This document shows positions 1 through 64,000 of a stretch of DNA of 64,000 nucleotides, piece after piece. This DNA is from Planctomycetaceae bacterium (GTDB lineage: Bacteria; Planctomycetota; Planctomycetia; Planctomycetales; Planctomycetaceae): the NCBI GenBank assembly GCA_041749515.1, contig JBGTBF010000043.1, positions 85,526 to 149,525 of the forward strand, in the 5' to 3' direction. Numbering within the stretch: position 1 is the stretch's first letter; each line of letters starts with the position of its first letter. The position numbers were made by a program, and so were the translations under genes. The notes below the pieces were generated by a model. The model was not told the origin of the DNA. It made no database searches and was given only the letters and a program-made list of their open reading frames with translations.

Positions 1-1667
1 TCATGCCTGGAACCGGTCAGGTTTGTTCGGTTCAGTCTTTTAAGTTGATAGAACTTGAGTCCAGACACAAAGAAGGTTCCCGCCGCAACAAGGCCAAAAA
101 TTGTGAGTGCAATCGATGGAAACAGCGCCATCGGTATTGCCGTTAAAAACAGAAGAACCGCGTGGACATAGAATTCACCAGATAGAATCCCGGCTTTCAC
201 AACAAATACACTGCCAGTGATCAAAGCTAATACTGGCGAGAGCTTCAGAACCGGTAAGTCGAGCAGGTACTCGACTCCATAGAGTGCCGACGAACTTGCC
301 ATGCTTGCCGCCCAAACATGTGCGATCTGCCTTTCAACGAAAGTAACCGGTCCGGCCAGGTGTCGCAGCTTCCAGAAGATCGCCGCCCAGGCACCTAAGC
401 CAACGCACCAGACTCCGACATAAAACCACCGACTCTCGACCTGTTGATAGTGCGCGAAGTCAGTTGCAATACAGAGCACAAACAGTACGCAGGCATGCAA
501 CATCCAGAGTAACCCCCAGTTTTCCAAAACCCCTGCATGATGCGTAGGGCGAAAAGCGCGGCTCAACACTTGACTGAAATGAGACGACCGTGCCGAGACT
601 GGCTCGTTATTCAAATAGGCTTGTAAGTCGTCCGCGAGTTCGTCTGCGGAATCGTAACGCAGGTCGGCCGGTTTCTGCATCGCCTTGAGGACAATCAGTT
701 CCAGATCAACATCGATCTGCGGATTCAGCAACCTGGGCAGCGGCGGATCCTGTTCGAGAATCATCAAGATCGCATCGACAGGTGAAGCTGCCTGAAAGGG
801 AGCCCGACCGGTCAAGCAAGCGTAGACGATCGCTCCAAGACTGTAGATGTCTGTCGCTTTGCTGACGATGCCGCGATCACCGACCGCCTGCTCGGGAGCC
901 ATGTAACCTGGCGTACCAAGAATCGCCCCACTTTCAGTTAGTGAAGGATGATCGGTGCCTGCACCTTCGACAAGTGAAAACCGTTTTGCCAAACCAAAGT
1001 CCGATACATACGGGACTCCTTTTGCGTCAATCAGAATATTGGACGGCTTCAGATCGCGATGCAAAATCCCGGAACGATGAGCATGGGCAATGGCCCGGCA
1101 GATCGGAATCATCAAACTTGCCGTATCGCGATTAGAAAGAGGGGCTTCAGCAATGCGTTTTGAAAGCGTCGTCCCTTCGATGAGTTGCATACTGAAAAAT
1201 GGAATCTCCGCAGCGTCACCCACTTCAAAAACACTGACGATATGCGGATGGTCCAGCCCCGCTCCCGATTCTGCCTCTGACTGAAAACGGGCCAATTGCG
1301 TTCGATTGGCAAGATCGTTTCGCAATAACATTTTTACAGCCACAGCTCGATTCAACGATTTCTGTCGCGCTCGGTAAACAACTCCCATCCCTCCGCGACC
1401 AATTTCCCCCTCGAGGATGTAATCACCAATTTCATTGGGAATCTGGAAATTTGCCTGCACTTCAAAAGGTGCTGGATCCTCGGTAAACGCAGAAAGCGAT
1501 GGCCCCAAATTCTCTGCCACCAGAATTGTTGCCCACAGCGAGCGAATATCGTCAGACAAATCTGCGTTCTCAGCGAGAACCCTGTCCAGCTCAACTGGTA
1601 CATTGCGGCTTAACCTGTCGGTAAGCTGCTCCAGGATTTCAAACAGACGGCTATCGTCAGTGGACAT
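1..1667 (-). CDS. Ser/Thr protein kinase (Hanks-type) with a C-terminal polytopic membrane domain. 3' end is truncated by the window edge.
   Basis: Reverse-strand translation from ATG (complement of 1665-1667) gives MSTDDSRLFEILEQL... with a GxGxxG loop (GEIGRGGMGVVYRA), the VAVK lysine, HRDLKPSNIL, DFGLAK and GTPGYMAPE motifs. At least five hydrophobic helices follow. The frame runs open to position 1 with no stop, which is why the ORF track does not list it. Confidence 0.8.
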   Translation of the reverse strand, partial: MSTDDSRLFEILEQLTDRLSRNVPVELDRVLAENADLSDDIRSLWATILVAENLGPSLSAFTEDPAPFEVQANFQIPNEIGDYILEGEIGRGGMGVVYRARQKSLNRAVAVKMLLRNDLANRTQLARFQSEAESGAGLDHPHIVSVFEVGDAAEIPFFSMQLIEGTTLSKRIAEAPLSNRDTASLMIPICRAIAHAHRSGILHRDLKPSNILIDAKGVPYVSDFGLAKRFSLVEGAGTDHPSLTESGAILGTPGYMAPEQAVGDRGIVSKATDIYSLGAIVYACLTGRAPFQAASPVDAILMILEQDPPLPRLLNPQIDVDLELIVLKAMQKPADLRYDSADELADDLQAYLNNEPVSARSSHFSQVLSRAFRPTHHAGVLENWGLLWMLHACVLFVLCIATDFAHYQQVESRWFYVGVWCVGLGAWAAIFWKLRHLAGPVTFVERQIAHVWAASMASSSALYGVEYLLDLPVLKLSPVLALITGSVFVVKAGILSGEFYVHAVLLFLTAIPMALFPSIALTIFGLVAAGTFFVSGLKFYQLKRLNRTNLTGSRH

Positions 1668-1943
1668 AATGTTTTGGCTATTCAGGGATTCGTGTGCGAA
1701 TGTCGAGTTAAGTCGAAGCATTGGAGAAAAATCTGCAATTCCTGATTGATGGTCATGTAATTTCAGGCGCAATACAAATACGCCAGCGTTTATTCAAGGT
1801 GAGAGAGTTGAGTTAGATGCATAAACCATTACTATTCTAAGTACGAGTTCTCGGCCTAAAATCGGTTGATTCGACTTTCCCTGAAAAAAAGCGGAAAGGG
1901 TTTACTTGACATTGTTGATTCAGCCGATACCGTATTCATTCGC

Positions 1944-2016
1944 GGCCCCATCGTCTAGTGGCCTAGGACATAGGATTTTCAGTCCTGTAACACGGGTTCA
2001 AATCCCGTTGGGGTCA
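1944..2016 (+). tRNA. tRNA-Glu (anticodon UUC)
   Basis: Cloverleaf read by eye. Acceptor GGCCCCA/TGGGGTC, D stem GTCT/GGAC, anticodon stem TAGGA/TCCTG with loop TTTTCAG (anticodon TTC), T stem ACGGG/CCCGT with TTCAAAT loop, discriminator A. Closely matches the E. coli tRNA-Glu layout. No CCA is encoded. Confidence 0.9.
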
Positions 2017-2025
2017 TATCCGCGA

Positions 2026-2061
2026 AACGGCGTCAGTTGTAATGACTGACGCCGTTTTTTT
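2026..2061 (+). terminator. Rho-independent terminator after tRNA-Glu
   Basis: Perfect 12-bp stem aacggcgtcagt/actgacgccgtt with a 7-nt loop, followed by a run of 7 T. Confidence 0.6.
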
Positions 2062-2128
2062 ATGCGCTGAAAGTCGTTAGGAACGAGTTAGCCTCTTTAG
2101 TCAGCGGGAATTTGGTCGATTTCCATTT

Positions 2129-2428
2129 GTGTTACCATTTTCTGGTCCAACTCAAAAGAAATTCTTTATGGATACCGCAGCCGCTTGGCAACAACTCTTT
2201 GAAACATGGCCACAAGAACAACCCAGAGTGGGAATTATTGTCACCACCGGTCAAGAAAACATCCCATTCACACGTTTTATGACGATGCCAGGCGTAATTG
2301 CATTGGAGAGGGATCGCCCAGATACAAGTGGTGCCCGTAAGGTAATACTGGCATTAACCGCCATTACGGCAGTTAAAATGACTGACACTAATGACTTTGC
2401 CAACTTGTCGCTACTCGGATTCGAATAG
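2129..2428 (+). CDS. Hypothetical small protein of 86-99 aa. Start is uncertain; an internal Met at 2168 is plausible.
   Basis: Open frame with no recognisable motif. It sits between tRNA-Glu and csrA on the same strand. Confidence 0.3.
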   Translation: MLPFSGPTQKKFFMDTAAAWQQLFETWPQEQPRVGIIVTTGQENIPFTRFMTMPGVIALERDRPDTSGARKVILALTAITAVKMTDTNDFANLSLLGFE

Positions 2429-2635
2429 CTGCCCGAAAAACAGGCAGCGACAAACTGCTCAACAAACAGGCACTCCTACCTGTTCACTGTGAACGCTTGT
2501 TCATACATGGCGAGTCGCTGGACGCGTTGAGGCTGAGGTGATATCCTAATGACGGCAGGTTTAAGTGATTGAGGGAATGCGAAACGCTTGAAGCAGATTG
2601 CGACCCTCCTAAATCAAAGGAAGGAGGCTTCAACC

Positions 2636-2836
2636 ATGCTTGTACTATCACGAAAGATGGGCGAACGAATTTTGATTGGCGAGGACATCTCTGTTACCAT
2701 CGTCAGAATCGGACCCAACACGGTTCGAATCGGAATCGATGCACCCAAAGACAAGAATATTGTCCGGGAAGAGTTACAGCATCCGCCCAGCGAGACAGCG
2801 CAGCCGGTCGTCATCAAAGCTGCGAGCCAGAAGTAA
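2636..2836 (+). CDS. csrA: Carbon storage regulator CsrA (66 aa)
   Basis: MLVLSRKMGERILIGEDISVTIVRIGPNTVRIGIDAPKDKNIVREEL is the canonical CsrA sequence. A strong SD (aaggagg) lies 7 nt upstream of the ATG at 2636. The ORF track's upstream extension from 2588 (TTG) is unlikely. Confidence 0.9.
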   Translation: MLVLSRKMGERILIGEDISVTIVRIGPNTVRIGIDAPKDKNIVREELQHPPSETAQPVVIKAASQK

Positions 2837-2969
2837 TCACTGGGTACGTTTTCACTGTGAGATGTAACCGACAATTCTCACTGTGAGGTGAAACCGACAA
2901 TCCAAGTCGTTACTCAACTAGTTTTGGGCAAGAGTCAATGCAACGTGGATTATTCAGAGCGGGATCTTC

Positions 2970-3365
2970 TCAGGAACTCCGGCGAGATTTTTCGTTGGAA
3001 GGGACCCAGGTTCTTGTGTCATCTTTGAGTTCGTGCAACTCCTCCAAAGTGGGCGGTTTGTTGGACCCGTAACGCTGCTCTACCGTTTTAAAGCTAGGCG
3101 TGTACGGCATCTCCGGACGGGCTTGACGGCTAAAAACCCACAGAAAACTGTTGGAAACAGGCGTACTTGCTGTGTTTTTCAAAAGTACGATCAGGCATAC
3201 CAACAAACCAATTGATGAGCCGAAAATCACTAAAGCCAGCGTAGGATCACTCCCCATAGCTGCCACGATTACCGAAGCTCCCATGGCTCCTAAAAACAGA
3301 ACCGCAGCCGTTGCCAGCATTGGGGCAGTCCGTCTGTTCGGTTTTGCGTCAAATATACGAGACAT
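2970..3365 (-). CDS. Hypothetical small 2-TM membrane protein. Start is uncertain; alternatives are 3422 or 3587.
   Basis: ORF contains two hydrophobic helices (MLATAAVLFLGAMGASVIVAAM and LALVIFGSSIGLLVCLIVLL). No family recognised. Confidence 0.4.
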   Translation of the reverse strand: MSRIFDAKPNRRTAPMLATAAVLFLGAMGASVIVAAMGSDPTLALVIFGSSIGLLVCLIVLLKNTASTPVSNSFLWVFSRQARPEMPYTPSFKTVEQRYGSNKPPTLEELHELKDDTRTWVPSNEKSRRSS

Positions 3366-3615
3366 GGAAATCGATGCTTTAACTGTAGCGAACGTGTCGA
3401 ACGACGAAGCTATTACGTGCATTCTAAGCTTTCTGTTAGAACAAATCCAGAGAATTTCTCTTTCTGCGAAATGAGGGTGCCTTCTGCACTTTGTGCAACA
3501 GAAAGCCATAAAACGTTCAATACTCCCAAATTCGTAGCTCTCAGCGAGGTTGCACGGCTGCGTGAGATTCCTATTATGGGAAGTCACTTAAAAACTTTTC
3601 AATCAGGAAGCACAG

Positions 3616-3936
3616 ATGGCCTCGCCACACGAAAACTACGACGCAGCAATCCAACTCAAAAACAGTGGTGATCTGGAAGGGGCAATTACCAAGCTTAAAG
3701 AGAACGTTGGGGAAACGCCCAATCACACCGATTCACATTCTGCACTAGCAGTTTATTTGCAGCGAATCGGCAAGTTTGAAGATGCTATTGAACACGCCAA
3801 AAAGGTCTGCGAACTTTCGCCCAAAGATGCGTTTTCATACACGCAACTCTCCGTGATTTATGTCAAATGTGGCAAAATCCAAGAGGCTGAAGACGCCAAA
3901 GCAAAGGCCCACGAAGTGCAAGCTGCCAACCGCTAA
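3616..3936 (+). CDS. Small tetratricopeptide-repeat (TPR) protein
   Basis: TPR-like helical repeats (AIQLKNSGDLEGAITKLKENV..., HSALAVYLQRIGKFEDAIEHAKKVCELSPKDAFSYTQLSVIYVKCGKIQEAEDA). Confidence 0.6.
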   Translation: MASPHENYDAAIQLKNSGDLEGAITKLKENVGETPNHTDSHSALAVYLQRIGKFEDAIEHAKKVCELSPKDAFSYTQLSVIYVKCGKIQEAEDAKAKAHEVQAANR

Positions 3937-4111
3937 GGTGGGGTATTATCAATTTAACAAGTAGATTACTTCGTCAAAACGACACTGCGAAGCATTTAAG
4001 ATTCGCCCTGCCTGCAAAAGTCTTCACGCAAAGACATGATCGCGTATGGAAACCGATGCTTGACGGACTTTGAGGTCCGTCGCAGCATTCGTTGCGAATC
4101 AGCGAACCCTT

Positions 4112-5542
4112 TCACTCAGGAAGATCTTTGCCAGAGATTGCTTTGAATTGGGCGCTGATTTGCTGCATGAAAACGGAGTGAGAGTCAATGGTCTTACAAC
4201 CGCGTTCTTTTGCTTCTTTCAGCAACGAAGTCTCGCGCGGGAGATCACTCACATCAAGCACCGTCATTATTGACTTAAATACCGAGGGATTGATCTGACC
4301 GTGTTTTGTGCCCGCTTCGATCTTGGGATCTGCAAGAATCACGACGTCAGCAAGTGTATCATACAGGTTTTGAAACGGTACAACACGACATTTGTTTAAG
4401 TTTGCGGTTGCTTTGGATTCGCGTTCATCCGGTCCGCAGATGCTGACAAGACCTTTCCTTTGCGCCACTGCATATACCATTGACTGTGCAATTCCGCCGC
4501 TGCCGAGTACCAGCACGTTTTGTCGATCAAGCGGATGCGATTCTGAACCCCTTTCTCCCAGAGAAGCCTCAAGGACTTTCAAGCCACTTCTCCACAGAGT
4601 GTTATAGCCATGCCACCCGTCGTCGCGTTTGAGCAAAAGATTGACGTACTGGCTTTGCAGATCGTGCTTATCAACGTGTTCAGCGAGTTGGATGATTTGT
4701 TTGCCGTGTCCGCTGCCAACAATGATCGCCTTGATTTTAAGAACATCCAGCATCTTCTTGAGCTGCTTGAGGTCTCCCAATTCAATGGGCAAACAGCGGA
4801 CATTCATCGCGAGTGCTTTAAAGCCAACGTTCAGAACTTTCGTAGTGGTTGTTTGCGATTCCCCAAAGCCTGCGATGGCGATGAATACCGTTTTGGAATT
4901 GATATCGCGACAATGATAGATTTCGTCAAGTTCGAAGACGGTCGCCTGTCCCGGGTGAGACTGCATGCCTTGCTCCAAGGCAGCATAAATCCAGGGTGAA
5001 CCGTACTTTCTCCCCAGAAGTGAGAACGTCAACTCTGGTCTCCCCAGCCCCATGCCCACCACTGGCAAGATTCGTTTTTGCGAAACCGCAGCCAGCAGAG
5101 GCCACGCAGCATCCAGCGTTGGCGTCGGCCAGGTAAACTTGACGACATCTGCTTTTGCATTGGCCGCTTCGTCGAAGATCGAATCGATATCGTACTCTGG
5201 TCGATCCATCCGCGTGAAGCTGATGACACGTTGCACCGAGCCAAAGCGGGGGACATCCTTCGCCACGTCGAGATCGAGTTCTATGTATGCGGGGCCAGCG
5301 ACAATCGCCTTTCTCAACAGCATCAAACGCTCTTCTTCCGACCCTTTCCACTTGCCCCCGTCTTGAGTACGACGACACGACACAATGATCGGCTTGTTCA
5401 CTGAAGAGATCAAATCCTTGACATCAGGCTCTTTCTGAAAGTGATCCAGGCAAAGTTCAATAATGTCTCCCTGACTGGCCGCATTAAGTAGATCGACCTT
5501 GGCCAACGTTCGCGATGTGGGAGTGACGGTAACACAGATCAT
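4112..5542 (-). CDS. Bifunctional 3-dehydroquinate dehydratase (type I) / shikimate 5-dehydrogenase (AroD-AroE fusion)
   Basis: N-terminal half resembles type I DHQase (MICVTVTPTSRT...). C-terminal half has the shikimate dehydrogenase Rossmann motif (VLVLGSGGIAQSMVYA) and substrate-binding region. Confidence 0.85.
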   Translation of the reverse strand: MICVTVTPTSRTLAKVDLLNAASQGDIIELCLDHFQKEPDVKDLISSVNKPIIVSCRRTQDGGKWKGSEEERLMLLRKAIVAGPAYIELDLDVAKDVPRFGSVQRVISFTRMDRPEYDIDSIFDEAANAKADVVKFTWPTPTLDAAWPLLAAVSQKRILPVVGMGLGRPELTFSLLGRKYGSPWIYAALEQGMQSHPGQATVFELDEIYHCRDINSKTVFIAIAGFGESQTTTTKVLNVGFKALAMNVRCLPIELGDLKQLKKMLDVLKIKAIIVGSGHGKQIIQLAEHVDKHDLQSQYVNLLLKRDDGWHGYNTLWRSGLKVLEASLGERGSESHPLDRQNVLVLGSGGIAQSMVYAVAQRKGLVSICGPDERESKATANLNKCRVVPFQNLYDTLADVVILADPKIEAGTKHGQINPSVFKSIMTVLDVSDLPRETSLLKEAKERGCKTIDSHSVFMQQISAQFKAISGKDLPE

Positions 5543-5804
5543 TCGTATGTCCTTAGAACCCGCTGGGATATTAAGATCATGTTAATCAACTGACGAGAAA
5601 AAGTCTTGCAAAGACATGCGACGAATTTTCGGTAACCAGAGTCAATGAGATTATGATCAAAAAAGTAAAGGACAGTCCTCCGTCCTGAATCGCACCCTTC
5701 ACCCTCAACCCCTCAACCGATTCCCCTCCCCCGGTCGACGTATGCCTGCCTGGTCGATAGGATACGAGTATTGAATTGAGGCAGCATTAAAGAGGAAACG
5801 TAAA

Positions 5805-7043
5805 GTGATCGTTGGCGTAACGAAAGAATCATTCCCGGGCGAGCGGCGTGTGGCACTGGTGCCTGCTTCAGTGACGGCATTGAAGAAGCTTGGCGTTGAC
5901 GTTTCAATCGAAGTGGGAGCAGGAACGGAGGCTGGTTTTCTGGATTCTGCATATCTGGCTGTCGGGGCTAACGTGGTCTCTGATCGAAATTCTGTCATTC
6001 AAACAGCCGACATTTTGTTGCAAGTTCGATCAGCTGTTGCGAATCCGGCAGGACAAGCGGACCTCCAACTACTCAAGGCCGGGCAGATTCTGATCGCCCA
6101 ATGTGATCCACTTTCCGATCCGTCTCAGATGTTAAAACTTGCAGAGAAGAACGCTCTGATCTTTGCGATGGAAATGGTTCCTCGAATCACCCGGGCACAA
6201 AGCATGGACGTTTTGTCATCGATGGCAACCATCGCAGGTTACAAAGCCGTGTTGCTGGCTGCTGTCGAATCTCCGCAAATGTTCCCAATGATGATGACCG
6301 CCGCAGGAACATTGACGCCCGCACGGGTGTTTATCATTGGTGCTGGTGTTGCAGGATTACAAGCGATCTCTTGTGCCCGAAGATTGGGGGCCGTGGTCAG
6401 CGCTTATGATGTGCGACCGGCGGTAAAGGAACAGTGCGAAAGTCTCGGCGCAAAGTTTGTCGAAATGGAACTGGCAACTGCCGAAGGACAAGGCGGATAT
6501 GCGAAGGAAATGGATGAAGAGTTCTATCGCAAACAGCGCGAGTTGATGTTGAAAGTGGTCGCTGACATGGACGTGGTCATTACCACAGCTGCGATTCCTG
6601 GTAAGAAAGCGCCGATTCTGGTCACTGAAGAAATGGTGAAAGCGATGCCCGCCGGGTCGATTGTGATGGACCTTGCAGCAGAGAGAGGCGGCAACTGTGA
6701 GCTGACTCAACCTGGCAAAAACATCGTCGCGCACGATGTTACGATCATGGGACCAGAGAATCTTCCATCGTCAATTCCGCGTCACGCCAGCCAAATGTAT
6801 TCCAACAATTTGACCACGTTTTTGAAGTTGCTCATCAAAGATCGCAAAGTCTCCCTCGATCTCAGCGACGAAATCATCAAAGGGACATTGATTACACACG
6901 GAGGCCAACTGGTTCATCCATTTGTCCGAAAACTGGCAGGTCTCCCGGAGGAACTCGAACCCCTCAAAGTGGAGGCGACCGAACCACCCCCCCCCCCTGA
7001 AAACGATGAAAACGCGGATACGTATAAGATCAGTTTTGATTAA
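5805..7043 (+). CDS. pntA: NAD(P) transhydrogenase subunit alpha part 1 (PntAA; alanine dehydrogenase-like dI domain)
   Basis: MIVGVTKESFPGERRVALVPASV..., an NAD-binding GAGVAG Rossmann motif, GTG start preceded by agaggaaa RBS. The next two genes encode PntAB and PntB. Confidence 0.9.
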   Translation: MIVGVTKESFPGERRVALVPASVTALKKLGVDVSIEVGAGTEAGFLDSAYLAVGANVVSDRNSVIQTADILLQVRSAVANPAGQADLQLLKAGQILIAQCDPLSDPSQMLKLAEKNALIFAMEMVPRITRAQSMDVLSSMATIAGYKAVLLAAVESPQMFPMMMTAAGTLTPARVFIIGAGVAGLQAISCARRLGAVVSAYDVRPAVKEQCESLGAKFVEMELATAEGQGGYAKEMDEEFYRKQRELMLKVVADMDVVITTAAIPGKKAPILVTEEMVKAMPAGSIVMDLAAERGGNCELTQPGKNIVAHDVTIMGPENLPSSIPRHASQMYSNNLTTFLKLLIKDRKVSLDLSDEIIKGTLITHGGQLVHPFVRKLAGLPEELEPLKVEATEPPPPPENDENADTYKISFD

Positions 7044-7127
7044 CAGCGATTGAGTACTGGTTCCCGGTTGTCAGTTCTCGGGACCCCCAAGAGATTCAAC
7101 CAGTCGATATTTAAACAGAGAAATCCC

Positions 7128-7469
7128 ATGTTCGTAAACTTACTACTTGCACAAACAAACACAGCCGAAGTTGTCTCAGCACTGCCGGTCAATGGTGTCG
7201 CACTGGTCACAGGTTTTACGATCTTCGTACTCGCGATTTTTATCGGCAACGAGATCATCGCCAAGATCCCTCCGACGCTGCATACGCCATTAATGTCGGG
7301 GTCGAACGCAATCTCGGGTATTTCACTGGTCGGAGCGATCCTCGCCACTGGGAGTGATCATACTAATCTGGCAACTGTCCTCGGATTTCTCGCCGTAGTG
7401 ACAGCGACTGTGAATGTTGTTGGTGGATTTCTGGTAACGCATCGAATGTTGGAAAAGTTTAAGCGCTAA
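7128..7469 (+). CDS. NAD(P) transhydrogenase subunit alpha part 2 (PntAB, membrane)
   Basis: About 113 aa with three hydrophobic helices (MFVNLLLAQT..., VALVTGFTIFVLAIFIG..., VLGFLAVVTATVNVVGGFLV). Typical PntAB size and position between pntAA and pntB. The ORF track start at 7050 is probably too far upstream. Confidence 0.85.
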   Translation: MFVNLLLAQTNTAEVVSALPVNGVALVTGFTIFVLAIFIGNEIIAKIPPTLHTPLMSGSNAISGISLVGAILATGSDHTNLATVLGFLAVVTATVNVVGGFLVTHRMLEKFKR

Positions 7470-7519
7470 ATCGAACGACTCTCTGAGTTGTTCAACAAAG
7501 TCGCACGACTCCTTGAGTC

Positions 7520-8935
7520 GTGATTTTATCGAGTCAAAGATATTTGTGGAGTTTTGAAGTGGCCCCTGTCTGGATCAATCTGGCGTATCTCATCGCTGCT
7601 GTTTTCTTCATCCTTGGATTGAAGGGAATGACCAAACCTCGTACAGCGGTCCGGGGGAATCTGTTTGGTGCAATCGGGATGCTGATCGCCATCATTGCAA
7701 CGCTCTTGGCCGCAAGTGTGGTTGGTTATGCATGGATTATCGTCGGTGTGATTATTGGGACCGCAATTGGAGTCTATGCAGCCCAGACCGTGAAGATGGA
7801 ACAGATGCCAGAGATGGTCGCCCTGTTCAACGGTTTAGGCGGAGCAGCTTCGTTTCTAGTTGCGGGTGCAGACTTCTATACCAACTCTAGTACAGCTTCG
7901 AGTGATGTCGTGATCGCAACTGCACTCTCTGGAATCATTGGGGCGGTCACCTTCTCGGGAAGTGGAGTCGCTTTTGCGAAACTGGCCGAGTTCAAATTTA
8001 TGAAGAAGATCAAGCCACTCCCGATGCAGCAAATGATGAACGGCGGAATGGCGTTAGGGTTGCTGATCCTGACCGTGATCCTGGTGGCGAGTCCGGGTTC
8101 AATTTTATATTGGCTGATTGTGATTCTTGCCCTGGTGTTGGGCTATTATTTAACACTTGGCATTGGCGGGGCTGACATGCCAGTGGTGATTGCCTTACTC
8201 AACTCGTACTCTGGTCTGGCAGCTGCTGCCACCGGTTTCGTGCTGGGGAATAACATTTTGATCATCGCGGGTTCTCTGGTTGGTGCGAGTGGGCTGATTC
8301 TCACCAAGGTGATGTGCGATGCCATGAACCGTTCGTTGCCGGCGGTTTTGTTTGGAACTCTTGGACCAGCCGCAGATGGTCCAAGTGCGGATGAAGTGTA
8401 TACAAATGTCAAAGCGACCTCAGCGGATGAGGTTGCGATGCTATTGGACATTGCCCGCAAGGTTGTCATTGTGCCTGGGTATGGAATGGCGGTTGCCCAA
8501 GCGCAACATGCCGTGCGCGACCTGACAAATCTCTTGCAAAGCAAAGGCGTTGAGGTGGAGTTTGGTATTCATCCGGTGGCGGGTCGGATGCCTGGTCATA
8601 TGAACGTTTTGCTTGCAGAAGCGGATATTTCTTACGACTTGTTAAAAGAGATGGACGAAACAAATTCGACCATCGAGCAGTGTGACGTCTGCCTGGTCAT
8701 CGGTGCCAACGATACGGTCAATCCAGATGCTCGCACAAATCCGAAAAGCCCTATCGCTGGTATGCCGATTATCAATGCGGATAAAGCGAAGACCTGCGTG
8801 ATTATCAAACGCAGTCTCAGCCCCGGCTTCGCTGGAATTCCTAACCCACTCTTCTCCGCAGACAACGCCCTGATGCTCTTTGCCGATGGCAAGCAAGCTG
8901 TGCAAGATATCATTACCGCTATCAAAGAAGGCTAA
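7520..8935 (+). CDS. pntB: NAD(P) transhydrogenase subunit beta (PntB). True start is probably the GTG at 7559.
   Basis: Polytopic N-terminal membrane domain, then the NADP(H)-binding dIII domain (VIVPGYGMAVAQAQHAV..., GANDTVNP). Confidence 0.9.
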   Translation: MILSSQRYLWSFEVAPVWINLAYLIAAVFFILGLKGMTKPRTAVRGNLFGAIGMLIAIIATLLAASVVGYAWIIVGVIIGTAIGVYAAQTVKMEQMPEMVALFNGLGGAASFLVAGADFYTNSSTASSDVVIATALSGIIGAVTFSGSGVAFAKLAEFKFMKKIKPLPMQQMMNGGMALGLLILTVILVASPGSILYWLIVILALVLGYYLTLGIGGADMPVVIALLNSYSGLAAAATGFVLGNNILIIAGSLVGASGLILTKVMCDAMNRSLPAVLFGTLGPAADGPSADEVYTNVKATSADEVAMLLDIARKVVIVPGYGMAVAQAQHAVRDLTNLLQSKGVEVEFGIHPVAGRMPGHMNVLLAEADISYDLLKEMDETNSTIEQCDVCLVIGANDTVNPDARTNPKSPIAGMPIINADKAKTCVIIKRSLSPGFAGIPNPLFSADNALMLFADGKQAVQDIITAIKEG

Positions 8936-9161
8936 CGCCTCGTCAGTATTTGTGTCGGGCATTGACCTGAGGATGTGTCTCAATGTCACCCGCTTCGTTG
9001 TCGTGAATTCCGTCTTAGCCAACCGTTGAAGAGGCAGTTTGCCTGACCACTTATCCCAAATCTTCTTTCAAGTCTGCAAGGTGGAATGATGAACGAAGAC
9101 ATCAGAAGACAAAATGCGACGTTTGTCAAAATCGACTGCTTGCGAGACTCGCATCTGACCT

Positions 9162-11924
9162 TTAATCGACAAACAAAAACTCGTTCGACATCAGCACCGC
9201 TTGGGCAAGTTCTTTGAGTGAATGTGTTTTCAGATAGTTACTGAACAGGTCGAGTTCTTGCGATACAGGCTCTCTGGTGTAAGCAAGTTGAATCAGTTGA
9301 GCAGGAATATCTGCAGGTGCTGCGGCGGATTTCTCGACCCGCTCGGTCAGGGAAGCGGCAATTTCTTCTGCAAAATTCGAGTTCATCGCAAAGAGGGCTT
9401 GTTGAGGAACAGTCGTAAGCGGCCGACCTGGGCTGGAACTGTCCGGCGAAGGGAAGTCAAATGTTCGTAACAGACTGGAAACATTATTGCGATCAATCAA
9501 CCCGTACACCGAACGGCGATTCGGAGACGGTTCTTTTTCCAGATCAACGGGCCGTCCTCCAGGGGTTGTGTCAAGTCGTCCGGAAACCGCAAGCATCGTG
9601 TCCCGCATCGCTTCGAAGTCGAGGCGTTGACGATTTTGCTTCCAGAAAAGTTGGTTGGCGGGATCAACCTGGCGTCCCTCTGGTCGATCGTTAGACGACT
9701 GCAGGTAGACGCTGCTCAGCATGATTTCTTTGTGGAGTTTCTTCAACGACCATCCATGTTCATGAATCAGGCTCCACGCTAAGTAGTCGAGTAGCTCGGG
9801 ATGAGAAGGAACTTCACCACGTAACCCGAAATCGCTGGGAGTTGCTACCAGAGGAGTTCCAAAGTGATACGACCAGACGCGATTCACAATCACTCGAGCA
9901 GTCAGTGGATTGTCCGCAGCCACAACTTTTTGAGCGAACTCCAAACGTCCCGAGCCTTTCTCGAACTTCGAATTTGGATTCGGATCCAGCAGATGCGGCA
10001 ACCGACGTGGGACACGGTCTCCGTTTCGACCTGCGGTCCCCCTCAAAAAGATATGCGGTTCGACCGGGTTATCTTTATCAACCAGCACCATCGAGCGCGG
10101 CGGAGCATCAGGTGAATTCACATTCCACTCGCTGATCTTGGATTCAAGCTTTTTCAACTCGTCTCGATTATCGCGCTCGAACAACGGAGAGTCCCCGTTG
10201 AGCGGCAAATCGGTAATCGACTTTGGCCCGTCAAACAACTTTCGAAACGCATCAACTCCGGGATCATCGAACTGCGTTGATTCCGGCTTCTCGGCTTTCA
10301 ATGTGTTCCATGCAGCCACAGTCTCCTCAAAGACCTTCCCAAATACACGCACCACTTCTTCATGATTTTGTGGCTTGGCTTCAACCAACTTCGCAGAAAT
10401 CAGAGCTTGCTCCGGGCTGTGTTCCTGTTCCAGCTTTTGGATCACCTCAGACAGATTCTCGGGCGAAGTATTCAGCAACTCGCTGAGCAGTGACAGAATC
10501 GGTTCTTTTTCTTGAACGCGTTCCAGGGAAAAACGTTTCCAGTATTCTTTTGTGCGGTCACGCGGTGGTCCGTGGGTGAATTTCACCTCTTTAGGAACTT
10601 TGCCCAGGTCCACTGCAACCGCAAGCAGGTAATCCAGCGCCTGTTCTTTCGCCTTGTTGAGCAGGTCGAGATGGGCGGAAGTGCTGTAGTCGGTACGATC
10701 TTTTTCCCGCTTGCCAAGCTCCGCATAAAACGCTGCATACTTCGGATCCTGCTGGTCGATCTCGCCGATCAGCGGAAGATCACCCGGCTCTGTACTGCTG
10801 TTAAACATTCCATACAGGGAATAATAATCAGCGGTCGGAATCGGATCGTACTTGTGATCATGACACCGCGCACACGCGACCGTCATTCCCATCAGTCCTC
10901 TGGTAACAACATCAATGCGGTCGTCTATAATATCGGGTTCCCGATTTAGGAAACGCGGGCCGATGGTCAAAAAACCAAGAGCTGCCAGGCGCGGATCATT
11001 CTTGGAATAACCGAGTTGATCCGCCGCAATTTGCTCCATCAGAAATTGATCATAGGGAATGTCGTTGTTCAGGGAATCAATCACATAATCGCGGTAAGTG
11101 TAAGAGTAGGGGTAAAATCGATTCTCGGTGAAGACGTAACCTTTGGTGTCTGCATAGCGTGCAATATCGAGCCAATAGCGGCCCCATCTCTCTCCGTAGC
11201 GTGGACTGACCAAAGAGCGATCGATCAATTCTTCGATCGCCTGCGGGGATGCGTTGGCGGCGAATTTTTGAGCCTCTTCGTAAGTGGGGGGAACACCAAG
11301 CAGGTCGAACGAAATCCGTCGCATCAGAACGTGCTGCGAGGCTTGGGGACTGAGTGTGAGATTCTTTTCGGCAAGTTTCGCAACGATGAAGCGGTCGATA
11401 TTAGAAAGGGACTGACCTTCTGGAGCAGCAGGAATTGCAGGAAGTTCGATCGGTTTATAGGACCAGTGCTGAGCGGAAATGGCCTGGTAGTCGAGCGAGC
11501 CATCTGCGTGTTTGGGCAAGCCCGCTTTTACTTCTTCTTCAGCTTCTTCCGGCCAGTAAGCTCCCTGCTCGATCCAGGTTTTCAGCAACTGTATCTCCTC
11601 GTCCTTCAGCTTGCCCTCGGGAGGCATCTGGGTGTCGAGTTCGTTGTATTGAACCACTTGCCACAAACGACTTTCATCGAGCTTACCCGGGACTATGATC
11701 GGCCCCGAGGCATTGCCTTTGAAGACATGCACCTTACGATCCAGTCTTAAATCGCCCTGCTGTTTTTTATCGTTGTGGCAATTGAAACAATGCGTCGCCA
11801 ACAGCGGACGAACTTTGGTTTCGAAGAATTGTTCCTGTGCTTGCTTCGCATCTTCGGCAAGGATCAATGAAGAACACAATTGAACAAGTACAAGCGTCGT
11901 AATGAATCGGATCATGGCGAGCAA
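9162..11924 (-). CDS. Planctomycete cytochrome-c-domain protein of the PSCyt1/DUF1549/DUF1553 (PSD1) family
   Basis: N-terminal signal peptide. A CxxCH-containing PSCyt motif (THCFNCHNDKKQQGDLRLD) and a second Cys/His-rich motif (CARCHDHKYDPI) typical of DUF1549/DUF1553 proteins. 920 aa. Confidence 0.85.
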   Translation of the reverse strand: MLAMIRFITTLVLVQLCSSLILAEDAKQAQEQFFETKVRPLLATHCFNCHNDKKQQGDLRLDRKVHVFKGNASGPIIVPGKLDESRLWQVVQYNELDTQMPPEGKLKDEEIQLLKTWIEQGAYWPEEAEEEVKAGLPKHADGSLDYQAISAQHWSYKPIELPAIPAAPEGQSLSNIDRFIVAKLAEKNLTLSPQASQHVLMRRISFDLLGVPPTYEEAQKFAANASPQAIEELIDRSLVSPRYGERWGRYWLDIARYADTKGYVFTENRFYPYSYTYRDYVIDSLNNDIPYDQFLMEQIAADQLGYSKNDPRLAALGFLTIGPRFLNREPDIIDDRIDVVTRGLMGMTVACARCHDHKYDPIPTADYYSLYGMFNSSTEPGDLPLIGEIDQQDPKYAAFYAELGKREKDRTDYSTSAHLDLLNKAKEQALDYLLAVAVDLGKVPKEVKFTHGPPRDRTKEYWKRFSLERVQEKEPILSLLSELLNTSPENLSEVIQKLEQEHSPEQALISAKLVEAKPQNHEEVVRVFGKVFEETVAAWNTLKAEKPESTQFDDPGVDAFRKLFDGPKSITDLPLNGDSPLFERDNRDELKKLESKISEWNVNSPDAPPRSMVLVDKDNPVEPHIFLRGTAGRNGDRVPRRLPHLLDPNPNSKFEKGSGRLEFAQKVVAADNPLTARVIVNRVWSYHFGTPLVATPSDFGLRGEVPSHPELLDYLAWSLIHEHGWSLKKLHKEIMLSSVYLQSSNDRPEGRQVDPANQLFWKQNRQRLDFEAMRDTMLAVSGRLDTTPGGRPVDLEKEPSPNRRSVYGLIDRNNVSSLLRTFDFPSPDSSSPGRPLTTVPQQALFAMNSNFAEEIAASLTERVEKSAAAPADIPAQLIQLAYTREPVSQELDLFSNYLKTHSLKELAQAVLMSNEFLFVD

Positions 11925-12060
11925 TTTGGCAGGATGTTTCAGGCGGGAGGGTCCAAGACCGTGCTCTCCATTCTAGCAGACTTACCAGCCTTGGGCACAA
12001 CCCAAATTGTCCAAATCCCATTCTTGTCGCTGTTCGCTGACGCGGAAAACGACATTACGA

Positions 12061-13569
12061 TTAAATCGTTTCGGCGAGTGCAATCGCTTTTAACAAGCCT
12101 TGAGCTTTGTTAAGTGTCTCCTGATATTCAAGTTCGGGAACACTGTCAGCGACAAGGCCCGCGCCAGCTTGAACGTAAACTTTGTTTCCGATCATGACCA
12201 TTGTTCGCAGGGCGATACAGGTGTCCATGTTGCCGGTAAAATCGATATATCCGACAGCACCGGCGTAAGGGCCTCGACGGTGTTTTTCGAGTTCATCAAT
12301 CACTTCCATGGCACGAACTTTAGGAGCTCCGCTGACCGTCCCGGCGGGAAGACCCGCACGAAGTGCATCAAGGGACGTAAGCCCTTTTCGTAACTGCCCG
12401 TACACGTTTGATGTGATGTGCATCACGTGACTGTACTTTTCAACGACCATCACATCGTTAATAACCACCGAGCCATATTCTGCGATGCGACCCACATCGT
12501 TGCGTGCCAGGTCGACCAGCATCACATGTTCGGCGCGCTCTTTGGGATCAGCCAGTAATTCGTCTGCAAGCGCCTGATCTTCCGCTTCGGTCGCACCCCG
12601 TATACGTGTGCCTGCCAGCGGTCGAATTGTCGTCTCTCCATCTTCCACACGAACCATAATCTCAGGAGAAGAACCGATGAGCGTTGAATGCGGTGTTTTC
12701 AACAAGAACATAAACGGGCTGGGATTGACGACGCGCAACGCGCGGTAAATGTCAAGCGAAGTAGCGGTCGTTTCCAGTTCAAGTCGCTGGCTGATCACGA
12801 CCTGAAAAATGTCTCCAGCTCGAATGTATTCTTTCGAGCGATTCACCGCATCTTCGTATTCTGGCTGGGTAAAGTTGGAAGTCCAGTTGTCTGTTGCTTG
12901 CAGGTCTCGCACCACATCCGGAGCTGACAACCCCGATTTCCCCTGTTGTAATCGTTGACAGAGTTCGTCAATTCGCCCGCAAGTCCGTGCGTACTCCGCT
13001 CCGAGGTCTTCGACATCCGATTTTGCGTGAGCGACAATCATCACCGTCTTCTTGATGTGATCGAAGATCACCATCAGGTCGTAAAACGCGAACGACATAT
13101 CCGGAAGATGCCGGTCATCTTCCGGAGGATTCGGAAGATGCTCGGTGTAGCGAATCACATCGTAGCCCGCATACCCGACGGCTCCTCCCACAAATCTCGG
13201 CAAACCTGGCAAATGCAGCGACTGATACACCGCGACCATCCGACCCAGTTCATCCAGCGGATCCGCAACAACACTGATCTTCGTTTGCCCCGCTTCTGTA
13301 ACATGCAGCTCTCTGCCAAATGCTTCAATCCGCAAAAACGGATCGCCACCGAGAAAGCTGTAACGCCCTACTTTTTCACCACCGACAACACTCTCGAACA
13401 AAAAGGACTCACCACCCCACCCAGCTTGACAATACGCCGATACCGGGGTCAGCGTATCGCTATACAACGTACGATAAACCGGCACATAAGCCGATTCGCT
13501 AGCCAATTGTTGGACATCAGAATAAGTCGGATAGTGCATCGAAAACGCCTGTAAGGTGTGGCTTAACAC
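12061..13569 (-). CDS. trpE: Anthranilate synthase component I (TrpE)
   Basis: Chorismate-binding enzyme signatures throughout (…[21 protein letters not shown]…, …[22 protein letters not shown]…). Length 502 aa. Confidence 0.9.
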
Positions 13570-14144
13570 TCAGTACTTCAGTAGATCAGCGATTGAACCC
13601 TGGCCCAGTGGCTGATCATTTGATGTTGTCGTGGTATGAAATCGCCATCATAACGACTCTACTGTTCCGCTCAATGTGCGGACTGATAAGACACTGAACC
13701 AATCCACAGTTTGAGGTGTCAAGCTGTTCAATAATCCGGCCCCGCTTCCGAAATTCCTCTGAGATTTAGTATTCTCAAAATAATTTAAAAAAGAACTCGC
13801 TATTTGAAGCTCAAATGTGTAGAATGCGGTTTGCTTGCTCCTGCTTGTTGGCAGAGTCAGACCATTGAGTCGCTTCTAAAACCAACAACACATGACGCTT
13901 TTGGACACCGTAGGGATGTGTCCTTACGAGCGGTTCCGAACAAGCGTGAAATTGATTCCCGCCGTTTTTGTGTACCGGTACGTTTAAAATAACGTGCTAT
14001 TTCACAAGTTTGTACGACAAGCGTCAACTTGAACGACAAACATCAAACAGTGCGGTCATGTGAGGGTACACCCACTGAATTGGGGTACGGTCTCAGCGTG
14101 GCTTCGCTTCCACCACTCATTAAAGAAATACGTCTACCGAAATT

Positions 14145-16067
14145 ATGAACACTGTAATTACAACCACCGAAACTGATTTTGAAGCTACGCCTGAGAACAT
14201 TCAGTCAAGTCTTGAAACCACTCCCACCGAAGCCCCCAATGGATTCAGTATCCTGGGGCTTTCCGATGATGTGCAACGCGCTGTTGCACATTCCGGTTAC
14301 GAAACACCTTCACCCATTCAATCAGAAACGATTCCTTATTTGCTGGCTGGTCGAGATGTCATCGGACAAGCACAGACAGGGACCGGGAAAACCGCAGCGT
14401 TTGCGTTACCAATTCTGTCGATGATTGATCAGTCCAATCCGTTCCCACAAGTCCTGGTACTTGCACCAACTCGCGAACTGGCGATTCAAGTTGCTGAGTC
14501 GTTTGAAACGTACGCAAAATATCAAAAAGGCATTCGGGTCATGGCTGTCTATGGGGGACAGGATTATTCGATTCAACTTCGCGGCTTGAAACAAGGCGTG
14601 CAAATCATTGTCGGCACCCCCGGTCGCGTGATGGACCATATGCGTCGAGGTACTTTGAAGCTCGACGAATTGAAGTGTCTTGTGCTTGACGAAGCAGACG
14701 AAATGTTGCGGATGGGATTCGTCGATGATGTTGAATGGATTTTGACTCAAGCACCCGAACAACGACAGATCGCCCTTTTCTCAGCCACGATGCCTGCACC
14801 GATTCGCCGGATTGCAGATACATATCTTCGTAACCCTGCCACGATTACGATCAAGACTGATACACAGTCTGCTCCAACAATTCGCCAGCGATTTTTGATT
14901 GCTCCATTCCGCGATAAGCCAGAAGCACTCGTTCGAATTCTGGAATCCGAGCCGGTCGATGGAGTTCTCGTTTTCGTGCGTACAAAAAATGTGACCGTCG
15001 AACTCGCTGAAGAACTTGTTGCCAAGGGATACAACGCGACTGCACTGAATGGCGACATTCCACAAAAGTTGCGTGAACGCACAATTGATCAACTCAAGGC
15101 GGGTCGAGTGGATATTGTTGTTGCCACTGACGTAGCTGCTCGAGGTCTGGATGTGGATCGCATCAGCCATGTGATCAACTTCGATCTGCCACACGACTCA
15201 GAATCCTACATTCACCGCATTGGCCGTACCGGACGAGCTGGTCGCGAAGGTGACGCGATTCTGTTTGTGACTCCCAAAGAACGCCATCAGCTCAAGAACA
15301 TTGAACGCGTCACGCGTCAAAAGATTGAGCCGATGCAACCGCCAACCGCCAAAGAGATCAATGTCTTTCGCGTCAAGCGTTTCAAAGCCCGCATCACTGA
15401 AGCACTTGGTCGTACAGACAAGGGTGAGTATTCAGACATGATCAAGAGTTACATCAAAGAGAACAATACCTCTGCGGAAGAAGTTGCAGTTGCATTGGCG
15501 ATCATGGCTCAGGGAGATGTACCGCTGATTGTCCAGGACAAACCTTCTCGTGAGCAACACACGAAACGATTTGAACGGGACGATTCTGCATCGGATCGTA
15601 GAGGTGGACGCCCCGAACGTGGTGAGCGCTCTGAACGTGGTGAGCGTAGTGATCGTTCAGCAAGCAGCGATCGACCAGCCAGAGGCCCGCGACCTGAACG
15701 CGCTTCTCGCGACACCCCGGAAGAAGGCATGGAAAGCTACCGCATTGAAGTCGGTTCTGTCCACGGCGTGCGTCCTGGCAATATCGTCGGTGCCATTGCC
15801 AACGAGGCGGAACTCGACAGCAAGTTTATCGGTCGCATTAACATTCAAGACGATCACTCCTTCATCGATCTGCCCGCAGGCATGCCGCACGAAGTGTTTG
15901 ACCTCCTTCAAGATGTGTACGTTTCTGGTCAGCCGATGCGAATCACCAAAGCAAAGAGCGGCGGAAGCCCAAGCCCACAAAAATTTGGTGGCGCAGGAAA
16001 ACCCGCATCGAATCGTCGTCCCCCAGAACGCAGAGTTCCGTCTAAACGCGGTAACTTTTCACGCTAA
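14145..16067 (+). CDS. deaD: DEAD-box ATP-dependent RNA helicase (DeaD/CsdA-like) with a C-terminal DbpA-type RNA-binding domain and an RG/SER-rich tail
   Basis: Q-motif, GTGKT (Walker A), DEAD, SAT and HRIGRTGRAG motifs. C-terminal RGGRPERGERSERGERSDR low-complexity region. A 575-bp 5' leader precedes it. Confidence 0.9.
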   Translation: MNTVITTTETDFEATPENIQSSLETTPTEAPNGFSILGLSDDVQRAVAHSGYETPSPIQSETIPYLLAGRDVIGQAQTGTGKTAAFALPILSMIDQSNPFPQVLVLAPTRELAIQVAESFETYAKYQKGIRVMAVYGGQDYSIQLRGLKQGVQIIVGTPGRVMDHMRRGTLKLDELKCLVLDEADEMLRMGFVDDVEWILTQAPEQRQIALFSATMPAPIRRIADTYLRNPATITIKTDTQSAPTIRQRFLIAPFRDKPEALVRILESEPVDGVLVFVRTKNVTVELAEELVAKGYNATALNGDIPQKLRERTIDQLKAGRVDIVVATDVAARGLDVDRISHVINFDLPHDSESYIHRIGRTGRAGREGDAILFVTPKERHQLKNIERVTRQKIEPMQPPTAKEINVFRVKRFKARITEALGRTDKGEYSDMIKSYIKENNTSAEEVAVALAIMAQGDVPLIVQDKPSREQHTKRFERDDSASDRRGGRPERGERSERGERSDRSASSDRPARGPRPERASRDTPEEGMESYRIEVGSVHGVRPGNIVGAIANEAELDSKFIGRINIQDDHSFIDLPAGMPHEVFDLLQDVYVSGQPMRITKAKSGGSPSPQKFGGAGKPASNRRPPERRVPSKRGNFSR

Positions 16068-16253
16068 CATGTGTCTAACAGTCATTCTCTGAAAGTTCGT
16101 TCCACAAACACCAACTTTCAGTTGACGAAGACAGCCCAAACTTTTAACCTGTTGACATGAACACAAACTCACTACTACTGAACCTGCTGCTTTGCCTGCC
16201 TCTTCCGGGGAGGTCTTAGGAAGGTTCTGTGAGTTCATCAAGCACATAGCACA

Positions 16254-16292
16254 CCCTGAGTCTTCTTGTTCGGAAGACTCAGGGTTTTTTTA
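16254..16292 (+). terminator. Rho-independent terminator downstream of deaD
   Basis: 12-bp stem ccctgagtcttc/gaagactcaggg with a 7-nt loop, followed by a run of 8 T. Confidence 0.6.
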
Positions 16293-16395
16293 TTGCCCGC
16301 AGGTTTTATATCAACTGAACGCACTTGCGGCAGTTAAGTCACCATTCCAAATTTGACGCGACACAACTCTCATCACTTCACCATGGACTCCTGAA

Positions 16396-17967
16396 ATGTC
16401 AGACAACATCATCATCTTCGATACCACTCTTCGCGATGGCGAGCAATCCCCCGGATGCAGCATGGACACGTCTGAAAAGCTGGAAATCGCAAAGGCACTT
16501 GTCGAGTTGGGTGTCGATGTTATCGAAGCGGGTTTTCCCGTTGCCTCTCCGGGAGATTTTGATGCTGTTCAAAAGATTTCGCAAAAGTTTGGTAGCCTCA
16601 CCACGATCTGTGGATTGGCGCGATGTCGTAGAGAAGATATCGACAGAGCCTGGGAAGCATTGCAAGACGCCCAAAATGTTCGCATTCACATTTTCCTGGC
16701 GACCAGTGCGATTCATCGCGAGTACAAGTTGAACATGGCGAAAGAAGAGATCGTGCGACGGGCAGTCGAGATGGTGAAATACACCTGTGACCAAATGATT
16801 CAGCGCTCGGACATTACGATTCCCAATGTCGAGTTCTCACCAGAAGATGCAGCGCGGACTGAATTGGACTTTTTGTGCGAAGTGGTCGAGAAGACCATCG
16901 ACGCGGGAGCGACAACCGTCAATATCCCAGACACCGTAGGCTACGCAACACCGAATCACTTCTTCAAAGTGATCTCATACCTCAAAGCAAATGTCTCAAA
17001 TATCGATAGGGCGATCATCAGCACACATTGTCACAACGACCTTGGTTTGGCTGTCGCGAACAGTTTGGCCGGCGTCGAAGCGGGAGCCAGACAAGTTGAG
17101 TGTACGATCAATGGGCTGGGAGAACGTGCTGGGAATGCAGCTCTTGAAGAAGTGGTGATGGCACTTCGCACGCGCGGGGATTATTACAAGGTTAACACGC
17201 GGATCAACAGCAGCAAGTTGTGCCCGATCAGTCGACTTGTTTCCAATATCACGAACATGAAGGTTCAACGTAACAAAGCCATCGTCGGTCAAAATGCGTT
17301 TGCGCATGAAGCAGGAATTCATCAACATGGGATGCTTCAGAACAGTTCGACTTATGAAATCATGAAGCCCGCAGACGTGGGTTACGTCGGGGTCAATCTG
17401 GTCTTGGGAAAACATAGTGGTCGGCACGCTTTACGCGATCGTATTGTAAGTTTGGGTTACGAAGTGGATGAGGAAACGTTCCAAAGCGTCTTCGATGACT
17501 TCATTAACCTGGCAGACAAAAAGAAGGAAATCTACGACGCGGACATTGCCGCACTGATTGACTATCGCTCTCATGCAACCGAACAGCAGTGGACGATTAA
17601 GAATTTCCATACGCTTGGCGGAACGGGAACAATCCCGACTGCGACCATTGAAATGTTGAACAACGCCGGTGAGGTTGTTCAAGACGCTGCGACTGGCGAC
17701 GGTCCTGTTGATGCAGCCTTTAAATGTCTTGAGCGGCTTATGGGTGTTTCGGCGAAGTTGCAGGACTACAACGTGCGAAGTGTCTCACAAGGCAAAGATG
17801 CGTTGGGAGAAGTGGCTGTTGCAATTGAGGTCAACGAGAAAACGTTTCATGGAAAAGGGGTCAGTACCGACATCATCGAAGCCAGTGCACAGGCGTACCT
17901 GCAAGCTTTAAATAAGTCTTTAAGCTCCACCGGAGGACGTGGAACTCATGCTCAACATGGTGTGTGA
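16396..17967 (+). CDS. leuA: 2-isopropylmalate synthase (LeuA)
   Basis: [20 protein letters not shown]..., [16 protein letters not shown], and a C-terminal LeuA dimerisation/regulatory domain. 523 aa. Confidence 0.9.
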
Positions 17968-18074
17968 CAATTTCAAAAGCTAAGGGTCGATTTATAAGCA
18001 GGAGTGTACGATTCTGTACACTCCGGGCTTACTAAGGTTCTACACTGAAAAGAGGAACTGTGTACGGGTAAAAA

Positions 18075-18611
18075 CTACAAGTAATTCACATATTCACAAC
18101 AGGCTAGTATCATCGTTGTCAACAAGGGAAACAGGGAACACCACCGTTTCTTTTTCGAAGTTTCAGCTTGTTGCGGAGGCGTGTTTAGCATCGAGTTAAC
18201 AACGTCTTTGGGATCAATCTCGGTTTGATCGATCAGCGAGGCTTTTTCAATTTCTGAACGGTCCGCTTTTCTTAAGAAGCGTACACAGTAGATGTACGTG
18301 AAAATCTCGGTGCCGTTCAGCAATTCTTTCACTTCGACCTCGGATGAAACCACCTCGCACTCCAAAATGGTATCGCGTTGATGAGGCATGATCAGGGCGA
18401 GTAAAAAATTCTTCGCGTAAATCGGTTGTTTTGCAACAAGACGCGTGCCACTGACAGACACATCCTGAGTCCAGACTTTGACTGAAAAACCTTCGTTGAT
18501 CAGATGAACCTCACCGACCGTTCGAAACGATTTCCGTGCATGTTGTCGTCGATCTTCTGAGGTCAATTCCAGTTCACTTTGATCGACAACAGTCTTAATT
18601 TTCAATTCCAT
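18075..18611 (-). CDS. PilZ domain protein (c-di-GMP receptor-like)
   Basis: RxxxR (RRQHARKSF) and DxSxxG (DVSVSGTRL) motifs at PilZ-typical spacing. 178 aa. Confidence 0.6.
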   Translation of the reverse strand: MELKIKTVVDQSELELTSEDRRQHARKSFRTVGEVHLINEGFSVKVWTQDVSVSGTRLVAKQPIYAKNFLLALIMPHQRDTILECEVVSSEVEVKELLNGTEIFTYIYCVRFLRKADRSEIEKASLIDQTEIDPKDVVNSMLNTPPQQAETSKKKRWCSLFPLLTTMILACCEYVNYL

Positions 18612-18793
18612 AATTCAAATTCCAAAGAGAGTGACAGCCCAACTAGACTCTAGCTCACCTTTTTTCGTCTAGAACGATTTTTCCGACATTTTTCTGCAAT
18701 CGCCTCTGAGTACAGACCTTTACGGATGTCCAGTCTTATGGGGCAATTTAGCGACCTTCAATACCTTGCTCAGTAAAGTTGCACACTGCAACT

Positions 18794-21220
18794 TTATGCA
18801 AGCTTGAGGAGCTTTCTTGTTAACCACTCGATTGAGAGTAGTCCCGCCAACATGAACATCAGCCATTTTCGGTCCCAGAGTTCTTTGATCTGTTGATCAA
18901 TCACGATGGACTCGCCTTGATGTGGCAAGAATGCTGGAACTTTTTCCGCTGCTTCAGAGAGCGAAACGTATTCGCCACCAGTTCCATCGACGAGCCGCTT
19001 CAACACTGGCACTTCCTGGATCAGCGAGGCTGCTTCTTGGCGAGGGAGTTTGACGTCCAGTTCCAGCTTCAGGTTTTCGGTCGATTCAGGAACGACGTAT
19101 TCTAACCGATACCGGCCAGGAACGCTCGGTCTGAAATCCCCGACGTATTCTGCCAATCGAACACGATCGCGGATCAATTCTGGACCGGGAATCATGGCTT
19201 TTCCATCGGGTCCGTATGCCTCTAACTGAATCTCATTGGCTGTCAGTGGTTCGAATTGTGGATTCAACGCCCGCAATCGCAGCGGAATTGTATTGCCCAG
19301 TTCAAACTCTCGACCTTCGGTGATAAACAGGCTTCTTTGCAAGCCGCGTTTTGAGCGTCCTTCTGCGGCTTTGCGAACAGACTTGATCCAGAAACGTTCA
19401 AAGTAGGCTTCATCGATTTCTCGCAACCGCCACATTTCAGGACTGCCCAGATAGAGCACTTGTCCCTGTCCATAGCGTTGACCTGCGATCAGGATTGGTT
19501 GACCAGCGGGACCGCGCGAAAGTGGATCGGTGAACTCGGCGTAAATTGTTGTCCCTGCTTTTGGACTCCGTGTCGGGTAACAACGATACACTCCCGAGAA
19601 TTCTTCCCAGGCTGACGCTTCTCCACTTTCTGCGAGCTTCAAAAACTCAGCCACTTCGCCCTCTTGGGTCAAGCCAACGCGGTAAGCGGTCTCGGCTTTT
19701 TCTCGCGCGCCTAAACTTAAGCTGACTTCCTCAAGTTGCACAGGGTACAAGCGGCGCACTGCATCTAACTCGGTTCTGGCTGCCAGTTCGGGAGTAAACA
19801 CATCACCAGCGACCGCCAACATCCCGCCCCCTTCGTTACTGATCCAGTCGGTTAACAGTTGGACTTGCTCCGTGCTCAATGCTGACCAATCGGGGTCAAA
19901 TGCCAACAGCGCATCGTACTCGTACAGTTTTTCTTTGGTTGCAGGAAAACTCAGCAACAGGTTGTCCGCTTCCTGAGAAATCCCGACATCGCCACTTTGC
20001 AACCACACATCGATTTCAATCGACGGATGCCGGTACAATGTCGTTCGGGCAAAACGATAATCCCGCATCGGCCCTCCAGCGACGATCAACACCTTGAGCG
20101 GACGATCGAAGATATTCACTTTACGAGAGTCTTGATTGTCATCGCTACGCGTTTCTGAACCGTTCAGCATGGCTGCTCGAACGGTGTACTCATACTCCCC
20201 AGCTTCGCCGGGCTTCAGGTCAAACACAACTTCTAATAAGCCGTTCTCCGGTAAGCTGCGGTTTTCTGAATTGACAACAATCGCTTCAGCGTCGTTTGGT
20301 CCTTGTTGCAGCAGGTCAACGCGAACATCCTGTCCGTCAATCCCTTGTCCTCCAATGATGGCGGACAGTTCAAAGGCATCTCCTTTTTGTACATCCGTGG
20401 GGGCGATGATTCTGGTGAGTTCCAGATTGACCGGCGGATCGGTCGAACCGACTCCCACAGCAACCAGCCGCACACCATCTTCCACTGCACGTTGCCGAGC
20501 GGAGATCACATCCCGACCCGCGTTCGAGGCTCCATCGGTAATGATGACTACGCCAGCCAGCGTCGGTGATTTCGCTTCAACCAACAGTGTGTCGAGCGAA
20601 TCCCCCAGTCGCGTTGTGTGTCCTGAAGACGCCAGCAACTCTTCCCAATTTGTGGCCTCAACAGCAAGAGGCTCGGTGCTGTTTTCGTTCGCAGAAGATA
20701 ACTCCTTCGGTTTGAACAAACTCGGTAATCTCAGATGCAGTTCGCTGAGATCACTATTAAACGTGTATACATCAACGGTATGTTCACCCTGTAGTTCAGT
20801 GAGAAGTTTTGAATCTGCGAGTAACTTACGAACAGCTTCGGAGCGTGTTACCGGGGACGTTCCAGAACTCTCGCGCGGATCACTTTCTGGTTGCTGCATC
20901 GACGTTGATGTATCGACAAGCACGATTACGCGTGAAGCACGGTAGGCATCGGTCTGGGTGCGGATGTGTGGATTGAGAGCGATAATCAAACCGACGATGA
21001 GGAACGCGATTCTTAACAACGACAGAAAAACAGACCAACCACGTCCCAATCGCGAGGTATCTCGCCATGTGAACCAGACCGTTGTGGCAAGGGCCATCAA
21101 TAGCAGAATAACCGGTATCCATTCAGCGAATGTATACGGCCAATCCAGTTCCAAACTGGAGGAAGTTGCCGGACCGGTTGTTTGGGCTAATAGAAAAATG
21201 GACACGCAGGCTTCGATCAA
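18794..21220 (-). CDS. Membrane-anchored von Willebrand factor A (VWA) domain protein, BatA/BatB-like
   Basis: Two N-terminal TM helices. VWA/MIDAS-like region (VIVLVDTSTSM ... VVIITDGASNAG). Large C-terminal extension. 808 aa. Confidence 0.7.
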   Translation of the reverse strand: MIEACVSIFLLAQTTGPATSSSLELDWPYTFAEWIPVILLLMALATTVWFTWRDTSRLGRGWSVFLSLLRIAFLIVGLIIALNPHIRTQTDAYRASRVIVLVDTSTSMQQPESDPRESSGTSPVTRSEAVRKLLADSKLLTELQGEHTVDVYTFNSDLSELHLRLPSLFKPKELSSANENSTEPLAVEATNWEELLASSGHTTRLGDSLDTLLVEAKSPTLAGVVIITDGASNAGRDVISARQRAVEDGVRLVAVGVGSTDPPVNLELTRIIAPTDVQKGDAFELSAIIGGQGIDGQDVRVDLLQQGPNDAEAIVVNSENRSLPENGLLEVVFDLKPGEAGEYEYTVRAAMLNGSETRSDDNQDSRKVNIFDRPLKVLIVAGGPMRDYRFARTTLYRHPSIEIDVWLQSGDVGISQEADNLLLSFPATKEKLYEYDALLAFDPDWSALSTEQVQLLTDWISNEGGGMLAVAGDVFTPELAARTELDAVRRLYPVQLEEVSLSLGAREKAETAYRVGLTQEGEVAEFLKLAESGEASAWEEFSGVYRCYPTRSPKAGTTIYAEFTDPLSRGPAGQPILIAGQRYGQGQVLYLGSPEMWRLREIDEAYFERFWIKSVRKAAEGRSKRGLQRSLFITEGREFELGNTIPLRLRALNPQFEPLTANEIQLEAYGPDGKAMIPGPELIRDRVRLAEYVGDFRPSVPGRYRLEYVVPESTENLKLELDVKLPRQEAASLIQEVPVLKRLVDGTGGEYVSLSEAAEKVPAFLPHQGESIVIDQQIKELWDRKWLMFMLAGLLSIEWLTRKLLKLA

Positions 21221-21475
21221 TCGGATGAAACAGAATAAAGGTAGATCATCGATTGTTAGGACGTTCGCTGCAAGGTTGAAGGGGAAGTTGTTCGTCCAGC
21301 TCTAGATAAGTTGATTATTCAATCAACCCAAAGAGACGTAAGTTGGCGAATTTTTAGGGCGGTCTCTGAGTTGTGGCGAATCTTGAATGCAAGTGTTAAG
21401 CTTCAATTATCAGTGAATTTGTTTACTCTATGGCTGGTCGCAGGATTGATCAGTCACTTATAAGGTCTGATATCG

Positions 21476-22468
21476 ATGCCAAAGTCCCTTGACGTTTCAC
21501 CAATCACACTCGATTCGCAACGTCATGACAACGGAAGTCTGTTTCCGTTCATTTTGAAGTGTCAATCATCCGCTGTCGGTTATGATGATATTGATGCTTG
21601 GGTAGCAGCCCATCAGTCCGAATTGGATGCACAACTGAGTGAGCATGGAGCCATTCTCTTTCGCGGTTTCCCAATTGCGAATGTGGAAGATTTTGACCGT
21701 TTTATTAGAGCGTTCAATTATCCGAATTTTAAGTATGAGGATTCGCTATCCAATGCGGTGCGGGTTGTCAAAACGGATCGGGTATTTACTGCGAATGAAG
21801 CTCCGCCGGAAGTAACAATTTTCTTTCATCACGAGATGGCACAAACCCCGGTCTATCCCAGCAAGCTCTTTTTCTTTTGCGAGAAAGCCGCCGAAACTGG
21901 CGGAGCGACGCCCCTGTGCCGCTCGGATGTACTCTTCCAGTTGATGCAGCAAGAAACGCCGCAGTTTGCCAAAGATTGCGAGGAGAAAGGTCTCAAATAC
22001 ACCAACGTTATGCCTGCTGCGAACGATGCCAATTCCGGGATGGGTCGCAGTTGGCAAAGCACTCTGCGGTCTGAAACCCGAGAACAGGCAGAAGCTCGCT
22101 TGCAACAGCTCAATTACACGTGGGAGTGGCTGGAAGATGGTTGTTTGAAGGTGATAACCCCGGTACTCCCTGCTGTACGAGAACTTGGTGGCGATCGTAA
22201 ATCGTTCTTTAACCAACTCATTGCTGCGTTTAAAGGTTGGAAAGACGACCGAAACGACCCGTCGAAATCAATCACTTTTGGCGATGGAACTCCGCTTGAT
22301 ACCGCTGCGGTTATGAAATGTGCAGATCTCGCAGACGAAATCACCTTTGACATCCCGTGGCAAGCTGGCGATGTAGCCCTTGTTGACAATTACAGCACGA
22401 TGCACGCACGCCGCACATTTACCGGCACTAGAAAGGTGATGGCCTCTTTGGTTGCTGGGGAATGTTGA
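21476..22468 (+). CDS. TauD/TfdA-family Fe(II)/2-oxoglutarate-dependent dioxygenase (SyrP-like)
   Basis: 330 aa. Facial-triad candidates FFHHEMA ... TMHARR. Overall pattern matches the taurine catabolism dioxygenase family. Confidence 0.75.
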   Translation: MPKSLDVSPITLDSQRHDNGSLFPFILKCQSSAVGYDDIDAWVAAHQSELDAQLSEHGAILFRGFPIANVEDFDRFIRAFNYPNFKYEDSLSNAVRVVKTDRVFTANEAPPEVTIFFHHEMAQTPVYPSKLFFFCEKAAETGGATPLCRSDVLFQLMQQETPQFAKDCEEKGLKYTNVMPAANDANSGMGRSWQSTLRSETREQAEARLQQLNYTWEWLEDGCLKVITPVLPAVRELGGDRKSFFNQLIAAFKGWKDDRNDPSKSITFGDGTPLDTAAVMKCADLADEITFDIPWQAGDVALVDNYSTMHARRTFTGTRKVMASLVAGEC

Positions 22469-22589
22469 AACACTTAGTACGTTATCCCAACATTTGTGAC
22501 AATAGATCGTAACCTGCTATTTCAGTTCATCTTATCAGATAAAACCGCAGTTGACTTAAACGTGTTCGATCAATTAGATGTCAGCGCAT

Positions 22590-22623
22590 AAAAAAAGCCG
22601 CAGGAGCGGGCAACACCTGCGGC
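22590..22623 (-). terminator. Rho-independent terminator read on the minus strand, downstream of tRNA-Cys
   Basis: Stem gccgcagg/cctgcggc. On the minus strand the hairpin is followed by a run of 7 T (the aaaaaaa at 22590-22596). Confidence 0.5.
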
Positions 22624-22836
22624 TAAAAGGGAAACTTCTTGGACGGGCCTGACCAAGGTCTCGACCTTATCGTCTTGCGACGACACTCTTATTTTACGCG
22701 ATCAAAACCGTTTGCCAAGATGCATATGCAACCTTTTTGTAAATTTTCAATAAAGGTTACCGCAAGCAGTGTATTATAATGCAACAATATTCCCGTATGT
22801 GCTGTCTTTTAACCAGAAAAGACTAAAGAAAAAAAG

Positions 22837-22911
22837 AGGCGCAGCCCGGATTCGAACCGGGGAAATAACGGATTTGCAATCCGTCGCCTTGGGCCACTTG
22901 GCTACTGCGCC
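22837..22911 (-). tRNA. tRNA-Cys (anticodon GCA)
   Basis: Reverse complement reads GGCGCAG...ACGGA-TTGCAAA-TCCGT...CCCGG-TTCGAAT-CCGGG-CTGCGCC-T. Acceptor stem is perfect, anticodon loop is TTGCAAA, discriminator is U. Matches the E. coli tRNA-Cys layout. Confidence 0.9.
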
Positions 22912-23295
22912 TGTCGTGCTAGTTTCATCGGATCATCGACAACGGAACTTTCGATAAATCTGCTGAAATCTCTTCATCAAGCAGGAGGCGGATGATAACG
23001 CTAGTCAATCTAACCGTCAAACCCTGCCTAACCCTTTCAAGTTGAAGCAAACTAACGTCCAAATGAAAGACCGTCAATCTCAATAACGGGTTCGATCAAA
23101 CATTCCCGATGTCAGTGCCCTTTTTGCCAGTCTTCCACTTTTTTAAGTTTCGTTTTTGTGGAAGGAAGGCTATTGATAACAGATAATTTCTTACCACAGT
23201 TTTTCTGTCTCACGTTGCAAGGTGGTAGAACATCTGATCTTCAGGAGCTACTCTCTGTCAAAAACAAAACTTGAAACACATTTGGGAGAGCTACG

Positions 23296-24027
23296 ATGTC
23301 GCGTCATGATGGTCGCCTTTCGGATCAATTGCGTCCGATACATATTGAACGAAACTACTATGGTGCTGCTGCTGGTCGCATTCTGATTCAGGCCGGAAAC
23401 ACGACAGTGCTTTGCACTGCAAGTGTGAGTGAGGACCTTCCGCCGTGGAAAAAACGTGAAGAGAATCCAACCGGTTGGGTCTCTGCTGAATACAACATGC
23501 TGCCGGGCTCTACATCGCCGCGAAAAGACAGACGCACGGATGGGCGGGGGACGGAGATACAACGCTTGATTGGTCGCAGCTTACGTGCTGTCGTCGATTT
23601 TCAGGCGCTGGGGCCTCGCATGGTCACCGTCGATTGCGATGTATTGCAAGCTGACGGTGGGACCAGAACACTGAGCATCACCGGCGGATTTATTGCCCTG
23701 GTCGATGCTCTTGCGGCGGTTGAACAACCTGATTACGACTACAAAAAAGTTTTCACAGACACTCTTGCAGCGGTCAGTGTTGGTGTCTTGAATGGTGTTC
23801 CGATCCTCGATCTGGACTATCCAGAGGATTTCGGAGCTGCGGTTGATATGAATGTGGTCATGACCGGCACCGGAAAGTTTATTGAAATTCAAGGTACCGC
23901 CGAAGAAGAGGTTTTTGACCGCAAGATGCTCAATCAGCAGCTCGACCTGGCAGAGCTTGGAATTGCGCAACTCACATTACTGCAAAGAGAAGCGCTCGGC
24001 GATAAATGGCCTATGGACACAGTTTGA
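23296..24027 (+). CDS. rph: Ribonuclease PH
   Basis: [21 protein letters not shown]...GSTSPR...[22 protein letters not shown]. Full-length RNase PH, 243 aa. Confidence 0.9.
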
Positions 24028-24203
24028 ATTTCTTGATACAAAACCGCTCCTGTCAAAATCATTTCACAAATTCCTACCTTACTTATTGAAGACAATCCGT
24101 ATTTTCACGGACCTGTCTTCAGTTCAAAACGTGTTCCCCAGAGTCGATCAACGGGCGTTCGCCTGACATCGATTCAATAGTCACACAGCACACGGAGCGT
24201 GCC

Positions 24204-25238
24204 ATGCGATCACTTCTAAAACCAATTCTCAACCTGTTTTTAGTTTCAATTTGCATCTCAACAAATTGCGAAGCTGCCAGAATCGAAGCGGACCCGAACA
24301 AGGAATACGTCCTTTCAAAGAATCGGGGGCCATGGATGATTATGGTGGCAACGTTCCACAGTAGTTCTGATGACGGCTCGACTACCGAAGGCAAGTCGCC
24401 TCAACAGGCAGCCAGCGAATTGGTGTTAGAACTCCGTAACCTCGGCATGCCTGCTTACTCATACAGCTATGATCCTTCCAAAGAAACAGTGACTGTCACT
24501 GACCGTTTGGGACGAGAAGAAAGTCGCAAGAACCTTCGCCGCATCCGTTCGATCTGCGTATTGGCCGGGAATTACACCGACATTAACGACAAAAATGCTC
24601 AAGCATCTTTGGAGTGGATCAAAAAGACAAATCCCAAATGCTTGCGAGAAGGCGTTACATACACGCCGACTCCCGGTCGCCCTGGACCGTTGAGCGGTGC
24701 GTTTCTCACTCCCAACCCAATGCTGTCTGCCGAAGAAATCGAACAACACACGCAAGACCCCTTGCTTGTTCGCTTGAACAATGGCGAACGCTTTTCACTT
24801 TATGAAAACAAGGGTGAATACACGTTAGTTGTCGCTCGTTTCTATGGAAAATCTGTTGCAGCAGCAGCAGACACAAAGTCTGTGAAAGACTTTTTTACAG
24901 ACCAGGACCTCGACAACGCCGGAGAAGCTGCCAGAGAATTGGTGGCTGTACTACGCGGCAACTTTGACAAGGAAACCGGTTTCAATAATGTGGAAGCCTA
25001 CGTCTGGCACGATCACCATGAATCCATTGTAACCGTCGGTTCGTTTGCTTCTTTGAACGACCCGGAACTTGCGCGTTTGCAAACAATGTTCGGTCCCAAA
25101 ATGAAAACCGTCAATGGAACACAAACCTTCCAGGCAGAGCACTATGGCATCAAAGGATTCGGCAAGAACGGCGACGAATCACGGTTGTGGCTCTTTGAAC
25201 CCAACCTGCTTACAATGCGTGTGCCAAAGATGCGCTAA
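24204..25238 (+). CDS. Secreted protein with two tandem SPOR-like (RNP-fold, peptidoglycan-binding-like) modules
   Basis: Signal peptide (LFLVSICISTNCEA). Two repeats fitting the beta-alpha-beta-beta-alpha-beta SPOR pattern: WMIMVATF...AASELVLELRNLG...AYSYSY...ICVLAGNYTD...AQASLEWIKK, then YTLVVARF...ARELVAVLRGN...AYVWHD...IVTVGSFASLND...LARLQTMF. The family call is by eye only. Confidence 0.45.
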   Translation: MRSLLKPILNLFLVSICISTNCEAARIEADPNKEYVLSKNRGPWMIMVATFHSSSDDGSTTEGKSPQQAASELVLELRNLGMPAYSYSYDPSKETVTVTDRLGREESRKNLRRIRSICVLAGNYTDINDKNAQASLEWIKKTNPKCLREGVTYTPTPGRPGPLSGAFLTPNPMLSAEEIEQHTQDPLLVRLNNGERFSLYENKGEYTLVVARFYGKSVAAAADTKSVKDFFTDQDLDNAGEAARELVAVLRGNFDKETGFNNVEAYVWHDHHESIVTVGSFASLNDPELARLQTMFGPKMKTVNGTQTFQAEHYGIKGFGKNGDESRLWLFEPNLLTMRVPKMR

Positions 25239-25316
25239 ATCAATAACTGCAGTCTAACAAGCTGCTCTCAGCCGCCACGATTTCATGAGGTGGTTGAGAC
25301 AAGCTTCAGACTCAGT

Positions 25317-26576
25317 TCACTTTTGCTCGATGCGGTACAACGCCGTTTCGCTTCTTAAGAGAATCGCTTGACCGTCGATGGCATACGAAGCGAACGTACG
25401 TTCTCCATCAGCAAGGGAATTGCGAGACAGTTCCTTGAACGTGGTATCAGCAGCGACCACGATTGTTTTTCCCTCTTCATCCTGAAAATACACGTGGCCT
25501 TCTGCATATGTGGGCGAGGCTGAGAAGTTGCCGCCGAGACGTTCTTGCCAGTGTTCTACTCCGGTGAGGGCATTCAGGCAAGTGCCGATTCCTTTGTCGG
25601 AAACAACAAACAGGTTCTCATCGACCAGCAACACTGATGGAGAATGCGGAATGGCCCGATCGAGTTGCCAACGTACATTCGATTCGGTGATGTCTCCAGC
25701 TCCGGCTGGATCAATGGCATACAACACCGGCTTGTTGAAACCGGAACAGACAAAGACCAATCCGTTTCCGTAAATCGGGCGCGGAGTTACCGAGTATCCG
25801 TCGGGGTAGTTGACCCGCCAAATCTCTTTACCCGTTTGCGGATCATACGCAAACACCGCGTCACTGCCCGGACAAACCGCTTGCTGTTGACCATTCACAT
25901 CAATGACAAGTGGTGTCGAAAATGAAAAACCTTTCGTGGGTTCGGTGTCACGATCGGTTTTCCAGATTTCAGCACCTGAGTGCTTGTTCAGACCAGTTAC
26001 ATATTGTACATCATGCCCATCGCAACAAATAATTAACACATCCACAGCTAACGCGGGCGAACCTCCGTTGCCATGTGTCGGCGAATATGCCAGCTTTGTC
26101 TGCCATTGCACTTCCCCCTTTAAGTTGACGCAAGCTGTGCCGTGCGGACCGAAATGTGCATAGAGTTTGTCCCCTTCGATGATGGGGGTCGGACTGGCAT
26201 GAGAGTTCTTTTTATGAAACTCGACCTTACCGGTCTGTATGAATAGTTCGTTGTCCCACACTTTCTCACCGGTGTGTTTATTCAGGCAGAGAAGCCTTAG
26301 AGAATGATCTTTGTTTTCTGTATCATCCGATTCTAAGGGAACTGCGTTCGTCAGATAGATGAAGTCGCCAGAGACGACCGGTGAGGACCATGCCAGTCCT
26401 TGAATCTCTGTTTTCCAGGCAATATTCTCGGTGTCGCTCCAATTGATCGGTAACCCCGTCGCACTGGTACGACCTGCCCCGTCAGTTCCCCGAAACTCCA
26501 ACCAGTCTCCTTGCACTGAGAGTTGTGAACACAGCACGAGACACATGGCAAGACTAGGAATACGCAACACAAGCAT
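25317..26576 (-). CDS. PQQ-like beta-propeller repeat protein (BamB-like family), secreted
   Basis: Signal peptide. Repeated W/Y-rich blade motifs (…SSPVVSGDFIYL…, …IWRVNY…, …HWQERLGG…). 419 aa. Confidence 0.8.
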   Translation of the reverse strand: MLVLRIPSLAMCLVLCSQLSVQGDWLEFRGTDGAGRTSATGLPINWSDTENIAWKTEIQGLAWSSPVVSGDFIYLTNAVPLESDDTENKDHSLRLLCLNKHTGEKVWDNELFIQTGKVEFHKKNSHASPTPIIEGDKLYAHFGPHGTACVNLKGEVQWQTKLAYSPTHGNGGSPALAVDVLIICCDGHDVQYVTGLNKHSGAEIWKTDRDTEPTKGFSFSTPLVIDVNGQQQAVCPGSDAVFAYDPQTGKEIWRVNYPDGYSVTPRPIYGNGLVFVCSGFNKPVLYAIDPAGAGDITESNVRWQLDRAIPHSPSVLLVDENLFVVSDKGIGTCLNALTGVEHWQERLGGNFSASPTYAEGHVYFQDEEGKTIVVAADTTFKELSRNSLADGERTFASYAIDGQAILLRSETALYRIEQK

Positions 26577-27088
26577 CGGAGGGATCTCTCAAAAAAGGTA
26601 GGACAAAACTCAGAGCGGAACTCGCAGGACTTCTGGTGATTCACATCATAATTAAATTGGTCAATATCTTCTATAAACGGAAGGCCCTGCGTTTGCTGCG
26701 GGGTACATCCGCTGATTGGTGGTCGCTGATAAGTCCCTTCTCCCCACAATGGACGATCGATTTCTAAAAAACATTGCTGTGGAGAGAAAGTTAGGATGAA
26801 GGGAAAAGAGAAATCTTTCATTTTGCTTCACCCTTGCCCTCTCGCACATTGAACTCCAGAAGCAAATGAATGCGATCTTGTGGGAGAGGGGACAATCCAA
26901 TGTGACTCTGCACCACCTTTTAACGGATGCACCCTTTGCTGCGAGGATTTCACAAAAGAGGTTCGCTGGGATTTTGAAGAACATTTGTAATTCGCCCGGA
27001 ATATACGCACGCGGTTCTGGAACATCGTCGGCAACTTGTTTATCAATTAGAGAAGGCATTTTTTCCTGTAACACGAAACTGACGTTCA

Positions 27089-28474
27089 ATGGCTGATTTT
27101 AATTTAATTGTGATTGGTGGCGGTCCTGGCGGATATGTGGCTGCGATTCGGGCTGCTCAGTTGGGAAAAACTGTTGCAGTGGTGGAAGTTGAAAAACAGA
27201 TGGGCGGAACCTGCTTGAGAGTGGGTTGTATTCCTTCTAAAGCGTTGCTGGAAACGAGTCATCTGTATGAACAGGCCCATCACGGATACAAAGAGCGCGG
27301 GATCAGTATCGGCAATGTCGGGCTGAATGTTGGGGAGATGCTCACTCATAAACAGCAGGTTGTAGACGCGCTGGCGGGTGGGATTGATGGCTTGTTGAAG
27401 AAAAACAAGATCAAGCGGTTTTTGGGTTATGGTCGGATCGATGGCCCAGGCAAAGTCGTGATTGAAACGGATAAGAATTCCGAAACCATCTCGGCGGAAA
27501 CCATCATCATCGCAACCGGCAGCCAACCTGCCTCACTCCCCGGGATTGAGATCGACGGCACTTACGTCGGCAGCAGCACGGATGCCTTGTCCTATCAAGA
27601 GGTCCCGAAGAATCTGGTCGTCATCGGAGCGGGCTATATTGGTTTGGAAATGGGAACTGTCTGGAGGCGACTGGGTTCAAACGTTGTCGTATTGGAATAT
27701 CTGGATCGTATTTTGCCAGGGATGGACGCTGAGATTGCAAAAGATGCACTCAAGATTTTTAAGTCGCAAGGATTGGATTTTCGACTGGGAACGAAAGTGA
27801 CCGGTGTGAAGCGTAGTGGGAATGCGTGCGAAGTCGAGATCGAAGGAGCTGAATCAGTGAAGTGCGACCGCGTCTTGATGGCGGTCGGTCGTAAACCGAA
27901 CACACACAACCTGGGACTGGAAACGATTGGAGTCAACGTCGACAAACGCGGCTTTGTAGTCGTCGATCAACATTTGAAAACATCAGCAAATGGCGTGTAC
28001 GCAATTGGCGATGTGATTGGCGGAGCGATGTTGGCACACAAAGCAGAGGAAGAAGGAGTGGCCTGTGTCGAGGGTCTTTACAAGGGCTATGGACACGTCA
28101 ATTACGATGCCATTCCCGGCGTTGTCTATACCGAACCAGAGATCGCCACTGTTGGAAAAACCGAAGAGCAACTTACTGAAGCAGGTATCGAATACCGCAA
28201 AGGAACCTTCCCGTTCATGGCCAACGGACGCGCACGGGCGAGCGGTCACATGGAGGGAAAAGTCAAGATGCTGGCCGACGCCAAAACCGACCGTATTCTG
28301 GGAGTACACATCATTGGTGCCCACGCTGGCGAGATGATTACCGAAGCCGTCGCAGCAATCGAATTCGGAGCCACCAGCGAAGACATCGCCCGCTGCTCAC
28401 ACCCACACCCAACCCTCAGCGAGGCAATCAAAGAAGCCGCAATGGCCGTGGACAAACGAGCAATTCACTTTTAG
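27089..28474 (+). CDS. lpdA: Dihydrolipoyl dehydrogenase (E3, LpdA)
   Basis: FAD motif IVIGGGPGGYVAAIRAAQLG, redox-active disulfide GGTCLRVGCIPSK, NAD motif and C-terminal HPHPTLSE. 461 aa. Confidence 0.9.
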   Translation: MADFNLIVIGGGPGGYVAAIRAAQLGKTVAVVEVEKQMGGTCLRVGCIPSKALLETSHLYEQAHHGYKERGISIGNVGLNVGEMLTHKQQVVDALAGGIDGLLKKNKIKRFLGYGRIDGPGKVVIETDKNSETISAETIIIATGSQPASLPGIEIDGTYVGSSTDALSYQEVPKNLVVIGAGYIGLEMGTVWRRLGSNVVVLEYLDRILPGMDAEIAKDALKIFKSQGLDFRLGTKVTGVKRSGNACEVEIEGAESVKCDRVLMAVGRKPNTHNLGLETIGVNVDKRGFVVVDQHLKTSANGVYAIGDVIGGAMLAHKAEEEGVACVEGLYKGYGHVNYDAIPGVVYTEPEIATVGKTEEQLTEAGIEYRKGTFPFMANGRARASGHMEGKVKMLADAKTDRILGVHIIGAHAGEMITEAVAAIEFGATSEDIARCSHPHPTLSEAIKEAAMAVDKRAIHF

Positions 28475-28564
28475 AAATGATCGCAAGCGGATGTCCAGCA
28501 ACTCATGCATGCCAGAAAAACTGGCAGGTAACTGGGTGACCTTACGAAAATGATTATAAAAAAT

Positions 28565-28605
28565 GCTGCTTCCAACCACCTGATCTCAGATGGATGGAAG
28601 CAGCA
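28565..28605 (-). terminator. Hairpin terminator for the minus-strand gene 28676..29104; also lies just downstream of lpdA
   Basis: Perfect 11-bp arms tgctgcttcca/tggaagcagca. On the minus strand the hairpin is followed by a T run (aaaaaa at 28557-28563 on the plus strand). Confidence 0.5.
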
Positions 28606-28675
28606 GAGATATAAACAATCAGTAGAAGTTGCTTAGATTTCCAAGATCCAAACAAACAGTAAATCGGATAAGAAC

Positions 28676-29104
28676 TCAGAGTTCGATGCTTTCCAGAGCT
28701 TCTGACATGGGGGGAGCGGGTGGTCGGGCGGCGATGGTTGTTTCTGTTTCGATCGACTCACTCTGGCAGGAGGAGGGGCAACCGGTTGAAGCCATCTCGC
28801 AAGTTGCAGCCGTTTCACATGAAGATGAACAAGAGGACGCCGAGCAGCAGGCTGCTCTTGAAGCGTGGCAGGTTGAAGGTGAACTGGAATCAATCAGTTG
28901 GTCCACGCCGGGAATCGCGGTCAAATAATTGCTTAACTCGGGATTAGCTTGTACTGCCACAAGCCCACCCATTAATACAGCAGCAACGCTGTACATAGAG
29001 ATTCGCAAAAACGTTTTCAGCCCTGATCGCTGCGGAACCACTGGATTCTCAGTCATCTCGAACACTTCGGTGGGGGCATCATTTTGAATGTTTTCGGTCA
29101 TCAT
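28676..29104 (-). CDS. Hypothetical membrane-anchored protein with a Cys/Ser-rich C-terminal segment
   Basis: Strong RBS (ggagcaa) before ATGATG. One TM helix (YSVAAVLMGGLVAV). Cys-rich tail (CHASRAACCSASSCSSSCETAATCEMASTGCPSSC). A minus-strand terminator follows at 28565-28605. Confidence 0.55.
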   Translation of the reverse strand: MMTENIQNDAPTEVFEMTENPVVPQRSGLKTFLRISMYSVAAVLMGGLVAVQANPELSNYLTAIPGVDQLIDSSSPSTCHASRAACCSASSCSSSCETAATCEMASTGCPSSCQSESIETETTIAARPPAPPMSEALESIEL

Positions 29105-29875
29105 TTGCTCCGGGTTGATAGTTGGTTGTCCGCGTCTGAAAGGTTATACGTGGCAATCCTCTTTCTGCAAGAGGGCCTGCCAATCCAGATCACGTATTTA
29201 TACGTGTGTTGTGCCATCATCTAAAGACAAATTCTGTGAATCAGATCACATTTCGGGAAAGATTCAGCCTGAAATATTAAGAATACACCAGACGTGGGTT
29301 GGGGCCTCACGCATTTGTTCTCAAGGTGCGATGCGTTCTTCGCGAGTTTTACGTAGTGAAAGTCTTCTGTTTTTATCACGGATTTCAGGTTCTTGATTGA
29401 ATTTTCGGTAATAATGCGGTTCAATCAAGCTGATCACTTGCCTTTGGTTTTGTTGGAGAACTCGTCAATTTGACCGCTATATTTTCTCGTGAGGTCTTTC
29501 CAATCCAGATATCAAGTGAACTCAACTGGTGATTGACGGTGCCCGAAAAGCTCTCAGACAGCGGCGGTACGAGCAGGTACGGCCATGACGAACTGTTATG
29601 ATGCGTTCAACGATTCCGTTCCATTTGGTAGATTTAGGGTGTCCGGTATCAGGAGAGAACCTGGGGAAGATGCGTTGCTGTATTATACAGAATTAAAAAA
29701 CTGTGATGGTGAGCCTTGAATAAAGCGTATAATTCAAGCGATTGATGATGTATTGTGCAGGCTTCAGGTTTGCAAGCGACATCTTTTTAAATTGGCACAA
29801 AGTTTCGCACAAGCTTGAAGACCCGTATCACGGAACGAGTCTCAATGAACTAAAGAATTTCAACAGGTTATCCAG

Positions 29876-32800
29876 ATGTGGCGTCGAGAAGTAATGTGGA
29901 TGTTGGTTTTTCTGTTACTGCCGACGATGGTCCGCGCGGACGCAATCACGGATTACAATCTGGTCGTGACATTCTACAAACAGCAAAAGTGGAAGCTCGC
30001 CGGTGAGACCGCAGAGGACTTCATCAAGAAGTATCCCACTCATGAAAAAGCTCCACTTGCAAGATTGTACTGGGGACAGGCTCTGGTGCATCTGCAAGAC
30101 TTTAATACCGCCCGAAATGAGTTTCGGCTGTTTGTCAAAAGTTCTCCGGAGCATCCAGATCGTCCGCTGGGTATGTACCGGATCGGCGAATGCAGCTACT
30201 TCTTAAACGACTTTACCAGCGCCGAACAGGAACTGATCCTGTTTCTGAACCAGAACCCCAAACACGAATTGACGGAGTGGGGGTATCTGTATTTGGGCGA
30301 GACGCAGTTTCGCCTGAACAAGTTCGCGGAGTCTGCGAAAACGTTCGACCAGTATCGGACGGCCTTTCCCGCAGGTCGACTCATCGACGATGTTGAGTTT
30401 GGACTGGCCCGGGCGGAAGAAGCACTCGGGAATTCTGCGAAGGCGATTGAGCTGTATCAGAACGTTGCGAATCGCACGAGCAGCCCACGCGCTCCAGAGG
30501 CACAGTTCAACATTGGTTCCCGGTATTTTGATGAAAAGCAATATCAACAGGCTGCAACCGCGTTTGAAACCGTCGCACAGAAATTTGCCGAACATGCTCT
30601 TGCTCCGCTCGCTTTTTTAAATGCAGGTTATGCTCGCTATTATTTACAGGAATATCAGCCTGCAATTGCCTTGTTCGAACAAGCATCCAAAGACCCGCAG
30701 CAACAAGAGACCGCGCGCTACTGGGTGGGCTTGAGTCAAAAGTCTATCGGAGAATTTGAGGCGGCGAGCAACACATTTGAAACTTCGTTAAGGGAAAAAC
30801 CGCAGCAAACGCTCGCTGAGAATTTGTACTTTCAATGGGGCGATGCGGAACTTCGCAAGCGTGACTTTAAGCGGGCGATTCAGATCTTCAATCAGACCGT
30901 TGAGAAATGGCCGCAGGGAGACTTCGCCGATGATGCGTTGCATTCGGCATGTGAGGCTGCATTTCAATTACAGGACTACAAACTTGCAGAACAAATCCAC
31001 CAGAAGTTTCAGCAGGACTATGCAACCAGCGGTTTGAGACTGTTGCAGGATTTGCTTTATGGACGTTTGCTCGTTGCCGAGGGTGATGCTCTTGAAGACA
31101 AATCTGAGGCGCTGAAAAAGTTCGAACTGGCTGCCACTTTATTGAAAGAAGTCGCGGAGAAATCGACCGTCGATCTCACGTCTAACGAGGCTCGTTATCA
31201 ACTCGCCCGCAGTTACGAGCGTATGGAAAAGGATGCAGAGGTTGTCGCCACTTTGGAAGTGTTGCTCACCAGGCAAGAGCTCATGACCCCTCAGGCAATT
31301 CAAGATTCTTTGCTGCTCCAGGCCAATTCGCTGTTGAGATTGAAAGAGTATCCAAAAGCAATTATCAGTTATCAGAAATTTATTGACAGCGCCGGTTCCC
31401 CCGAAGAGAAACTGCAAGGCCTGGCAGGGATTGCAAGTGCTCAGATTGCAACGCAAGACTGGGAGAGTTTGAAGCAATCGCTCACCGAACTTGCAAGTTC
31501 TGATCCCGCAGATACGCAACTCAGCCGAATAGCGGTCGCAGCAGGTGATGCCGCTTTTGATGCTGGGTTATGGGTTCCCTCGGCAGAGTTCTTTCAGCAG
31601 GTCGTCAAACTCGGTGAAGCGGGCAGATACTATATTGTAGCGCTCTCGGGGCTGGGACACGCACAGTATGAGCAGGCACAATTCAAAGCGGCAGCGGAAT
31701 CGTTCGAGCAACTGACCAAGATCAATGTCGAAGATAAGGTATTGCTCTCACATGCAGTTTACATGGTAGGTTTGTCCCAGAGACGTGCAGAGCAAATCGA
31801 GACTGCGCTCGTGTGGTATCAACGGGGGGCGAAGGACTTTTCGATTGCCAACAAAGAGGCTCCCACAGAAACCGATCTTAAGATCGGCCTGAATGCATAT
31901 CGTTCTGCAAAAGGGGGAGCACGCACTGCTCGCGAAGTCGACAAGACGGAGCTCGCCGATCAACTCTACTCTGCTGCTTACGGGGAACTCAAGAAGCAAC
32001 CGCTCGCCGAACAAACGGAACTTGATCTGCTTATCAATGAATGGGCTGACCTGAGCTACAACGCAGAGAACTACGCACGCTCTGACGAGTTATATGCCCT
32101 GCTTGTCAAAGAGCGTCCGGAAAGTGATCTTGCTGACGATGCCCAGTTAATCCTGACCGAGAGTTTGCGATATCAAGGCAACCTGGAAGAAGCCCTCGCG
32201 AAGTTTCAACAACTTGCCGAAGCGAACACCTCTGATGATTTCGTCAAGCAACGCTCGCTGGTCCACCTGCTGGATTTAGCGGCAGAGAAGTCAGACTGGC
32301 AAAGCGTTTTAAGCTCTGCGGAAAAGTTGGAAGAGGCATTCCCAAACAATAACCATCAAACATATATCAAGTACCGCATGGGTGAAGCGCAGTTGCAATC
32401 GAAGAATTACCCCAAGGCGATCGAGATTTTAGAGGCACTTAAAGTCGAACTTTCCGCAGATCTTCTGAATGCCCCCCCCTGGTGGCCAGAAGCCTGGTTA
32501 CTTTTGGGGGAAGCACTTTTTCGCACAAAGAACTACTCCGAACTCGACAAAGTGGTTGCTGAACTCAAAGAAAAAGCGGCCGCATCCCCTCTTATTTATC
32601 GGGCAGATGCATTGGTCGGGCAAAGCTTTGAAAGTCAGGCAAAGTTCGAAGAGGCCCGCGAAGCGTATTTGAGAGTGGTAGACTCAAAAGACGGAAATGG
32701 AACAGAAACCGCCGCAGAATGTCAATTTCGCATTGCAGAATCTTATCTAAAGCAGAAGAATTACCAAACAGCTTACAAAGAGTACTACAAAGTTTACGCT

Positions 32801-33004
32801 GGTTATGAATCAGAGACATACGAACCCGCTGCGCTCTATCAAGCAGGTCGTTGTGATTCCTCTCTGAAAAACTGGCGAGGTGCGGTATTATCCTACAAAA
32901 CACTTATCGACGAATTCCCAAACAGTGAGTATGTTGAAAAAGCTGAGCAGGAAATCGCAGAGATTCAGAAGGCGTTTCCAGAATTAAAAGAGACATTGCA
33001 GTAG
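29876..33004 (+). CDS. Large tetratricopeptide-repeat (TPR) protein with signal peptide, 1042 aa
   Basis: Over 20 TPR-like helical hairpins (…AKAIELYQNVA…, …YYLQEYQPAIALFEQA…). Signal peptide MWMLVFLLLPTMVRA. First gene of an apparent operon. Confidence 0.8.
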   Translation: MWRREVMWMLVFLLLPTMVRADAITDYNLVVTFYKQQKWKLAGETAEDFIKKYPTHEKAPLARLYWGQALVHLQDFNTARNEFRLFVKSSPEHPDRPLGMYRIGECSYFLNDFTSAEQELILFLNQNPKHELTEWGYLYLGETQFRLNKFAESAKTFDQYRTAFPAGRLIDDVEFGLARAEEALGNSAKAIELYQNVANRTSSPRAPEAQFNIGSRYFDEKQYQQAATAFETVAQKFAEHALAPLAFLNAGYARYYLQEYQPAIALFEQASKDPQQQETARYWVGLSQKSIGEFEAASNTFETSLREKPQQTLAENLYFQWGDAELRKRDFKRAIQIFNQTVEKWPQGDFADDALHSACEAAFQLQDYKLAEQIHQKFQQDYATSGLRLLQDLLYGRLLVAEGDALEDKSEALKKFELAATLLKEVAEKSTVDLTSNEARYQLARSYERMEKDAEVVATLEVLLTRQELMTPQAIQDSLLLQANSLLRLKEYPKAIISYQKFIDSAGSPEEKLQGLAGIASAQIATQDWESLKQSLTELASSDPADTQLSRIAVAAGDAAFDAGLWVPSAEFFQQVVKLGEAGRYYIVALSGLGHAQYEQAQFKAAAESFEQLTKINVEDKVLLSHAVYMVGLSQRRAEQIETALVWYQRGAKDFSIANKEAPTETDLKIGLNAYRSAKGGARTAREVDKTELADQLYSAAYGELKKQPLAEQTELDLLINEWADLSYNAENYARSDELYALLVKERPESDLADDAQLILTESLRYQGNLEEALAKFQQLAEANTSDDFVKQRSLVHLLDLAAEKSDWQSVLSSAEKLEEAFPNNNHQTYIKYRMGEAQLQSKNYPKAIEILEALKVELSADLLNAPPWWPEAWLLLGEALFRTKNYSELDKVVAELKEKAAASPLIYRADALVGQSFESQAKFEEAREAYLRVVDSKDGNGTETAAECQFRIAESYLKQKNYQTAYKEYYKVYAGYESETYEPAALYQAGRCDSSLKNWRGAVLSYKTLIDEFPNSEYVEKAEQEIAEIQKAFPELKETLQ

Positions 33005-33028
33005 ACCTTTCAAAGAAAGAAGACGACG

Positions 33029-33964
33029 GTGAAGGATCAATCGAGTTTCTTGTGCAAGGCAAGGTTGCCAAAGCGAAAAGTTGTCTCAGCGCTGCTGACG
33101 CTGATCGTGCTTGCGATTTCAACAAGTCGCAGCAGCGCTCAGGAGATCGACCTGGGGATTCCCTCTCCAGCCCCTGTCGGCGTGCCTGAAGGTCTCCCTG
33201 TTCAGCCGCCCACAGCACTCGAAACGCCTGCAACCGAAGAGGATTCTATCTCTTCCGGGATTGCCGGATTGCTCCCCACAAATATCCTGCAACTTGCAAA
33301 ATCGCTGAACTACTGGATCATCCCATTTGGTCTTGCGACGTTTATTGCCCTGTGGTTTACCACTGAGAGAATTGTCGTTCTGCGTCGTGGTCGCGTGATT
33401 CCCCGACCGTTCGTTCGAAAGCTTTTACAGCTTCTCGAAGATGGCGAAATTGACCGCGAAGAAGCGATTCAGGTTTGCGAAGAAAACAACAGTCCCGTCG
33501 CACATGTGTTTGCCCACGGGGTACGCAAATGGGGGAAACCAAGCGTCGAAGTCGAACAGGCCATCATTGACGGTGGAGAGCGTCAGATCAGCGTATTACG
33601 CAAGCACCTGCGGGTCATCAACGGTGTCGCCACAGTCACACCGCTGATTGGGTTATTGGGTACGGTTTGGGGAATGCTGGAAGCGTTTAACAAAATTGCT
33701 GAAGCAGGTGCGAAGGGAAATACGGATCAACTCGCTTCAGGGATCGCACTGGCACTGGTCACCACAGCTGCCGGTCTGGTAATCGCCATCCCGTCGCTGA
33801 TTGCCTACATGTACTTATCCGGACGTGTTGATTCGCTCGTTATGGAAATGGACGATTTAGCCCAGAAGGTGATCCAAAATATTTCTGCTGAGGGACTCTC
33901 CGAACGAACGACCCGCCCTCGAAAGATTCCTAAAGAAAACCCTTCCTCGAAAAAAGCGGTGTAA
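33029..33964 (+). CDS. MotA/TolQ/ExbB proton-channel family protein
   Basis: Three TM helices with the family's conserved core (…[18 protein letters not shown]…[32 protein letters not shown]). N-terminal signal-peptide-like segment. 25 bp downstream of the TPR gene. Confidence 0.85.
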
Positions 33965-34083
33965 TTACCGACCAGAACTCATCCGGTTTCTGAATAGATT
34001 TGTCTGCAAAGCCTCATCTTTCCAAAATCTGGTGCCAAAAGTCAGGCTTGTAAAAGTCAGACTTACAAAAAGAATTTCTTTCG

Positions 34084-35151
34084 ATGCGATTTCAAAAAAA
34101 CATCTCTCCGCCCCCTTATCTAAATCGACGCGATCAGTACCGAATGCTGATGATGGTGGGACTGTTGATGCTGATTGTCATCGGGATCAAATACACCGCA
34201 GACCCCGCTAACTGGCAATGGTTTTTTAATCTCGATAAACAACCTGCACAAACCGAGATGGAGTTGAAAGAACTCAAACTTGACGATATCGATTTTCAGA
34301 TCAAGCCGGAAAGGAACGGCTCTCTGCCCGCTGAGACTTTCATTGCACTCGAATCAGAGACCACTCCGCAAGTAGTCTTTGGCTCTAAAAATGAGATTGG
34401 TCAATTCCCCAAAGAACTTCTGTCCGACATCAAAGACCAACAGCTCAAACTTCTTCGTCGCGAGCAACCCGCACTCGAAGCGATTGTCCAGCACCTTAAA
34501 TCCACCTCGCAACAAGAATTGGAAGATGCTGCAAACAGATCGGTCGGTTTTCGCGTCATAAATGTCGAACCAGATGCTTATCGCGGTATGCTGATAAGAA
34601 TTGAAGGGACTCTTCGTAACTTTACTTCCTTTCCGTTCGGCGACAGTCAGACAACTGCTGACGATCTGTATCAGGGCTGGGTCTTTACGGACGATTCTGG
34701 CAGCAAACCATGGATGATTCTCTGCACCGAAAAACCGACCGGATTGGAACTGCAAGAGCGAATGGAAGTTCCTATGACCGTCTCCGGTTACTTCTTCAAG
34801 CGCTACGGGTATCAGTCCGAAGGAGGCATGAACGTTGCTCCGTTGCTGATTGCAAAGTCAATCTCTCTACAACCGATTCGGCAAGCGCGACATGTGCGCA
34901 ACGAAAACATCAGCCTGTATGTGATCTGGGTACTGGGCATAATTTCGCTCCTCTTCGCTCTCATGATTTGGAGATTCTACGCCAGCGATAAAAAATACGA
35001 GAACAGCCACCTCGCTCAGATTGCCGAGTCGAGAAGAGACGCAGACCCCGAAGCGATCAAGCAACTCAACCTGTTGCCAACCATCGATCAACAGGGATTG
35101 TTCAAACATATTCGTGAATCGGACAACAGCGAAGAAAAGCTTAACCCGTAG
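34084..35151 (+). CDS. Hypothetical 2-TM membrane protein (N- and C-terminal anchors, about 250-aa periplasmic domain)
   Basis: Helices at MLMMVGLLMLIVIGI and LYVIWVLGIISLLFALMIW. No ExbD/TolR or TonB signature. Confidence 0.6.
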   Translation: MRFQKNISPPPYLNRRDQYRMLMMVGLLMLIVIGIKYTADPANWQWFFNLDKQPAQTEMELKELKLDDIDFQIKPERNGSLPAETFIALESETTPQVVFGSKNEIGQFPKELLSDIKDQQLKLLRREQPALEAIVQHLKSTSQQELEDAANRSVGFRVINVEPDAYRGMLIRIEGTLRNFTSFPFGDSQTTADDLYQGWVFTDDSGSKPWMILCTEKPTGLELQERMEVPMTVSGYFFKRYGYQSEGGMNVAPLLIAKSISLQPIRQARHVRNENISLYVIWVLGIISLLFALMIWRFYASDKKYENSHLAQIAESRRDADPEAIKQLNLLPTIDQQGLFKHIRESDNSEEKLNP

Positions 35152-35556
35152 TGCCTTGTCTGGTTTTGTTGATTGGGGGACAGCTCGACGAAATGCGTGA
35201 TGTTGTCGTTTAATCCACGTCCACTCCACTTTACAAAAAAGGTAAAGGAATTCCGCGTTCCCCCCGATCTGAAAGCAGGAGCGATTTCAGCAGTCGCCAC
35301 GCGCTCGCCTTTGACGTGTTTGCCCGGAGATGAAGATCAACTCTTTTTGAACTCAAACTCAGGAGTTTTCATCGCTTACGAAAATGTGAAATATCGGTTT
35401 GAACTGACCTCAGTTGTTTTACGTTTGGTCTCCGGGAGGGTAGGATTTGAGAATTCACAGAGATGTCTTGATAAAACACAAAATTGCAGCCGACGGTTCC
35501 CTTCACGGAAACCTGCATCACAGTTATTAAACCTCACATTCACGAAAGGCATAGTC

Positions 35557-36678
35557 ATGGGACTCTTCGATAAACTACGCGCAGAATTGATCGACATCAT
35601 CGAGTGGGTCGATGATTCCAGACACACGATTGCCTGGCGATTTCCTCGCTATCATAACGAAATTAAGAACGGTGCGCAGTTGATCGTGCGGCCCGGACAG
35701 ATGGCGGTATTTGTGCATCGCGGTCAACTTGCCGATGTGTTTGAGCCGGGACACTATGATGTTAAAACAGACAACCTGCCAATTCTCAGCACAATTGCAG
35801 GCTGGAAATATGGTTTCAACAGCCCCTTCAAAGCAGAAGTCTATTTCGTAAATACCCGGCAAATCACCGACCTGAAATGGGGAACTCCCAATCCGGTGAT
35901 GCTTCGTGATGCAGACTTTGGTCCGATTCGACTACGGGCCTTCGGCACGTATTCCATGAAAGCGGTCGAACCGAAAGCCTTGTTGACCGAACTCATTGGC
36001 ACAGACTCGGAGTTTGAAGTCGACGAGATTAACGAACTCATGCGCGCGATCATTGCCTCTGCGTTTGCTGATCTTCTGGGGAGTTCACAGATCAGTGCCC
36101 TCGACCTGGCTGCCAATTATCGAGAGCTTTCAGAAAAACTCCGAGAGATGGTGATCGAACGAGTCGATGATGAGTACGGCCTTGACATCCCACAGTTCCA
36201 TATCGTCAATGTTTCGTTCCCTGAAGAGGTCGAAAAAGCACTTGATACCCGCTCCAGCATGGGAGTGATTGGAGACCTGAATCAGTTCCAGCAATTCCAG
36301 ATGGGAAAAGCGATGATGGCGGCTGCCGAAAACCAATCCGGTGGCGGAGCAGCTGAAGGCATGGGCCTTGGTATGGGATTCGCCATGGCCAACCGCATGG
36401 CAACCGGCATGGGTGGGCCAATGGGCGGCATGTCGGCCCCAATGGGACCACCTCCACTTCCAATGGAAATGTGGCACGTGGCAACTGGCGGAAAATCCGA
36501 TGGCCCCTATACAATTCAGCAGATGGCGCAGGGAGTTCAAAACGGACAATTACAAAAAGGGACGCTCGTCTGGAGCCAAGCTATCAGCAACTGGACCCCC
36601 GTCGAACAAGTCCCGCAACTTGCTCCTCTCTTCAACGCTGTACCACCATCACCGCCACCGATCCCGCCGGTTGATTAA
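35557..36678 (+). CDS. SPFH/band-7 family protein (Band_7_1/YdjI-like) with Gly/Met-rich linker and C-terminal GYF-like DUF4339 domain
   Basis: RBS aaagg before the ATG at 35557. N-terminus MGLFDKLRAELIDIIEWVDD. Linker GMGLGMGFAMANRMATGMGGPMGGM. C-terminus GPYTIQQMAQGVQNGQLQKGTLVWSQAISNWTPVEQVPQL. The ORF track's extended 5' start (35173) is unlikely. Confidence 0.75.
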   Translation: MGLFDKLRAELIDIIEWVDDSRHTIAWRFPRYHNEIKNGAQLIVRPGQMAVFVHRGQLADVFEPGHYDVKTDNLPILSTIAGWKYGFNSPFKAEVYFVNTRQITDLKWGTPNPVMLRDADFGPIRLRAFGTYSMKAVEPKALLTELIGTDSEFEVDEINELMRAIIASAFADLLGSSQISALDLAANYRELSEKLREMVIERVDDEYGLDIPQFHIVNVSFPEEVEKALDTRSSMGVIGDLNQFQQFQMGKAMMAAAENQSGGGAAEGMGLGMGFAMANRMATGMGGPMGGMSAPMGPPPLPMEMWHVATGGKSDGPYTIQQMAQGVQNGQLQKGTLVWSQAISNWTPVEQVPQLAPLFNAVPPSPPPIPPVD

Positions 36679-36686
36679 TACCCATT

Positions 36687-36717
36687 GTCGCTGACTTCTC
36701 CGAAGTCAGTGGTCAAC
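36687..36717. repeat. Stand-alone copy of the REP-like hairpin module (gtcg-ctgacttc-tcc-gaagtcag-tggtcaac), 8 bp after the SPFH gene stop
   Basis: The stem carries compensatory changes relative to copy A (CTGACTTC/GAAGTCAG versus CTGACCTC/GAGGTCAG). Flanks gtcg…tggtcaac are identical to copy A. Confidence 0.65.
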
Positions 36718-36805
36718 ATGTACACCCGGTCGTCGTTTCAAGACAATTCCATAACTCGTCATTGAACCGGAAGCCGGGGGCAACGCTCAGGCTATTTTTC
36801 ATTTA

Positions 36806-37831
36806 CTACTTTTCATTTAGGGGAACGTCCCGATATGCCTGATGACAGTTCATGCAGTTCTGACCGATCTGAGCAGTGCGAGTGCTGAGAGCTTCCGGGG
36901 GATAAGCTTGTTCCGTATCAGCTCCGAATTTTTTCAAATCGTCTTCCAGTTTTAGAGCGGCTATCTCGGACTCCTGTAACCACTGACGAAACTTCTCGGG
37001 TTGTTGCCGTACTTCTTCTGTTCTCAACATTTCAGTGAAATGCTCTCGCAGCATCAGCACTTCGTGAACCGGCACAATGTCAGGATGCGTTGGCGGCGTC
37101 TTCCAGCCAGCTTCTTCGATCAACTTCAGATGTTCGTATGCATGACCAATCGCCACCATCGCTTCGGCCATGGGAGGAACAGGAGCCGATTCGGGAAACT
37201 CGACTTGAAGTTCTTCAAGCAATGCGATGTCCAGCGGATGAGCCGTTTGAGCAGAAGCGAACAACCCTCGGTAATTCGGACTTGTCCCAGCAATCTTAAG
37301 AATTTGCATCCCCTGATGGGCTGGAATGAATCCTGCCGACACACAGGCCACGCTTGCAGCGACTGGGCTGCGATGCTTGCCGTGGTGGCAATGGATATAG
37401 ATTGGTCCTTCAAGTTCACGTACTGCTTTGGCCAGTTCTTTGGCGCGCTGTTCGGGAATTCCATCGTATCCGTGTGGCAGATGCACATATCGTAACCCGT
37501 ATTTTCTCGCCATCTCAACGTTCGGTCTCATTCCGTCAACGCTGATAATTGTTTTGATATTGAGATCCTTAAGTTCCTGGAAAGCTGCTTCTCCTTGGGG
37601 AAGACCACCAGAAATCACTTTCGCATGCACCTGCACAGGATTCGGCAGATGTTGGGATATTAACTTATGCGGGCCAGCAAATTCAGTAAGATTCGCTGCT
37701 CTTGTAGAAGCCGTTGCAGTAGAACTAGAACCAACATCACTCTCGACTGAGCTGGCAGGGGCAGCAGGCGATCCGTGATAGCATCCAAACGTTGCGACAA
37801 CGGCGAACGTGAGAGTGAGTCTTCTCAGCAT
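36806..37831 (-). CDS. Secreted dual-specificity/tyrosine-phosphatase-like protein (CX5R) fused to a C-terminal helical domain ending in a CxxCH heme-binding motif (class II cytochrome c'-like)
   Basis: Signal peptide MLRRLTLTFAVVATFGC. P-loop HCHHGKHRS. Last 16 residues are CMNCHQAYRDVPLNEK, preceded by about 120 aa of predicted helix. Confidence 0.7.
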   Translation of the reverse strand: MLRRLTLTFAVVATFGCYHGSPAAPASSVESDVGSSSTATASTRAANLTEFAGPHKLISQHLPNPVQVHAKVISGGLPQGEAAFQELKDLNIKTIISVDGMRPNVEMARKYGLRYVHLPHGYDGIPEQRAKELAKAVRELEGPIYIHCHHGKHRSPVAASVACVSAGFIPAHQGMQILKIAGTSPNYRGLFASAQTAHPLDIALLEELQVEFPESAPVPPMAEAMVAIGHAYEHLKLIEEAGWKTPPTHPDIVPVHEVLMLREHFTEMLRTEEVRQQPEKFRQWLQESEIAALKLEDDLKKFGADTEQAYPPEALSTRTAQIGQNCMNCHQAYRDVPLNEK

Positions 37832-38215
37832 ATAAATCCTCCTGGATTGCCTTCAATGGGTCGAACGTATTGCTGCGCGGTGTTTGCTTTTAGTGAGAGT
37901 TTTACAATACCGCAAAATACAGGTAGTGACAAACCCCCGCAATTTGTAACGACTTTAACAAGCATCCATCTGCGCGTGCGTGATGAAGATTTCTCCAATG
38001 AAAGCTTTCTACGTTATGATCGCTTGATTCAGATGACATACGTTCAATAACGCGGAGTTGTTTGCGCTAAACTCATCCTAACCGTTTTGAAGTTTGAAGT
38101 CAGAATTTCCCACATTGCAGGGATGTCGTATTTTTTGATTACGAAACTTGTCGAAGAATCGTTTTTATGAGCCGCAGGGCGCTAATGAGGCTTGTCGATT
38201 GAACGATCGAATGTC

Positions 38216-38310
38216 CGTAGGATAGGCTTCCAGCCTGTCAGTATTCTAAAAATTAAACATCTCAGAATGAACTGTCAGTTGAGTAGACAGGGTGGAAGCC
38301 TATCCTACGA
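38216..38310. repeat. Long imperfect inverted repeat: 24-bp arms with one mismatch, separated by 47 bp, in a 700-bp intergenic region
   Basis: Left arm cgtaggataggcttccagcctgtc (38216-38239). Right arm gacagggtggaagcctatcctacg (38287-38310). An internal ctgtcagt direct repeat lies in the spacer. Confidence 0.6.
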
Positions 38311-38529
38311 TTAAATCAACAAACCGTTAGTCCCGGTTATCGACGAAGCGATACTTTCCTAACCGGGTGGGCTCCCGCCGGGAACGCACTGCGGCTAATT
38401 TTACCAGCGCAGTAATCCGCTACTACACCCACGTTGCAGCTTCAACAAAACTCACCCTCGTAATTTGCCAGAGGTTGGACTATAATCTGGACGTTGCTAT
38501 TTCAGAATGCTTCACTGAATCAAGGGTAA

Positions 38530-39645
38530 ATGATGAATCGATTTCTATGTAGACTATTAGGAGTGATCGTTCTGTTGGGTGCTGCCGATTTGTGGGCACA
38601 GTCTGATCCGCCTCCCGTACCAGCTCCAATGCCATTGGAAACAAGGACCGTCACTGAAGAGGTGACGCGAACATTAGAAGATGGAACAACGGTAACAGAA
38701 CAGGTCACTCGAGAAGTGCCCGTTGAAACCGCACCCCGCGTTTTGGGTGCCCCCCAACAATCGATTGCCCCGAACGCGTCAGGTTCGCAAAACAGCGGAC
38801 AGTTCATGAATAATAACGCGTTCAATGGAGCTGGTGCTAGTGGTGTACCAAATTCGGGTGAAGTGAGAACAAACAACGATCAGCCTCCTCCCCCTAAAAC
38901 TCGGACTTTCATCGATGAATCCGGCAACCGTGTCACCGAGACAACCGTGTTTGTGCCTGTAAGGAGACTTCGACCGGATGGTTCAATCGAGACTGAGTAT
39001 GTCCCTGAACTAAGGTCTCAATCTGCGCCGAATTCCTCTGGATCGAACAACACTCAAGGATTCACTAACACCACTCAGTTTCCAGGCGGGGGGAACACTT
39101 CACCAGCTCTTCCTTCTAACCCCTCGATGAATGGAAACTCCGGCAGCGGAATCATCAACTCGGGAAGCCCCCCGATTGCGCCTCCTCGTACTGATGCGCC
39201 TCCTCATTCTGGATCGTCACCAAGTTTGTCCGGAAATCTCAGTTCAGGAACACCGCCGCTTGCTCCACCACAATCGCATGCTCAAGGGACCCCCAATAAT
39301 CCGCCAGTCGCCCCACCGGTGAATCATTCAGCTCATACGACATCACCGCTCAGTGATCCCCCCGGCGTGCCAGATCATGCCTCCAAGCACCCGATTGTCA
39401 TCATCAATAAAGCAAAGTACGGAGAGTCGGTGTTCTATGTGCTGATCGACGGAAATGTCAAATATCCAATGTCGATGAAACCCGGTGAGGAACAAAAGCT
39501 GGCCCATGACCGCAATTGGATTATTGAGTATCAGAGCGCTCCGGGAGAAATTAAGCAATATGAACTCAAAGGCAAACAACTCTACATCTTCCATCCTGAC
39601 GCAGCAGGGGACTGGAAGCTGTACATGGACAACCTCCGGGAATAA
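38530..39645 (+). CDS. Secreted Pro/Ser/Asn-rich low-complexity protein with an ordered C-terminal beta-rich domain
   Basis: Signal peptide (LLGVIVLLGAADLWA). Long PPxAPP / NSSGSNN low-complexity segment. C-terminal 90 aa look globular (HPIVIINKAKYGESVFYVLIDG...). Confidence 0.6.
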   Translation: MMNRFLCRLLGVIVLLGAADLWAQSDPPPVPAPMPLETRTVTEEVTRTLEDGTTVTEQVTREVPVETAPRVLGAPQQSIAPNASGSQNSGQFMNNNAFNGAGASGVPNSGEVRTNNDQPPPPKTRTFIDESGNRVTETTVFVPVRRLRPDGSIETEYVPELRSQSAPNSSGSNNTQGFTNTTQFPGGGNTSPALPSNPSMNGNSGSGIINSGSPPIAPPRTDAPPHSGSSPSLSGNLSSGTPPLAPPQSHAQGTPNNPPVAPPVNHSAHTTSPLSDPPGVPDHASKHPIVIINKAKYGESVFYVLIDGNVKYPMSMKPGEEQKLAHDRNWIIEYQSAPGEIKQYELKGKQLYIFHPDAAGDWKLYMDNLRE

Positions 39646-39701
39646 GCAACTGTTACTTTCCGATCAAGTTGGTCGAGCTGGATTCGAGTTGAGGCAGACG
39701 G

Positions 39702-42113
39702 ATGTCTCAAAGCTTACCTTCCTCTACAACTCCACTTTCCAACATGGACTCCTCCATGAATTTTCGATTGTGTACTGGTGTGTGTTATTGGGTCGTTCTG
39801 TTTTCCCTGAACGCACAAGCTCAGATACCAACCGGTACACAGCCGTTAAACATTGAAGGCGATCTCGCATCGCAGATGGTGGACGGCATTGATCGATTCC
39901 TGCTGAAACAAATCGAGCAGGTCAAGGCGGAACGCGCGAAGCACTGGAATTACGACACAACTTCACTGGAATCTTATGTTGGGTCGATTCAACCGCATCG
40001 ACATCGATTGGGCGTCCTACTTGGGCTGCGCGATCAACGCGTCGAGCCTCAAGCTCCTTATGCAGCGGGTCGCTGGGATGACCCCAAGGTTCTTGCAGAA
40101 TGCGATGCGTACCGCGTGTACCGCATTCGCTGGCCGGTCCTGGCGGATCCCGCTCCTGCGAATGCGAATTTGACCTCGATTCACGGAGAAGGCCTTCTGC
40201 TGGTCCCCACGCAAAAGATCATCGCCAACGTCATCGCTCTGCCGGATGCAAATCAAACGCCGGAACAGATCGCTGGGCTTGTCGCTGGTGTTCCACCCGG
40301 TGCACAGTTTGCCAAGCACCTGGCAGAACGCGGTTGCCGGGTGGTTGTTCCCATGCTGATTAATCGCGAGCGTACCAAACGTAATGGTCGTGCAAATCTC
40401 ACAAACCGTGAGTATCTGTATCGCCCGGCCTTTGAATTAGGACGTCAATTGATTGGTTATGAAATACAGAAAACACAGGCGATTTTGGACTGGTTTGAAA
40501 TCACCTCCACCTCTCCAGAATTGCCGACAGGAGTTATCGGTTACGGTGAAGGGGGCTGGCTGGCGTTGTATGGAGCGGCGGTAGACACTCGTATTGATGC
40601 AGTCTGTGTGTCTGGCGCATTTGGCCCTCGTGAAGAGTGTTGGCAGGAACCGTTAGACCGAAACCTCTTTGGCGTGCTTAAAGAATTCGGAGCTGCGGAA
40701 CTGGCAGCCATGGTGTTGCCGCGAAATTTGATTGTGGAAGCCAGTCACTGGCCTGAAGTTGAACTCAACGGAGATGGCGGTGGCCCCGCCACGCTGAGAA
40801 CTCCTGCCCAGCAAGCAGTCCGTGATGAACTCGCCCTTGTGCAACGCCTCGCAACAAAACTGAACTCTGTAAGTAAGGAACATGCGCAGGTGACTGGTCT
40901 GTTCGACGTTGGCGATCTCTTCTGTAGTCGTGAAACGCTGGCTGTGTTTCTATCGAATCTGACAGGAATAAACGTCGCCCCAGAATTTGAATCGCCAGCC
41001 CCCGCTACTCAAGTCGCCAAGGGGATTGATCTCAACGAGTACATTCAATCGCGGCAGCAACGGCAAGTTGAAGAAATTGATCGCCACAATCAAGCCTTGT
41101 ACCGCGAAAGCGCGCACGTGCGAAAAGAGTTCTTCAAAAAACTGGAGACATCGTCGCTGCAAACTTTTGAACAATCAGCAGAAACGTATCGAAAGATTTT
41201 CGCTGAAGAAGTTGTCGGGAAGTTTGAGCTTCCGCTGTTGCCTTTCAATGCCCGCAGCCGCAAGACCTGGGAAACAGAAACATGGACCGGTTACGAAGTG
41301 CTGCTGGATGTCTTTCCGGATGTCTTTGCGTATGGTGTACTTCTGGTGCCTAATGATTTGAAGCCCGGAGAAAAACGCCCTGTAGTTGTCTGCCAGCATG
41401 GACTTGAAGGACGCCCGACCGATACGTTTTTGAACAATCACCCAGCCTATCACGACTTCGCTGCCAAACTTTGTGAGCAGGGCTTCATCACCTTCGCTCC
41501 TCAAAATTGTTACATCTTCGAAGATCGTTTTCGGACATTGCAACGTAAGGCGAATCCACTGGGGAAGACGCTGTTCTCTGTGATCGTGCCACAACATCAG
41601 CAGCTCGTCAACTGGCTGAAAACTCAACCTTACGTTGATGCAGAGAAGATTGCCTTTTATGGTCTCAGTTACGGGGGGAAATCTGCGATGCGCATCCCGG
41701 CGCTGGTGACTGATTATTGTCTTTCAATTTGCTCGGCAGACTTCAATGAGTGGGTCTATAAAAATGTGAGCACGCGTGACAACTTCAGTTATGTGTGGAC
41801 CGGTGAATACGAAATCTTTGAGTGGGATCTCGGCAGTCGCTTCAATTATGCAGAGATGGCGACACTGATCTGTCCGCGTCCTTTCATGGTTGAACGTGGT
41901 CACTTCGATGGAGTGGGGACCGATGAATGGGTCGCTTTTGAATACGCTAAAGTCCGCAACCTGTATGCAGCTCAACTCGGAATTGGAGAGCGCACAGAAA
42001 TCGAATGGTTCGTCGGCCCACACACAATCAACGGTCAAGGCACCTTCAGATTTCTCAACAAGCACTTGAAGCAAGAACCCGCTTCCACAAATAACAACAA
42101 TGACTTGAAATGA
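39702..42113 (+). CDS. Large secreted alpha/beta-hydrolase-fold protein (esterase/dienelactone-hydrolase-like), about 790 aa. Start is probably 39744 or 39756.
   Basis: Signal peptide MNFRLCTGVCYWVVLFSLNAQA. Nucleophile-elbow GLSYGG near the C-terminus and a second a/b-hydrolase-like region (VIGYGEGGWLALYGAA). Confidence 0.6.
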   Translation: MSQSLPSSTTPLSNMDSSMNFRLCTGVCYWVVLFSLNAQAQIPTGTQPLNIEGDLASQMVDGIDRFLLKQIEQVKAERAKHWNYDTTSLESYVGSIQPHRHRLGVLLGLRDQRVEPQAPYAAGRWDDPKVLAECDAYRVYRIRWPVLADPAPANANLTSIHGEGLLLVPTQKIIANVIALPDANQTPEQIAGLVAGVPPGAQFAKHLAERGCRVVVPMLINRERTKRNGRANLTNREYLYRPAFELGRQLIGYEIQKTQAILDWFEITSTSPELPTGVIGYGEGGWLALYGAAVDTRIDAVCVSGAFGPREECWQEPLDRNLFGVLKEFGAAELAAMVLPRNLIVEASHWPEVELNGDGGGPATLRTPAQQAVRDELALVQRLATKLNSVSKEHAQVTGLFDVGDLFCSRETLAVFLSNLTGINVAPEFESPAPATQVAKGIDLNEYIQSRQQRQVEEIDRHNQALYRESAHVRKEFFKKLETSSLQTFEQSAETYRKIFAEEVVGKFELPLLPFNARSRKTWETETWTGYEVLLDVFPDVFAYGVLLVPNDLKPGEKRPVVVCQHGLEGRPTDTFLNNHPAYHDFAAKLCEQGFITFAPQNCYIFEDRFRTLQRKANPLGKTLFSVIVPQHQQLVNWLKTQPYVDAEKIAFYGLSYGGKSAMRIPALVTDYCLSICSADFNEWVYKNVSTRDNFSYVWTGEYEIFEWDLGSRFNYAEMATLICPRPFMVERGHFDGVGTDEWVAFEYAKVRNLYAAQLGIGERTEIEWFVGPHTINGQGTFRFLNKHLKQEPASTNNNNDLK

Positions 42114-42157
42114 CTTACAGGCTTTTCTTTTGCGAAACGCTGAAGCGGGTCGTTCAT

Positions 42158-43828
42158 TTAATAGACTGAAAAGTTAATCGTTTCAGTCGTTATTTTTCCA
42201 CTGAGATCATCCTGCACTGTGAGTTTCAGCACGTGTGGGCCGGGTACCAAGTGTGTGGGCATGTCGATCCGGTAGCTGTGGTAGTAGTCGGTTCGCGGCG
42301 TTCGACACAGGTCTTCTGTTGGAGGAAAAGCGTTACGATCGACTAGTTTTCCATCCGTTCCACCTTGATAGATTTCTACCACCGACTTTAACTTTGTGCG
42401 GTAATACCCGTCTGTTGTTGGCTCGCTTTGAAAGTTTCTCACCTCCGTGTAGACCAGTACGGGCTGCCCGATGTTGAACTCATTCACCTCAAATTGATCA
42501 TAATTTCCGAAGCTGTTGATCTTGGAACAGAAGGTCACATTCTTGAGTTGCAGGTGCGAGATTTCTTGCAGGTGATGGGCAGCGTTGCGAAGTTGGGCAA
42601 TGGTCATGGTTGCTCGTTCTGCCGGACTGGCTGGCGATTGCTCGTCCAGATAATCAGACAGCCCGACAAACATCGCCGTCCAAAACTCCTGTTCAGCTTG
42701 CGAAATGCCAGGAATCGCCTGTTGTGCAAGTTGAGGTTGATCGCCAACCAAATACAACATCCGTAAGGCCACCTGTTTGCGAACGTCTCCACGAATAGCT
42801 GCACTTCCCGGAAGCAAAGAAGAGGTTTCTGCTTCCAAAAGAGAGATCAACTTATCGAGTTCGTCTTCCCACAATTCAGATCCACGGGGAATTCGTAATG
42901 GAGCAGTGTCGGTTGGCTTTGGCTCTGGAGCGGTGTTCAAGTCGAATTGAAGGGAATCCGATTTTGGCGGTTCCGTACTTTCTACATTTTCAGAAACAGT
43001 ACCTCCGCCACCTAGTATCTTTGGAAGCAAACTCAGATGGTTTGCTGTCTTCTCTTTCTCGGTGGGGGGCTTTTCCCCATTTGTCCAAATGCGTTTGGGG
43101 TCTGCCAATGACTTCAACCGATTTGGCCAACTCTGGTCTTTTACGGGACCGGGAGCTTCTAAACCATCTACAGGGGCATCAGCGTCTTCTGGCTTTAATT
43201 CTTCGCCTGTGGCAGAGTTGTCGATTGAGTTGTTTAGTTCTCGAGTTACATCAGCTTGTGAGCTGTCGTCTTGAGAGCTGTTGTCTGTAAGAGTGGCCTC
43301 TGAACTTGCAGAATTGAACGTGTTCAAACCGCTTCCCGAAACGGTTTGAATCTTTTCGTTTGTCTCAGCGATCACTTCTTCATCGCTTAACGGATTTTGA
43401 ACAACGAGTTTTTCTTTGGGGGCAACTTTTTCCGGTGCTACAGGATCTTCAATCCGGCGGGACTTCAAAATATACGGGACCATTTTTGCATCAACGCTAT
43501 TGAGATAGCTGACCCACTCCATCCGTTCTTCCGGGGGAAGATCTTTCAGTTCGGTATCGATCAATGCTTGCGTGGCTGGATCGTGAACGTTGTTTTGAGT
43601 TCCCTCTGCCACCAAAGGTTCACGGCCTGATTCGGTCGCGACAGGGGGAGTTTCGGCTTCAGATTCTAAAGACGCAGGAGAAGAAACCGGGGCTTCTTTG
43701 TTTTTGTTGAAAGAGGGAAGCGCCAGCCGATTGGGAAATGCAAAACGGGGGCTTCCGCCGATCGAGTTGCAGCCACAACTCATCAGAATCAAAAGTATCC
43801 CAAAGCTATCGACATAACGCCGTCGCAT
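42158..43828 (-). CDS. Hypothetical lipoprotein with an acidic Pro/Glu/Ser-rich low-complexity middle and a structured C-terminal domain
   Basis: N-terminus LLILMSCGCN is lipobox-like. 556 aa. No family recognised. Confidence 0.6.
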   Translation of the reverse strand: MRRRYVDSFGILLILMSCGCNSIGGSPRFAFPNRLALPSFNKNKEAPVSSPASLESEAETPPVATESGREPLVAEGTQNNVHDPATQALIDTELKDLPPEERMEWVSYLNSVDAKMVPYILKSRRIEDPVAPEKVAPKEKLVVQNPLSDEEVIAETNEKIQTVSGSGLNTFNSASSEATLTDNSSQDDSSQADVTRELNNSIDNSATGEELKPEDADAPVDGLEAPGPVKDQSWPNRLKSLADPKRIWTNGEKPPTEKEKTANHLSLLPKILGGGGTVSENVESTEPPKSDSLQFDLNTAPEPKPTDTAPLRIPRGSELWEDELDKLISLLEAETSSLLPGSAAIRGDVRKQVALRMLYLVGDQPQLAQQAIPGISQAEQEFWTAMFVGLSDYLDEQSPASPAERATMTIAQLRNAAHHLQEISHLQLKNVTFCSKINSFGNYDQFEVNEFNIGQPVLVYTEVRNFQSEPTTDGYYRTKLKSVVEIYQGGTDGKLVDRNAFPPTEDLCRTPRTDYYHSYRIDMPTHLVPGPHVLKLTVQDDLSGKITTETINFSVY

Positions 43829-44048
43829 GGCATCCTTGCCGTGACTACAGACTTAATAGTGATGTGATTCTTCAAGATGACTCAACCGAATTCATACAAC
43901 AAGACCAAGTTGCGAGAACTTCTTGAACAACCGTTAAACTTGTAAAACCTGCCGGTCTCGAACAGAGTAACTGAGAAAACAGGTAAAATAGAGGGGATGC
44001 ATATTCGTTGTAAGGTCTATGCAGGGGTCTTATTACTGCATAAGCGTT

Positions 44049-44163
44049 GGAGGTGTGATGACTGCGTTTGAGAAGAAATATGTCATTTGTTATTGGGAAT
44101 TTGTCATTTGTCATTGAAACAACCGGCCGTCTGTCGCTGACCTCTCCGAGGTCAGTGGTCAAC
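44049..44163. repeat. About 115-bp intergenic repeat element (copy A) ending in a REP-like perfect hairpin ctgacctc-tcc-gaggtcag
   Basis: About 85% identical to 61848..61953. Shares the hairpin module with 36687..36717. A partial fourth copy (gtcgctgacctc) lies at 44241..44252. Confidence 0.7.
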
Positions 44164-44329
44164 CAACAACCGGACCTCAACTGTGGAAGCGTGTCTCATC
44201 GCCAAAAAACAAACCACGGAACACGGAGTGCTCCGCGACTGTCGCTGACCTCTTCTTTCTCTGCGAACCAATCCGACTCCGCTCTCAGCGTTTAACAAAA
44301 TTCCCCGCTGGCAACTGGATACCTGTTGT

Positions 44330-44500
44330 AGGGTGCATTCCACACTTTGTAGGTCTCACATTTGAAAAACGCAGGCAAGTTTTGAGGTAACGCATTTCCA
44401 CGAGCCCGCAGCGTTAGCAAGGGATGGACTTTGATTTTTCTCCGTGGCGATCACTTCGGACAACACACCTCGTAAATTTCCCTTGCTGACGCTACGGGCT
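44330..44500. repeat. About 170-185 bp hairpin-forming repeat element, copy 1, bracketed by 19-23 bp direct repeats
   Basis: About 85-90% identical to 52799..52985. Internal 24-bp inverted repeat (44401-44424 / 44469-44492). Direct repeats gcaactggatacctgttgt at 44310-44328 and 44570-44588. Confidence 0.7.
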
Positions 44501-44687
44501 CGTAAAGATGCAACATCCATAACTTGACAATCGACGCAGTCACCCTGCGTTTCATAAAATGTCGCGCTCGCAACTGGATACCTGTTGTTCGGCATCGTCC
44601 AACCTACACACTAAAAGCCACAACGTGCGCAATGCACCCATACAGCGGCACGTTGTAATACTGTCATTCGGGAGGAGCAACTTGAAT

Positions 44688-46874
44688 TTAGCCTAGTGGC
44701 GGCTTGAGCATCGTCAGCCCGATGCGTTTTCTGTCTGCGTCGAGACTGTCGATCCAGACAGTCACAATATCGCCGACACCCACGATTTCATAAGGGGAGG
44801 CAACATAGGTCTTCGACATTTTACTTACATGCACAAGTCCGTCGCCTTTAATTCCAACATCGACGAAGGCTCCAAAATCAACAACATTCGTCACCGATCC
44901 GGTCAGTTCCATCCCCGGTGCAAGGTCTTCAAACGAGAGTACTTCACTGCGAAAGACCGGTCCGGGCAAATCTTCACGCGGATCGCGGCCCGGTTTTAAT
45001 AACGATTGCAAGAGTTGCTGTGCGGTATAGACGTCGGTCTCTAACTCATTTGCCAATTCATCCGCTTTGACGCTGACCATTTTCTCCTGGACTTCCGCTG
45101 GCAGTTTTCCACTTCTCAAATGGTCTTCCTGCAACTCAAATCGGGAGAGCAGCTTTCTGGCGATGGGATAACTCTCGGGGTGAATCCATGTTGAATCCAG
45201 TGGTTCTGGGCCTTCGGGCAGTTTTAAGAAACCGGCTGCTTGCGTATATGTTGCTTCACCGATTCCCGAAACTTGCAGAAGATCTGCGCGCTTTGAAAAC
45301 GGACCATGTTCGTTGCGATAAGCCACGATCTTTTTCGCAATGCTTCTTGAAAGTCCCGAGACATGTTTCAGAAGTTCAACGCTGGCATGGTTCAGGTCCA
45401 CACCAACATGGTTGACGCTCGACTCAACCACCGCAGCGAGAGACGTTTGCAATTGTTTCTCTGAAACATCATGTTGATACATGCCAACACCGATATGTTG
45501 GGGATCGATCTTAACCAGTTCACTCAGCGGATCCTGGAGCCGTCGCCCAATGGAAATCGTGCCTCGCACCGTTGCGTCAAGCTCAGGAAACTCTTCGCGA
45601 CCAGCTTCACTTGCAGAGTACACGCTGGCACCGGCTTCGTTCACAATGATGTACTTGATCCCAAGTTCCCTGGAACTGATTGTCTCTGCGACAAGTGCCT
45701 CGGTCTCGCGCGATGCGGTTCCGTTCCCGATGGCAATCACATCACAACGATGCGTCTTCACCAGCTCGGCCAGCTTCTCCTGCATCGCTTCTTTCTCTGC
45801 CGGTTTGACGACCGAGATCAAATCGCTGGCAAGTACATTGCCATCTTCATCAAGTGCCACAATTTTGCATCCAGTACGATATGCTGGATCAATCGCTAAC
45901 ACGCGTTTCATTCTCAATGGAGGTTGGAGTAACAAGTTGCGCAAGTTTTTGCAGAAGACTTCAATGGCATGTTCTTGGGCTTTGTCGCTGAGATCGCGAC
46001 GAATCTCTCGTTCGATACTGGGATTGATCATGCGTTTGAGAGCATCGTCAACACACTGCACCATGAAGTCACGTGCAGGGTGATTATTGAGTGCAAGCAA
46101 ACCGCCAACGCGAATGTGAGCGAGTTCCTGATCCCACTTGGTACTGACTCGCAATGCCTTTTTATGCTCCCCGCGATCAAGCGCCAGAATGCGATGCGGA
46201 GGAGCTTTGATCAGTACCTCTGAAAACTTCGCGTAGTCCTTAAATGTCTCTGCATCTTTAGATTTTGGAACCAGTTTACTTTCAATGGCACCGGTCTTCC
46301 AGGCGGTGTTGCGAACCACATCGCGAAGATCCGCCCGCTCCGCAATCCGTTCCACAATGATGTCCTGTGTCCCAGTAAGTACAACCTCGACTGACGTCAG
46401 TAAGGGGTGTTTGCCGACACAGTTTTGAGCAACCGCCGGCAACGCGGAGGCGGGTAACTTCCCGTCCCAAATCGCATTCGCCAGTGGGGTGAGGCCCATC
46501 TCACGCGCATCGTCAGCGCGCGTTTTCCGTTTTGATTTAAACGGAGCATACAATTCCTCGAGCCGTTTTAAAGAATCGGCCTGTTCGATTTGCTGCTTAA
46601 GTTCATCCGTCAGCTTACCTTGTTCGACCAGTGCTGCCAGCAGCTTTTCGCGACGATCCGCCAAAGCCCGGATTTCAGCAGCCAGGGACTGAATTGCACG
46701 TATCTGTTCTTCGTCTAGGCCGCCCGTCTGTTCTTGGCGGTACCGCGTAATAAACGGGACTGTGTTTTCGGCATCTAAAAGCTCAAGAGTATTCTTGACT
46801 TTCTTTTTAGCCAGACTCATTTTTTGAGCGATTAGCCGAATCAGATTTTGTTCGAGTTCATCCATGTGATTCAA
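44688..46874 (-). CDS. tex: Transcription accessory protein Tex (YqgF/HhH/S1 domains)
   Basis: N-terminus NLIRLIAQKMSLAKKKVKNTLELLDAENTVPFITRYRQEQTGGLDEEQIRAI is diagnostic. C-terminal S1 domain (…MELTGSVTNVVDFGAFVDVGIKGDGLVHVS…). 728 aa. Confidence 0.9.
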   Translation of the reverse strand: MNHMDELEQNLIRLIAQKMSLAKKKVKNTLELLDAENTVPFITRYRQEQTGGLDEEQIRAIQSLAAEIRALADRREKLLAALVEQGKLTDELKQQIEQADSLKRLEELYAPFKSKRKTRADDAREMGLTPLANAIWDGKLPASALPAVAQNCVGKHPLLTSVEVVLTGTQDIIVERIAERADLRDVVRNTAWKTGAIESKLVPKSKDAETFKDYAKFSEVLIKAPPHRILALDRGEHKKALRVSTKWDQELAHIRVGGLLALNNHPARDFMVQCVDDALKRMINPSIEREIRRDLSDKAQEHAIEVFCKNLRNLLLQPPLRMKRVLAIDPAYRTGCKIVALDEDGNVLASDLISVVKPAEKEAMQEKLAELVKTHRCDVIAIGNGTASRETEALVAETISSRELGIKYIIVNEAGASVYSASEAGREEFPELDATVRGTISIGRRLQDPLSELVKIDPQHIGVGMYQHDVSEKQLQTSLAAVVESSVNHVGVDLNHASVELLKHVSGLSRSIAKKIVAYRNEHGPFSKRADLLQVSGIGEATYTQAAGFLKLPEGPEPLDSTWIHPESYPIARKLLSRFELQEDHLRSGKLPAEVQEKMVSVKADELANELETDVYTAQQLLQSLLKPGRDPREDLPGPVFRSEVLSFEDLAPGMELTGSVTNVVDFGAFVDVGIKGDGLVHVSKMSKTYVASPYEIVGVGDIVTVWIDSLDADRKRIGLTMLKPPLG

Positions 46875-47634
46875 ATCAATTCCAAGAGTTTTCGCTGTGA
46901 TAAACGCATGCTCAAGGAATTGATTATGACTAGCAGAGTCGCATCTGTCACCTCCTCACCCGATTTTTAGTCTCGTGGGTTTCCCCATCGCCGATCAACT
47001 TTGCAAAACTCTGCGTCTGATCGACCTCTGCGTTTCATAAAACTCCTTGATCGCACTCTTCAGCCAGCACCAGCGGATCAAATTCAGCGCGGAGAATTTT
47101 TGCCACAATCACACTTGTACAACCCCACAGCGTTTCGAGTGGTGAGCTTGTCATTCTGCTTCGAGGCGATCACCACGTACCACACATCAGAAATTCGCTT
47201 GACTGATCTGTGGGGTTTGTAGAAATTCGCAATTTAACGATGAATGGCTGGAGTGGAATTCACCAGATTCAATGTGTATTATTAACCGTTGAGTTAAAGG
47301 AGCAACTAAAGTTGGTATACCAATTGCTTTGTTGGCTTTAAGTGACCGGATAGCTGATACTTGAGTGATTTCACATGGAGTTTGTATCAACTTAAACGAG
47401 CATTTGCGCATCGAGTGCGCATTATTGCTCAGAAAACAGGCAACGCCTGATCCAGAACTGCTGCATGATGCAAACATGGTTTCTACTCTTTCACCTTTTA
47501 AAGGGTATAAACTTGAATCCCCGGACGTTCTACCTGGCGTTCGCGCTCAACTCCTTGGATTCTTTTTGAACAGGCAGGGTGCCTGTGAACTTCAGTAATT
47601 TCAGGTGACACAAACAATCGAGAAGGATCATTAC

Positions 47635-48651
47635 ATGAGTAAAGCGAAACTGGAATACATCTGGCTGGACGGTTACCATCCTACCCAAAGCTTGCGTGCC
47701 AAAACCAAAATTATCAACAACTTCAGCGGTAAACTGGAAGACTGCCCTGTGTGGTGTTTTGACGGTTCTTCCACCAAACAAGCCTCTGGCGGTTCATCCG
47801 ACCTGCTTCTGAAACCCGTTGCCATTTACCCAGACCCAGCTCGCAAAGACGCTTGGCTGGTAATGTCGGAAGTTTTGAATCCAGACAGCACACCGCACTC
47901 CTCAAACGGTCGTGCAACCATTACCGATAACGATGACGATTTCTGGTTCGGCTTCGAGCAGGAATACACCATCTGGGACGTTAGTATCAACCGCCCGATC
48001 GGATTCCCCGCTGACGGATACCCAGCTCCACAAGGACAGTATTACTGTTCTGTTGGTGCAGGCAACGCGATTGGTCGTGACCTGGTCGAAGAACACCTCG
48101 ACGAATGTATCGAAGCTGGCCTGAACATCGAAGGTATTAACGCCGAAGTGATGATGGGACAGTGGGAATTCCAAATCTTCGCCAAAGGGGCAGCAGATGC
48201 AGGCGATCAAATCTGGATCGCCCGTTACCTCCTCGAACGCTGCGGCGAACGATATGGTTACAAAATCAACTGGCACTGTAAGCCAATGAAAGGTGACTGG
48301 AACGGTTCCGGAATGCACGCCAACTTCTCAAACACTGTGCTGAGAACAGCTGGAAGCAAAGAAGTCTACGACAAAATTTGCCAGGCCTTCGCGCCAGTGG
48401 TTGACGAACACATTGCGGTCTATGGTGCAGACAACGATCAGCGTCTGACCGGCCTGCACGAAACCCAACGCATTGACCAGTTTAGCTATGGTGTCTCAGA
48501 CCGTGGTGCATCAATTCGCATCCCAGTGGGAACCGTAGAATCTGGCTGGAAAGGCTGGTTGGAAGACCGTCGCCCCGCTTCAAACGCTGACCCATACAAA
48601 GTGGCAGCCGTCATTATCAAAACCGTCAAAGCTGCTTGTGCGAAACTGTAA
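47635..48651 (+). CDS. glnII: Glutamine synthetase type II (eukaryote-like GSII)
   Basis: About 338 aa. MSKAKLEYIWLDG..., WFGFEQEYT, an ATP-binding segment and the catalytic region. RBS aagga 9 nt upstream of the ATG at 47635. The GTG at 47605 is a less likely start. Confidence 0.85.
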   Translation: MSKAKLEYIWLDGYHPTQSLRAKTKIINNFSGKLEDCPVWCFDGSSTKQASGGSSDLLLKPVAIYPDPARKDAWLVMSEVLNPDSTPHSSNGRATITDNDDDFWFGFEQEYTIWDVSINRPIGFPADGYPAPQGQYYCSVGAGNAIGRDLVEEHLDECIEAGLNIEGINAEVMMGQWEFQIFAKGAADAGDQIWIARYLLERCGERYGYKINWHCKPMKGDWNGSGMHANFSNTVLRTAGSKEVYDKICQAFAPVVDEHIAVYGADNDQRLTGLHETQRIDQFSYGVSDRGASIRIPVGTVESGWKGWLEDRRPASNADPYKVAAVIIKTVKAACAKL

Positions 48652-48696
48652 TCAGCCCGCACGATAATCAACTCTTACTTTGACACCAAAAACAAA

Positions 48697-48726
48697 AACG
48701 CCTGGTCCTGCACCGGGCGTTTTTTG
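48697..48726 (+). terminator. Rho-independent terminator after glnII
   Basis: Stem cgcctggt/accgggcg followed by ttttttg. Confidence 0.6.
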
Positions 48727-48762
48727 TACCATACTTAGATTGGGATTTTTGGACAACAAAGC

Positions 48763-49944
48763 TCACATGCATCCGCTAAATACTCGCAGTGACGAGAAAG
48801 CCTTCACGAGTGAATTAACTCCACTCCCCTGATGTGCATAACTGAGTGAAATCCGCAACCGTGATGTTCCGTTCGGCACGGTTGGGGGGCGAATGGCTGC
48901 GACCAGAACACCATGAGCCTGGAGTTCTCTGGCAAGTTGCATCGTCTTTGTGGTGTCGCGTGTGATGACTGGAATGATGGGACCGGATACGTTCTCGGGG
49001 ACAGGCCAACCCTGAGCTCTCAATTCATTTTGCACATGCTGCGATTGTTCGCTTAACCACTCTCGGCGTTCGGGCTCTTGTTGGATGATTTCTAACGCGG
49101 AGATCACAGCCGCGCAGAGCGGGGGAGCGAGAGCTGTCGAGAACATTTGGGTGCGGGCGGTGTTCCAAATCCATTCGATCAGTTCATTAGAACCAGTCAC
49201 AAATCCGCCCTGTGCTCCGAGGGCTTTACTAAAAGTTCCAATGCTGACGAGGTTGACAGAGGTCACTCCCGCCTCTTCTACGAGACCAGCTCCGGTCGGT
49301 CCGAAGACGCCGGTGGCATGCGCTTCATCAACAAGCAGCATTGCGTTGTAACGTTCAGCGAGTTGCGTAAGCTCGACGACCGGAGCGACGTCGCCGTCCA
49401 TGCTGAACAGGGAATCGGTGACGATCAGTTTTCGGCGAAACACTGAAGCTTTCTTTAACTCGGCTTCGAGTACGTTCATATCGCAGTGTGGGTAGACGCG
49501 AAACTTCGCCTTCGACAAGCGACTGCCATCCACAAGACTGGCATGATTGAGCCGATCACAAAACACCACATCACCAGCCCCCACCAGCGCGCAGATCGTG
49601 CCAACATTTGCAGCGTATCCAGTTGGAAACAACAGCGCTGCTTCTGATTTTTTTAATTCGCAAAGTTTCTGTTCGAGTTCAACATGGATCGGCATTCGAC
49701 CACTCACCAACGCACTCGCCCGTGCTCCAATGCCATATTCTTCTGCCGCTTGAATGGCTGCTGAAACAAGACGCTGGTCACTCGCAAGTCCGAGGTAATC
49801 ATTGCCGGCAAAGTTCCACAGCTCTTTGCCATCTCGTTGGATTTTGCCCTGTGGCAACGGTTGTGATGAAACGCGATACCGGAGGAGCGATTCATCACTC
49901 AGCTTGCGAAGTTCAGGGTTGAGCCAGTCGAATGGAGTGGGCAT
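48763..49944 (-). CDS. Alpha-oxoamine synthase family PLP enzyme (8-amino-7-oxononanoate synthase BioF-like / Kbl-like)
   Basis: PLP-lysine motif TFSKALGAQGGFV, LLVDEAHATG, and the GNDYLGL N-terminal motif. 393 aa. Confidence 0.8.
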   Translation of the reverse strand: MPTPFDWLNPELRKLSDESLLRYRVSSQPLPQGKIQRDGKELWNFAGNDYLGLASDQRLVSAAIQAAEEYGIGARASALVSGRMPIHVELEQKLCELKKSEAALLFPTGYAANVGTICALVGAGDVVFCDRLNHASLVDGSRLSKAKFRVYPHCDMNVLEAELKKASVFRRKLIVTDSLFSMDGDVAPVVELTQLAERYNAMLLVDEAHATGVFGPTGAGLVEEAGVTSVNLVSIGTFSKALGAQGGFVTGSNELIEWIWNTARTQMFSTALAPPLCAAVISALEIIQQEPERREWLSEQSQHVQNELRAQGWPVPENVSGPIIPVITRDTTKTMQLARELQAHGVLVAAIRPPTVPNGTSRLRISLSYAHQGSGVNSLVKAFSSLRVFSGCM

Positions 49945-49954
49945 GTCGAAGATG

Positions 49955-52645
49955 CTACCGCAATGAGCCTTTCATGCGTTGCAACTCTTGCAACGCAGCC
50001 ATCGGCGTCATTTCGTCGAGGTTGAGACCTTTGATTTCATCGAGTAATGGATGCGGATCAACATCGAACAGCGTGAGTTGTTTACGCCCCACGGTCTTGC
50101 GTTTAGGGATGTCGAATGTGCCCCGGTCGTCATGATGATTGGCTTCGAGTTTATCGAGAATAGTGCCAGCCCGCGTGATCACTTCGCGGGGGACTCCTGC
50201 CAGACGTGCAACATGAATTCCATAGCTTTTGTCCGCTGCTCCGGGAACAATCTTGTGCAGAAAAATCACTTCACCGTTGTTTTCGTGAACCGCCACATTC
50301 CAGTTGCAAACCTGTTTGAGGGTTGTTGGCAATTCGGTCAGTTCGTGGTAGTGTGTGGCAAACAGGGTGCGGCAGTGAATGTGATCGTGGAGGAATTCGG
50401 TGATCGCCCAGGCCAACGAAATGCCATCATAGGTACTTGTCCCGCGCCCAATTTCGTCGAGAATGACAAGACTTTTACTGGTCGCGGTGTTGAGGATGCG
50501 GGCGGTCTCGGTCATCTCGACCATGAACGTTGACTGGCCTTTGCCAAGCTCGTCGCTCGCACCGACTCGGGCAAAGATGCGATCTGCGATTCCGATCGTG
50601 GCACTCTCCGCAGGAATGAACGAACCCATCTGAGCCATCAGCGTTAACAGAGCTGCCTGTCGAATATAGGTACTTTTACCCGCCATATTTGGACCGGTGA
50701 TCAGTGCGATATTCGGCGGTTTCTGATCCTCGAAAGCGTTGTCCGAGTCCACCGCAACACCCAGTCTGATATCGTTGGGAACGAACTCACCGCTGGGTTG
50801 AATCTTATCAAGAACGGGATGCCGACCGTTGCGGATGTTAATCTCCGAGGTATCAACAACGATGGGGCGAACATACCGCTGATTAACAGCAACGCTGGCG
50901 AGGTTGGTCAGCACATCGATCTTGGCGAGGACCTCGGCGGTTCCCAATAGCCGCGTCACTTGTCCCGCCACAAGCTGGCGAAGTTCCGAAAACAACTCAG
51001 ATTCAAGGGCTTTCGATCTGTCTTCCGCACGCAGGACTTTCTCTTCGTACTCTTTGAGCTGCGGCGTGATGAAGCGTTCCTGGTTTTTGAGCGTCTGTTT
51101 GCGAATGTAGTCGTCGGGAACTTTGTTGCGATTTGCGGCGGTCACTTCGAGGTAATAGCCGAATACTTTATTAAAGCCAACTTTCATCGTACTGATGCCG
51201 GTCCGCTCGATTTCCTCTGCCTGATACTTGGCGATCCACTGCTTGCCCCCTTTAGCAAGGTCGCGCAGTTCGTCGAGTTGTTCGTTAAAACCGGTTCGGA
51301 TCATCCCGCCGTCGGTGGTGAGGATCGGCAACTCATCTGCCAACGTTGTTTCCAGGCGTGCGCGAACCTCTGCACACAGGTCGAGTTGCACCTCGAGCGT
51401 CTTCAGTAAATCGGACGACCGCCCCGCGAGTTGGGCTTTCAGCTTGGGGAGTAGAGAGAGTGTTTTAGCGAGCGAACCGAGATCGCGCGGTGATGCGCGT
51501 AGTGTTGCGACTCGCCCCGCAAGTCGTTGCAGATCGTAGGCTTCTTGCAATTGTTCACGCAGATCGCGACAGAGTTTCGTCTCTTTAAAAAACTCTTCGA
51601 CCGCATCCAGACGCCGCGAGATTGCCACGGGATCGGTCAGCGGATTCGAGAGCCAGTCCAGCAACATGCGGGCTCCCATCGGAGTTGCAGTTTCATCGAG
51701 AATGCTGATCAAACTCCCTTCGCGTTTGCCTTCCCGCTGCGTGCGGTTGAGTTCCAGACTTCGCCGTGTTGTTTCATCGATCAGCAGATTGGTGCCGCGC
51801 CGGTATGGTTCCAACTTGGCAATGTGCCCCAGCGACGACTTTTGCGTCTCCTGCACATAGTCCAGCAACGCCCCGGCAGCGGTGATGCCCGCCGAGTCTT
51901 CATCTCCAAGGTCAAAGCCTTCAAGCGTTTTCGTTTTGAAATGATTCAACAACGTCTCGCGACACGGGTTAGCGGCGAAGGCCCAGGGTGGTCGCTGGGT
52001 GACAGCCACTCCCTGCATACTCATCACATGTTGAAACACGGGATGCTCCTTGGCCGACTCAGCGATCAAACACTCGGCTGGATGCACACGGGCCAGTTCA
52101 TCCACAAAAGCAGCCCGGGAATACTCCAAGCTTCCCGAACCATCTTCGCTGCTGGATTCGATCTCCATGCACTGAAACAAACCGGTCGAGAGTTCCAGCC
52201 AGGCCAGTCCGACGCGATCTTTGAATGGACAGACCGCTGCCAGAAAATTGCTTTCTTTAGGGTCGAGAAGCGCATCGTCGGTAAGAGTTCCAGGGGTGAT
52301 AATTCTCGTAATTTCGCGACGGACCAAACCTTTTGCAGTTTTCGGATCTTCGACCTGATCGCAAATGGAGGCTTTGTACCCCGCCGCGATCAGCTTGTGC
52401 AGATAGCCTTCCAATGAGTGATATGGGAAACCGGCCATCGGTACCGGATTGGTGGAAGCTTTGTCGCGGCTGGTCAGGGTAAGTCCGAGAACCTTAGCTG
52501 CGATTTCGGCATCTTCATGAAAGAGTTCGTAGAAGTCGCCCATTCGAAAGAGGAGAATTGTCCCGGGAGTTTCCGCTTTGACTTCCAGATACCGTTGCAT
52601 CATCGGAGTGAGCGGCTTCTCACCAGATTTGTTAAGCTTCGCCAT
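49955..52645 (-). CDS. mutS: DNA mismatch repair protein MutS
   Basis: Mismatch-binding N-terminus (…[11 protein letters not shown]…), Walker [10 protein letters not shown], and C-terminal HTH/dimerisation. 896 aa. Confidence 0.9.
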
Positions 52646-52798
52646 TCGAAATTGGACTTACATGGTAAGGTCCGGGAAAAGGACCGCGTTGTGATGAATT
52701 GGTTTTAAAGAATGAAATGAGGAAAGTATCGGCATACCTTAAATGAGCCATACTTGTTCTGCATTCTAGTTAAAACAACGCATCCGAGAAATGCACCA

Positions 52799-52985
52799 GG
52801 GTGCATTCCGCACTTTGTATGTCTCACACTTGAAATCGCAGGCAAGTTTTGAAGTAACGCATTTCCACGAGCCCGCAGCGTCAGCAAGGGATGGAATATG
52901 GCTTTACTGCGTGGTGATTACTGCGAACAACATACTTCGTACTTCGTAAATTCCCCTTGCTGACGCTACGGGCTCGTGAAAGATG
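52799..52985. repeat. About 185-bp hairpin-forming repeat element, copy 2, in the mutS / DUF1559 intergenic region
   Basis: Aligns with 44330..44500 and has the same internal 24-bp inverted repeat (cgagcccgcagcgtcagcaaggga / ccccttgctgacgctacgggctcg). Confidence 0.7.
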
Positions 52986-53467
52986 TGAGCATTCGTTGAA
53001 AATGACACACTTGAAGTTTGCGTCTGATCCCTCGAACTAAATGTGATCATTTCTGATACATGCTTGTGAATGTGATGCATTTTGAAACGGGGTTTGTATT
53101 AGGCCATTAAATATATGTCACTCGATTCAGCGAGAATAATTTCATCGTGATCACATTTTTTAGAAAAGCACCCACTTGCAAGCGTAGCTGTTTTTTTGAC
53201 TGTACTAGCCTGCTCATCCGGTTTCAGGAGTTTCCTAAGGAAATAGACTCTTGTGGAATACAAATATTTTAACAATATATCAGTGGACGTTGTTCCCGAA
53301 GTTGTATAGAGTAAAATTTGATACGATATTTATAGGAACTTCATCATGTATGCTCGAATTATTCCTACTTCGGTACAATATTTGATAATCTTTTCTTTTC
53401 GTATCATAGAACGACTCTGCTGTTATGAGAATTTGTTACATATTTTAGCCCCTTTTTGGAGACTCAC

Positions 53468-54535
53468 ATGAAGCGAACTTTACGTAAAGGTTTTACTCTG
53501 ATTGAATTGCTGGTGGTGATTGCTATTATCGCAATTTTGATCGCATTGCTGTTGCCAGCTGTGCAACAGGCACGTGAAGCGGCCCGCCGTACACAGTGCA
53601 AAAACAATTTTAAGCAATTGGGCTTGGCTTTGCACAACTACCACGATGTGTTTGGACGTTTTGTCTACCGTAAAGGTGGATCTGACGGAAACGCAGCAAC
53701 GCCACGCGGCAATAGCAATCGCCTGTCTGGTTTCATGGCTTTAATGCCATACATCGACCAGGCTCCCCTTTTCAACAAAGTGGCTGCTGGTGGTGGAACA
53801 GGCGCTAAGCCTCCCGGTGGACCAGAAGGTTGGGCTGGCTGGGCTGAATGGGATGTTACAATTCCAGCGGTTGCTTGCCCGTCTGACGGTTTGAATGGAG
53901 ATCAACGTAGATCAACAAGCTACCTGTTCAATATGGGTGATTCAGCTATTAACGTTCGGGACGATCGCAACACGCGCGGTATGTTTGCCTACCAGCGTTG
54001 CGTTAAAATGCGTGACGTAACTGATGGAACGAGTAACACGATTGCAATGAGCGAAGGTGTACAAAGTACCGATTTCGCCCCAGTGACGACGACTGCTGGC
54101 AGCCATCAGTACATTAACACAATTGCTATGGGAGTTGATCCCCGAACAAATCCAGGTGCTTGCCTGGCTCTGAAGAGTGGATCATACTGGGTGACTGGTA
54201 CTTCCGTTAAAGGACGTCGTGGTCGTGCGATGTGGGATGGTCAAGCAGAACGGACCGGCTTTAGCACAATTTTGCCACCTAACAGTCCATCATGTGCAGA
54301 AGGCGCAAACACGAATGCAGACTCAGTACACGTTGCTTTGGCACCTTCCAGCATGCATGTCGGCGGTGTTCAGGTGCTGATGACCGATGGAGCTGTTCGC
54401 TTTATCAGTGAAAACATCGACACTGGCAACCTCGCTGCTGCAAATCCAGCTCAGAACTCCAACGGCGCTAGCCCATACGGAGTTTGGGGATCCCTTGGAA
54501 CTAAAGGTGGAGGCGAAGTTATCGGCGAATTCTAA
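53468..54535 (+). CDS. DUF1559 protein with prepilin-type N-terminal cleavage/methylation domain (Planctomycetes H-X9-DG family)
   Basis: [60 protein letters not shown] is the family's near-invariant N-terminus. RBS ggag. The TTG at 53456 listed in the track is unlikely. Confidence 0.85.
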
Positions 54536-54676
54536 ACCAGAACTTGCCTGAGACTACCTCAAACGAATTCGAACCCCAGGCAGACGTTATGCTTGGGGTT
54601 CTTTTTTGTTAAGCTGAACTTGCACACCAATTCAGAATCTATTCAAACACCTTCATCGACAACTTAGAGAGCTGAC

Positions 54677-55141
54677 ATGTTGAAACTAAACGGATTACTC
54701 ATTTGCTTGATTGCAACAATCGGAATTTCAGGTTGCGGAGGAGGACCAGCCGATCCTGACCGACCGGATTTGACAAAAGTCACCGGCACAGTGTCTTATA
54801 AATCGGCTCCTGTAGAGGGGGCAACCGTCGCATATGCCAACGAAACTATTGGTGGAAAACCGGCCTTTGGAATCACTGATGTCAATGGAAAGTTCTCTCT
54901 AACGACTTTTGAAGATGCGGATGGTGCGATTCCGGGGCCTTACAAAGTCACTATCACCAAAATGGAAAAGGTAATCTCAAAAGCCCTTCCAACCGATGAT
55001 CCCAAGTACGATCCCAACTACGTTGATCCTCCAGCGAAAAGCCTCTTGCCGGATAAGTATGCTCAGGTCAGCACCTCTGGACTGTCAGCGACAGTTGGTC
55101 AAGAACCGATGACCGATGTAAAATTCGATCTGGTTGATTAG
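54677..55141 (+). CDS. Small lipoprotein, carboxypeptidase-regulatory-like/transthyretin-like fold, common partner of DUF1559 genes
   Basis: Lipobox ISGCGG. 154 aa. Motif TGTVSYKSAPVEGATV...ITDVNGKFSL. Confidence 0.7.
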   Translation: MLKLNGLLICLIATIGISGCGGGPADPDRPDLTKVTGTVSYKSAPVEGATVAYANETIGGKPAFGITDVNGKFSLTTFEDADGAIPGPYKVTITKMEKVISKALPTDDPKYDPNYVDPPAKSLLPDKYAQVSTSGLSATVGQEPMTDVKFDLVD

Positions 55142-55173
55142 TCAGACTTTGATACTCCACTACAAACAAAAAT

Positions 55174-55204
55174 GCCAACAGCATCGCGCTGTTGGCTTTT
55201 TTTA
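55174..55204 (+). terminator. Rho-independent terminator after the DUF1559-lipoprotein pair
   Basis: Stem gccaacagc/gctgttggc with a 5-nt loop, followed by a run of 8-9 T. Confidence 0.6.
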
Positions 55205-55237
55205 TGACTGCGTCCAGTCGCATTCTTGGTGTGAGAT

Positions 55238-55474
55238 CTACCGACCGATCTCGCTGAGAGGGCTTCCGTTTCCACCGGTTTGAGCGTATGAATTCGATTG
55301 ACCGATGTGACGGATTGCAGTCCCAACATCTTTGAGTTCGCCGTTCACATTATTGCTCACTTCTGAAAGTCCGGCGGTCATACCCATGACTCCGATAGAA
55401 CTGACCAGAACCAGTTCGCTTGAAACAATGAAGCCAGCTTGGTCAGTGAGCAATGATTGGAAAAGATGGAACAT
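55238..55474 (-). CDS. Putative Flp/Fap-family type IVb pilin (78 aa)
   Basis: RBS gaggag 7 nt before the ATG (complement of 55472-55474). N-terminus MFHLFQSLLTDQAGFIVSSELVLVSSIGVMGMTAG resembles the Flp motif (…DExGAT.IEYGLI…). The upstream part of the track ORF is not conserved-looking. Confidence 0.5.
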   Translation of the reverse strand: MFHLFQSLLTDQAGFIVSSELVLVSSIGVMGMTAGLSEVSNNVNGELKDVGTAIRHIGQSNSYAQTGGNGSPLSEIGR

Positions 55475-55709
55475 GAATGTCTCCTCAAGTTGTCGGTCTA
55501 TGTATGTATGGCAATGAACAATAAATGGAGCCGTGTGTGCCAGCTTCCGACAAGAGAACTCTCGGTGCTTGTCGCGTTGTGTTGGTCGTGGCTCAATCGA
55601 ACAGTAGGTCACAAAGTGCGGGCTGTCGGAGAAATGCGAAGCGCACGGCATTTTCTGGTTGATACGTTCGTACGGCGAGCGATCATGCGGATCGCAGCGA
55701 TCATTGCGG

Positions 55710-57818
55710 TTATTGAGGCTCTAAAATGATGCTTTTTCGCTTCAAAACGATAAAGTACCCTTGTGTCAAATCGGGGAGTAGTTCCCATTCATCCGAAGAT
55801 TCACGCAGCTCGCGCACTTCAGATGGTGCATGAATCTCGCTGTAGGGATGTCGAGTGTCGATCACTATGTACTGCGTATCGTCGGGGACCTTGGGCAAAT
55901 AGTCCGACACCTTCCGCAGGTAATTGCTGTAATCATAAGAGCGTTCGTGATGCGTGAAACGTGGATGAACATAGTCTGTCGAAGCGACTCGGGCTGAGAG
56001 GGGGATCAACGATTCAATCTTCGCAAACTGCTTGGCACGTTCATCGGGTATGTACCGGGCTTTCCAAAACGCGGCTCGACCAGAATCCCAGAATCGAATG
56101 CTCAGTGGCCCAAAGCTGAAGATAATGCAACTTGCAAATGCACAGCACAAGACCCAGGTTGCTTGTCGCTGCGAGTATGACGCGGCCTTGAGTTTCTGGC
56201 TTTCACTTGCCGGCGTTGCGACGGAAGGCAATTGCAAACATGTACACATCGCCCACATGACAATTGGGACCAGTGGAGCATGGAAGTGATGGACCGGACC
56301 GGGCGTTTGCTGGGCGAGTTCGTTCAAACACAACAACAGAAACAGCGGAGCACCCACCAGTAATTGACTCCAGGCTCGAAAGGGAAACCCCACGGGCACA
56401 AGCAACTGTAAGAACAAGACGAAGCTGCCAGCGGTGATGAATTGCGACAACAGCGTTCCCGGTTTGGTCAGCATGTTGACGACAATTTCGGTAGGAGTTT
56501 CCCCAAATTCGCTGAAATAGCGGGCATAGTGAACGGTCTCTCCGCTACGGAACCATGGAATCGCGTACTTCACAACGAACAACAAATACGCGGTCGCCAA
56601 AAGGCAAAGACAGGCCCCCACCAGAATGGTGACTCTCTTGGAAGCTGACGTACTTTCGGACTTCATCGCATCACTTTGCTTCTCAAAATATGTGGTGAGC
56701 ACCAACCACAATCCCAGCGGGGCCAGCACAATCGCAAAGTCTTCTTTGCAAGCGAGCGCCAACACGCTGAACAACGACATCAGTCCCCACCGAATCCGCT
56801 CCAGCGCATCGATCGCCCACAACAGCAGCGGAACACCAAAGGCGATCGGGCGAAATGTTTTGAGATCGATCGAGATATCGAGATAGTGGATGGGGAAGTA
56901 CAACAAATACGCGAGTGCGACGATCGCGGCTGCACGAGGATTTTGCGAATGTCGTTTTGCAATTACATACACCGGGATCGCGCCGCTCGCAAGTGCGAGA
57001 CTTTCACAAAGTTCCAGCAACAAATGCGACGGCCAAAATACATACAGGGGGGTCAACAAAACATGGATGACCTGAATATGCTCACCCAGAAATAACCCTT
57101 GATCGAGGTAACTGCGAAAACCTTTTCCATGCAAGAGATTCCACAAATGTTCTTCGTACATAGAAGAATCTCCGTGCGGCAATCGCAGGCTGAACCACAA
57201 GCCCCAGTTCAAGGCAGTAAAGATAATTGTGTAAAGGACGACACTCGCGCCGACAATTCGCCATGCGGTACTATTCTGAATCGTCGTTTCATTCCGGATC
57301 CACATTCGCCACAACCACGCTGCCAGTGCAAGCACCACACTGATATCGAGCGTCAGAATCAACAGTGTCGTTAACCATGGTAAGCCAAACAACAAGGCCA
57401 CGATCCACAACACAACCCATGTGATGACTGGTGAAATACAAACCGTTGTGATCATCACTGATTGCAGAAAACGCTCGAAGTACGAAGCCGGTTGATGGAG
57501 ATGAATTCGGAAAGCCATCAGCAGATTGAGCACCAGGCAGATCACCCCCGCCAGTATCCCTACTCCGAATAACGACGCAGTGACACCAACACCATTAGGA
57601 ACAGGCTGAACTTCTCCGCCAAGCAATTCAACCAGTTGCAGCCACCATTCGTGACTCAAAAAGGTCTGTGACAGTACCACTTCCTCGATAACAAACAGCA
57701 ACCACAAACAGAGACTTATGAACTGCCCCATCGCGCAGCCCAACACAACTGCCGGGGAGACAGACGAGTCATCAGGAATTGTATTTCGGGGTGGCACGGG
57801 TGAAAAAGTCTCTCTCAT
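55710..57818 (-). CDS. Large polytopic membrane protein, DUF2079-like / GT-C-fold-like, 702 aa
   Basis: At least 14 predicted TM helices plus a C-terminal about 130-aa soluble domain (…YIVIDTRHPYSEIHAP…GYFIVLKRK). The family assignment is from memory and not verified. Confidence 0.5.
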   Translation of the reverse strand: MRETFSPVPPRNTIPDDSSVSPAVVLGCAMGQFISLCLWLLFVIEEVVLSQTFLSHEWWLQLVELLGGEVQPVPNGVGVTASLFGVGILAGVICLVLNLLMAFRIHLHQPASYFERFLQSVMITTVCISPVITWVVLWIVALLFGLPWLTTLLILTLDISVVLALAAWLWRMWIRNETTIQNSTAWRIVGASVVLYTIIFTALNWGLWFSLRLPHGDSSMYEEHLWNLLHGKGFRSYLDQGLFLGEHIQVIHVLLTPLYVFWPSHLLLELCESLALASGAIPVYVIAKRHSQNPRAAAIVALAYLLYFPIHYLDISIDLKTFRPIAFGVPLLLWAIDALERIRWGLMSLFSVLALACKEDFAIVLAPLGLWLVLTTYFEKQSDAMKSESTSASKRVTILVGACLCLLATAYLLFVVKYAIPWFRSGETVHYARYFSEFGETPTEIVVNMLTKPGTLLSQFITAGSFVLFLQLLVPVGFPFRAWSQLLVGAPLFLLLCLNELAQQTPGPVHHFHAPLVPIVMWAMCTCLQLPSVATPASESQKLKAASYSQRQATWVLCCAFASCIIFSFGPLSIRFWDSGRAAFWKARYIPDERAKQFAKIESLIPLSARVASTDYVHPRFTHHERSYDYSNYLRKVSDYLPKVPDDTQYIVIDTRHPYSEIHAPSEVRELRESSDEWELLPDLTQGYFIVLKRKSIILEPQ

Positions 57819-58091
57819 TAAGAATTAAATTCGTGTCAACAAGCATCACTTGGTCAATCTCGGTCATTTCGCTTTAATTCATAATGCCGACCACTCGCGA
57901 TACAAGTGCTTTGTGTCTCGTGCAATCAACCGAAGGGATCACTGCGACTAATGTAAGTCTTGTCTTATTGTTGCGAGTTTTTGCCTCGGGAGCCAGCAGG
58001 AATATGAATTCCGGAATAGTCACTTTGCCTTGGGATGGCAGACCGATAAGATGTAACAGCGTATGATGTATCGCCTCGCCAACTTCCCGCC

Positions 58092-59291
58092 TTGCCTGTC
58101 TCTGGAAATGAGATGCTGATTCCTGAGTTTGATTTTGATCCACGTACCCGCGTTCTGTTTGGTGCGGGTATGTTGTCTCGACTGAGCCAGGAAGTGATTG
58201 GTTACGGCGGGACACGCGTATTGCTGGTGAGTGATAAAGGTCTTAAAGAGGTTGGGCACGAGTCCCGGGCAGTGAAGATTTTGTCCGATGCCGGTTTGCA
58301 TGTCGAGGTCTTTGACGACGTGCATCCCAACCCGACAACCTTGGACATCGAGCTGGGCACCGCGTTTGCAAAAGATCAGCAGATCGATTTCATTGTTGGT
58401 CTGGGTGGTGGCAGTAGCATGGACTGTGCGAAAGGGATTAACTTTCTGCTCACCAATGGCGGACGGATGCAGGACTACCACGGCGTTGGCAAGGCGACCA
58501 AGCCAATGCTGCCAATGATCGCGATTCCCACAACTTCCGGCACAGGCAGTGAAGCGCAATCCTACGCGGTCATCGCCGATCCAGACACGCACATGAAAAT
58601 GGCCTGCGGCGATAAAAAAGCGGCTGCAAGGTTGGCGATTCTTGATCCAGAGTTGACCGTCACCATGCCGAAGGCGGTCACCGCAGTGACCGGAATCGAT
58701 GCGATCTCGCACGCCCTCGAAAGTTTTGTAACGACAAAACGTGGACCGGTTTCCAGTTTGTTCGGGCGACAGGCCTGGCAACTTTTGAACAATTCGTTCA
58801 TACAGGTGCTCACAGATCCCCATGACATCGACGCCCGGGGAGCGATGTTACTGGGAGCTCATCTGGCTGGCTCAGCGATAGAGAACTCGATGTTGGGTGC
58901 GACACATTCACTGGCGAATCCGCTGTCTGCTCATTTCGGTTTGACGCACGGAGTTGTGATTGGAATTCTGTTGCCGCATGTCATTCGCTTTAATGCAGAA
59001 GTACCCGACGTCCGTAAGTTGTACGGAATTCTGGCAGCAGATGTCGGCCTCTGCAAAGAGTCCGATCCCTCCGCAGGCCAGCACTTGGCAAAGCGTGTGC
59101 AAGACTGTGTTCGTACCGCCGAATTACCAACGGCGCTCATTGATTGCGATGTCGATGAAATGCTGATCCCGGTCTTGGCGCAGGAAGCTGCAAAGCAATG
59201 GACTGCTCAATTCAATCCACGACCTGTTGACCCGATATCTCTGGAGAAACTGTATCGATGCGCATTTCACAACAACAACAACAACAACTAA
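58092..59291 (+). CDS. Iron-containing (group III) alcohol dehydrogenase
   Basis: [10 protein letters not shown] motif, metal-binding His residues (…HALES…, …[16 protein letters not shown]…). C-terminus ends in six Asn residues encoded by an (AAC) tract. Confidence 0.85.
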
Positions 59292-60550
59292 GTGTCGATG
59301 AAGCAATCGCTTCCATAATCAGCGGATCGGCACTCGCGGTTCGGTCCCGTAGACAGGGAAGCCACCAGCGTTCTAAACCTGCTTTGCAGTCATCGATTCT
59401 ACTATCAACGCTAAGATCTGCTTGTCTTTCCGCCCTGTTGGCATTCATGACGTTCGCAAATGTCCATGCAGAAGACACGACCAGTTGGAAGTCCTTTCGC
59501 AATGGCCCACAAAATCTGGGTGTCACAGAAGCGACGTTGCCAGATGAACTCGAACTTCTTTGGGAAATCACAACGCCCGATGGTGTCACCTCTACGCCCG
59601 TCATCAGCAACGGTAAAACATACGTGGGTTCACTCTCGGGTGATCTCCATAGTATTGACCTGAAGACTGGAAAAGTTGAGTGGTCGTACCGCACAAAAGA
59701 ATCGGCCAACCCGAAAGAATTCGCCCCCGGTTTTAATGCCCCGTTGTCTATGAATGACAAGCTGGTTTTCGGCGGCGATGACTTTGGCATCTTTCATGCT
59801 GTGAACATCGAGACGGGCAAGAAAGCATGGACTTTCGAAACCGAAGGCGAGATTGTCGGCGGATCCATTGTCATCAAAGACAACGTAATCTTCGGTTCGC
59901 ACGATGGTCACCTGTACTGCTTGAACACTCATACCGGCGAAAAAGTCTGGGCGGCGGATACTGGCGGACCTGTCAATGGAACGCCGTGTGTGATTGGCAA
60001 TTTGACCTTCACAACGGGCTGCGATAAGCCCATTTTGCGAGTCTTCAATCTTGAAACCGGTGAGGAAGCTGGCGAAGTTCCGCTTGATGCATTACTGCTT
60101 GCATCAGCAGCAGCGAAGGACGACAAGCTCTACTTTGGTTCAGATGGTGGGATTGCGTTTGCACTCGACTGGCAGAAGAAAAGCCTCGACTGGGAGTTCT
60201 CGGTTCCCAATCGCAAACAACAGATGCAGTCCTCGCCCGCCATTACCGAAACAGCGATCATCCTTGGAAGTCGCGACAAAACTCTCTACGCGTTAGACCG
60301 TAAAACCGGCGAGTTGAAGTGGTCGTTCCAAACCCGTGGTCGCGTTGACTCCTCGCCGGTCGTCTGTGGCAAACGCATCTTCTTTGGCTCTTCAGACAAA
60401 AACATTTATGCACTGAACCTCGAAGGTCAAGAAGTTTGGAAATACTATGCCAAACAATCCATTACCGGATCGCCCGCGATTGTCGATGGGTACATGGTCA
60501 TCGGCACCGATTCGTCGAATGGTCGGATTTTGTGCTTTGGCAAGAAATAA
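59258..60550 (+). CDS. Secreted PQQ-like beta-propeller repeat protein (BamB-like family). The start is more likely the TTG at 59384 than the ATG at 59258.
   Basis: Signal peptide [24 protein letters not shown]. Repeated blade motifs (…[13 protein letters not shown]…, …[14 protein letters not shown]…, …[14 protein letters not shown]…). Confidence 0.75.
59268..59289. repeat. Trinucleotide microsatellite (CAA/AAC)x7, spanning the ADH stop codon and the 5' end of the next ORF
   Basis: cacaacaacaacaacaacaact. Encodes HNNNNNN-stop in the ADH frame and QQQQQQ in the +1 frame ORF starting at 59258. Confidence 0.8.
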
Positions 60551-60735
60551 AAACTCGCTCCGTCTCACCGATAAAACACCGGTTGGTCAACGCGGACCGC
60601 AAACCCGACAATAGCGCCAGCAAAGCTGTATCCGTTGAGTGTTACACCTCAAGTTCAAATCCAGACATGCACCGGGTCAAGATTCGATCCAACCAAAACA
60701 GGCGGGGCAGGCACGTTAAGTACCAGGATGACAAC

Positions 60736-61707
60736 ATGACAAAACGACAAATTGGATCAACCGATATTTTTGTTTCTTCGGTCGCAATGGGCTGTTGGCC
60801 GATCACCGGGATTACGAGCATTGATGTCACGCATGAAAACAGCATCGCCACGCTGCAGGCTGCCAGAGAGGCAGGGATCAACTTCTTTGATACGGCTTAC
60901 ATCTACGGTTACGAGGGGGAAAGCGAGCAGATGATTGCAACAGCACTTGGAGATTATCGCGACGAGATCGTGATTGCTTCAAAGTGTGGACTGCACTGGG
61001 ATGCGAATCATCAGCAGGTTCGCGATGCCCGTCCCGAGCGAATTCTCCAGGAGTGCGAAGCAAGTTTGCGTCGCCTGAACACCGACCGCATCGACTTGTA
61101 CTACCTGCATGCGCCTGATCCCAATGTGCCGCTTGCCGACTCTGCGGGAGCGATCAAAGAGTTACTCGATGCGGGAAAAATCCGAGCTGCGGGTGTTTCC
61201 AACTTTTTGAAGATCGAGCAGTACGAAGAATTTAACTGTGTTTGCCCCATTTCAGCAGATCAACCGCACTACAACATGCTTCAGCGAGAGATTGAATCAG
61301 AGCGACTCCCCTGGTGCCGGGCACACCACGTTTCGGTCTTCGTGTACTGGCCACTGATGAAGGGCTTTCTTGCGGGAAAACTAAAGCGAGATCATACATG
61401 GGATTCGAAAGATGGTCGGCAAAAGTATCCGATCTTCGTCGGCGAGGAATGGACGAAGACGCATGACTTTGTCGATCAGTTACTTCCGCTTGCTGCGGAA
61501 ATGGGAATCACCCTTGCCCAACTGGCCGTCGCCTGGGTCATTCAGCGAAACGGAATCACCGGCGCGTTGTGCGGTGCGAAACGACCTGCACAAATCATCG
61601 AGACCGCACAAGCCATGCAGGTCACGTTTTCGACACAACAACTCGAACAGATCGATCTCGCCATTGCAGAGCGGGGAACATTGAATTCTCGACCCGCTGT
61701 GAGTTAG
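60736..61707 (+). CDS. Aldo/keto reductase
   Basis: MTKRQIGSTDIFVSSVAMGCW…GINFFDTAYIYG…IDLYYLHAPD…AAGVSNF. 323 aa from the ATG at 60736. The track's 5' extension overlapping the previous gene is unlikely. Confidence 0.85.
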   Translation: MTKRQIGSTDIFVSSVAMGCWPITGITSIDVTHENSIATLQAAREAGINFFDTAYIYGYEGESEQMIATALGDYRDEIVIASKCGLHWDANHQQVRDARPERILQECEASLRRLNTDRIDLYYLHAPDPNVPLADSAGAIKELLDAGKIRAAGVSNFLKIEQYEEFNCVCPISADQPHYNMLQREIESERLPWCRAHHVSVFVYWPLMKGFLAGKLKRDHTWDSKDGRQKYPIFVGEEWTKTHDFVDQLLPLAAEMGITLAQLAVAWVIQRNGITGALCGAKRPAQIIETAQAMQVTFSTQQLEQIDLAIAERGTLNSRPAVS

Positions 61708-61847
61708 AGAATTTCCAGAGACAAATGTCTGAGATGGGTACATTCGGCGTTTTGAATGAGTCACGCTTGAGCGTTTTTGGTCCTGTGTTTTCTTAAACGC
61801 AGAGGGTGCGGTGATGCGGAGCATCGCAGATGGCTTTCCAGCGCGAT

Positions 61848-61953
61848 GGAGGTGTGATGATCGCGTTTGGAATGAAAGAAGATTTGTTATTGGGAGTTTT
61901 TCATTTGTCTTTGAAACATTTGCAGACGGTCGCTGACCTCTCCGAAGTCAGTG
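61848..61953. repeat. About 105-bp intergenic repeat element (copy B) ending in a REP-like hairpin ctgacctc-tcc-gaagtcag
   Basis: Aligns with 44049..44163, including the conserved ggaggtgtgatga and atttgttattggga blocks. Confidence 0.7.
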
Positions 61954-61970
61954 GGGCATTAACGCAAGCA

Positions 61971-63509
61971 TTACTTGGACCAGTAGGTACGATCCAGAGT
62001 GCGGTAATTGATTGCTTCGGTGAGGTGAATCACGTCGATCTTCTCAGCTCCTTCGATGTCTGCAATGGTGCGGGAGATGCGCAGGATTTTATCGTGGGCG
62101 CGGGCAGAAAGGCCCATCTCTTCCATCGCCATTTTGAGAAGATCTTCAGCCTCTTTTGAAAGCTGGCAATACTTGCGAATCATACGCGTCGCCATCATCC
62201 CGTTCAGCTTGGCTGGCTCGCCTTTGAAACGGTCACGCTGTATCTCTCTTGCCTTGATGACATTCTCACGCATCGACTGAGAGTTGGTTCCAGTTGTTTT
62301 GCTGGAAAGATCTCGAAACGGAACCGGTGGTACCTCGATATGGATATCAATTCTGTCGAGCAACGGACCGCTGATCTTTGAGAGATAGCGCTCGACCATC
62401 ATAGGAGTACAGTTGCATTGTCGTTTTGGATCACCGCGAAATCCACACGGACACGGATTCATCGCAGCCACAAGCATCAAACTTGCGGGGAATGTGGCAC
62501 TTCCTATCGCTCGCGAAATTGTGACTTGATTCTCTTCAAGTGGTTGCCGCATCACTTCTAAAGTGCGGCGGTTGAATTCGGGAAGCTCATCAAGAAACAA
62601 CATGCCATTGTGTGCCAGTGAGATTTCGCCCGGTTGCGGTTTGCTCCCACCGCCGACTAAACCCGCTTCGCTAATCGTATGATGCGGCGAACGAAACGGC
62701 CGTTGCAGTAACAAGGATTGTCCTTCGGGCAGGCAACCGATCGCGCTGTAAATGCGCGTGGTCTCCAAACTCTCTTCCGCAGACAAGTCTGGCAAGATCG
62801 TCGCTAACCGCTGCGCGACCAACGTCTTGCCTGTTCCAGGTGAGCCAATCATCAACAGATGATGCCGACCAGCCGCAGCCACCGTGACTGCCCGCTTGGC
62901 CATCTCTTGACCTTTCACATCCGCGTAGTCAATCGAATAGCCACCGAACTCATGAACCGCATCCGACCAACTGAATGGTTCGGGATCGATATGATGTGCC
63001 CCTGAAAAAAATCCGACCGCTTCCGTCAACGAGCCCACCGGGATGACTTCAAGTCCATCCACAACAGCCGCTTCTCTGGCATTTTCCACAGGCACCAACA
63101 GCCCGCGTCTTCCATCGTGACGAGCCTGTAATGCCGAAGAGAGACAACCCTTGACCGGTCGTACTGTCCCTTCCAAGGCAAGTTCACCGACCACGGAATA
63201 ATCTTTGAAGGCGGGCGATTCAAGTTGCCCGCTCGCTGCCAACATGCCGAGGGCGATCGGAAGATCAAAAGAGGGAGCTTCCTTGGGAAAATCCGCTGGC
63301 GACAAGTTGATCACAATCCGATCCACTGGTCGTGTGTAACCACTATTGACAAGTGCCCGTTCGATGCGATGAATACTTTCTTTCACCGCCGCTTCAGCAA
63401 GCCCAACCAAGACCGTTTTCGGCATGGAGGCGGGAGAGATATCAACCTCAACATCTACCGATCGGGCGTCGATTCCAAATAACGAATAAGTCAGTAGTTT
63501 CGCCAGCAT
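61971..63509 (-). CDS. YifB/ComM-family Mg-chelatase-like AAA+ ATPase
   Basis: N-terminal Lon-protease-like domain (MLAKLLTYSLFGIDARSVDVEVDIS), Walker A GSPGTGKT, and a C-terminal Mg-chelatase ChlI-like region with a CPCG zinc motif. Confidence 0.85.
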   Translation of the reverse strand: MLAKLLTYSLFGIDARSVDVEVDISPASMPKTVLVGLAEAAVKESIHRIERALVNSGYTRPVDRIVINLSPADFPKEAPSFDLPIALGMLAASGQLESPAFKDYSVVGELALEGTVRPVKGCLSSALQARHDGRRGLLVPVENAREAAVVDGLEVIPVGSLTEAVGFFSGAHHIDPEPFSWSDAVHEFGGYSIDYADVKGQEMAKRAVTVAAAGRHHLLMIGSPGTGKTLVAQRLATILPDLSAEESLETTRIYSAIGCLPEGQSLLLQRPFRSPHHTISEAGLVGGGSKPQPGEISLAHNGMLFLDELPEFNRRTLEVMRQPLEENQVTISRAIGSATFPASLMLVAAMNPCPCGFRGDPKRQCNCTPMMVERYLSKISGPLLDRIDIHIEVPPVPFRDLSSKTTGTNSQSMRENVIKAREIQRDRFKGEPAKLNGMMATRMIRKYCQLSKEAEDLLKMAMEEMGLSARAHDKILRISRTIADIEGAEKIDVIHLTEAINYRTLDRTYWSK

Positions 63510-63953
63510 CACAGCCTCAGATGGTGAACATAGGGTCACTGCATTCTGATGGTCTTAAGAAACGAACGCAAGTCACCACTGTTCTCTTGCCCAATACACA
63601 CCACTTTGATGAAACATCCAACAATTCAAGGCAATTTTGCATACTACACTGTGCTAACACGCGTGACAGAATGGATAGGGAATGATATTTCAAGTGCTTC
63701 TGTATTAAAAATAGAGGAAATAAAGTAGAATTGGAGTACATAAACGCACCGCGTTAAGTTTAATATAAACGGTTCAATTTATGTGCTTGTATCATTTTCG
63801 TTTGATTTCAAGCCAAGATAATGTTTAATGTTCGTAAATCTCATTTCAATCTTCATGTCATCTTAGAGCGGTTCCATAGGTGATCTTTACACATTTCAGA
63901 GATTTCGAATAGACTTGCATCTTTTGTGGCTCAGGACGCTCAAGGAGGATGCG

Positions 63954-64000
63954 ATGCCAGCGCCGTTGTCGGTGGATTTGCGGGAGCGAGTGGTGGTGGC
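63954..64000 (+). mobile_element. 5' end of an IS630-family transposase ORF (MPAPLSVDLRERVVV…), truncated by the window edge
   Basis: aaggagg SD 8 nt before ATG 63954. The N-terminal DLRERVV helix-turn-helix start is characteristic of IS630/Tc1-type transposases. Only 15 codons are visible. Confidence 0.45.

Follow-up and report, generated by a model that had tools for sequence, protein, structure and literature searches.

In a 64-kb stretch of Planctomycetaceae DNA, analysed at its full length and referred to as the window, the gene for a giant TPR protein (gene A) and the gene for an ExbB/TolQ-family subunit (gene B) form one conserved two-gene unit, and the two genes following on the same strand (genes C and D) are unrelated neighbours of this unit. 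On balance, and judged from sequence, A and B would represent the front half of a Tol-like proton-driven envelope motor whose partner ExbD is encoded elsewhere in the genome. Synteny, residue conservation and the local absence of ExbD were observed directly and are described below. Outside the Planctomycetaceae, relatives of the same gene pair are part of a larger cluster with ExbD and a third protein, here termed X. This X-containing cluster is a more novel observation than the window itself, and we found no description of TPR giant, ExbB, ExbD and X as one system.

To our knowledge, Planctomycetes possess neither FtsZ nor a recognisable Tol-Pal system. A strongly conserved TolQ-like channel together with a CpoB-like TPR giant is a concrete candidate for energising outer-membrane maintenance or division in these bacteria. 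Elsewhere in the phylum, and by our account in most of it, the TPR–ExbB pair is joined by ExbD and by a putative transducer that resembles TolA but has a new type of head. The gene order in Planctomycetaceae indicates that the TPR–ExbB half is heritable alone, which matters when 'orphan' ExbB genes are annotated. As far as the window is concerned, the outcome mainly corrects the earlier picture: genes C and D are bystanders, and the lack of ExbD would reflect a change of gene order rather than a new mechanism.

The conserved gene pair

Gene A (29876..33004, + strand) encodes a protein of 1042 aa with many TPR-family matches, which span approximately residues 25 to 1017 and include six YbgF/CpoB-like stretches (TIGR02795, 218 bits) as well as BamD-like matches. 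A single N-terminal hydrophobic segment is consistent with a signal peptide and no further membrane helix is predicted, so that the product can be regarded as a predicted secreted, periplasmic TPR protein. Gene B (33029..33964, + strand) starts with GTG and encodes 311 aa. Its product belongs to the MotA_ExbB family (PF01618; 106.5 bits, cut-off 22.9; E 1e-30), has a segment resembling a signal peptide at the N-terminus and a proline-rich tail in the periplasm, and ends about 50 aa beyond TM3. Signal-peptide-bearing N-terminal extensions are known in some ExbB proteins, e.g. of Serratia. The nearest solved structures are those of TolQ (5.5e-15), followed by ExbB; the scores against the equivalog models for TolQ (TIGR02796, 91.5 bits, cut-off 221) and ExbB (TIGR02797, 61.7 bits, cut-off 206) are far under the cut-offs.

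A preliminary description of this DNA had reported four co-directional genes with short gaps. All four are indeed located on the + strand, and the first two gaps are 24 nt (A-B) and 119 nt (B-C); the C-D gap amounts to 405 nt, provided that gene D starts at the ATG at position 35557 (MGLFDK...). Rfam, terminator and promoter scans of the region from 28.4 to 38.6 kb yielded nothing above chance. Coupling of gene B to a TPR giant, also suggested in that description, is borne out by synteny, since in 59 of the 78 Planctomycetaceae loci that could be assessed, a TPR giant immediately precedes the ExbB orthologue. In the other 19 it does not adjoin the gene B orthologue, which counts against our preferred explanation. 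When all neighbours within 9 kb were clustered across the loci, the TPR giant was the sole recurrent family (56 loci), and every other neighbour family occurred in at most 10 loci.

Orthologues of gene B across Planctomycetaceae are 49–79% identical, and the equivalents of ExbB P141, G144, T148, G151, T181, G184 and P190 are kept in all 80 sequences compared. The pore threonines of gene B are T212 and T246, corresponding to T148/T181 of ExbB and T145/T178 of TolQ; in solved structures, threonines of this type hold the Asp of ExbD or TolR (PMC12583513). The Glu at the periplasmic channel entrance (ExbB E176, TolQ E173), whose exchange in E173A inactivates E. coli TolQ (PMC12583513), is replaced by Leu241 in gene B, and the 80 orthologues have L (69), M (5), V (4) or I (1) at this position. 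We considered whether the missing Glu marks a non-canonical channel and rejected this reading, as 150 representatives of the subfamily, ExbD-linked members included, vary at this position.

Absence of ExbD in the vicinity of gene B

The statement in the preliminary description that gene B has no adjacent ExbD/TolR/MotB-type partner holds for the window and for 82 orthologous loci. No ExbD/TolR/MotB-type gene was revealed by Pfam in the 64-kb window, where 40 of the 46 larger non-overlapping ORFs were scanned. Within the window, phmmer searches with E. coli ExbD, TolR, TolA, Pal and TolB gave no match, blastp and tblastn searches with four planctomycete ExbD proteins gave none either, and a scan for SxxxH-type TolA-like anchors was also negative. 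Scanning with positive controls for the ExbD trans-pore helix motif, in a form relaxed after a stricter one had missed a real Asp-bearing helix in a Thalassoglobus metagenome-assembled genome (MAG; locus L005), detected no such helix in the window and none adjoining gene B in the 82 loci.

Around the 82 gene B orthologues, neither ExbD nor X nor TatA was found in 1.35 Mb of sequence (approximately 10 kb on either side), and it is within this reach that no ExbD or X gene was located in Planctomycetaceae. Among 7188 ORFs searched by phmmer with the E. coli proteins, TolR, TolB and Pal were not found, and the sole TolA match was weak (E 5e-4) and confined to a short ORF at one locus. The best 120 matches of a homologue search with an ExbD profile all came from lineages outside Planctomycetaceae. 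The absence of ExbD near gene B is a real family-wide feature and not a chance feature of one genome.

The 80 orphan gene B sequences form a single clade in a neighbour-joining tree, with the ExbD-linked sequences outside. Between positions 91 and 290, the orphan clade has 96 columns conserved to at least 90%, compared to 79 in the ExbD-linked clade, so there is no relaxation, and it has kept both pore motifs, PLxGLLGTVxGM and GIxxALxTTxxGLxxAIP. The orphan clade therefore looks functional and of single origin. TM1, the transducer-contacting helix in TolQ, differs in the orphan clade from that of the linked clade (G93 to L, C103 to A, V109 to W). These changes could mean that the transducer has been lost or replaced, and they count against our preferred explanation.

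The complete cluster in related lineages

Relatives of gene B outside the Planctomycetaceae (36–61% identical) are found in a tight cluster with the order TPR giant–ExbB–ExbD–X, and TatA is often the next gene. Six of them (P0162, P0164, P0165, P0173, P0180 and P0191; 39–50% identical to gene B) each directly precede an ExbD gene, with X and TatA after ExbD where the contig is long enough; a TPR gene lies directly upstream of ExbB in all but L088, in the case of L097 as a cut, unscanned ORF only. Three further loci with the full cluster (L093–L095) were found with the ExbD homologue P0389. The TPR giants of the ExbD-linked clusters align with gene A over the full length (E 1e-47 to 1e-56). An ExbD gene adjacent to gene B in relatives had been named beforehand in the preliminary description as a finding that would speak against its proposal, and in related lineages of planctomycetes the same TPR–ExbB pair does have such a neighbour.

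When metagenomes were scanned with X as the seed, ExbB and ExbD directly preceded X in 49 of 49 loci having at least 1.7 kb of upstream sequence, and among the best 80 matches no ExbD–X locus without ExbB was detected. Protein X comprises 590–790 aa. In 57 of 59 X ORFs, the second N-terminal helix contains an S-x-x-x-H motif ('LSxxAHxLL'; compare 'ISAVLHVIL' of TolA), and this anchor helix is followed by a linker that is rich in proline and variable, and then by a conserved domain resembling SQHop_cyclase, i.e. an alpha/alpha-toroid head. In TolQRA, S18 and H22 of TolA hydrogen-bond to TM1 of TolQ (PMC12583513). From its sequence, X looks like a transducer of the TolA/TonB type.

Comparison with known systems

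The Tol system with CpoB is similar in several respects. Among solved structures, gene B comes closest to TolQ chains, and it keeps the T145/T178 equivalents, gene A is built from CpoB/YbgF-type TPR units (six repeats recognised by the YbgF-type model), and in the relatives the cluster additionally contains a single TolR/ExbD gene and a protein that resembles TolA in its SxxxH anchor and proline-rich linker. However, TolB and Pal were found neither in the window nor in the loci, Leu occupies the position of TolQ E173, the window shows no linkage to TolR and a transducer, and X has an alpha/alpha toroid as its head instead of the C-terminal domain of TolA. Also, CpoB has about 260 aa and trimerises through a coiled coil at its N-terminus, whereas the upstream-placed TPR protein with its 1042 aa is about four times larger than CpoB (263 aa) and does not fit in size. 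Pal has been reported as absent from Planctomycetes (PMC12204202 supplement).

A published PVC cluster consists of genes for a TPR protein, a TolQ-like protein, two TolR-like proteins and a vWA transducer (PMC12204202). As in this cluster, the tolQ-like gene is immediately preceded by a TPR gene, at a distance of 24 nt in the window, and the transducer of the relatives has a His-containing helix of the TonB/TolA type with a non-TonB head. Unlike there, the relatives of our locus have one ExbD gene instead of a heterologous pair and a SQHop_cyclase-like instead of a vWA head, and the window has neither an ExbD gene nor a transducer gene.

With the Ton system (ExbB-ExbD-TonB), gene B shares the Pfam family and the 3-TM pore architecture, and X shares the SxxxH anchor motif, but the Pfam-scanned proteins of the window include no TonB C-terminal domain, and there is no TonB-dependent receptor nearby. 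A Zorya identity was rejected, in agreement with the preliminary description. Only the generic MotA/ExbB-type channel core is shared with ZorA: the PADLOC ZorA match reached 19 bits and covered about 97 of 505 profile positions in the generic MotA region, a long C-terminal tail is missing, and ZorB, ZorC and ZorD are absent.

Possible mechanism and alternative explanations

The best reading is that gene B works with an unlinked ExbD. In this model, B, as a subunit of the ExbB/TolQ type, would form the pentamer of a proton-driven 5:2 motor and would still enclose an ExbD-type trans-pore helix whose gene lies at another place in the genome. Proton flow via the threonine ring would drive a periplasm-spanning transducer, and the TPR giant, as a periplasmic scaffold, might act as an adaptor in the periplasm or on the side of the outer membrane, in an arrangement comparable to TolQRA with CpoB. 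Both the unlinked partner and the force-transducing role in the envelope are inferred here, and the linkage between ExbB and ExbD–X may have been broken at the base of the Planctomycetaceae clade.

A motor rewired in Planctomycetaceae, being half of a Planctomycetota-wide Tol-like system whose ancestral ExbD and X have disappeared in this family so that gene B has a different partner or none, appears rather unlikely to us. A hint of it is the clade-specific remodelling of the transducer-facing TM1 beside an unchanged pore.

As to the kind of partner, we consider it improbable that, after loss of the ancestral ExbD and X, gene B works with an unlinked non-ExbD protein combining an Asp-bearing trans-pore helix with another periplasmic domain. 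Such proteins do have parallels: at the Thalassoglobus locus L005, the gene after another ExbB paralogue encodes a protein of 249 aa that contains 'LTPLLDLLLIVIF' and lacks the ExbD Pfam domain, and tolQ together with vWA proteins bearing a trans-pore helix, without tolR, has been published (PMC12204202). The own conserved TM1 signature of the orphan clade (L93, W109), unlike that of the linked clade, would also fit. However, the pore-lining residues are the same as in the ExbD-linked relatives, the 249-aa protein already has its own adjoining ExbB-like gene, and no candidate adjoins gene B in any of the 82 loci.

Even less probable is a function of gene B and the TPR giant without any ExbD-like helix, e.g. 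as an ExbD-independent channel or a scaffold. The lack of ExbD, X and TatA around all 82 orthologues, the A–B pair being kept alone, and the missing Glu at the channel entrance are in line with it. Against it stand the threonine ring and the Gly/Pro pore architecture, which are invariant (80/80) and, as far as known, serve only to hold the Asp of a central helix, and the stronger conservation of the orphan clade in comparison to the linked clade. We know of no ExbD-free function in the MotA/TolQ/ExbB family, which also counts against this explanation.

Genes C and D

The module of four genes put forward in the preliminary description, with gene C replacing ExbD and the SPFH-GYF protein of gene D organising a membrane microdomain around the motor, is hardly tenable despite the common direction and the two short gaps, as synteny already refutes it: homologues of C and of D were each found within 10 kb of a gene B orthologue in 0 of 82 Planctomycetaceae loci, so the genes are not co-conserved, and a gap of 405 nt precedes gene D. 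Lack of co-conservation was the other finding that the preliminary description had named as speaking against its proposal. Gene D homologues are also absent at three loci carrying gene C homologues.

Gene C (34084..35151, + strand) encodes a bitopic protein of 355 aa with two predicted membrane helices and without Pfam or NCBIfam match. It cannot replace ExbD, as had been suggested, because its TM1 is poorly conserved and contains neither Asp nor any other acidic residue, and because its outer, middle domain is an OB fold and not TolR/ExbD-like. Its homologues number 31, and those with a source name are all from Planctomycetaceae. Elsewhere, gene C homologues adjoin Opp permease genes, a rhodanese gene or unrelated genes, and in one MAG a homologue is located approximately 15 kb from the gene B orthologue.

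Gene D (35557..36678, + strand) was correctly described as an SPFH/band-7 protein with a Gly/Met-rich linker and a GYF-like tail, as confirmed by matches to Band_7_1 (PF13421; 334 bits, cut-off 24; E 3.5e-100) and GYF_2 (56 bits; E 3e-15). No membrane helix is predicted, suggesting a soluble protein, and the tail matches the GYF structure of GltJ (7z3c; 4e-5). The ORF is open from position 35173, and the Band_7_1 match starts at the ATG at 35557; the first 128 codons of the 35173–36678 ORF are probably not coding.

Gene content of the region

Four co-directional ORFs were found on the forward strand where the preliminary description had placed them, namely A (29876-33004; 1042 aa), coding for a TPR protein that matches TIGR02795 (218 bits) in six stretches of YbgF/CpoB type and also gives BamD-like matches, B (33029-33964; 311 aa), coding for an ExbB/TolQ-like channel protein (MotA_ExbB, PF01618, 1e-30), C (34084-35151), coding for a 355-aa protein without Pfam or NCBIfam match, and D (ORF 35173-36678), coding for an SPFH-GYF protein (Band_7_1, 3.5e-100; GYF_2). 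Since the Band_7_1 match begins at residue 155 of the ORF and an ATG is located at 35557 (MGLFDK...), D most likely comprises 35557-36678 and starts 405 nt past C. These 405 nt (35152-35556) showed no Rfam match and no promoter or terminator above chance; formally, they lie within the TTG-started ORF, yet ahead of the domain match of D. According to simple hydropathy, A carries a single N-terminal hydrophobic segment, i.e. a signal peptide, B a signal-like N-terminal segment and channel helices, C two membrane helices, and D none. No ExbD, TonB or vWA gene was detected among the window ORFs scanned against Pfam. Protein matches placed the organism in the Planctomycetaceae, near Thalassoglobus and Planctomicrobium.

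Conservation of gene neighborhood

Synteny was assessed in 82 Planctomycetaceae loci, 80 of which came from scanning genomes with B and the other two from complete genomes. Homologues of C and D were found by tblastn within 10 kb of B in none of them (0/82), which refutes the earlier model of A-B-C-D working as a four-gene energised envelope module; the pairing of A with B and the lack of an adjoining ExbD gene were retained from it. A was located directly upstream of B in 59 loci and absent in 19 with sufficient upstream sequence, the contigs of the other 4 being too short. All-against-all clustering of 875 neighboring ORFs revealed the TPR giant as the sole recurrent neighbor of B (56 loci), with any other family present in at most 10 loci.

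The genomic context of C is not conserved: its homologues were found past Opp permease genes, past a rhodanese gene or amid unrelated genes, and in one MAG a C homologue and a B orthologue share a contig, about 15 kb apart. The family (31 members) consists of bitopic OB-fold proteins, and its source-named matches are all from Planctomycetaceae. A cytoplasmic 'PPYLNRRDQYR' motif, the middle domain and the second membrane helix are conserved, while TM1 is poorly conserved and without acidic residue; a juxtamembrane 'NRxDQxR' is invariant and 'PxxWxW' follows TM1.

ExbD-linked relatives and protein X

A search of 50%-identity representatives yielded 213 relatives of B at E ≤1e-30. Six more distant representatives (loci L088, L090-L092, L096 and L097) are 39-50% identical to B, and a seventh place, three near-identical loci (L093-L095) with an ExbB 42% identical to B, was reached via the ExbD homologue P0389. 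In all seven places an ExbD gene (PF02472, 139-149 aa) directly follows ExbB, and where the contig is long enough, the gene of a further protein, X (640-790 aa), and TatA/B genes come next. A TPR gene lies directly upstream of ExbB in all these loci except L088, in L097 as a cut, unscanned ORF only, and the TPR giant of L090 can be aligned full-length to its Planctomycetaceae counterparts (E 1e-47 to 1e-56). In the best 80 loci of a metagenome scan seeded with X, ExbB and ExbD immediately precede X in 49/49 assessable loci (upstream sequence of 1.7 kb or more); eleven seeming exceptions were partial-HSP artefacts, with ExbB and ExbD upstream in all eleven. The ExbB proteins of these metagenome clusters are 40-61% identical to B of the window, and the TPR giant is usually found upstream and TatA often downstream.

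X (L090:7795-9918, L091:7533-9557, L092:7347-9713, L088:7311-9239, L093:8531-10531, and in L098-L177) has a length of about 590-790 aa and two N-terminal helices, the second being 'CVxLSxxAHxLL' with S-x-x-x-H in 57/59 X ORFs, which is comparable with TolA 'ISAVLHVIL'. In TolQRA, TolA S18 and H22 hydrogen-bond to TM1 of TolQ (PMC12583513). The helices are followed by a Pro-rich stretch, variable and 250-400 aa long, and by a conserved 330-aa domain, whose weak similarity to SQHop_cyclase_C/N and Pec_lyase indicates an alpha/alpha toroid head; a solved sequence relative of X was not found. This layout is that of the TonB/TolA design. No description of such a cluster was found in the searchable literature, and the X-containing cluster, outside the window, is the more novel item.

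TatA/B/E genes, singly or as a pair, are frequently located past TPR-ExbB-ExbD-X (L093:10857-11432, L091:9693-10290, L092:9884-10518, many of L098-L177). Also, a conserved protein of about 194 aa without Pfam match is often encoded just upstream of the TPR giant, or just upstream of ExbB in clusters without the giant (L088:5415-5999; homologues in L036, L056, L062, L064, L081 and many of L098-L177); it is absent from the window.

B in the orphan clade

The lack of an adjacent ExbD gene, already noted in the preliminary description, was borne out by several searches. In the 7188 ORFs taken from the window plus 85 loci, phmmer gave no match to E. coli ExbD, TolR, Pal or TolB, and to TolA a single weak one (E 5e-4), in a short ORF of one locus. 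A trans-pore helix motif scan, which recovered E. coli ExbD, TolR and a planctomycete Asp-bearing trans-pore helix as controls, detected none adjoining any B orthologue; four planctomycete ExbD queries had no match in 1.35 Mb (blastp, tblastn). An ExbD-profile search returned only other lineages among its best 120 matches, and no TatA was found near orphan B genes. The orphan state of B is real and family-wide.

A rough NJ tree without bootstrap support unites all 80 orphan sequences in one clade that excludes the linked ones, which fits a single unlinking event. Equivalents of ExbB P141, G144, T148, G151, T181, G184 and P190 are invariant in the orphans; the corresponding two threonines of TolQ bind D23 of TolR (PMC12583513). 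With 96 columns at least 90% conserved in orphans vs 79 in 41 linked sequences, conservation of B is not relaxed. TM2 and TM3 motifs are the same in both groups. In TM1, G93, G94 and S104 are invariant and C103 reaches 98% among linked sequences; the orphan residues are L93, A103 and invariant W109, with T or S at 104, by which the hydroxyl group is kept. A different transducer, or loss of the transducer, may lie behind this change. The SxxxH helix of X carries an invariant Cys, and together with the clade-specific TM1 residues this may indicate co-evolution of a motor-transducer contact. The Glu of the periplasmic channel entrance is Leu241 in B of the window; E. coli TolQ is inactivated by the corresponding E173A exchange to Ala (PMC12583513). 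As this position varies over 150 representatives (E 41, Q 22, V 18, L 14, others), Leu241 is a subfamily trait and not orphan-specific.

Interpretation

For A and B, the most plausible identity is that of the TPR-scaffold half and the ExbB half of a proton-driven system of Tol/Ton type, of which the ExbD gene, and perhaps likewise the X gene, would no longer adjoin A-B in Planctomycetaceae. Given the invariant pore, B would still need an Asp-bearing central helix, for which an unlinked ExbD is the candidate source. Alternatively, B would pair with a non-ExbD partner carrying a trans-pore helix; an example of such a protein is encoded, next to a different ExbB paralogue, in a Thalassoglobus MAG. 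According to a further rival, B is a truly ExbD-free channel, a reading to be weighed against the same pore residues. Membership in Tol-Pal fails because TolR, TolB and Pal were not found with B, and Pal has been reported absent from the phylum Planctomycetes (PMC12204202); in gene order the window feature differs from the known kind of system. A Zorya identity was excluded, as the preliminary description had held.

In the Thalassoglobus MAG (L005), the gene of the ExbB-like paralogue (L005:3-587) overlaps by 4 nt that of a 249-aa protein (L005:584-1333) with an ExbD-like Asp helix 'LTPLLDLLLIVIF' and without ExbD Pfam domain, followed by a 168-aa protein (L005:1609-2115). This set may be another non-canonical 5:2 motor.

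Further observations

The GYF_2 tail of D is similar (4e-5) to the GYF domain of Myxococcus GltJ, for which a structure is available (7z3c); the NCBIfam GltJ match is domain-level only. The rest of the window encodes ordinary planctomycete housekeeping proteins (transhydrogenase, anthranilate synthase, DeaD, LeuA, MutS, Tex) as well as PSCyt/PSD1 and DUF1559 proteins. On the reverse strand, 36806-37831 codes for a secreted protein of 341 aa in which weak dual-specificity/tyrosine-phosphatase matches (HCxxGxxR-like 'HCHHGKHRS') occur together with a cytochrome c'-like C-terminal stretch bearing a CxxCH motif, an unusual domain combination.

Follow-up and report, generated by a model that had tools for sequence, protein, structure and literature searches.

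Gene and Domain Organization

The window, i.e., the whole stretch of 64,000 nucleotides of Planctomycetaceae DNA that was analyzed, carries on its minus strand a gene for a protein of 341 amino acids which is composed, in this order, of an export signal with a lipobox-like end, a disordered tether, a DSP/PTP-fold domain, and a four-helix bundle (Table 1). The open reading frame, which had originally been proposed with no mention of its strand, represents a real gene, the full-length homologues of which form more than 3,499 clusters; furthermore, public data include a protein that is 100% identical to the window protein. The gene appears to be monocistronic. The SPFH/GYF gene ending at position 36678 is convergent with it, the gene starting at position 38530 is divergent from it, and its neighbors in the window are unrelated to it. 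Scanning for promoters and terminators yielded matches that were no more common than in shuffled sequence.

Table 1. Features of the fusion gene and the encoded protein (positions refer to the window).
Feature	Residues	Position	Strand	Basis
Whole gene	341 codons + TAG stop	36806..37831	minus	ORF list
Export signal (MLRRLTLTFAVVATFGC)	1-17	37781..37831	minus	direct sequence reading, by pattern
Disordered tether, Ser/Ala/Thr/Pro-rich	18-53	37673..37780	minus	pLDDT, alignment
DSP/PTP-fold catalytic domain	54-207	37211..37672	minus	
Candidate general-acid loop HLPHGYDG	117-124	37460..37483	minus	alignment to TpbA
P-loop HCHHGKHRS	147-155	37367..37393	minus	sequence and conservation
Ordered inter-domain linker, ending in conserved Pro-Pro	208-219	37175..37210	minus	pLDDT
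Class II (four-helix-bundle) c-type cytochrome domain	220-341	36809..37174	minus	
Candidate sixth (distal) heme ligand, Met	225	37157..37159	minus	conservation, helix position
Predicted heme attachment motif CMNCH	326-330	36842..36856	minus	sequence and conservation

The N-terminus (MLRRLTLTFAVVATFGC) combines a basic n-region with a hydrophobic core of 11 residues, followed by Gly-Cys at residues 16-17. Read from the sequence pattern alone, the Gly-Cys pair looks like a lipobox, and the signal is probably of the lipoprotein (SPII) type with Cys17 as the lipidated residue. The signal peptide of the original prediction also appears to be a property of the family: the pattern [GAS]-C follows the hydrophobic stretch in 100 out of 139 N-terminally complete homologues, with Gly-Cys as the family consensus at the signal end, and the remaining ones mostly start with ordinary signal-peptide-like N-termini. 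The tether behind the signal is unalignable among homologues and variable in length, and residues 15-48 reached pLDDT values below 50 in the AlphaFold2 model. Attachment of c-type heme requires export. Within the 64-kb window, neither a CcsA/CcmF WWD motif nor ccm/Ccs genes were found, an absence that tells nothing, as the window is a slice of a multi-megabase genome; a second c-type cytochrome gene is present there, encoding a PSCyt1/PSCyt2/PSD1 protein (9162-11924), and heme c maturation must therefore be encoded elsewhere in the genome.

The linker between the two domains is ordered (pLDDT 92-97), and the two-domain AlphaFold2 models (pLDDT 87.5 and 92.2; pTM 0.78 and 0.80) suggest that the domains are tightly joined. 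Both domains are backed by profile-level sequence homology.

Distribution and Genomic Neighborhood of the Family

The fusion is fixed in the family and not a one-off. At least 559 matches to it were obtained in species-level genomes, 817 clusters at 50% identity scored E<1e-30, and the best 120 matches listed span both domains, since query coverage was at least 82% in all of them. Almost all family labels are Planctomycetota, and the annotation is generic. In a set of homologues reaching down to 38% identity, at least 97% of those covering the respective position retained Cys148, Arg154, His147, His149, His150, His153, Met225, Cys326, Cys329, His330, and Arg334. No paper describing a PTP/DSP-cytochrome c fusion was found in the literature, nor a solved structure covering both domains, in agreement with the original view of an uncharacterized architecture.

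Rare longer family members possess additional N-terminal regions of the sulfatase, EEP, glutathione-peroxidase, DUF2231, or ChrB_C type. These are heterogeneous single representatives, for which gene-fusion artefacts are possible and which serve as hints at most; one of them is P0248, where a glutathione-peroxidase domain is added N-terminally.

The genomic neighborhood was evaluated by all-against-all BLASTP clustering of the open reading frames from 70 related loci, including flanks of ±8 kb. No conserved operon was detected across these 70 loci, and the most common neighbor, present at 12 of them, belongs to a generic, abundant planctomycete paralogue family. The recurrent neighbor families, as read from representatives, were DUF1501, PSCyt/DUF1553, DUF1559, sulfatases, and Ser/Thr kinases. 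These families are the most abundant paralogues of planctomycetes, and both their distance from the gene and their orientation varied. Neighboring genes were rejected as a functional hint, because they are abundant paralogues and form no operon at the 70 loci.

The Predicted Phosphatase Domain

The N-terminal domain shows the alpha/beta fold of PTP/DSP enzymes and, as originally described, contains a CX5R P-loop, in which Cys148 is predicted to be the nucleophile and Arg154 the phosphate clamp (kept in 269 and 270 of the 270 homologues, respectively). The length of this loop is that of the seven-residue C(X)5R type (C-H-H-G-K-H-R) in all 270 sequences. Its histidines are unusually invariant (H149 in 267, H150 in 264, and H153 in 268 out of 270), and the residue after Arg154 is Ser in 216, Gly in 50 (19%), and Ala in 4 homologues. 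In the general-acid loop, His117 and Tyr122 are present in 267 and 268 of the 270 sequences. Asp123 is the candidate general acid, as it aligns with Asp105, the general acid of TpbA (PMC4409338). An Asp occupies this position in 231 of the 270 homologues and is replaced in 14%, mostly by N, S, G, E, or H.

Every Pfam gathering threshold exceeds the score of the window protein; Tc-R-P was the best model for the phosphatase part with 22.9-25.0 bits (cut-off 27), and DSPc scored 16-18 bits (cut-off 33.5). However, the family profile of the N-terminal domain matched phosphatases of the PDB significantly (E 1.2e-5). Conservation within this domain is unusually strong, with a mean column identity of 72%.

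The active site is strongly basic and rich in histidine, which suggests a highly anionic substrate; a phosphoprotein and a small molecule with several phosphates would fit equally well. In its His/Lys-rich character, the P-loop appears to be as similar to those of inositol pyrophosphate phosphatases as to that of TpbA. Of the "secreted protein phosphatase" put forward originally, the phosphatase domain was recovered, whereas a protein substrate is a hypothesis, the P-loop being equally similar to those of small-molecule phosphatases. A periplasmic phosphoprotein substrate is also hard to envisage without periplasmic ATP.

The Cytochrome Domain and Its Predicted Heme Site

The roughly 120 helical residues noticed at the C-terminus correspond, in a confident AlphaFold2 model, to four long helices (220-240, 254-275, 279-304, and 313-334) that form a left-twisted four-helix bundle of about 120 residues, as in class II cytochromes. 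The CMNCH motif is the only CxxCH of the domain; it lies in helix 4, 12 residues from the C-terminus, and is directly followed by the class II signature x-x-Y-R, which includes Arg334. In alignments, this region pairs with CKACHDAYR in cytochrome c' and with the heme His region in b562. Estimated from residue frequencies, a CxxCH would occur by chance in about one in a thousand proteins of this size, and 247 of the 270 retrieved homologues keep it, which does not fit a chance motif. Most of the 23 homologues without CxxCH are shorter than 300 amino acids and stop before the motif. Accordingly, the columns of C326, C329, H330, and R334 (occupied by these residues in 252, 248, 249, and 250 of the 270 homologues) contain, besides one to five substitutions each, almost exclusively alignment gaps.

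The Pfam profile Cytochrom_C_2 (PF01322), proposed as a check on this assignment, gave a divided result. The window protein itself remained below the gathering threshold (19.1-21.3 vs. 26.5 bits), but 49 out of 64 family members matched at E<=0.01 (best value 9.3e-8), and the threshold was exceeded by other family members such as P0249 (36.2 bits). Overall, the assignment of a phosphatase joined to a class II cytochrome domain is supported by folds, motifs, and profiles.

Only five residues of the C-terminal domain are conserved at 97% or more, namely Met225, Cys326, Cys329, His330, and Arg334. Met225 is located five residues into helix 1 and is present in all 262 homologues covering this position. 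Conservation and position within the helix make it a candidate heme ligand, and because a Met at the start of helix 1 is invariant, a His/Met heme is favored over the five-coordinate heme of cytochrome c'. We regard ligation by His330 and Met225, giving a low-spin center similar to c-556 and b562, as the somewhat more probable arrangement. Some true cytochromes c' carry a non-ligating distal Met. When the C-domain profile was compared by hhalign with b562 and with cytochrome c' of A. xylosoxidans, the last helix alone was aligned and Met225 fell outside; a weak, insignificant HMMER sub-alignment of helix 1 placed Met7 of b562 one turn after Met225.

Functional Interpretation

The protein is best explained as an exported, redox-coupled periplasmic phosphatase-cytochrome fusion. 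For this explanation as a whole, we consider the chances to be about evenly balanced; the architecture and heme binding are very probable, and the redox-coupling mechanism is tentative. The protein would most likely be exported and tethered to a membrane via an N-terminal lipid and the flexible tether behind the signal. Cys148 would attack a phosphate ester held in the HCHHGKHRS loop and by Arg154, while Asp123 would donate the proton. One heme would be attached covalently to Cys326 and Cys329; its axial ligands would be His330 and, most probably, Met225, and it would exchange electrons with respiratory-chain carriers in the periplasm. The redox state of the heme could then be linked either to the catalytic thiolate, which is prone to oxidation, or to the active-site conformation, so that either the periplasmic redox state would switch phosphatase activity, or the catalytic cysteine would be kept in, or returned to, the reduced, active form in an oxidizing compartment.

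Phosphatases of the cysteine-based type are well known to be regulated by redox changes, the catalytic cysteines of PTPs being reversibly inactivated through oxidation. We count this redox theme, together with the glutathione-peroxidase domain of P0248, in favor of the redox-coupled phosphatase. Against it stand the finding that no genomic context links the two activities and, as far as the catalytic assignment is concerned, the replacements observed for Asp123 and for the Ser after Arg154, which may weaken the phosphatase reading.

In a gas-sensor reading that builds on the original prediction, the C-terminal domain could be a true cytochrome c', whose five-coordinate, high-spin heme would bind NO, CO, or O2 and thereby switch the phosphatase allosterically. 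The best PDB sequence match of the C-domain profile is in fact a cytochrome c' (3vrc, E 8.3e-5), hhalign yielded a probability of 88.6% for cytochrome c' of A. xylosoxidans, including an equivalent of the proximal Arg (Arg334 to Arg124), the best structural match is NaxLS, a cytochrome complex for which NO binding has been described, and the Pfam family of the domain bears the name Cytochrome C'. However, c-556 (1s05) and cb562 were matched at similar significance, and PF01322 includes the six-coordinate c-556/c-554, so that the Pfam name cannot discriminate. In cytochromes c', the distal residue varies (Leu, Phe, Met, Tyr), whereas axial ligands are invariant. Met225 is conserved as strictly as CxxCH, shares this invariance with CxxCH and Arg334 only, and looks like a sixth ligand. 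A gas sensor is thus rather unlikely, and redox sensing or electron transfer appears more likely than binding of NO, CO, or O2.

The N-terminal domain might also not be a phosphatase but the oxyanion-binding part of a periplasmic redox enzyme, in which the C(X)5R loop would bind arsenate, chromate, selenite, vanadate, or a related ion on Cys148 and the heme would supply or withdraw electrons, replacing the thiol cascades of cytoplasmic reductases of the ArsC/Acr2 type. C(X)5R loops bind oxyanions tightly and form the catalytic site in LMW-PTP/Cdc25-type arsenate reductases, and it is difficult to explain otherwise why a loop of this kind should be covalently joined to a redox cofactor. Five nearly invariant histidines plus Lys and Arg in the active site point in the same direction, as does the mean column identity of the domain, which would be expected of a small, fixed substrate. 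The rare member P0249 furthermore carries an N-terminal ChrB_C (chromate-resistance) domain, but this fusion is seen in a single cluster representative, for which an error in gene calling is possible. These reductions need at least two electrons, of which one heme supplies one; at the 70 loci, the gene is not recurrently accompanied by ars, chr, or other resistance genes; and no second conserved cysteine was found near Cys148 among the 270 homologues, Cys163, which follows 15 residues later along the next helix, being replaced in 17% of them. On balance, we judge an oxyanion reductase to be unlikely.

A further possibility is that the N-terminal domain represents a DUF442-type sulfurtransferase, i.e., a rhodanese on the PTP fold, in which Cys148 would carry a persulfide and the cytochrome would take up the electrons released when sulfide, thiosulfate, or persulfide is oxidized in the periplasm. 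Homologues are labeled "DUF442 family" by JGI, and the NCBIfam Blh sulfurtransferase model was weakly matched by 63, TIGR01244 by 49, and Pfam BLH_phosphatase by 32 out of 64 N-terminal domains. However, these NCBIfam and Pfam matches span only the part from the general-acid loop to the Cys, the scores of the window protein were far below the cut-offs (TIGR01244, 14.7-16.3 vs. 85.85 bits; NF040641, 19.5-21.4 vs. 625; PF04273, 14.6 vs. 26.1), TpbA/DSP models outscored the DUF442-type models, and the general-acid position holds a mostly conserved Asp. In the rhodanese/Cdc25 superfamily, a seven-residue loop fits phosphate and not sulfane sulfur. The loop of NMA1982, a characterized DUF442 protein, is of the shortened C(X)4R kind (C95-R-T-G-T-R100, rhodanese CRxGxR type; PMC10716126), as opposed to the C(X)5R found in 270 out of 270 homologues here. 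The DUF442 domains of Blh and of the C. pinatubonensis SQR are experimentally established rhodaneses that are fused to redox enzymes (PMC5823870 and PMC9163753), which lends the idea some plausibility, but no sqr, pdo, or sox neighbors recurred at the 70 loci and a gene for SQR or persulfide dioxygenase was absent from the window. The DUF442 assignment was rejected, as the family lacks the short C(X)4R loop by which DUF442 is defined, and a sulfurtransferase is very unlikely.

Finally, a vestigial or chance CxxCH in a heme-free helical accessory domain, to which the sub-threshold Cytochrom_C_2 score of the window protein could be attributed, has a negligible probability, considering that CxxCH, Met225, and Arg334 are the sole highly conserved residues of the domain across hundreds of divergent homologues, that other members such as P0249 pass the Pfam threshold, that the protein is probably exported, and that the fold agrees with class II cytochromes.

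Beyond the redox-coupled phosphatase preferred here, the two domains could constitute a single new catalytic unit, a PTP-type cysteine/oxyanion loop wired to a covalent heme, in either of two chemistries. In one, respiratory electrons would reduce an oxyanion bound to Cys148, which would make the protein a heme-dependent periplasmic reductase of the arsenate/chromate type; in the other, electrons would re-reduce the oxidized catalytic cysteine (sulfenic acid), resulting in a self-repairing phosphatase that could operate under the oxidizing conditions of its compartment. We know of no PTP-fold protein and no class II cytochrome for which either chemistry has been described, and we consider this proposal to be a long shot.

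Implications

If the phosphatase indeed carries its own covalent heme, the protein would by itself connect electron transport with the chemistry of phosphate esters outside the cytoplasm. All redox regulation of phosphatases that we know of proceeds via diffusible oxidants and separate reductases, and the protein would, to our knowledge, be the first in which a class II cytochrome c works as part of an enzyme and not as a free protein that carries electrons or binds gas. Hundreds of species in a phylum of environmental importance have retained the fusion. Moreover, the family is large, encoded by a single gene, and compact, with one heme and about 290 structured residues, which makes it an accessible model for asking how a reactive thiolate enzyme works in the periplasm, what the true targets of periplasmic "tyrosine phosphatases" such as TpbA are, and how redox changes of a heme are passed to a neighboring active site. 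In case the protein is just a generic phosphatase whose electron-transfer domain is decorative, the value of the analysis would be limited to improving the annotation of a "hypothetical protein" that is widespread in planctomycetes.

Comparison with Known Systems

The periplasmic dual-specificity tyrosine phosphatase TpbA (PA3885 of Pseudomonas aeruginosa; PDB 4r0s and 2m3v) is exported, as the window protein probably is, and both share a seven-residue P-loop with a His two positions past the Cys (HCKHGNNR in TpbA vs. HCHHGKHR here). However, the identity between the two proteins amounts to 17-18% only, and TpbA lacks a cytochrome domain, a lipobox, and the additional invariant histidines of the window family. 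A partner of the YfiBNR/TpbB type was not evident near the fusion gene, neither in the window nor at the 70 loci.

The atypical DSPs AtPFA-DSP1 (plant) and Siw14 (yeast), which are inositol-pyrophosphate phosphatases, possess a P-loop of the same seven-residue C(X)5R type (HCKRGKHRT). In contrast to the window protein, they are eukaryotic and cytosolic, have no heme domain, and lack an Asp in the region aligned to Asp123; their match to the window protein was not significant (E 0.08-1.3). The DUF442/BLH_phosphatase proteins (NMA1982, Blh, and the SQR-fused domains), related to the N-terminal domain through weak profile matches, offer a precedent for fusion of their fold with SQR and persulfide dioxygenase. 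They are cytoplasmic or membrane-associated and encoded in sqr/pdo operons, whereas the window protein is probably exported and its gene stands alone.

With the class II cytochromes (c', c-556/c-554, and the b562 fold), the C-terminal domain has in common the four-helix bundle, the CxxCH near the C-terminus, and the x-x-Y/F-R following it; the counterparts of Arg334 are Arg124 in cytochrome c' of A. xylosoxidans and the terminal Arg in b562. The His/Met-ligated c-556 and b562 have their Met near the start of helix 1, and the window protein has a Met at the same place. Known class II members are small, stand-alone, soluble monomers or dimers, whereas the domain studied here forms the C-terminal part of an enzyme. 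The best structural match of this domain, NaxLS (Kusta0087/0088; PDB 6r6n), originates from the anammox planctomycete Kuenenia stuttgartiensis, where it forms a free, small heme c heterodimer described as NO-binding; a significant sequence match between NaxLS and the window protein was not obtained. The native sixth ligand of NaxLS is reported to be a Cys, 6r6n representing a Cys-to-Met mutant, whereas the candidate for this position in the window family is a Met.

Sequence Features and Genomic Neighbourhood of the Fusion Gene

The open reading frame of the original prediction exists and is located on the minus strand, and both the CX5R P-loop and the C-terminal CxxCH were found in its translation and are kept across homologues; the motif coordinates were verified against the raw sequence.

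Positions of the fusion gene, its motifs (from the translation) and the neighbouring features
Feature	Position	Strand	Description
Fusion gene	36806-37831	minus	341 codons; ATG start, TAG stop
N-terminus of the fusion protein		minus	MLRRLTLTFAVVATFGC
Low-complexity stretch near the N-terminus		minus	Ser/Ala/Thr/Pro
Motif with Asp123	residues 117-124	minus	HLPHGYDG
P-loop	residues 147-155	minus	HCHHGKHRS
C-terminal extreme		minus	CMNCHQAYRDVPLNEK
SPFH/GYF gene	35173-36678	plus	SPFH/Band_7_1 domain (E 3.5e-100) and C-terminal GYF_2 (Pfam), Gly/Met/Pro-rich linker between them
Hairpin	36691-36709		CTGACTTC-TCC-GAAGTCAG; perfect, 8 bp
Divergent neighbour	38530-39645	plus	371 aa, secreted-looking; signal-like N-terminus MMNRFLCRLLGVIVLLGAADLWAQ
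Gene run just upstream of the SPFH gene	29876-35151	plus	1,042-aa TPR protein (YfiO/BamD-like stretch), MotA/ExbB-family proton-channel protein, 355-aa protein
'Planctomycete cytochrome C' gene	9162-11924	minus	PSCyt1/PSCyt2/PSD1 (DUF1549/DUF1553), 920 aa; two CxxCH motifs

Since the fusion gene is convergent with the SPFH/GYF gene and divergent from its other neighbour, it looks monocistronic. Across the 70 loci compared, no conserved neighbour was found; its neighbours in the window encode one SPFH/GYF, one ExbB-like and one long TPR protein, a hydrolase of the DLH family, Tex and further housekeeping functions. The gene run on the plus strand may be an envelope-associated cluster. No Pfam family was found for its 355-aa protein or for the divergent neighbour, in which Pro/Ser/Asn/Gly low-complexity sequence is abundant.

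The mechanically called TTG start of the SPFH/GYF gene is probably too early, because the Pfam match begins at residue 155, and MGLFDKLRAEL, farther inside the reading frame, resembles the true N-terminus. The hairpin lies in the 127 bp that separate the convergent genes, 13 bases past the stop of the SPFH/GYF gene. It is absent from the terminator-scan list since it is without a T-run; it may terminate transcription in both directions or affect RNA stability.

Family Size, Distribution and Conservation

More than 3,499 clusters of homologues were retrieved from 5.8 billion proteins (E ≤ 1e-3), and the best 120 of these matches all covered at least 82% of the query with identities of 51-66%. 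An exhaustive representative search yielded 817 clusters at 50% identity (E < 1e-30). Among the best 120 matches listed, those with a name belonged to Planctomycetota (Fuerstiella, Stieleria, Adhaeretor, Botrimarina, Calycomorphotria, Alienimonas, Roseiconus and Rhodopirellula). When a single genome was scanned for each species, at least 559 matches were obtained, and all but four of the 80 loci kept from them carried a Planctomycetota label; the four exceptions are MAGs, one of Synechococcales, one of Alcaligenaceae and two with no label but 'bacterium'. Homologues of approximately 50% identity are also encoded on two MAG contigs that bear the name Candidatus Kuenenia stuttgartiensis (L039 and L052); L039 at least has DUF1501 and PSCyt-type neighbours, as in other (Pirellulales-type) loci, and both contigs may be mis-binned.

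The fusion of the two domains is fixed across the family. A few representatives carry a further region N-terminal to the unit, namely a glutathione peroxidase (P0248), a ChrB_C chromate-resistance domain (P0249), a sulfatase (P0140), an EEP nuclease/phosphatase (P0235) or a DUF2231 membrane domain (P0228), which could be true triple fusions, and then a hint at a redox function or one on oxyanions, or else artefacts of gene calling.

Among 270 aligned homologues with identities down to 38%, His147 and Arg154 are invariant, followed by Cys148 and Gly151 (269 each), His153 (268), His149 (267), His150 (264) and Asp123 (231); the position after Arg154 is occupied by Ser (216), Gly (50) or Ala (4). 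The CxxCH is absent from 23 of the 270, most of which are shorter than 300 aa and stop short of the motif, and non-conserved entries in its columns are mainly alignment gaps. With a mean column identity of 72% versus 45%, the N-domain is under much stronger constraint than the C-domain.

Domain Assignment and Predicted Structure

Searches with the single sequence were only suggestive as to domain identity. Sub-threshold Pfam matches were obtained for Tc-R-P (22.9 bits), Y_phosphatase3, DSPc, Y_phosphatase2 and BLH_phosphatase in the N-domain and for Cytochrom_C_2 in the C-domain (residues 273-334 on profile positions 68-121 of 121, E 2.6e-3); NCBIfam returned weak matches to DUF442 sulfurtransferase models, and the best PDB sequence was the periplasmic phosphatase TpbA (E 0.006-0.02).

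The N-domain profile matched TpbA (1.2e-5), PRL-1 (5e-5) and the DUF442 protein 3gxg (2e-3), and, in Pfam, the 64 individual N-domains matched Tc-R-P (61), PTP-SAK (47), PTP-NADK (45), Y_phosphatase3 (39), BLH_phosphatase (32), DSPc (27) and Y_phosphatase2 (25). The C-domain profile, built from 64 sequences, matched cytochrome c' 3vrc (E 8.3e-5), c-type b562 variants (E ~1e-3) and cytochrome c-556 (E 6.5e-3), aligning ...nCkaCHqqfR with ...aCKACHQKYR; hhalign placed it on the haem-binding helix of A. xylosoxidans c' (P 88.6%). PF01322 was matched by 49 of the 64 C-domains at E ≤ 0.01 (best 9.3e-8), and some homologues exceeded its Pfam threshold. On the strength of these profile-level matches, the DSP/PTP and class II cytochrome assignments of the original prediction both stand.

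AlphaFold2, run with a 30-sequence alignment (pLDDT 87.5, pTM 0.78), predicted a disordered stretch (residues 1-50), an alpha/beta domain (54-207), an ordered linker and four long helices (220-240, 254-275, 279-304 and 313-334), in agreement with the expected helical C-terminus of about 120 residues. The model trimmed to residues 52-341 (pLDDT 92.2, pTM 0.80) fits a definite placement of the two domains relative to each other without proving it. No solved chain in Foldseek spanned both (query-normalised TM-score ≤ 0.43), and literature searches found no publication on a DSP/PTP-cytochrome fusion, in line with the earlier impression of an uncharacterised architecture. Both domains belong to well-known superfamilies, and the fusion is not categorically new; the family is real, widespread and experimentally tractable, and its database names are no more than generic ('protein-tyrosine phosphatase family protein', 'cytochrome c', 'DUF442 family' or 'hypothetical').

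Haem Ligation, Proposed Mechanism and Comparison with Known Systems

Class II cytochromes include the five-coordinate, gas-binding c' proteins, among which the distal residue is variable, and the six-coordinate His/Met proteins of electron transfer (c-556, c-554 and the b562 fold). Met225 is located in helix 1, five residues from its start, and His330 in helix 4, four residues from its end, which, given the up-down-up-down topology, would place both at the same end of the modelled bundle, in positions that match Met7 and His102 of b562; sequence methods gave no alignment of helix 1 to a known protein. Because of this shared bundle end, and because Met225 is as strictly conserved as the haem-attachment residues (262 of the 262 homologues covering it), His/Met ligation is favoured with moderate confidence. 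A c'-type gas sensor, as first proposed, is suggested by the 3vrc match but is unlikely in view of the strict conservation of Met225; the class II domain of that proposal was thus retained and its gas binding disfavoured.

The analysis shows the fold, the motifs with their conservation, the predicted export signals, with a lipobox in most homologues, and the fixed fusion. We infer a membrane-tethered periplasmic Cys-phosphatase, the activity of which would be linked to a haem c with His/Met ligation. This haem could sense the periplasmic or respiratory redox state, or serve as an entry point for electrons that keep or restore the active-site thiolate despite oxidising surroundings. Rather doubtful is a haem-linked oxyanion oxidoreductase, and equally so one joint catalytic unit, the haem of which would reduce a Cys-bound oxyanion or repair an oxidised cysteine. 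As to the ccm/ResBC maturation genes considered earlier, no WWD-motif gene was found within the 64 kb window. The 'planctomycete cytochrome C' gene encodes another c-type cytochrome, so that, judging from gene content, haem c maturation must exist in the organism; this gene also marks the window as planctomycete.

For Blh and for an SQR fusion, experiments have shown that the DUF442 domain, which has the PTP fold, is a rhodanese (PMC5823870, PMC9163753). The weak DUF442 matches of the N-domain would fit such a sulfurtransferase joined to a cytochrome, which is nevertheless improbable. The C-R-T-G-T-R loop of NMA1982, a characterised DUF442 protein, is of the rhodanese CRxGxR type. This loop is a shortened C(X)4R (PMC10716126), whereas in the fusion family the loop is without exception a C(X)5R of seven residues, as it is in TpbA (131-HCKHGNNR-138; PMC4409338), and Asp123 aligns with the general acid Asp105 of TpbA. 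This loop and Asp123 favour phosphate, or an oxyanion resembling it, as the group acted upon. That the CxxCH is a chance motif is scarcely credible, its residues being among the only five C-domain positions conserved to at least 97% (Met225, Cys326, Cys329, His330 and Arg334).

The DSP/PTP fold and C(X)5R loop of the proposed secreted protein phosphatase are thus upheld, and a protein substrate is unproven given the GKHR core of the loop. The PFA-DSPs likewise have a seven-residue C(X)5R loop (IHCKRGKHRT), and the GKHR core is common to inositol-pyrophosphate phosphatases, so that the His/Lys-rich loop hints at a highly anionic substrate.

Follow-up and report, generated by a model that had tools for sequence, protein, structure and literature searches.

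The window that we analysed, by which we mean the whole 64,000-nt stretch, has the gene content of an ordinary core planctomycete chromosome, including PSCyt1/PSCyt2/PSD1, DUF1559 proteins, pntAB, trpE, DeaD, leuA, MutS, Tex, ComM and RNase PH, together with two tRNA genes (tRNA-Glu at 1944-2016 and tRNA-Cys at 22836-22911). No transposase, integrase or phage gene was seen in positions 1-64000, and GC skew followed no trend across the window. Between the protein-coding genes we found a short tagged hairpin of the form GTCG-CTGAC(Y)(Y)C-TCC-G(R)(R)GTCAG-TGG, which is present in three full copies, all on the forward strand (units C, A and B; Table 1). A scan of the window with the pattern GTCGCTGACYYCTCCGARGTCAGTGG returned these three matches, starting at 36687, 44133 and 61929, where chance predicts 0. 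A preliminary description of this DNA had reported three such hairpins and a partial copy near 44241-44252; all of them were recovered, the partial one as TGTCGCTGACCTCT. Its list was nevertheless incomplete, as a covariance model trained on ten units added a fourth, diverged copy on the reverse strand, unit D (27.4 bits, E 6e-6).

Table 1. Tagged hairpins, associated modules and other repeats in the 64-kb window, with the array sites found in related contigs.
Feature	Position	Strand	Sequence and organisation	Neighbouring genes
REP-type unit C	36687-36712	+	GTCGCTGACTTCTCCGAAGTCAGTGG; tag GTCG, stem CTGACTTC/GAAGTCAG, loop TCC, tail TGG; singleton	8 nt past the TAA stop of a co-oriented SPFH/GYF gene (35173-36678); 93 nt to the stop of a convergent 341-aa gene
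REP-type unit A	44133-44158	+	GTCGCTGACCTCTCCGAGGTCAGTGG; GTCG-CTGACCTC-TCC-GAGGTCAG-TGG; left half of head-to-head doublet; 45.0 bits	Flanked by genes for a 556-aa protein and a Tex-like protein (gap of 859 nt); antisense to each
REP-type unit D, diverged	44239-44214 (whole feature, 44203..44239)	-	GTCG-CGGAGCAC-TCC-GTGTTCCG-TGG, then TTTGTTTTTT; right half of doublet	Co-oriented with the Tex-like gene 448 nt upstream
Truncated REP-type unit	44240-44253	+	TGTCGCTGACCTCT; T, tag GTCG, 5' arm CTGACCTC, T	
REP-type unit B	61929-61954	+	GTCGCTGACCTCTCCGAAGTCAGTGG; GTCG-CTGACCTC-TCC-GAAGTCAG-TGG; 43.0 bits	Flanked by the genes of an aldo/keto reductase and of ComM/YifB; 16 nt to the stop of the convergent ComM/YifB gene
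5' module, copy A (85 nt)	44048..44132	+	TGGAGGTGTGATGA ... ATTTGTTATTGGGA ... TTGAAACA; includes a 19-codon ORF without conservation in copy B	
5' module, copy B (82 nt)	61847..61928	+		Begins 140 nt past the stop of the co-oriented aldo/keto reductase gene
Canonical GTAG REP doublet	38217-38239; 38286-38308	+; -	GTAG-GATAGGCT-TCC-AGCCTGTC; inverted, slightly degenerate partner	Divergent gap between the 341-aa and 371-aa genes
Second repeat family	44330-44506; 52798-52980		86-93% identical between sites	
Hairpins of the second family	44401-44424; 44479-44502; 52868-52891; 52953-52976	+; -; +; -	One inverted doublet per site	
42-nt direct repeats	44288-44329; 44547-44588; partial, 47028-47055		86% identical; bracket the doublet of the second family	Partial third copy upstream of the Tex-like gene
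REEB503-like array sites	L026 1-700; L026 10150-10357; L018 12986-13382; L030 1-270; L004 2317-2551	- (L026 1-700)		

All four full units of the window are 26 nt long, with an 8-bp stem and a 3-nt loop. Unit C matched the covariance model with 51.1 bits (E 2e-13) and gave folding z-scores of -4.25 as RNA and -3.96 as DNA; the DNA fold of unit B is weak, one of its stem positions reading C.A on the forward strand and U.G on the reverse strand. Units A and D form a head-to-head doublet (44133-44239) in which the tags face outward across a 55-nt spacer, and the truncated unit stands back to back with the tag of unit D, which extends the doublet to a small cluster at 44133-44253.

Every unit in the window is intergenic, with B and C lying in convergent gaps and A and D sharing a tandem gap. 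The strand that carries GTCG has the same sense as the upstream gene at three of the four window units (B, C and D) and at all five loci from other lineages in which that gene is known, and the distance from stop codon to unit runs from 0 to 448 nt overall, from 0 to 184 nt in those five loci and from 8 to 58 nt in several loci. The upstream genes themselves are unrelated (SPFH, aldo/keto reductase, Tex, sulfatase, LVIVD, DUF3485, PKS/GNAT and GT4). The preliminary description had placed all copies in short gaps at the 3' ends of genes, which does not hold for copy A, as it lies within the hairpin cluster of an 859-nt gap and is antisense to its neighbours. A stable sense-strand hairpin just past a stop codon is also what an intrinsic terminator looks like, and unit D, which is followed by a T-run, is a plausible terminator of the Tex-like gene. 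In a terminator scan, unit D alone qualified and no U-tract was found after units A, B or C. Since copy A is antisense and these three units are without a U-tract, a terminator role is not general, and we rejected the intrinsic terminator as an identity for the family, whose sequence is moreover repeated, tagged and found in arrays.

We then considered whether the stem is maintained as a paired structure. At stem position 6, copy C has T-A and copy A has C-G, with copy B intermediate, so that the paired substitutions noticed in the preliminary description are real. The pairing count was made on nine distinct units and an 11-bp helix, and 98% of the helix cells were paired, versus 28-49% when the partners were slid; the search pattern itself specified the tag, the outer stem, the loop and the tail, and the conservation of these across lineages is therefore not independent evidence. 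Six of the 11 pairs were changed on both sides, a number reached by 1 of 500 shuffles, and the covariation score was 0.452 versus 0.124 in shuffles. Free of the pattern bias are the four inner pairs, as well as unit D and the GTAG and TGCC variants, which came from the covariance model or from a tag-and-hairpin scan. The helix attains 11 bp on the GTCG strand, where tag and tail add three pairs, two of them wobbles. These are U.G, C-G and G.U in GTCG...TGG and U.G, A-U and G-C in the GTAG...CTG variant, so that the pairing of tag with tail covaries as well (C-G against A-U). The U.G and G.U at the base of the helix pair on the GTCG strand only, as the opposite strand has A.C mismatches in their place. 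The hairpin is real; matching mutations preserve the pairing of its stem, which is selected for pairing in single-stranded nucleic acid. Selection on secondary structure, in RNA or single-stranded DNA, had been proposed from three copies; with the related lineages and unit D, the covariation now extends far past these. Searches with the Rfam covariance models returned only two tRNAs above the gathering threshold in the window and nothing relevant at E<=10 in 43800-44700.

The same evidence bears on the idea that the palindrome is an operator in double-stranded DNA, recognised by a dimeric protein through the half-sites CTGA-N11-TCAG. An invariant GA/TC in the outer stem and the intergenic position of the sites are what such an operator would present, but a spacer between half-sites has no need of self-complementarity, and here the covariation extends to every inner pair. 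A symmetric site would not be expected to show a G.U asymmetry or to have a tag and a tail that form no palindrome (GTCG vs CCA). The neighbouring genes are unrelated, and we regard an operator as extremely unlikely.

To follow the hairpin beyond the window, genome and metagenome collections were scanned with GTCGCTGA-N4-TCC-N4-TCAGTGG, a pattern that places no constraint on four of the stem pairs. In the genome collection there were 16 matches, where ~17 were calculated by chance. Five of the 16 are in Planctomycetota metagenome-assembled genomes (MAGs), and all five have 4/4 Watson-Crick inner pairs in different sequences (ATGC/GCAT, TTTC/GAAA and TCGC/GCGA), versus a perfect inner stem in 1 of the 11 other matches, whose number fits the ~17 calculated for chance. 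In the metagenome scan (19 loci), the hairpins were perfect in all contigs that share DNA with those planctomycete genomes and in 0 of the other matches. No match was found in viral contigs (two scans), plasmids or phages. Two individual loci deserve mention. One perfect hairpin (GGTT/AACC; L003, 7104-7129) lies between two tRNA genes of an actinobacterial (Marmoricola) MAG; ~0.04 perfect hairpins of this sort are expected among the chance matches, and this one may be a tRNA-spacer hairpin without relation to the family. The other locus is in a Pirellula sp. MAG (L010, 2042-2067), where the TGA within the GTCGCTGA of the hairpin serves as stop codon for an LVIVD-repeat protein, which echoes a published remark that REP termini often supply stop codons.

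In REEB503-like Planctomycetota contigs the covariance model found >35 units in ~30 kb. Units with the inner stem TTTC/GAAA are repeated there head to tail with a period of 80 nt (L026), while a 154-nt array unit combines a GTCG unit with an inverted GTAG-ATGATTTC-TCC-GAAATCAT-CTG partner and includes a 21-nt tandem duplication of the tag and 5' arm. The tandem arrays reach 8 units. Inverted GTAG partners were present at L018, L026, L030 and L004, and head-to-head GTCG/GTAG doublets and arrays at the first three of these; in the L018 arrays a truncated 5' half precedes every full unit, analogous to the truncated unit of the window. All window copies carry GTCG, and GTAG is found in these inverted partners of the sister lineage. 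The distribution is patchy. The window itself belongs to a Planctomicrobium-like member of the Planctomycetaceae. The nearest named relatives by ComM are Planctomicrobium spp. (~82% identity), which are not syntenic with the window, and the covariance model gave no match at E<0.05 in ~104 kb from five relatives at that level of ComM identity, versus 4 units in this 64 kb.

The preliminary description had taken an element of 105-115 bp, with a conserved Shine-Dalgarno (SD)-ATG block and the hairpin at its end, to be the repeating unit. Copies A (~44048-44158) and B (~61847-61954) are indeed 82% identical over 111 columns with one 2-nt indel, and the similarity ends at the last base of the hairpin and fades ~10 nt upstream of GGAGGTG, just upstream of TGGAGGTG. 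The 85-nt module 5' of the hairpin is, however, present in copies A and B only, and what is conserved and shared widely is the tagged hairpin of 26 nt. We found no homology between this module and the sequences beside the hairpin in other lineages or in REEB503-like arrays, the scores being within the shuffle range, as they were for the spacer between unit A and the truncated unit. As the A/B similarity is confined to the borders of the element, the flanking genes were not duplicated, and as the genes next to C, A and B are mutually unrelated, there was no segmental duplication, an outcome that the preliminary description had allowed for. Two 82% identical stretches do exist, and there is nothing more in favour of segmental duplication or chance similarity as the source of the repeat; with 0 chance matches expected and related units elsewhere, the likelihood of either is next to nil.

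The role of the module was considered separately. The indel shifts the reading frame after codon ~10, so that the peptide is 19 aa long in A and becomes a read-through in B, and the earlier judgement that a conserved micropeptide is unlikely stands. Translated frames of the element (chimeric, six-frame) had no match at E<=10 among 5.8 billion predicted proteins, and no sigma-70-like promoter was found upstream of copy A or B. Beyond the hairpin, the module does not exceed its shuffles in stability (z -0.39 and +0.85). When identical and non-identical columns were shuffled, a longest run of at least 17 nt arose with P=0.47 and a second run of at least 14 nt with P=0.27, and the identical 13-14-nt block is what 82% identity leads one to expect; the presence of three identical runs of at least 14 nt is mildly unusual (P=0.026). 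GGAGG occurs 68 times on the two strands of the window, versus ~124 expected from base composition, and precedes almost no long ORF. Its scarcity is consistent with weak Shine-Dalgarno use in this genome.

These results bear on the suggestion that the SD-ATG block sequesters ribosomes or acts as a mobile ribosome-binding site, and on the broader idea that the ~110-nt element is a small gene, either an sRNA or a leader ORF, with a functional SD-ATG (as a mobile ribosome-binding site, ribosome sponge or start-stop) and the hairpin as its terminator. In favour of a small gene, TGGAGGTGTGATGA is identical in A and B and stands at the 5' edge of their common sequence, and the three long identical runs point the same way. 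There are only two copies, however, with different peptides after the frame-shifting indel, no promoter, no excess stability and no protein match; the module is absent from all other hairpin-bearing lineages, and GGAGG is under-represented and rarely stands before genes. We therefore consider a small gene very unlikely, and the ribosome-related proposal is not upheld. REP clusters are known to carry flanking DNA along (PMC3733652), and the 85-nt module is most likely flanking DNA that was copied once together with the REP, making a two-member composite repeat without a ribosome-related role. For annotation, this means that no gene should be assigned to the SD-ATG block.

REPs have been studied in depth in Proteobacteria but scarcely in Planctomycetota. 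GTAG-tagged REPs have nonetheless been described in R. baltica, P. brasiliensis and P. limnophilus (Di Nocera et al. 2013, PMC3733652), and REPs flanking the genes of REP-associated HUH-Y1 transposases (RAYTs) in P. brasiliensis include GTAG-GGTCCGC-TCC-GCGGACC and GTGGCTGAC... (Quentin et al. 2018, PMC6006769, Table S1). In the GTAG super-family the tag stands at the 5' foot of the stem, degenerates to GTMG in some families (GYAG, GYRG, GTRG and GTGG are further forms) and is unpaired by the published definition; most stems measure 6-9 bp and loops 2-3 nt, G-T pairs occur often, complementary changes in the stem distinguish the sub-families, and the units are found for the most part 3' of ORFs, where the gap is convergent or tandem, with head-to-head dimers favoured (PMC3733652). 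The hairpin of the window is likewise a 20-40-nt extragenic palindrome with a 5' tetranucleotide tag (GTCG being a case of GTMG), an 8-bp stem and a TCC loop. It too tolerates G-T pairs, changes its stem by complementary substitutions, lies downstream of ORFs, forms dimers, clusters and arrays, and is patchily distributed. Unlike the published tag, positions 2-4 of GTCG can pair with the TGG tail and covary with it. Judged by this comparison, the GTCG hairpin is a REP-type family with a slightly unusual tag, fitting the REP format feature by feature except for the pairing tag. Its earlier characterisation as a novel REP-like family, of the REP/BIME kind, was thus right about the kind of element, whereas 'novel' overstated the case given the GTAG/GTMG REPs already described in Planctomycetes (PMC3733652, PMC6006769). 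The exact GTCGCTGA unit is not listed in Table S1 of PMC6006769.

In their organisation the units also recall the BIMEs of E. coli and the REPINs of Pseudomonas, as they include inverted pairs with a short spacer (44133-44239 with its 55 nt, and the GTCG/GTAG pairs of L018). As in BIMEs, the two members of a pair differ (compare the Y and Z types of REP) and doublets are reiterated in tandem with flanking DNA. Unlike in REPINs, the stems of the window doublet are unrelated and form no joint long hairpin, and most window copies are singletons. We rejected the REPIN on the 136-nt doublet region, which is without a long hairpin (z -0.37 on the forward and -1.5 on the reverse strand).

Several other identities were tried and rejected. 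CGTC-tagged REPs share an 8-bp stem and a 3-nt tail with our unit, and in copies A and C the stem follows TGTC, which is among the listed variants of CGTC. Our stem, however, begins with CT or CG, the loop is a 3-nt TCC, the tail is TGG and the sister variant carries GTAG, whereas CGTC REPs have A/T at the first two stem positions, loops of 4-5 nt and a CCA tail on the tag strand (PMC3733652). MITEs and CRISPR repeats are likewise short non-coding repeats, but the 110-nt composite has no terminal inverted repeats and no flanking direct repeats that could be target-site duplications. The ends GTCGC...GTGG and the length of the unit recall, if loosely, type I-C CRISPR repeats; its copies are solitary or stand in arrays with identical spacers (period 80 or 154 nt), and cas genes are absent. 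A SECIS or other recoding signal acting through the TGA of the stem was dismissed, as this TGA is out of frame at copy C and a plain stop codon in L010. So were a DNA uptake sequence, as there are four copies in 64 kb and none in coding DNA, and an integron attC site, as the unit is too short, its neighbours are housekeeping genes and no integrase is present.

Taken with established REP biology, these data lead us to infer, with a probability of about 65%, that the hairpin is a 26-nt GTAG-type REP with a GTCG variant of the tag, moved as single-stranded DNA by a RAYT and present in mRNA as a 3' stem-loop, the module of copies A and B being a co-copied flank. The hairpin would form in single-stranded DNA, where a RAYT would cut and rejoin at the tag. 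Mobilisation of this kind would explain why units are scattered behind unrelated genes, pair up as inverted doublets, build tandem arrays and are specific to certain lineages. Transcription from the co-oriented upstream gene would then place a stable stem-loop at the 3' end of the RNA, which may shield the mRNA against 3' exonucleases or, at units with a U-run behind them such as D, terminate transcription. No RAYT or IS200-like gene was found among the ~40 ORFs of the window with Pfam, nor in the fetched loci by tblastn with E. coli RAYT and IS200 TnpA, the latter being a weak negative.

The RNA stage of this scheme could instead be the whole function. The hairpin would then be a host-encoded 3'-end element of RNA, either read by a conserved planctomycete RNA-binding or processing factor or itself a factor-dependent terminator, and would have spread by ordinary recombination and selection. 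G.U pairs that form on one strand only and an orientation shared with upstream genes agree with this, as do the position of the hairpin 8-58 nt past stop codons in several loci, its overlap with the TGA stop in L010, the U-run of unit D and the lack of a transposase gene in the window and fetched loci. Such an element should, however, also serve the nearest relatives, which need mRNA termination and stability as well, yet it is absent from ~104 kb of their DNA, and a 3'-end signal needs neither arrays of up to 8 units nor inverted GTCG/GTAG doublets. Copy A is antisense, no Rfam model matched, and RNA-like features of this sort are known for REPs (PMC3733652). We consider a host-encoded 3'-end element unlikely, though it is the main rival. 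A bolder version holds that GUCG-stem-UCC-stem-UGG is not, or is no longer, driven by a transposase and serves across Planctomycetota as a strand-specific mRNA 3'-end signal with a dedicated protein, the GGAGGUG module, which is anti-16S-complementary, being a small RNA that rides along; this we hold to be distinctly improbable.

The RAYT-mobilised REP, our preferred reading, would not be alone in this genome, as two further repeat families of REP-like form are present in the window (Table 1). The first is a doublet of canonical GTAG-tagged REPs with the geometry of the GTCG hairpins, its tags pointing outward across a 46-nt spacer, and it resembles RAYT-flanking REPs such as GTAGGACAGGCTTCAGTCTGTC (PMC6006769, Table S1). 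The hairpins of the second, with the sequence CACGAGCCCG(C/T)AGCGT(C/T)AGCAAGGGA, closely resemble the 'atypical' hairpins that flank class-3 TnpA_Y1 (HUH-Y1) genes of P. limnophilus, CACGAGCCGGAAGCGTGAGCGACGGGT (PMC6006769, Table S1), a likeness which suggests that the genome may encode an enzyme of this type. The window thus holds three co-resident REP-like families (GTCG-tagged, canonical GTAG-tagged and class-3 TnpA_Y1 type) in one planctomycete genome. With its clean covariation across lineages and a tag that pairs with the tail, the GTCG family offers a convenient test case for the joint recognition of tag and stem by HUH-Y1 enzymes, and for whether REPs act as 3'-end hairpins in a phylum where canonical terminators are few. 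The current understanding of REPs is unchanged by these findings.

Two smaller observations concern the remaining repeats. On the reverse strand the 42-nt direct repeats read ...TTTTATGAAACGCAG..., like a repeated gene start, and the 79-aa ORF that spans them (44356-44595, reverse strand) is probably spurious. At 7500-7522 on the forward strand, a further perfect hairpin with a GTCG tag, GTCG-CACGACTC-CTT-GAGTCGTG, which may be an intercistronic hairpin unrelated to the REP family, lies in the 50-nt gap between the transhydrogenase gene PNTB_4TM (PF12769) and pntB.

Follow-up and report, generated by a model that had tools for sequence, protein, structure and literature searches.

Two long hairpins found in the window (the whole 64-kb stretch of DNA that was analysed) are probably inverted doublets of REP-like units, organised in the manner of REPINs, joined on the 5' side to a conserved 62-nt module and representing a planctomycete kind of REP/REPIN sequence. 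Both hairpins lie within copies of one repeat, and their arms consist of a unit common to a whole repeat family, members of which flank genes of small HUH-Y1 proteins in other genomes.

Structure of the repeated element

The element is represented by two copies with the same order of parts.

44330..44511, plus strand: element copy 1, 182 nt, in the order 5' module, left unit, spacer, right unit; intergenic, downstream of tex (44688-46865, minus strand)
44331..44351, plus strand: M motif GGGTGCATTCCRCACTTTGTA at the 5' end of copy 1 (52799-52819 in copy 2), 95% identical between the copies
44352-44391, plus strand: linker of 40 nt after the M motif, containing CGCAGGCAAG, 87.5% identical between the copies
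44392..44424, plus strand: left REP-like unit of copy 1, foot GCATTTCCACGA and core AGCCCGCAGCGTTAGCAAGGG (core 44403-44423)
44425..44478, plus strand: spacer of copy 1, corresponding to the hairpin loop, 54 nt long (61 nt in copy 2, at 52892-52952)
44479..44511, minus strand: right REP-like unit of copy 1, inverted, foot GCATCTTTACGA and core AGCCCGTAGCGTCAGCAAGGG (core 44480-44500), pairing with the left unit into the long hairpin
52798..52985, plus strand: element copy 2, 188 nt, with the layout of copy 1; intergenic, its neighbours being mutS (49955-52645, minus strand) and a DUF1559/N-methyl gene (53456-54535, plus strand)
52859..52891, plus strand: left REP-like unit of copy 2, core 52870-52890, AGCCCGCAGCGTCAGCAAGGG
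52953..52985, minus strand: right REP-like unit of copy 2, inverted, core 52954-52974

Positions 44330-44510 and 52798-52985 were aligned by blastn with 85.2% identity over 189 columns (E 8e-57), and the MAFFT alignment of the whole element, with gaps counted, gave 82.5% identity between copies 1 and 2. The preliminary description, in which both copies had been recognised, put their identity at about 85-90%; the measured range is 82-85%. The boundaries of the element are sharp, the flanks of the two copies being merely 30% and 15% identical. Three indels, of 1, 7 and 1 nt, separate the copies, and the spacer of copy 2 contains a tandem duplication of 7 nt (TACTTCG). Between copies the spacer is the least conserved part (69% identity), well behind the M motif (95%) and the left unit (97%). 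The duplicated block is asymmetric, with 62 nt of non-REP sequence on the 5' side only. The ends of the element, AGGGTGCATT... and ...CGTAAAGATG (also AGGGTGCATTCC... and ...GGGCTCGTAAAGATG), are not mutual inverted repeats; the inverted repeat is located in the 3' two-thirds.

The flanking genes encode Tex and MutS, as described previously, and a plain segmental duplication carrying genes, which was checked, is excluded, since the neighbouring genes of the two copies differ. Copy 2 is located upstream of both its neighbours and at no 3' end. No ORF common to both copies was found, only short unrelated ones, in agreement with the earlier view that the element is not an IS; its assignment to non-autonomous mobile elements is reasonable. 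The surroundings of copy 1 form an 859-nt region 3' of tex, into which at least four other repeat families are packed. In the nearest relatives, L111 and L112 (69% and 67% Tex identity), neither synteny downstream of tex nor units were detected.

The inverted repeat, initially given as 24 bp with a spacing of about 44 bp, is real and longer: its arms are ~33 nt (44392-44424 and 44479-44511 in copy 1; 52859-52891 and 52953-52985 in copy 2). The spacing is also greater, with 54 nt and 61 nt for the 24-nt arms, and the gap between 28-nt arms is 56 nt in copy 1 and 63 nt in copy 2. Inverted units with 33-nt arms, spacers of 54/61 nt and the ability to form a hairpin correspond to the geometry of REPINs. 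On both strands of both copies the hairpins fold with energies of -72 to -83 kcal/mol and z of -5.0 to -7.2, and 0/200 shuffles fold as well. The reading of the element as a discrete, hairpin-forming, non-coding repeat is borne out. The minus strand folds equally to or better than the plus strand, and the stem differences between copies 1 and 2 are not compensatory.

REP-like unit family

The unit is 33 nt long and consists of a variable 12-nt foot ending in ACGA and a 21-nt core, AGCCCG[C/T]AGCGT[C/T]AGCAAGGG, as in AGCCCGCAGCGTCAGCAAGGG. A search of the 64 kb with the arm pattern found exactly four units (0 expected), all of them inside the two doublets. In contigs representing one genome per species, the 20-mer CCTTGCTRACGCTRCGGGCT was present at at least 110 loci, and the matches listed belong mostly to Pirellulaceae, Gemmataceae/Limnoglobus, Planctomycetaceae, Thermoguttaceae, Lacipirellulaceae, Singulisphaera and Stieleria. 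Among the matches listed, at least ~45 loci are in the MAG CAZZBI01 and at least ~20 in the MAG DAORMC01, compared with four units in the window. In other genomes the units stand alone, in perfect hairpins with short loops, in doublets with long spacers or in tandem arrays, and in all orientations.

The metagenome scan revealed the ACGA-foot unit at 6 loci in other arrangements, and the scan for the junction of the 5' module with the unit gave 0 matches. In the plasmid collection no match to the planctomycete hairpin was found; Legionella/Solibacter units matched records of Legionella adelaidensis, where they are located just 3' of genes with no transposase nearby. A search for the unit as a sequence string gave no literature match.

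The window unit CACGAGCCCGCAGCGTCAGCAAGGGAT coincides at 21/27 and 20/25 positions (78-80%) with CACGAGCCGGAAGCGTGAGCGACGGGT and ACGAGCCGGAAGCGTCAGCGACGGGC, respectively, which are published class 3 REP-like sequences of Planctomyces limnophilus (Table S1, PMC6006769); the start CACGAGCC and the centre AGCGTNAGC are identical. As a single strand the core is predicted to pair CCC with GGG in an outer stem and GC with GC in an inner one, with an internal loop rich in purines between the stems and G-T-N-A as the terminal loop. This small, weak structure, ......(((...((....))..))).., is the same as the fold in Table S1 of PMC6006769. The isolated unit folds no better than shuffles (z about 0), which argues against the interpretation as REP doublets; weakness of the class 3 unit fold was also noted by Quentin et al. 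2018 (PMC6006769).

In 99 units unforced by the search pattern, variation is concentrated at core positions 7, 8, 12, 13 and 17, which are the unpaired positions of the fold. Covariation was assessed in 19 hand-picked sequences from few clades: the inner stem is paired in 19/19 aligned units, with GC to CG and CG to UA changes present; the outer stem has a CG to GC change in P. limnophilus; paired cells make up 83%, versus 71% in shuffles; and double changes occur in 3/5 pairs.

REP-RAYT pairs usually diverge between species. Exact conservation of the 20-mer over planctomycete orders is therefore unusual, and this also argues against REP doublets.

HUH-Y1 genes associated with the units

At locus L026, a core identical to that of the left unit of copy 2 is located about 27 nt upstream of the ATG of a 158-aa ORF with the motifs NHMH, WWAERGS and Y....Q (Pfam Y1_Tnp, E 3e-4), and an inverted unit follows directly after its stop codon. 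This gene was detected with a loose motif filter and then with Pfam. Its product has 1396 homologues, several of which are named RayT or transposase in Planctomycetota; one family member is the Crateriforma conspicua protein P0168. Units flank the HUH-Y1 gene on both sides in 8/8 distinct loci fetched (L026, L123/124, L125/126, L128, L129, L131/133, L134); the exact window core is present at one of the eight (L026), and the others carry units of the same family.

In the alignment of the HUH-Y1 proteins N-H-x-H, WWAERGS and Y....Q are invariant. The proteins score 20-31 bits with both the IS200 and the REP_Tyr_transpos (RayT) NCBIfam models, the cut-offs of which are 55 and 80, respectively, and scores below both cut-offs fit a third class. 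Judging by the sequences, the family appears to be related to IS200 TnpA and canonical RayT, yet outside both, and fits class 3 TnpA_Y1, with which it was matched by the motif descriptors of the paper defining that class: NHVH, W[TA] and Y----Q (Quentin et al. 2018, PMC6006769).

No HUH-Y1 gene is present in the 64-kb window, which is a further point against the interpretation as REP doublets; such a gene is presumably located elsewhere in the source genome. A strict regular expression and phmmer with approximate IS608 and YafM sequences revealed no useful HUH gene, and none was found among the ORFs between paired units in L002, L039, L070 and L113. Clustering of unit-adjacent ORFs yielded only spurious ORFs running through repeat arrays. 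The PDB sequence search with the HUH-Y1 family profile gave no match.

Comparison with known systems

The closest likeness is to the class 3 TnpA_Y1 'REPtron-like' systems, HUH-Y1 genes of Planctomycetes, Acidobacteria and Proteobacteria with flanking atypical REP-like hairpins (Quentin et al. 2018, BMC Genomics 19:475, PMC6006769). As in P. limnophilus, ACGA closes the foot, and behind it come the outer stem, the internal loop rich in purines, an inner stem of 2 bp and the GTNA loop. In some other genomes the units are dispersed in many copies, and in other genomes they flank small HUH-Y1 genes with NHxH, W-A and Y....Q; the host belongs to Planctomycetaceae, the family of P. limnophilus. The window differs in containing only orphan units and no gene; the units form an inverted doublet with a long spacer, to which a 5' module is added. 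Several core positions also deviate from the versions of P. limnophilus, Solibacter and Legionella, and part of these deviations are compensatory; the HUH-Y1 family, likened to class 3 via motif descriptors, has ~158 aa versus the class 3 mean of 178.

The organisation of the element itself resembles that of REPINs: two inverted REP units and a spacer form a long hairpin; the duplicated unit is the doublet including the spacer, with homologous spacers (69%) in the two copies; the location is intergenic, with no TSD; and the presumed mobiliser is a single-copy HUH-Y1 protein acting in trans. REPINs are said to have been described by Bertels and Rainey in 2011 as inverted REP doublets mobilised by RAYTs, and the REP/RAYT systems of E. 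coli and Pseudomonas reportedly belong to class 2 TnpA_REP. The window units, however, lack the GTAG foot, the associated HUH-Y1 protein scores 20-31 bits against the RayT cut-off of 80, and there are just two diverged copies of an asymmetric block. At 38217-38308 the window holds a canonical REP doublet, with GTAG feet and a spacer of 46 nt, which belongs to a separate family; REP doublets of such geometry thus exist in the source genome.

IS200/IS605 ends and the palindrome-associated elements (PATEs) derived from IS200/IS605 are similar in their subterminal imperfect hairpins, single-stranded recognition by an HUH-Y1 transposase, absence of target duplication and non-autonomous derivatives. 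In contrast to them, the HUH-Y1 gene of the unit family is flanked by repeated identical units, often in arrays, and not by distinct left and right IS ends; the protein is below the IS200 cut-off, and tnpB is absent. The Rhodopirellula-1 motif, too, is a hairpin whose loop varies and which is present in multiple copies in planctomycete intergenic regions, and it has been noted as a potential repeat (Weinberg et al. 2010, PMC2864571), but its base, AACAA..GGAU..GAAC...GUUAUCC..UGACGUU, is unlike the unit, the M motif and the direct repeats. This motif and Solibacter-1 (Weinberg 2010) were ruled out, as their sequences differ.

Proposed mechanism

The mechanism that seems most likely from the analogy with REP/RAYT and IS200/IS605 is that an HUH-Y1 single-strand DNA endonuclease, encoded elsewhere in the genome, would recognise the folded units on single-stranded DNA and would nick and rejoin at the unit feet. 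Nicking and rejoining would keep the units uniform, and now and then a doublet would be copied to a new intergenic site with no target-site duplication. On this analogy, the enzyme may act on the units of the window, and the second copy may have arisen by the HUH-Y1 route. Two doublets in 64 kb, 15-18% apart, are unlike a recent REPIN burst, which argues against the interpretation as REP doublets, and the one-sided 62-nt non-REP block is not predicted by a pure REPIN model.

Direct repeats, M motif and 5' module

The following additional repeats were found near copy 1.

44288..44329, plus strand: direct repeat 1, 42 nt, abutting the 5' end of copy 1, 86% identical to 44547-44588
44547..44588, plus strand: direct repeat 2, 36 nt past the 3' end of copy 1; copy 2 is without a counterpart
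44619..44639, minus strand: inverted M motif GGGTGCATTGCGCACGTTGTG, on the same strand as tex and 48 nt past its stop codon

Direct repeats of 19-23 bp had been described at copy 1. They are real, and their extent is 42 nt (44288-44329 and 44547-44588), the last 19 nt being identical in both; the 3' part of direct repeat 1, GCAACTGGATACCTGTTGT, is a small imperfect palindrome. A supposed third copy at 47028 was dropped, being a mere 15-nt match (E 0.06). It holds true that copy 2 is without flanking direct repeats and that those of copy 1 are too long for a normal TSD: an imperfect 42-nt duplication is not a transposase TSD. Their interpretation as att or target-site duplications was not upheld, since they occur at copy 1 only, are imperfect over 42 nt, and enclose 36 extra bases, and nothing connects them with insertion.

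Away from any unit, the M motif is present at 3475 (plus strand) and at 44619-44639 (minus strand), with 0 expected, and weakly at 61737; at copy 2, an inverted M-like sequence is located directly upstream (52783-52807). The M motif can form an 8-bp stem on the plus strand only, because this stem relies on G-U pairs. A sigma-54 or sigma-70 promoter was considered for the M motif and rejected by inspection and a promoter scan, with mismatches in spacing and consensus. The direct-repeat 19-mer (122 loci), the M motif and the GTCGCTGACC hairpin are absent from the loci of other genomes that were compared. The 42-nt direct repeats and the 5' module are tentatively assigned to a mosaic made up of other short repeats between genes.

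Alternative explanations

A passive structural role, exerted in RNA or in DNA (as an mRNA-stabilising 3' hairpin, a read-through block or a site of nucleoid/topoisomerase binding, cf. E. coli REP/BIME clusters), is possible, if unlikely; copy 2 would then stem from ordinary recombination or gene conversion between intergenic repeat mosaics, with no transposition. The intergenic location of both copies, the presence of copy 1 in an 859-nt region with at least four other repeat families, the high stability of the hairpin on both strands, the 15-18% divergence of the copies, the non-REP-like sequence inside the duplicated block and the related units of Legionella adelaidensis, just 3' of genes with no transposase nearby, are consistent with it. 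However, homology ends abruptly at both boundaries, which is more typical of insertion than of mosaic recombination, and copy 2 is upstream of both neighbours, not at a 3' end. Neither strand has a U-tract or T-run after the hairpin, as an intrinsic terminator would; the terminator scan gave no site at the element and no enrichment of similar sites. That the unit is so tightly linked with HUH-Y1 genes points to an enzyme-driven origin. A passive role and the REP doublet interpretation are compatible, as a REP can be both.

It is quite unlikely, yet conceivable, that a unit identical over at least four planctomycete orders, together with ~1400 homologues of the protein, marks an ancient, vertically maintained system of host enzyme and repeat with a cellular role, and not a selfish repeat. 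Such a role could lie, e.g., in organising the chromosome, in processing linked to replication or in the control of RNA 3' ends, and the M hairpin, the linker and the doublet would then be a functional module and not a by-product.

A family of small RNA genes, proposed initially, in which the M motif and linker would serve as the promoter or 5' end and the hairpin as the body of a structured RNA of ~120-150 nt, is very unlikely. The conserved 5' module (M motif 95%, linker 87.5%), the plus-strand 8-bp stem of the M motif, the common orientation and strong folds of the copies and the absence of an ORF agree with such genes, but the minus strand folds as well or better, the stem differences between copies are non-compensatory, and the M motif is also found alone. 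With gathering thresholds, Rfam identified only two tRNAs in the whole window; with E up to 10, the region 43800-44720 matched only two microRNA models, far under their thresholds, which is noise. No sigma-70-type promoter or terminator was found above shuffle expectation. The arms are the generic unit, present in other genomes in every arrangement and orientation, and the composite junction was unmatched in the metagenome collection.

An insertion of MITE or att type is extremely improbable. In that case a DDE transposase or a site-specific recombinase would have inserted a non-autonomous element, and the 19-42-nt direct repeats would represent its duplicated target or att core. The direct repeats do bracket copy 1, with the last 19 nt identical, and the inverted M motif at 44619-44639 is readable as a TIR of a 309-nt element (44331-44639), but the ends of the 182-188-nt block are not inverted repeats, so that the 'MITE-like' label fails, no TSD is common to both copies, the inverted M-like sequence of copy 2 is on the opposite side (52783-52807) and no TIR/TSD layout fits both copies, a 42-nt imperfect duplication is foreign to transposases, no integrase or DDE transposase gene is present among the window ORFs examined, and the 19-mer is absent from all 122 loci compared.

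Significance

REP/REPIN elements and their HUH-Y1 partners are already well known, and class 3 was outlined in 2018; the REP doublets described here add little to the biology. They provide a sequence definition, AGCCCG[CA][AC]GCGT-N-AGC[AG]AGGG, of a repeat family that is frequent in Planctomycetota MAGs, and in annotation it keeps planctomycete hairpins from being called MITEs, small RNA genes or spurious small ORFs. The unit is tied directly to a compact, uncharacterised HUH-Y1 family, the substrate of which can now readily be guessed. The one aspect that specialists might pursue is how unusually well the unit is conserved across planctomycete orders. Tandem arrays of the unit yield spurious long ORFs in Planctomycetota MAGs.

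Organization of the two-copy repeat

The discrete repeat noted at two places in the preliminary description was recovered by repeat finding, blastn and MAFFT. Its copies and their annotated neighbours are as follows:

44330-44511, copy 1
44688-46865, minus strand, tex, with Tex domains, neighbouring copy 1; the other neighbour is a 556-aa gene without a Pfam match
52798-52985, copy 2
49955-52645, minus strand, mutS, neighbouring copy 2; the other neighbour is a DUF1559/N-methyl gene

The copies are 85% identical over 189 columns by blastn (E 8e-57) and 82.5% identical with gaps counted (MAFFT), and homology stops abruptly at both ends of the element, with flank identities of 30% and 15%. The neighbouring genes are unrelated, and therefore a gene-carrying segmental duplication is not represented. 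Comparison of ORFs revealed none common to both copies, in agreement with the earlier claim, and indels between them measure 1, 7 and 1 nt. The organism is a member of Planctomycetaceae without a close sequenced relative (best Tex matches 69% and 67%; Planctomicrobium 57%).

The reported inverted repeat is present in each copy, but its arms are about 33 nt long instead of 24, and the spacers are 54 nt (copy 1) and 61 nt (copy 2) instead of about 44. The long hairpin folds far better than shuffled sequences on either strand (z -5.0 to -7.2). Conservation between copies is 97% in the left arm, 95% in the motif at the 5' end of each copy (M motif) and 69% in the spacer, as would be expected if the units are the functional or recognised parts.

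REP-like units and their distribution

In each arm, a 12-nt foot, GCATYTYYACGA, is joined to a 21-nt core, AGCCCG[C/T]AGCGT[C/T]AGCAAGGG. A pattern search of the 64 kb found exactly four such units, all in the two doublets, with 0 expected by chance. In a scan of one genome per species, CCTTGCTRACGCTRCGGGCT matched at least 110 loci; among the matches listed, nearly all belong to Planctomycetota (Pirellulaceae, Gemmataceae/Limnoglobus, Planctomycetaceae, Thermoguttaceae, Lacipirellulaceae, Singulisphaera and Stieleria), with dozens of loci each from two MAGs. The arms are thus copies of a generic unit, not an element-specific repeat, and the long hairpin is most likely an inverted doublet of REP-like units, that is, a REPIN-like element. 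It is unusual for REP-RAYT pairs that a 20-mer stays unchanged from one planctomycete order to another.

In other genomes, single units are found, and in Gemmataceae perfect hairpins with short loops; the Planctomyces sp. D1 MAG has long-spacer doublets embedded in larger repeats, and the units also form tandem arrays whose periods are 30-47 nt. Head-to-tail arrays were found in the Pirellulaceae MAG CAZZBI01 (fetched loci L009, L030, L064, L067, L069 and L099), in L134 (22-226) and in L129 (6435-6545), for instance CCCTTGCTGACGCTGCGGGCTGGGAGGGCACGGAGAC, repeated every 37 nt; such arrays generate spurious long ORFs in high-GC MAGs, and these ORFs cluster together in all-against-all BLAST.

Exact unit matches were also found in contigs binned as Acidobacteriota, Rhodothermales, Bacteroidales, Granulosicoccaceae, Alcaligenaceae, Pseudolabrys, Lachnospiraceae and Pseudomonadales (L016, L026, L044, L065, L084, L095, L105 and L107). 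Some of these look like misbinned planctomycete contigs, with pointers in the Limnoglobus-type tandems of L084 and the HUH-Y1 gene of L026; the remainder may reflect chance or horizontal transfer. A Legionella/Solibacter version of the unit, CCGAGCCGCGACCGTAAGGGAGCGGA, lies in short intergenic gaps directly after housekeeping genes in L119-L122, which are Legionella adelaidensis records that PLSDB lists as plasmids; no transposase was found within 4 kb of it. These records carry core genes, e.g., those of ATP synthase and ribonucleotide reductase, and therefore look like chromosome fragments.

Comparison with class 3 REP-like sequences

The unit sequence had no occurrence in the literature searched; the kind to which the element belongs is known and under-described. 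Class 3 TnpA_Y1 proteins have been described mainly from Planctomycetes, Acidobacteria and Proteobacteria, and their genes have atypical REP-like hairpins, with the foot CnGA, at their flanks (Quentin et al. 2018, PMC6006769). Table S1 of that work lists the Planctomyces limnophilus units CACGAGCCGGAAGCGTGAGCGACGGGT and ACGAGCCGGAAGCGTCAGCGACGGGC, with which the window unit CACGAGCCCGCAGCGTCAGCAAGGGAT is equal at 21/27 and 20/25 positions, sharing the foot and the AGCGT-N-AGC centre. The element is probably a planctomycete REP-like doublet of this class 3-type family.

The predicted single-strand fold of the unit, in which an internal loop separates a 3-bp outer stem from a 2-bp inner stem capped by a GTNA loop, is the fold given in Table S1 (PMC6006769). 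It is energetically weak (z about 0 against shuffles), as the authors also remarked (PMC6006769). In 99 units from the fetched loci, namely those not forced to match by the search pattern, substitutions concentrate at core positions 7, 8, 12, 13 and 17, which are exactly the unpaired ones. In the unit alignment, all 19 sequences pair in the inner stem, where GC/CG and CG/UA exchanges occur; the innermost pair of the outer stem is C-G in the window unit and G-C in P. limnophilus. The two positions differing between the window arms are mismatches of the long hairpin, and both are unpaired in the unit fold. For this small, hand-picked sample, the substitution pattern and covariation, two independent observations, are supportive of the unit fold, not conclusive.

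An HUH-Y1 gene flanked by the units

Earlier searches for transposases near the units, with a stricter motif and other approaches, found no gene. A looser motif filter followed by Pfam identified in L026 an ORF of 158 aa that matches Y1_Tnp weakly (E 3e-4) and carries the motifs NHMH, WWAERGS and Y-T-M-E-R-Q. About 27 nt before the start codon of this ORF is an exact copy of the window core, AGCCCGCAGCGTCAGCAAGGG, and the stop codon is immediately followed by the inverted unit AGCCCATAGCGTCAGCAAGGG. For the encoded protein there are 1396 homologues, about 158 aa in length, several of which, from Crateriforma conspicua, Planctomycetaceae, Thermoguttaceae and other Planctomycetota, are named 'REP element-mobilizing transposase RayT' or 'transposase' by their sources; N-H-x-H, WW-A-E-R-G-S and Y....Q are invariant in the family. 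With both NCBIfam models, IS200 and RayT, its members reach only 20-31 bits, far under the cut-offs, and no PDB relatives were found by sequence. Compared by description only, the family fits class 3, a third family between IS200 TnpA and TnpA_REP (PMC6006769).

Units lie on both sides of the gene in 7/7 further distinct fetched loci (two Crateriforma strains, three MAGs and metagenome contigs). They have the form AACCCGA[C/A]GCGT-N-AGCGAGG[G/A], occur singly, in short-loop doublets or in arrays of up to five, and differ from the window core mainly at variable positions. Neither the window nor the other 121 loci contained a gene of this family, as is expected if a genome has one or a few such genes.

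By analogy with REP/RAYT and IS200/IS605, it is likely that units folded on single-stranded DNA would be recognised and nicked by the HUH-Y1 enzyme, and that the doublet would occasionally be copied without target duplication.

The window also contains a canonical REP doublet:

38217-38239 (+) / 38286-38308 (-), GTAG-footed GTAGGATAGGCTTCCAGCCTGTC, 46-nt spacer

Its sequence closely resembles the subclass 2.7 REPs GTAGGACAGGCTTCAGTCTGTC of Table S1 (Quentin et al., PMC6006769). It is therefore probable that a classical RayT/REP system is also present in this genome, and the GTAG doublet can be regarded, by analogy, as an internal parallel to the REP-like doublets.

Alternative explanations

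A purely structural role of the hairpin with passive duplication is a less likely alternative and is compatible with a REP origin. The suggestion of a structured small RNA gene family is not supported: the sequence folds, but both strands do so equally well, stem differences between copies are non-compensatory, and neither an Rfam match nor promoter or terminator signals were found. The MITE and att-type readings are rejected, since the ends of the element are not inverted repeats and flanking duplication is present at copy 1 only.

The 5' module and the tex-downstream mosaic

The block is asymmetric: on its 5' side, and only there, it carries 62 conserved nt that are not REP sequence. This module begins with the M motif, GGGTGCATTCCRCACTTTGTA, a small hairpin relying on G-U pairs. 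The linker of both copies contains CGCAGGCAAG, which corresponds to the two stem halves of the unit, CGCAG and GCAAG, joined without the CGTCA loop segment, and may represent a third unit that has decayed and lost internal sequence, or be due to chance. The short motif and other repeats are located as follows:

3475-3495 (+), 44331 (+), 44619-44639 (-) and 52799 (+), M motif GGGTGCATTNNGCACNTTGTR; weak copies at 61737 (+) and 52783-52807 (-)
44370-44379 and 52838-52847, CGCAGGCAAG
44288-44329 and 44547-44588, direct repeats, 42 nt, 86% identity
36687-36712, 44133-44158 and 61929-61954 (all +), third hairpin repeat family GTCGCTGACYTCTCCGARGTCAGTGG, 8-bp stem, TCCG loop; half-copy at 44236-44253
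44044-44163 and 61843-61959, composite repeat of about 120 nt, 83-94% identical in blocks, ending in the GTCGCTGACC hairpin

The M motif occurs with and without the REP doublet, standing alone at 3475 (+) and at 44619-44639 (-), the latter 48 nt past the tex stop. Its stem halves are conserved and its 5-nt loop is variable; two copies lie 30-50 nt past stop codons in sense orientation.

The direct repeats described at copy 1 exist, although they are longer than reported, and enclose copy 1 with 36 extra bases; they are absent at copy 2, as claimed, and had no match elsewhere among the fetched loci. HUH-type insertion does not produce such duplications. We regard them as a putative part of the mosaic that makes up the 859-nt tex-downstream region, which holds at least four other repeat families.

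No locus fetched from another genome contains the GTCGCTGACYTCTCCGARGTCAGTGG family, whose copies differ from one another by a compensatory T-A / C-G exchange, with one C·A intermediate. One copy of the composite repeat lies on the downstream side of tex, and the other in the gap separating the aldo/keto reductase and Mg-chelatase-like genes. In all, at least five repeat types are present in the tex-downstream intergenic region.
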